DNA of 24,681 nucleotides from Eledone cirrhosa (lineage: Eukaryota). Under the pieces are notes generated by a model, which saw nothing but the letters and a program-made list of their open reading frames with translations, did no database searches and was not told the origin of the DNA. Both the position numbers and the translations under genes were made by a program. The stretch is taken from assembly GCA_964016885.1 (NCBI GenBank), contig CAXHJY010000170.1:1-24681 (forward strand), read 5' to 3'. Below, piece after piece: positions 1 through 24,681 of this stretch (positions are counted from its first letter, which is position 1; every line of letters begins with the position of its first letter).

Positions 1-1830
<1,830 letters not shown>

Positions 1831-1869
1831 GATGGCTGCCCCCTCGTTATCGAGTATGGCCATTGCACA

Positions 1870-1921
1870 ATAAAAAAAAAAAAAAAATAAAAATAAAAAA
1901 AAAAAAAAAAAAAAATTAAAA

Positions 1922-1981
<60 letters not shown>

Positions 1982-2019
1982 AAAAAAAAAAATAAATAAA
2001 TAAAAAAAAAAGGGAAAAG

Positions 2020-2058
<39 letters not shown>

Positions 2059-2176
2059 TACATATATATATATACACATACATATACACACACACATACA
2101 TACACATACATACATATATACACACACACATACATACACATACACTCACACATATATACACACATACATTAATAAC

Positions 2177-2213
<37 letters not shown>

Positions 2214-2292
2214 GCAATAATAATAATAACGACAACAACAATAATAATATACATATTCATATATATATACACACACACGCACGCACATAAGC

Positions 2293-2330
<38 letters not shown>
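1870..2330. repeat. Compound simple repeats: poly(A), (AAT)n, (TA)n, (CA)n
   Basis: Read directly; lies between the RTE stop codon and its 3' hairpin. Confidence 0.95.
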
Positions 2331-2338
2331 GATAGCAA

Positions 2339-3396
2339 CTAACAGTGCTGCGATCGAATGTGGCTTTTTAGCCCAGCCAATGATCTAAAATGTCTTGCAC
2401 AGAGTCGGCAACCAAAACATTTACTGGGAATAGTCGGCTGTGGTTGGAGTTCGTGTACTTTTGCATGTCGCTTGAGTCCTCCTGCTGATTTACATTCTCT
2501 ACCACATGTTTGGCAAGCATGATGAGTAGCATCTCCAACAGCAGCCTGGTAGTCAACCACTGGTCTTACTTTATGACTGCGAAGATGACTTTCGAGTCCA
2601 GCTTTGCTTAGGCAGAGTCTCGCACAGACGCCGCATGTCAGAAACATAGGAGGACCCTCGCCGTCTGGAAGTGCAACAGCAATACCCTTCCTCACGTCCC
2701 GCTTTACTTTCTCGTGTTCGATTCGAGATGCCTCAAAGGCAACTTTTCCCTCATATACAGTCTTTCTCCATTTATTACGATCAGCAGCAATATTTTCCCA
2801 TGTATCAGCAGAGATGTTAGCGTCTTTCAGAGAGGCCTTCAAGGAATCCTTATACCTCTTTTTTGGTTTATGTGGCGGTCATTTTCCTTTAACCAACTCT
2901 CCATAGAAGAGTTGTTTTGGTATTCTAGAATCCTTCATCCTGGCAAGGTGACCACTCCAACGGAGTCGCTGCTTAAGCACAAGAGCTTCTATACTGTCAC
3001 ACATAGAGCTTTCCAAAATCTCGACATCACTGATGTGGTCCCTCCAGTGAACGCCATGTATCCGTCTGAGACACATCTGATGGAAACGCTCCAATTGCTT
3101 AAGGTGGCGTCGATATGTGACCCAGGTCTCGCAGGCATAAAGAAGACAAGAGAGTACACATGCCCTGTACACCTTTACCTTTGTCCTCCTGCATATGTCT
3201 CGCCGACCCCAGAGTCGCCTTTCTAGCTTTCCGAAAGCATCACTTGCTTTCCTAATCCTAAGTGAGATTTCACCGTCAAGGTTGCCGTATCGATTGACAG
3301 TGCTTCCCAGGTAGACAAACTGATCAACCACTCCAAGTCGTTTGCCATACACATAGATGTTTGGTTCAGTGTACTGCCTACCAGGTGCAGGTTGGT
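2339..3396 (-). pseudogene. RTE ORF2 C-terminal remnant (post-RT region plus three C2H2 zinc fingers)
   Basis: ORFs 2879..3433 and 2339..2842 share one frame, broken by a single TGA at 2879-2881 (GK*PPHKPKKRYKD, where Arg is expected). Fingers: CGVC..SHLRSH, CQTC..RHAKVH, CRLC..SHIRSQH. Confidence 0.9.
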
Positions 3397-3823
3397 CTCG
3401 AGCGGTGGGGTAATCACAAACCGGTTCACACACGGGCAGGAGTCAAATGGTCAGAGAGGTGCATCAAAGGAGGTAGAAGAATTCACATGCATTAGCAAGC
3501 GAGGTGAGGTTAAAGCAAGCAGATACAGTTGTAGCGCATACAAAATATATATAAAAAGACAGAAGATATATATAAAAAAATAGCTTCAAGAGCCATTAAG
3601 TCACCGCATTGGGACATCACAAGATTGTACACATCAATATGTTCAGCACGTATATGCACGTATACACACCACATGCACATGCAGAGACGGTATACATATA
3701 TATATATATATATTTTTTTATATATACACACAGACACATATAACCACCTACACCCATACACATATAAATGTATACACGGGCACACACGCACACACACACA
3801 GCGTAGGACACCCGGGTCAAAGC

Positions 3824-3859
3824 CGATATTAAATACGATATTAAATACGATATTAAACA
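3824..3859. repeat. 12-bp tandem repeat (CGATATTAAATA) x ~3
   Basis: Copies start at 3824, 3836 and 3848. Confidence 0.9.
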
Positions 3860-4583
3860 CCGAAATACCACATTAGACCAGACCCACCACCACAGGTAAT
3901 ATATTCAAAACAAATACATACGATGAGATGTATTAAAATAAAGTTGAAATCCTACGGAGATATTCATGTCTGCACGTGCCATTGACCGATTCGAGTGTGC
4001 ACAGACCGTTAGTAACTACGGAGGGCCATCGGGGCCAAAACGTTACTTTCGGGATCATAAAAACGACCGTCAATATAAGGAAGGCCGATCGTGCTAGAAA
4101 GACTACAACCCCGGGTAAGAGCTCCCAGAGGTCAGCCTGTAGATCTTGAACCACAGAATATGAGGGCAACACATATATGCGCCACGTATCCACTGCTTAC
4201 GGCAGGATGGCACGGGTCCGCCACAGTTACAGGCTAAATTTCTACTAGTGCAGCCTAAATCACAGTACACGCTTTACATAAATACATTACATCACAACTC
4301 ATGCGCATACAGAGGTACAGATCAACAAGATATACGTCAGGATAGGTCCACCAATGCACTAATGGTGGGTAGGCCAGCGTGGATGGGTTACATCCACTGT
4401 ACCAAACAGGGATGCTTATTAACATACACTCCCCTGCACACCACAATATCAAGATCAATATCCTCCCACAGGCATACGTATACATTCACAGACTCGTATA
4501 CATAGACGACCAACATTAGGAGACAGTTACACTCAGTCAGAGACAGTTACACAAGACAGCCCAACTGGAGGAATAAGGACGTG

Positions 4584-7073
4584 CTACCTAACAGGTTTAA
4601 AGTAGAAGAAAGAGCTTAATATTCGGTGGGGGCAAGAGGAAAAAATTTCAGACTTTCTATTTAGTAGAGGGCATTTAGCAAATATAATAGAGTGGGATTC
4701 GGCAAGGCACAGGTTGCATACTCTACTATGAGGAGTATATGGATGGGATTTAGCAACCTGCCGCCAAGTAAGTGTGTAAGGTGTTCGTGCATTTTTTAAA
4801 TTATGGACGTACGCTGCCAAGGAGGTGGAGTTCTTCAGTTTATTATGTCTAAAAGTGCATTGATGAGAGTTAAACCTGGTCTTAAAGGGGGTGGAAGTTG
4901 ATCCTATATAGGTCATAGTGGACGCCGTAGTTACCACATCACACGCATAAACTATGTTTCTAACAAGGCAGAAACCATTCAGGGGGCAGCCCGAAGCCCT
5001 TCTACAGTTACAACCTCTGGTGATGCTATTCTCAGAAAGATCACCACCAGTGTTACTGCCCACTCTATCCACTACCGTGTTTTCCCCTAGGCTTAGGTTG
5101 TCCAGGCCTTCCTTTATTTTCTTATTATTAGTAATGGCCAGATGAGAGGCCAGATTTTGGGTTGTAGAATATGAAAGTTTAACAACATTCTTATTGAGGA
5201 TAGAGTGGTACCTATTACCAGGAGGGAAGTTCCGTTCTAGCACAGAGAAGAAGGCCCTAGGAATATTTGTAGCCACTTCAGAATTAAAAGGGGGGTTGAA
5301 GTATGTATTCAATCTTCTTCTATTCTTTTTATTCTTTCTATTTCCATCAGTATTATTAGCATTATTATTTCTACGGTTCCTATGCTCACCTAGTCCATGC
5401 GGGGAGCTGCGAGGCCCACCATTGCTATTACTTAGACTAATGGTGCCCTGCTGGTTCATTCCACCGGCATCTAGAAACCTCCCGTTCACGACACCTCTAT
5501 TGTTATTACTTAGACTAATGGTGCCCTGCTGTTTCATTCCACCGGCATTTAGAACCCTCCCATTCGCGACACCTCGATTACCAATGGACATATTATGTGT
5601 TATAACAACACTGGTAGAGCTACTATTAGGACCATTATTTCCCTGGGTGTAATACAATTTGTCCCTAAAGCCGGATCTAGCTAAGGCGTCGTTATAGTAA
5701 TCAGCCTGCGAGTCAAACGCCTCCTCACTATGTGAGAGTGAACTTATTCTATTAGATACGCCTTTCAGTATACCGCTGATGACAGACCTAGGGTGGTTGG
5801 AGTAGGTATTCACGTAAGTCAGCAATTCATTGGGCTTATGGTACGGTGTGTACGTATGGTTATCCAAGTCCAGTGTAACATCTAGGAAGTTCACAGTTCT
5901 ATCATTTACATCCATTGTAATGGATAGGTTAAAAGTTTTAAAAAAGCTATGCAGCTTTTTCCTAATGCGCTCTATATTATACTTACTAGTATCTATGGAG
6001 AGTAGGGCGTCATCTCGGTACAACCCACCCCTAAGGAAAGGGAAGTTACTATGCAGTTCATTGAGGAGGTATAGTCCAACTAAGTCGGTGACTTGAGCAG
6101 AGTCACTCGACCCCATAGTGATGTCAAAATTATCAGGTGTGTTTTTTCTCGTCCATAGATTATCCTCAAACATGATAATGGTTTTACGTGCAGCGAGAAC
6201 AATATCTATCTGTGGCCTAGTAATTGCCCCCCTCCGCATGGCTAGGATGAGGGCCTTATTGAGGATAATAGGAGATATAGATGTATAATAAGCATCAATA
6301 TCAAATTGGATGAATTTTAGTGAGTCACGACCACAATCAGTAGAGAACCATGTAATGACCTCACTAGTGTTACCCCAAAGCTCAAGGAAAGTTTTTTCTC
6401 TAACCAGGGGAATAACGCTATCCAAGATTCCCTTACTAATAATCCCCAGGTCAGACTTGGAGGGGCAGATAAGCCTAACCGAGGGTCTGCTAATAAAATC
6501 TTCCTTGTGGTCCTTGAGGGTGAATCTAGGCTGCCTGGGGTAATAAGGCTGAGTGTGTTTATCCAGACCTAATTTTACCACTATGTTATACCCCTCCAGA
6601 TTAATATTATCTAAATTACTCTGCGTTGTTTTTTTGTAGTTCCTATGTAGTTCATTATAAATGAAGCCTCGATAGGTTTTATAATCCATACTATATAAGT
6701 TTTTAGTTTTGTCAGAGGGGACCAGAATGGATTTATTATCCCTAAAGTCCCTAACGATTGAACTTAGTTTACTCTGAAATTTATTGGTACATCTAGATTT
6801 TTTATATCTAATATTCCTAACAAGGGATAATAGCTCACTTTCGAAGTTATCCAACAGGCTATTATGCGGGGGGCTCCTATAGGTCTTTAATCCATAATTA
6901 TTAAAACTACGCCTCTCCTCAGGGCTATCATACCTCCTATCAAAGTGGAACGCACGCCACCGAACACGTTTTACGAATGAGTTTATGCTAGTTATCAATG
7001 ATTTCTCATACGAGATTTTAGGGGGGGTGGGAATATTCTTCAAGGAAATGGGTAAGTATGTCTTTGTTAGCAT
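4584..7073 (-). CDS. PLE polyprotein: reverse transcriptase plus GIY-YIG endonuclease (829 aa from the first ATG; open frame extends to 7130)
   Basis: VPSDKT (variant of the PLE DKG motif), TLKDHK..RLICPSKS, motif A FIQFDIDAYYTSI, motif B TMGS, catalytic GLYRDD (YRDD at 6009-6020), VNFLDVTLDL, YVNTYSNHP. Linker CNCRRASGC (CxCx5C). Endonuclease IVY..YIGST..FKTRFNSH..CNLCLAE..LLN..CPH. No stops or frameshifts. Confidence 0.95.
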   Translation of the reverse strand: MLTKTYLPISLKNIPTPPKISYEKSLITSINSFVKRVRWRAFHFDRRYDSPEERRSFNNYGLKTYRSPPHNSLLDNFESELLSLVRNIRYKKSRCTNKFQSKLSSIVRDFRDNKSILVPSDKTKNLYSMDYKTYRGFIYNELHRNYKKTTQSNLDNINLEGYNIVVKLGLDKHTQPYYPRQPRFTLKDHKEDFISRPSVRLICPSKSDLGIISKGILDSVIPLVREKTFLELWGNTSEVITWFSTDCGRDSLKFIQFDIDAYYTSISPIILNKALILAMRRGAITRPQIDIVLAARKTIIMFEDNLWTRKNTPDNFDITMGSSDSAQVTDLVGLYLLNELHSNFPFLRGGLYRDDALLSIDTSKYNIERIRKKLHSFFKTFNLSITMDVNDRTVNFLDVTLDLDNHTYTPYHKPNELLTYVNTYSNHPRSVISGILKGVSNRISSLSHSEEAFDSQADYYNDALARSGFRDKLYYTQGNNGPNSSSTSVVITHNMSIGNRGVANGRVLNAGGMKQQGTISLSNNNRGVVNGRFLDAGGMNQQGTISLSNSNGGPRSSPHGLGEHRNRRNNNANNTDGNRKNKKNRRRLNTYFNPPFNSEVATNIPRAFFSVLERNFPPGNRYHSILNKNVVKLSYSTTQNLASHLAITNNKKIKEGLDNLSLGENTVVDRVGSNTGGDLSENSITRGCNCRRASGCPLNGFCLVRNIVYACDVVTTASTMTYIGSTSTPFKTRFNSHQCTFRHNKLKNSTSLAAYVHNLKNARTPYTLTWRQVAKSHPYTPHSRVCNLCLAESHSIIFAKCPLLNRKSEIFSSCPHRILSSFFYFKPVR
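5421..5580 (-). repeat. In-frame 78-bp (26-aa) tandem duplication inside the PLE ORF
   Basis: NRGVANGRVLNAGGMKQQGTISLSNN / NRGVVNGRFLDAGGMNQQGTISLSNS; the DNA copies start at 5421 and 5499. Confidence 0.95.
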
Positions 7074-7238
7074 ACTGCCTGATAATATACAAGGACATTT
7101 AGTGCCTTCGTGGGCCCCTGATATATTCAAGAGATATATTCTAAAAAAATATATATCTTATCTCAATTTACTTTATTTCATTTTATTTTATTTCATTTCA
7201 TGTTATCTAATTTTATTTATTTACTTACTTGACTCCAT

Positions 7239-7277
<39 letters not shown>

Positions 7278-7346
7278 TATTTAAATTTAGATTTTAATTT
7301 AAAAATTTAAAAATTTAAATTTTAATTTTATTTATTTATTTAATTT

Positions 7347-7378
<32 letters not shown>

Positions 7379-7637
7379 TTACATTTAATTACATTTAATT
7401 ATACATATAATTATAATTATACATTTGATTTTAATTTTAATTTAGTCTATGTTATTTGATTTTAGTTTACCTTATTTTATCTTATTTTACGATTATACTA
7501 TATTATGTTCTATGTATATAATTTTTAATTTTTAATTTTATATTATTTTATCTCATTCCTTACCCTATATTTTATATTTTATATGTAAGTTTGTTATGTA
7601 TTTCTTTGTATTTCTTTTTATATATATTATAAGTCTG

Positions 7638-7755
7638 TTTTTTACCTATTTTTTACCTATTTTTTACCTACTCTTACCTAATCCCATTATCTTATCTACT
7701 CTTGTCTGTTCTCTTATCCATGTGTCTACTCTTGTCTGTTCTCTTATCCATGTGT
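7638..7755. repeat. Short tandem repeats: 11-bp TTTTTTACCTA x3 and 30-bp TCTACTCTTGTCTGTTCTCTTATCCATGTG x2
   Basis: 11-mer at 7638-7670; 30-mer copies at 7695 and 7725. Confidence 0.9.
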
Positions 7756-7940
7756 ATGCTTGTATGTAACTATATGTTGACAGCACACCGCCCAACTGTG
7801 ACTGATAGCACCCCATATTTTTATTTTTATTTTTATTTTTACTTTTATTTTTATTTTTATTCTTATCCTCTATCGTCTATTATTACCTTTCATTCTTCAA
7901 TGTCTTGGATTTGTTATTGCTTGTATGGTATGTAATTAAC

Positions 7941-7998
7941 CTTTATGCTCTGATGAGTCCCACTTATAGTGCGGATGAAACAATGTTAGCAAGTAAAG
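7941..7998 (+). ncRNA. Type I hammerhead ribozyme (PLE-type, short stem III)
   Basis: Stem I CTTTA-TGCT / AGCA-ag-TAAAG; core CTGATGA (7950-7956); stem II GTCC-CAC ttata GTG-c-GGAT; GAAA (7977-7980); stem III AC-aat-GT; cleavage triplet GUU, predicted cut after 7987. Confidence 0.88.
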
Positions 7999-8132
7999 AT
8001 ATGCATATGCTATAAGCGCTCTTTGTTATTTATTTATTATATTACGGCTCTGTCCTCAGACATTGAGCTAACCTCATACTGCCTGCTGGATAAGTGGAGT
8101 GTTATACACCCCTGATCCTTTCCCTAGCATAC

Positions 8133-10414
<2,282 letters not shown>

Positions 10415-11336
10415 TAACTTTGAATAACTTTGAAATGTTTTGGCCAGTATTGGCCCAGGCCATGTCTAACTTAATAGCACCACCTGGCGAAGTCTTTCAA
10501 TTCAGGATTTGGGCACCATGGCCCATTCGAGAAGAGAATTACTGTTTGCGGAGACATATCCGGGTGTGGGTGGTTTGTCCGGGATTACTTGGAGGAATTT
10601 GTCCAAAGACTTCTTGAATTTTGTGTGGTCAGTTTCTGTTTTGACGTGTCCTGGTGTGATGTTGAAGAGAGCAGGGCCGATTGAGGTGAAATAATTGTGC
10701 CGTATTGTTGTTATGAGTTGCGATTTAGATTTTTGAATGGGACGGATAGCACGGGGCCCAAGCCTTGGGTGTATCTTGAAGGCGATGCCAACATCATTTG
10801 GGCAGTGATGATGGAACATTTTCCACATCATGCAGATAATATAACGCTCACGGCGACGTTGGAGTGAGTAAAGTTTCAGGTTTTCCAATCGACCCCAGTA
10901 GTCAAGGTCTGACATGCCATCTATCTTTTTCGTGATTGCCCTTTGAGGAGCTTCAAGTTTCATGATACTTTGTTTCGTGTGGGGAGACCACAGTGGACAA
11001 CAGTATTCAAGGTGTGGTCGGGCGAAAGTAGAGAAGAGAAGGATAATGGTGCGGGAATCTCTCGACTGGAAGGTTCTGAGGATCCAGGAACACATTCTGC
11101 GGGCCATGTCAACTTTGCTGCTTATATGCGTGGTCCAGCTTATGTTGCTGTCCACGGTTACTCCCAAGTCTCTGATGTTGTTAGATGCCACGAGAGTTTC
11201 CCCGGAGGGAAGGGAGTACGGGAGTTTCAGAGCATCCTCTTTTCCAAAGTGGATCAGTTCGAATTTGTCTTCGTTCAGTAACATGTTGTTCTTTTCTGCC
11301 CATTGGGTAACAGCCAGTAGGTCTGACTGAAGGCTT
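10415..11336 (-). mobile_element. 5'-truncated CR1-group (jockey superfamily) LINE, copy A, with complete 3' end
   Basis: Uninterrupted RT C-terminal frame 11336->10502: [66 protein letters not shown] short 3' UTR ends in (TTCAAAGTTA)x2 at 10415-10434. Confidence 0.9.
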
Positions 11337-11398
11337 ATACATATATATATACATATACATATATACATATATATACATATACATACACATATACATAT
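11337..11398. repeat. Short TA/CA microsatellite between two LINEs
   Basis: Read directly. Confidence 0.95.
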
Positions 11399-12690
11399 TC
11401 TCTTTTACCTGTTTCAGCCATCCGGCTGAGGCCATGCTGGGGCACCGCCCTTGTTGCTACACATTTTATCTCCAGCCTGTATAGGTTGGCCACTGGTGTA
11501 GGAGGGAGTTTGTTGCTGCTGCCCTTAGGTTTCCCTCGTGTCTTGCTGTGGGCTCATCCGGGATCCTGGATAAGAAGGTGTCGAGATGTTTCTTAAAGAC
11601 ATCCACCTCCACGTCATGCAATCTCGCAGATGCCTCGGCAGCCTGTTGAAGAGTTGAGGGCCCTTGAATCCCAGGCTATTGCAATACCTGCTCCTTATTC
11701 TAGATGTGGAAGACGGGACCTTTGGCACCACACAGTGACGTCCTGTTCGACGGTTGGTCCAGCTCCCAATGCCAAAGTTTGGTGCTAGTCCCTCCAGGAT
11801 TTTCCACATGTAGATCACTGCGTATCTCTCCCGTCTTCGCTCCAATGTGTAGAGGTTCAGTTCCTTCAGCCTCTCCCAGTAGCTTGTCTCCCTCATCTTG
11901 GCAATCCTCTTGGTGTAGCTTCGCTGGATTGCCTCAAGCTCTGTGGTTAGTTTGACACTATGGGGTGACCACAGCTGGGAGCAGTAGTCCAGGCGGCTTA
12001 GGACAAAAGTCCTCCACATTGTCAACATGGTGTCTCGATCTCTTGTAAGGAAAGTCCTCAAGATCCAGCCAGCGAATCGTCTACATGCTGTCGCCACCTT
12101 CAAGATGTGTGAAGAAAAAGATGCATCATCGCTCATGTCTATGCCCAGGTCTCATATCGATTTTGATACGGGGATATCGGTCCCTCCTGGTCCTGTGTAG
12201 CTGTGTTCCGCTATATTTGTGTTTGTGTTTGCAGGTTTGTATTGTAGGGCTTGGAATTTGCCAGCATTAAACTGCATGTTGTTTTCTTCCGCCCATCTGT
12301 ATATGGCATCCAGATCCTGCTGTAAGAGGGCAGCGTCAGCCGGGTTTTTGATTGCCTGTGCTACCTTAGTGTCATCAGCATAGCTAGTGAGGGATGTTGT
12401 TGCATGCACCACAGAGGGCATGTCCGAGAGAGCCACCAAAAACAGTAGTGGTCCCAGGACTGTCCCCTGAGGCACCCCACTTGTTATCGGTGTTTCCCTC
12501 GAGAGGGCCCCATTTGCTGCGACTGCCTGGCTTCTGTCCCTTAGGAAGCCATGCAGCCACTCACTACTTTTCCAGTTATGCCGAGTCCGCGTAGTTTGTG
12601 ACATATCATTCCGTGGTCGACCTTGTCAAAGGCCTTCGCAAAGTCAAGATATATCACGTCTACATGTGAGCTGTCTAGTAGTTGTCTCAT
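11399..12690 (-). mobile_element. 5'-truncated, frameshifted CR1-group LINE, copy B (different family from A)
   Basis: VDVIYLDFAKAFDKVDHG (~12610-12665), SGVPQGTVLGPLLF, SYADDTK, LQQDLD, SRLDYCSQLWSPH, YTLERRRERY, and FKKHLDTFLSRIPDEP in a shifted frame. Frameshifts near 12565, 12150 and 11620; true stop at 11466-11468; 3' tail ends ...GAAACAGGTAAAAGAG. Confidence 0.92.
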
Positions 12691-13545
12691 GTGTTCTTAT
12701 ATTTAATATAGAAGTTTATCTAGTGTAACGTTTATTCGAAATATTTGGAGCATCAACTTTTAAGGTAGTTTAATTTTTCATGAAGAATGTTTAAATAAAA
12801 ATAAAAAGAAAAAGAAGAATAAAAAGAAGAAATCGAAAGATTTATCGGCTAGTTTCCCAAATAATTATAAATCAAACTAAATATACTACATTTTAAATTT
12901 AAATTTATATTTAAAAGTTGAGTTTAATCTATGTTTGCAGCAACTGAATAAATTTGTCCGTAGATTAAGGGAATTTTTAGATTTTAGTATAAAGAATATC
13001 TCCTCTGCGCAGAGGTCACATGTCTCAGAGGATGAATTAAAAGGAATCCCTCTTGAGACTATATTCCAAGCCGTCGAATATCTAACGTTATCTAGCTTAA
13101 GTTGCCAGAGTACGCCTGATAGTGCTGTTGAAGATTTTTTGCTTGGATCTGTGAAAGAATTCTTGTGGTTATTATAGCGAAGTTTAAATGCCTTTAATTC
13201 ATCCTCTGAGACATGTGACCTCTGCGCAGAGGAGATATTCTTTATACTAAAATCTAAAAATTCCCTTAATCTACGGACAAATTTATTCAGTTGCTGCAAA
13301 CATAGATTAAACTCAACTTTTAAATATAAATTTAAATTTAAAATGTAGTATATTTAGTTTGATTTATAATTATTTGGGAAACTAGCCGATAAATCTTTCG
13401 ATTTCTTCTTTTTATTCTTCTTTTTATTTTTATTTTATTTAAACATTCTTCATGAAAAATTAAACTACCTTAAAAGTTGATGCTCCAAATATTTCGAATA
13501 AACGTTACACTAGATAAACTTCTATATTAAATATAAGAACACATG
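12688..13545. repeat. Near-perfect inverted repeat, arms 12688-13041 and 13193-13545, 151-bp spacer
   Basis: The arms are reverse complements apart from small differences in an A/T-run block (~12793-12815 vs ~13420-13440). Confidence 0.97.
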
Positions 13546-14668
13546 TAGACCAAATGGGCATCCTAAACTTTTTGAAATGATTTTTGCTAGACGCGATTTG
13601 ATAAATAATTTTTAGCTTTATCTGTTTTCGACTCTGATGCTTATAATGAACTTGGCAATATATTGTCAATTAATTTCGAAGGGTTGATCTTTGTGGTTTG
13701 TTTTTATTATTGTAGTATTTTCTAATATTTTTATTTTTAATATGTAATATTTTTAATATGTAATATTTTTTCGTAATATTTTTTTAGTTTTCTATTTTAT
13801 TATTATTTATTATTATTATTATTATTATTTTTTTTGGTTTTTGTTTGTGATATTTTTTATTAATATATTGAAATCTGTTCTCTATTTCTGCTTGATAGAT
13901 AATCACGTAGAGTAAAGACAAGATTAGTAGTAATATAGACTCTATATATATGTGTATATATATACACATATATGTATACTTAAATTTTTATAGCACAATG
14001 AGAATGTTCTCCGTGGAAAATTGGGGTTTGCAGAGTTGATCACGTAAATTCACATCGATGTTTGTAGTTATCATATAAACATATGAATTTTTAAAACTAA
14101 ACATAAGATCATTACTTTTCACACATTATGGATACGTGTCTCATTCAGGAATACTGATATTTACATTATAGTGCCTGGTTTTTATACATACTAATACTTC
14201 TACATTAAAACATAGGTTTTTTATGCCTCGCCTATGTCTGGTTACTTTTCATTTTCTCTCTATATAACAGCTGGTTTCTCTCCTAACCACATATATCTCC
14301 CTTACATTAATACTAGAGCTAAATAAATAAATAAATAAATAAATGTATCATTGATACGTTTATTCAACGGATGTCCAACCACCTACTTTTCTCTATATAT
14401 CTATCTCTATCTATCTCCTCTCTCTATATATATCTCTCTCTGTTTCTTTACATGAAGTTCTTCTCTTTATCTATCTTTCCATCTCTCTATTTTGTTCCAT
14501 GCATTTCTTCTTTTTCTTCTTTTTCTTCGTTTTCTTTCTTTCTTTTCTTTCTTTCCTTTTTTCTCTCTTTCTTTCTTTCTGTTTACAATTTTTTTCACTG
14601 CCAAATCAACTTTTCAAATACAAGTCGATGTTGAACGGTATGTCAAATCTATTTATCTATAAAACTGT

Positions 14669-14749
14669 CTATATTGTATTTTGTCTGAGGAAGGCATAGC
14701 ATATTGTTAATATGATATCCCTGAAATATATATAATGAAATAAATATGG
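14669..14749 (+). ncRNA. Type I hammerhead ribozyme with palindromic stem III
   Basis: Stem I CTATATT-g-TATTTTGT / ATGAAATA-AATATGG (with G-U pairs); core CTGAGGA (14685-14691); long stem II AGG-c-ATA-g-CATATT gtt AATATG-a-TAT-c-CCT; GAAA (14723-14726); stem III AT-atat-AT; triplet AUA, predicted cut after 14734. Confidence 0.85.
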
Positions 14750-14784
14750 TTTTATAAATATAGTTTTCCATTTATTTAATATCG

Positions 14785-14935
14785 TATATACATATATATA
14801 TATATACATATTATACTATATATACATATATATAAATATATATACATATATATACATATACATATATATATATATACATATAATATAATATACATATATA
14901 TATTATACATATATATTACATATACATATATATAC

Positions 14936-14986
<51 letters not shown>

Positions 14987-15152
14987 CATATATATATATG
15001 TATATATATATATGTATATATTATACATATATATATATGATATAATATATATATATGTATATAATATATAATGTAATATATATATATTATAATGTTATAT
15101 ATACTATATATTATATATATACATATATATATACATATATACATATATATAC

Positions 15153-15201
<49 letters not shown>

Positions 15202-15220
15202 CATATATACATATATATAC

Positions 15221-15317
<97 letters not shown>

Positions 15318-15360
15318 CATATATATATACATATATATATACATATATACATATATATAC

Positions 15361-15409
<49 letters not shown>

Positions 15410-15472
15410 CATATATACATATATATACATATATATATATACATATATATATACATATATACATATATATAC

Positions 15473-15523
<51 letters not shown>

Positions 15524-15574
15524 TATATACATACATATATATATACATATATATATATATACATATATATATAC

Positions 15575-15605
<31 letters not shown>

Positions 15606-15688
15606 CATATATATATACATATATATATATATACATATATATATACATATATATATATATACATATATATATACATATATATATATAC

Positions 15689-15725
<37 letters not shown>

Positions 15726-15738
15726 CATATATATATAC

Positions 15739-15771
<33 letters not shown>

Positions 15772-15784
15772 GATATATATATAG

Positions 15785-15815
<31 letters not shown>

Positions 15816-15862
15816 GATATATATATAGACATATACATATACATACATATACATATATATAC

Positions 15863-15921
<59 letters not shown>

Positions 15922-16207
15922 CATATATATACATATATATATATACATATACATATATATACATATACATATATATACATATATATATATACATATACAT
16001 ACATATACATATACATATATACACATATATATATATATATATATACACATATATATATACATATATATATATACATATATATATATACATATATATATAT
16101 ACACATATATATATACACATATATATATATATACACACATATATATATATATATATATACATATATATATACACATATATATATATATACACATATATAT
16201 ATATATA

Positions 16208-16241
<34 letters not shown>

Positions 16242-16293
16242 TATATACACATATATATATATACACATATATATACACATATATATATATATA

Positions 16294-16336
<43 letters not shown>

Positions 16337-16432
16337 ACATATATATATATATACATATATATACATATATATATAAATATACATATATATATACATATAT
16401 ATACATATATATACACATATATATATATATAC
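14785..16432. repeat. (TA)n/CA-interrupted microsatellite array
   Basis: Read directly; more degenerate over the first ~330 bp. Confidence 0.99.
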
Positions 16433-16535
16433 ATAAAATATTAAAAAAATAATGAATAAAACAATGAAACAGTTCCTTATATTAAGTTCTTCATACGGAT
16501 TGGACACTACCGTAAACTCTTGGTAGATTTATCTA
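16433..16535. repeat. Chimeric island: direct copy of 22048-22099 fused to an inverted copy of 21915-21965
   Basis: 16433-16485 matches 22048-22099 with one extra A; 16485-16535 is the exact reverse complement of 21915-21965. Confidence 0.95.
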
Positions 16536-20635
<4,100 letters not shown>

Positions 20636-20661
20636 TAGAAAGTGAGGTTTTTTTTTACAAA

Positions 20662-20810
20662 ATGAAAAATAACCGAGGTGTCCTACACGAGTGGAAGTAT
20701 AAAGAAAAAGGGATGAAATCGAAAATGCAACTGAAGTCTTATTTTTTTTTTAAATATATATATTTATTTGGTTCCTTTACCGGTTTCGCAGTTCTTCTGC
20801 TTTTCAAAAG
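20662..20810 (+). CDS. Candidate host exon: first coding exon with a hydrophobic anchor, or a 19-nt microexon at 20792-20810
   Basis: CAAAATG start context; 49 open codons [49 protein letters not shown]; consensus donor AAG|GTGAGT at 20810/20811. An alternative acceptor TTTCGCAG ends at 20791. No homology recognised. Confidence 0.35.
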
Positions 20811-20845
20811 GTGAGTTGAGATGGAGGGTCTGTGGTTTTTCTCAC

Positions 20846-21913
<1,068 letters not shown>

Positions 21914-22849
21914 GTAGATAAATCTACCAAGAGTTTACGGTAGTGTCCAATCCGTATGAAGAACTCAATGTAATCGGGATATCATGGAAAGAAGAGATGC
22001 AATTAAAAATCACTTTTGGTGAAAGATAAACGGAATACAGAGTCAAGATAAAATATTAAAAAAATAATGATAAAACAATGAAACAGTTCCTTATATTAAA
22101 CAAAAAAAGTTCATTATTTAACGATCGTTTCTAGGATATATATGTGTTAGAATTGGCATGCATATTCAACAGATCTATGTACAAAATTATACAAACTATC
22201 AAAATTAAATATACATACCAAACACATATATATGCCGTCTTCAGAAATAATGAAATATATTTATTGATAATAACAACAATTCAAAATTTCAGGTCTGTTT
22301 GGGAACAGAATTCAAATTGACCAATGAAAATACAAAAAGTTTATGCAGTTAGGTGTGTGTATATACATGTAATTAACTTCGTTCACAGATATGCATAAAG
22401 ATATGTGTTCACATGCATACGCATGCCAAAAAGATGTATGTAAATACAAAAATTCAAGGCTAATGTCTCTGTAAGTTTATAATCTACAGATAAAATGCGT
22501 ATAGATACATAATTATAAAATAAATATATACACACATTCATATACTCACACATATTCGTACACTCACACACACACGCGCGTATACGCATAAACATACACA
22601 TAACTACGAACATACATACACACACACACCCCCCCACACACATATATATGTGTATATACTATTATCATAAGCATATGGACATTAATGCACGCACGATAAA
22701 CACTGCCACACATATCTAGATCTAGATACAGAAATTAGGTGGGGGGGGAGAGGTCAGTATTCAACGGTGTCAGCAGACTGCCTATTTATAAATGTATCTA
22801 TAAACTTAGAAATAAAAAGAAAAGAAAAAGAAAAAAGAAATATATCAAG

Positions 22850-24681
<1,832 letters not shown>

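Follow-up and report, generated by a model that had tools for sequence, protein, structure and literature searches.

An antisense hammerhead motif beside a PLE of Eledone cirrhosa probably lies on an inverted copy of the element's own 3' end

A type I hammerhead motif lies upstream of, and antisense to, an intact PLE ORF in a 24,681-nucleotide stretch of Eledone cirrhosa DNA (contig CAXHJY010000170.1 of assembly GCA_964016885.1, forward strand; hereafter the window). We conclude, with a probability of about 0.9, that it is the hammerhead which a Hydra-type PLE normally bears at its 3' end, carried here on an inverted, 5'-truncated copy of that end that likely arose in the same insertion as the ORF arm, and that it likely came to lie antisense passively, as a by-product. 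The features of the locus are given below in window positions; "ref" positions count along a natural whole copy of the element, L061:1942-7008, which served as the reference.

2201..3396, minus strand: 5'-truncated RTE-like LINE, lying where the sense 3' end of the PLE is expected; blunt junction
3397..4583, minus strand: what remains of the ORF-arm 3' UTR, truncated at ref 3726
4584..7073, minus strand: intact 829-aa ORF (ATG at 7073, stop at 4584) with RT, C-terminal GIY-YIG and Hydra-clade motifs
7094..7096, no strand: inversion junction, a 3-nt microhomology common to both arms, 23 nt upstream of the ATG
7094..8133, plus strand: inverted, 5'-truncated 3' arm ending in (TA)n, equivalent to ref 4019-5067 at 97.8% identity
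7941..7998, plus strand: type I hammerhead motif with a weak palindromic stem III, cut predicted after 7987
8043..8133, plus strand: tail of ~91-94 nt between the short terminus (8042, ref 4976) and the long terminus
8134..10400, no strand: (TA)n-type microsatellite at the end of the element, its target site

Judged from its ORF motifs, its hammerhead placement and its (TA)n target, the element is a Hydra-type PLE. The single ORF carries an RT followed by a C-terminal GIY-YIG domain without CCHH. DKT is found at residue 121, YRDD at residue 352 and, at residue 38, RWR, a conservative change from RWK; IVY and YIG stand at residues 707 and 722 with no CxxC between them, and a CxCX5C linker, CxxC and CxH beside a conserved E and N are located at residues 688, 786 and 814. 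The available part of Craig et al. 2021 (PMC8557442) gives DKT, RWK, the CxCX5C linker, the absence of CCHH and CxxC/CxH around E and N as features of the Hydra clade, together with (TA)n targets and a 3' hammerhead in sense orientation whose stem III is short and palindromic. Here too the hammerhead is canonical, sense and close to the 3' end (ref 4884 of 5067), and all 16 right flanks examined begin with a TA run. By eye, motifs are held in common with Hydra-1_Obim and Hydra-1_Ajap. Pfam matched no family to the ORF (4584..7073, minus strand), and the 120 homologs listed among 1245 matches showed 34-46% identity, none bearing a PLE name. In contrast to Hydra elements as presented in the same part of PMC8557442, which are "generally <3 kb" (a tendency that is not diagnostic), the E. 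cirrhosa unit is 5.07 kb long with a ~2.5-kb 3' UTR; it also differs in its 829-aa ORF with an Asn-rich repeat insert and in its ~91-94-nt tail. The Asn-rich stretch (window 5150-5600, minus strand; 19% N over residues 491-640) lies between RT and endonuclease and holds an ~80-bp internal duplication; N-rich inserts are described for rotifer Penelope ORFs in the accessible part of PMC3846280. Three other classes were ruled out: Naiad/Chlamys by the C-terminal endonuclease, Neptune/Nematis by the missing CCHH and the CxCX5C linker, and non-LTR retrozymes, defined in the accessible text of bioRxiv 10.64898/2026.07.22.740005 as short non-coding tandem repeats with a hammerhead in each, by same-strand neighbours about 4-5 kb apart and units that carry an ORF. 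The family may already be catalogued in repeat databases.

In the whole copy the order is an upstream 3' module (pLTR), a 68-nt leader, the ORF, the ~2.5-kb 3' UTR, the hammerhead, the end and (TA)n. The hammerhead is sense to the ORF, its core about 2.3 kb beyond the stop, which supplies the family-level orientation that the earlier reading of the window, made from sequence alone, had proposed to record from genomic copies. The family is young: its hammerhead core has 916 exact matches genome-wide (reversed control 0), and 20 copies show 0.5-3.9% mismatches to the ORF arm. Variants read from public contigs, which reveal neither ends nor strand, revealed a sister subfamily, for which the genome contains 211 exact matches (reversed control 0). 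The complete 829-aa ORF is present in 8 of 25 scored starts, 4 further starts being cut off by the ends of their loci. Another 12 of the 25 (L061-L137) end after 18-26 codons, near an early C run, through either true frameshifts or homopolymer assembly errors. Short internal duplications in the 3' UTR (L061:5660-5960) produce length differences, the distance from ref 3723 to ref 4019 being either 184 or about 290 nt, and these mark subfamilies.

Comparison with the whole copy divides the locus into two arms. The ORF arm (3397-7096, minus strand) corresponds to ref 3726-46 at 98.2% identity; it lacks the upstream pLTR and ends at the 5'-truncated RTE (3397). The two arms cover non-overlapping portions of the reference. 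An inverted pLTR whose sense partner was lost at the RTE junction, one of two options offered by the sequence-only reading, thus describes the locus well: 7094-8133 is an inverted 3' end, and the ORF arm stops at 3397. The failure of that reading to find a sense copy was likewise borne out, as the ORF arm is cut at ref 3726 and the window contains no second copy of the motif anywhere. The opposite idea, that 7140-8132 belongs to an unrelated element, is excluded by the 97.8% identity of 7094-8133 to the whole-copy 3' end. The LINE fragment at 2201..3396, called RTE-like here in keeping with the sequence-only reading, is 98.7-99.6% identical to all 7 copies compared. Several C2H2 zinc fingers (Pfam) are encoded at its end (window 2342-2878, minus strand), followed by a microsatellite-like 3' stretch that other copies have in common. 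Its junction with the PLE was seen at this locus alone when 40 of 1572 candidates were scored. The sense 3' end could have been lost through RTE insertion with deletion, through a later deletion or through a misjoin of the 24.7-kb contig.

The sequence-only reading had correctly placed the motif on the plus strand and the ORF on the minus strand, 868 bp from the ATG (given there as about 870), and had called this orientation unusual. The family does not uphold that judgement. Among the first 100 of the 916 main-family matches listed, 28 close pairs (<=10 kb) were found, 21 outward, 7 same-strand and 0 convergent; the first 100 of the 211 sister matches listed gave 24 outward, 4 same-strand and 0 convergent pairs. 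At 27 of the 29 other ORF-start loci the family 3' end lies directly upstream in sense orientation (23 identified by BLAST and 4 by reading the sequence, some loci being one shared insertion), with the hammerhead present in 25 of them. Penelope-13_HM has the same layout as the window, its 5'-truncated inverted copy (nt 1-966) bearing an antisense (strand-1) hammerhead, and in the Hydra rows of the supplement of PMC8557442, so far as accessible, hammerheads are sense in all listed cases but this inverted arm. PLE hammerheads in the accessible part of Cervera and de la Pena 2014 (PMC4209133) also occur as close pairs on opposite strands. The excess of outward over convergent pairs indicates that an antisense hammerhead on an inverted arm is routine.

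An inverted arm could nevertheless be functional at this locus, a bidirectional pLTR promoter driving the ORF from 23 nt upstream while the hammerhead trims the divergent or antisense transcript. The ORF is indeed intact with the junction just upstream of its ATG, and the accessible part of PMC3846280 proposes a bidirectional pLTR promoter and antisense templates for rotifer Penelope. However, the junction 7094-7096 was found in only 1 of 30 ORF-start loci, and inversion breakpoints differ from copy to copy. Moreover, the window hammerhead has no same-strand partner in the window, and the ORF arm lacks the 3' end that bears the priming sites. We therefore regard a functional arm as highly improbable. 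Processing of an antisense or divergent transcript, the second option of the earlier reading, gained no support at the family level; in the whole copy the hammerhead is sense to the ORF.

Slightly less probable again is an origin of the two arms, or of PLE and RTE, in separate events or an assembly join, with an independent short copy lying beside a truncated one. In favour of this, the contig has a length of just 24,681 bases, most of them microsatellite, and the RTE junction is blunt and unique. The inversion junction itself, however, contains neither (TA)n nor foreign sequence at 7094, just the 3-nt microhomology, and the same architecture recurs in 22 insertions, some of them on the largest contigs. 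Both arms are also nearest to an overlapping group of copies (rank correlation 0.87 over 20 copies). The clean junction and this correlation, which copy age alone could yield, favour the preferred reading, in which both arms have a common origin.

The hammerhead itself has the build that the sequence-only reading had described. The core comprises CUGAUGA (7950-7956) and GAAA (7977-7980), and the GUU triplet (7985-7987), an NUH triplet, predicts a cut after 7987; 7941-7998 (plus strand) thus contains the type I elements CUGANGA...GAAA and NUH. Stem I (7941-7949 with 7988-7998) has 9 bp and a 2-nt bulge at 7992-7993. Stem II (7957-7976) has 7 bp, a 5-nt loop, a bulged C7972 and a G-U pair adjoining the core. 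Stem III, only 2 bp with a 3-nt loop, falls within the nearly self-complementary ACAAUGU, the 7-mer 7980-7986 being a palindrome around a central A, as that reading had noticed. With three stems, stem I open, and pairing preserved between main and sister variants, the motif is of type I. The minimum-energy fold (-11.9 kcal/mol) does not include stem III. Forming it costs 3.7 kcal/mol (-5.6 kcal/mol for the monomer hammerhead fold vs -9.3 without stem III), and the palindrome would pair with itself at -1.6 kcal/mol, as expected if the hammerhead is of the dimer type. In what is accessible of PMC4209133, minimal PLE hammerheads are likewise type I motifs with a palindromic stem III in terminal repeats; plain monomers did not cleave, while dimers and versions with an extended stem III did so weakly. 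Unlike these published motifs, the window motif has a long stem I (9 bp, bulged) and, in the main family, G-U at N10.1-N11.1. By eye, none of the accessible File S2 rows of PMC8557442 matches its sequence.

The hammerhead search proposed by the sequence-only reading did not recover the motif: none of the 12 matches (E<=10) from a scan of 2200-8140 with Rfam cmscan was a hammerhead, and on the whole window the 150 of 389 matches listed, swamped by microsatellite, included 0 hammerheads. An Rfam match is no requirement of the hammerhead definition, and published PLE hammerheads were located via structure descriptors, according to the accessible parts of PMC8557442 and PMC4209133. The pattern CTGANGA-N8-38-GAAA occurs twice in the window vs 0.03 times expected. 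Conservation of core and stems across copies, the test set by the earlier reading, was borne out by the sister subfamily, whose motif differs at 6 of 58 positions: N7, loop II, the stem II bulge, the centre of loop III, the stem I bulge and U11.1. The first five are unpaired, and U11.1 to C turns the G-U pair into the canonical G-C. Placing 5 of 6 differences in the 11 unpaired positions of 58 has p about 5e-4, in a single comparison with 0 two-sided compensatory changes. The flanks of the motif are 43/62 and 103/127 identical between the two subfamilies. A low-depth variant in the public contigs alters U16.1. That the motif is a chance core-like sequence under no selection is hardly credible, since despite the missing Rfam match and an unremarkable folding z-score (-1.58; 13 of 200 shuffles equally stable) its sister differences spare the pairing while the flanks diverge, and its position and build agree with the Hydra hammerheads published in the accessible part of PMC8557442. 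At the sequence level, the core pattern count and the sister differences confirm 7941-7998 as a real hammerhead motif, beyond chance.

Copies of the family end at one of two positions, ref 4976 (short) or ref 5067-5070 (long; window 8133-8136, where the last bases blend into TA). From 67 insertion clusters we obtained 22 inverted insertions with two hammerhead-bearing outer ends in view, and every one had one long and one short end; a cluster with three termini was left out of this count, and the remaining clusters showed a single terminus or same-strand ends. Thirteen of the 22 had been chosen by their ORF start and 9 by a query favouring the long end. The same rule was followed by 4/4 sister pairs and by 4/4 pairs of a second family in the genome, in which the tail is about 85-90 nt. 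In both subfamilies the tail region folds with a hairpin at the tail start (a fold run without a shuffle control). Both the inverted 5'-truncated copy and the tail restricted to one end are standard PLE features in the accessible parts of PMC8557442 and PMC3846280, the former giving a tail of 30-40 bp at one end and the latter one of 31 bp. The ~90-nt spacing of the termini is three times the published tail, and no PLE tail of ~90 nt was found in the open-access literature searched, so far as its text was accessible. The one-ended tail is thus already known qualitatively, and the tail length of ~90 nt and the strict end rule are the added points. As the inverted arm of the window is a long end, the lost end of the ORF arm was probably short (tail-less), still with its sense hammerhead.

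Among 30 loci, the 5' ends of copies fell neither on the cut site, ref 4922, nor on the edge of stem I, ref 4875, the nearest being 4909 and 4861, a small sample in line with an uncleaved template. One main-family mini-insertion (L166, G000:C1:239432900-239433900), found among the 21 outward pairs, is a small palindrome with one long and one short end, its two arms joined at the 5' stem I edge.

These results lead us to propose, tentatively and at a little under even odds, that Hydra-type PLEs depend on obligatory two-site priming: two fixed RT start sites, spaced by about 90 nt and both downstream of the hammerhead cut, would each serve one end of an insertion. As the cDNA would run through the cut, the template would have to be an uncleaved or circular RNA. 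In our main reading of the window locus, the GIY-YIG domain would have nicked both strands of the (TA)n target, and the RT would have primed once at each fixed site on a longer-than-unit sense RNA read through the hammerhead. The two cDNAs would then have run toward each other and joined via the microhomology at 7094-7096, one arm halting after 1.05 kb and the other ending 23 nt upstream of the ATG without entering the upstream pLTR. The ORF arm may originally have ended at the short terminus, its own sense hammerhead included, with about 1.25 kb lost later where the RTE now sits. In the family, the ribozyme would most likely cut the sense precursor RNA, though weakly, acting as a dimer or assisted by protein; the window hammerhead, which lacks a same-strand partner in the window and could act only on a plus-strand transcript, is probably idle. 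Of 24 public sequencing runs listed, 18 are RNA or guessed to be RNA, and none of these 18 contained more than 0.04 of the sampled words, a share that gives no evidence of expression.

A close parallel is the Anolis Poseidon element PAc, for which the accessible part of Frangieh et al. 2024 (PMC11167929) reports that, in vitro, the tail lies between two RT start sites, that both target strands are extended, that uncleaved RNA is the main template and that the ribozyme needs protein. Like PAc, the E. cirrhosa family has two fixed termini downstream of the hammerhead cut that define the tail, and copy ends that do not pile up at the cut site. In PAc, again from that part of the paper, the hammerhead overlaps the start codon and RT starts inside the ORF, whereas in tandem E. 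cirrhosa copies about 215 nt separate the cut from the ATG that follows it and both termini are upstream of the ORF, ~91-94 nt apart.

The oddity flagged at this locus is therefore ordinary PLE anatomy and makes no case for pursuit as an antisense ribozyme. Two things are worth keeping. One is a young Hydra-type family that has a long 3' UTR and intact ORFs. The other, seen in two families of this genome, is the strict rule of one long and one short end, with a tail of ~90 nt, which could help to test how PLEs build inverted ends and whether the hammerhead acts in transposition. Should two-site priming be true, the family would allow direct tests of the inversion mechanism and of the ribozyme role, given its roughly 1,100 hammerhead copies, its intact ORFs and the simplicity of its (TA)n target.

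The second PLE-like family, unrelated but alike in layout, is also represented in the window (12683-14785). The arms of this insertion, 12683-13040 and 13192-13549, form inverted repeats (99%) that enclose the remnant of a GIY-YIG C-terminus with Hydra-like motifs; its left arm is cut by a LINE fragment, and its plus-strand arm stays collinear with other copies as far as about 14785, with a hammerhead-like motif at 14685. A pattern search with a 22-nt core of this family gave 6,349 exact matches genome-wide. Seven short palindromic insertions of the family (L158 and L168-L173, on G000:C1), chosen for their spacing, have 165-173 nt between outward-facing cores, and their differing centres suggest a non-autonomous subfamily whose 5' end is fixed at about 85 nt upstream of the core.
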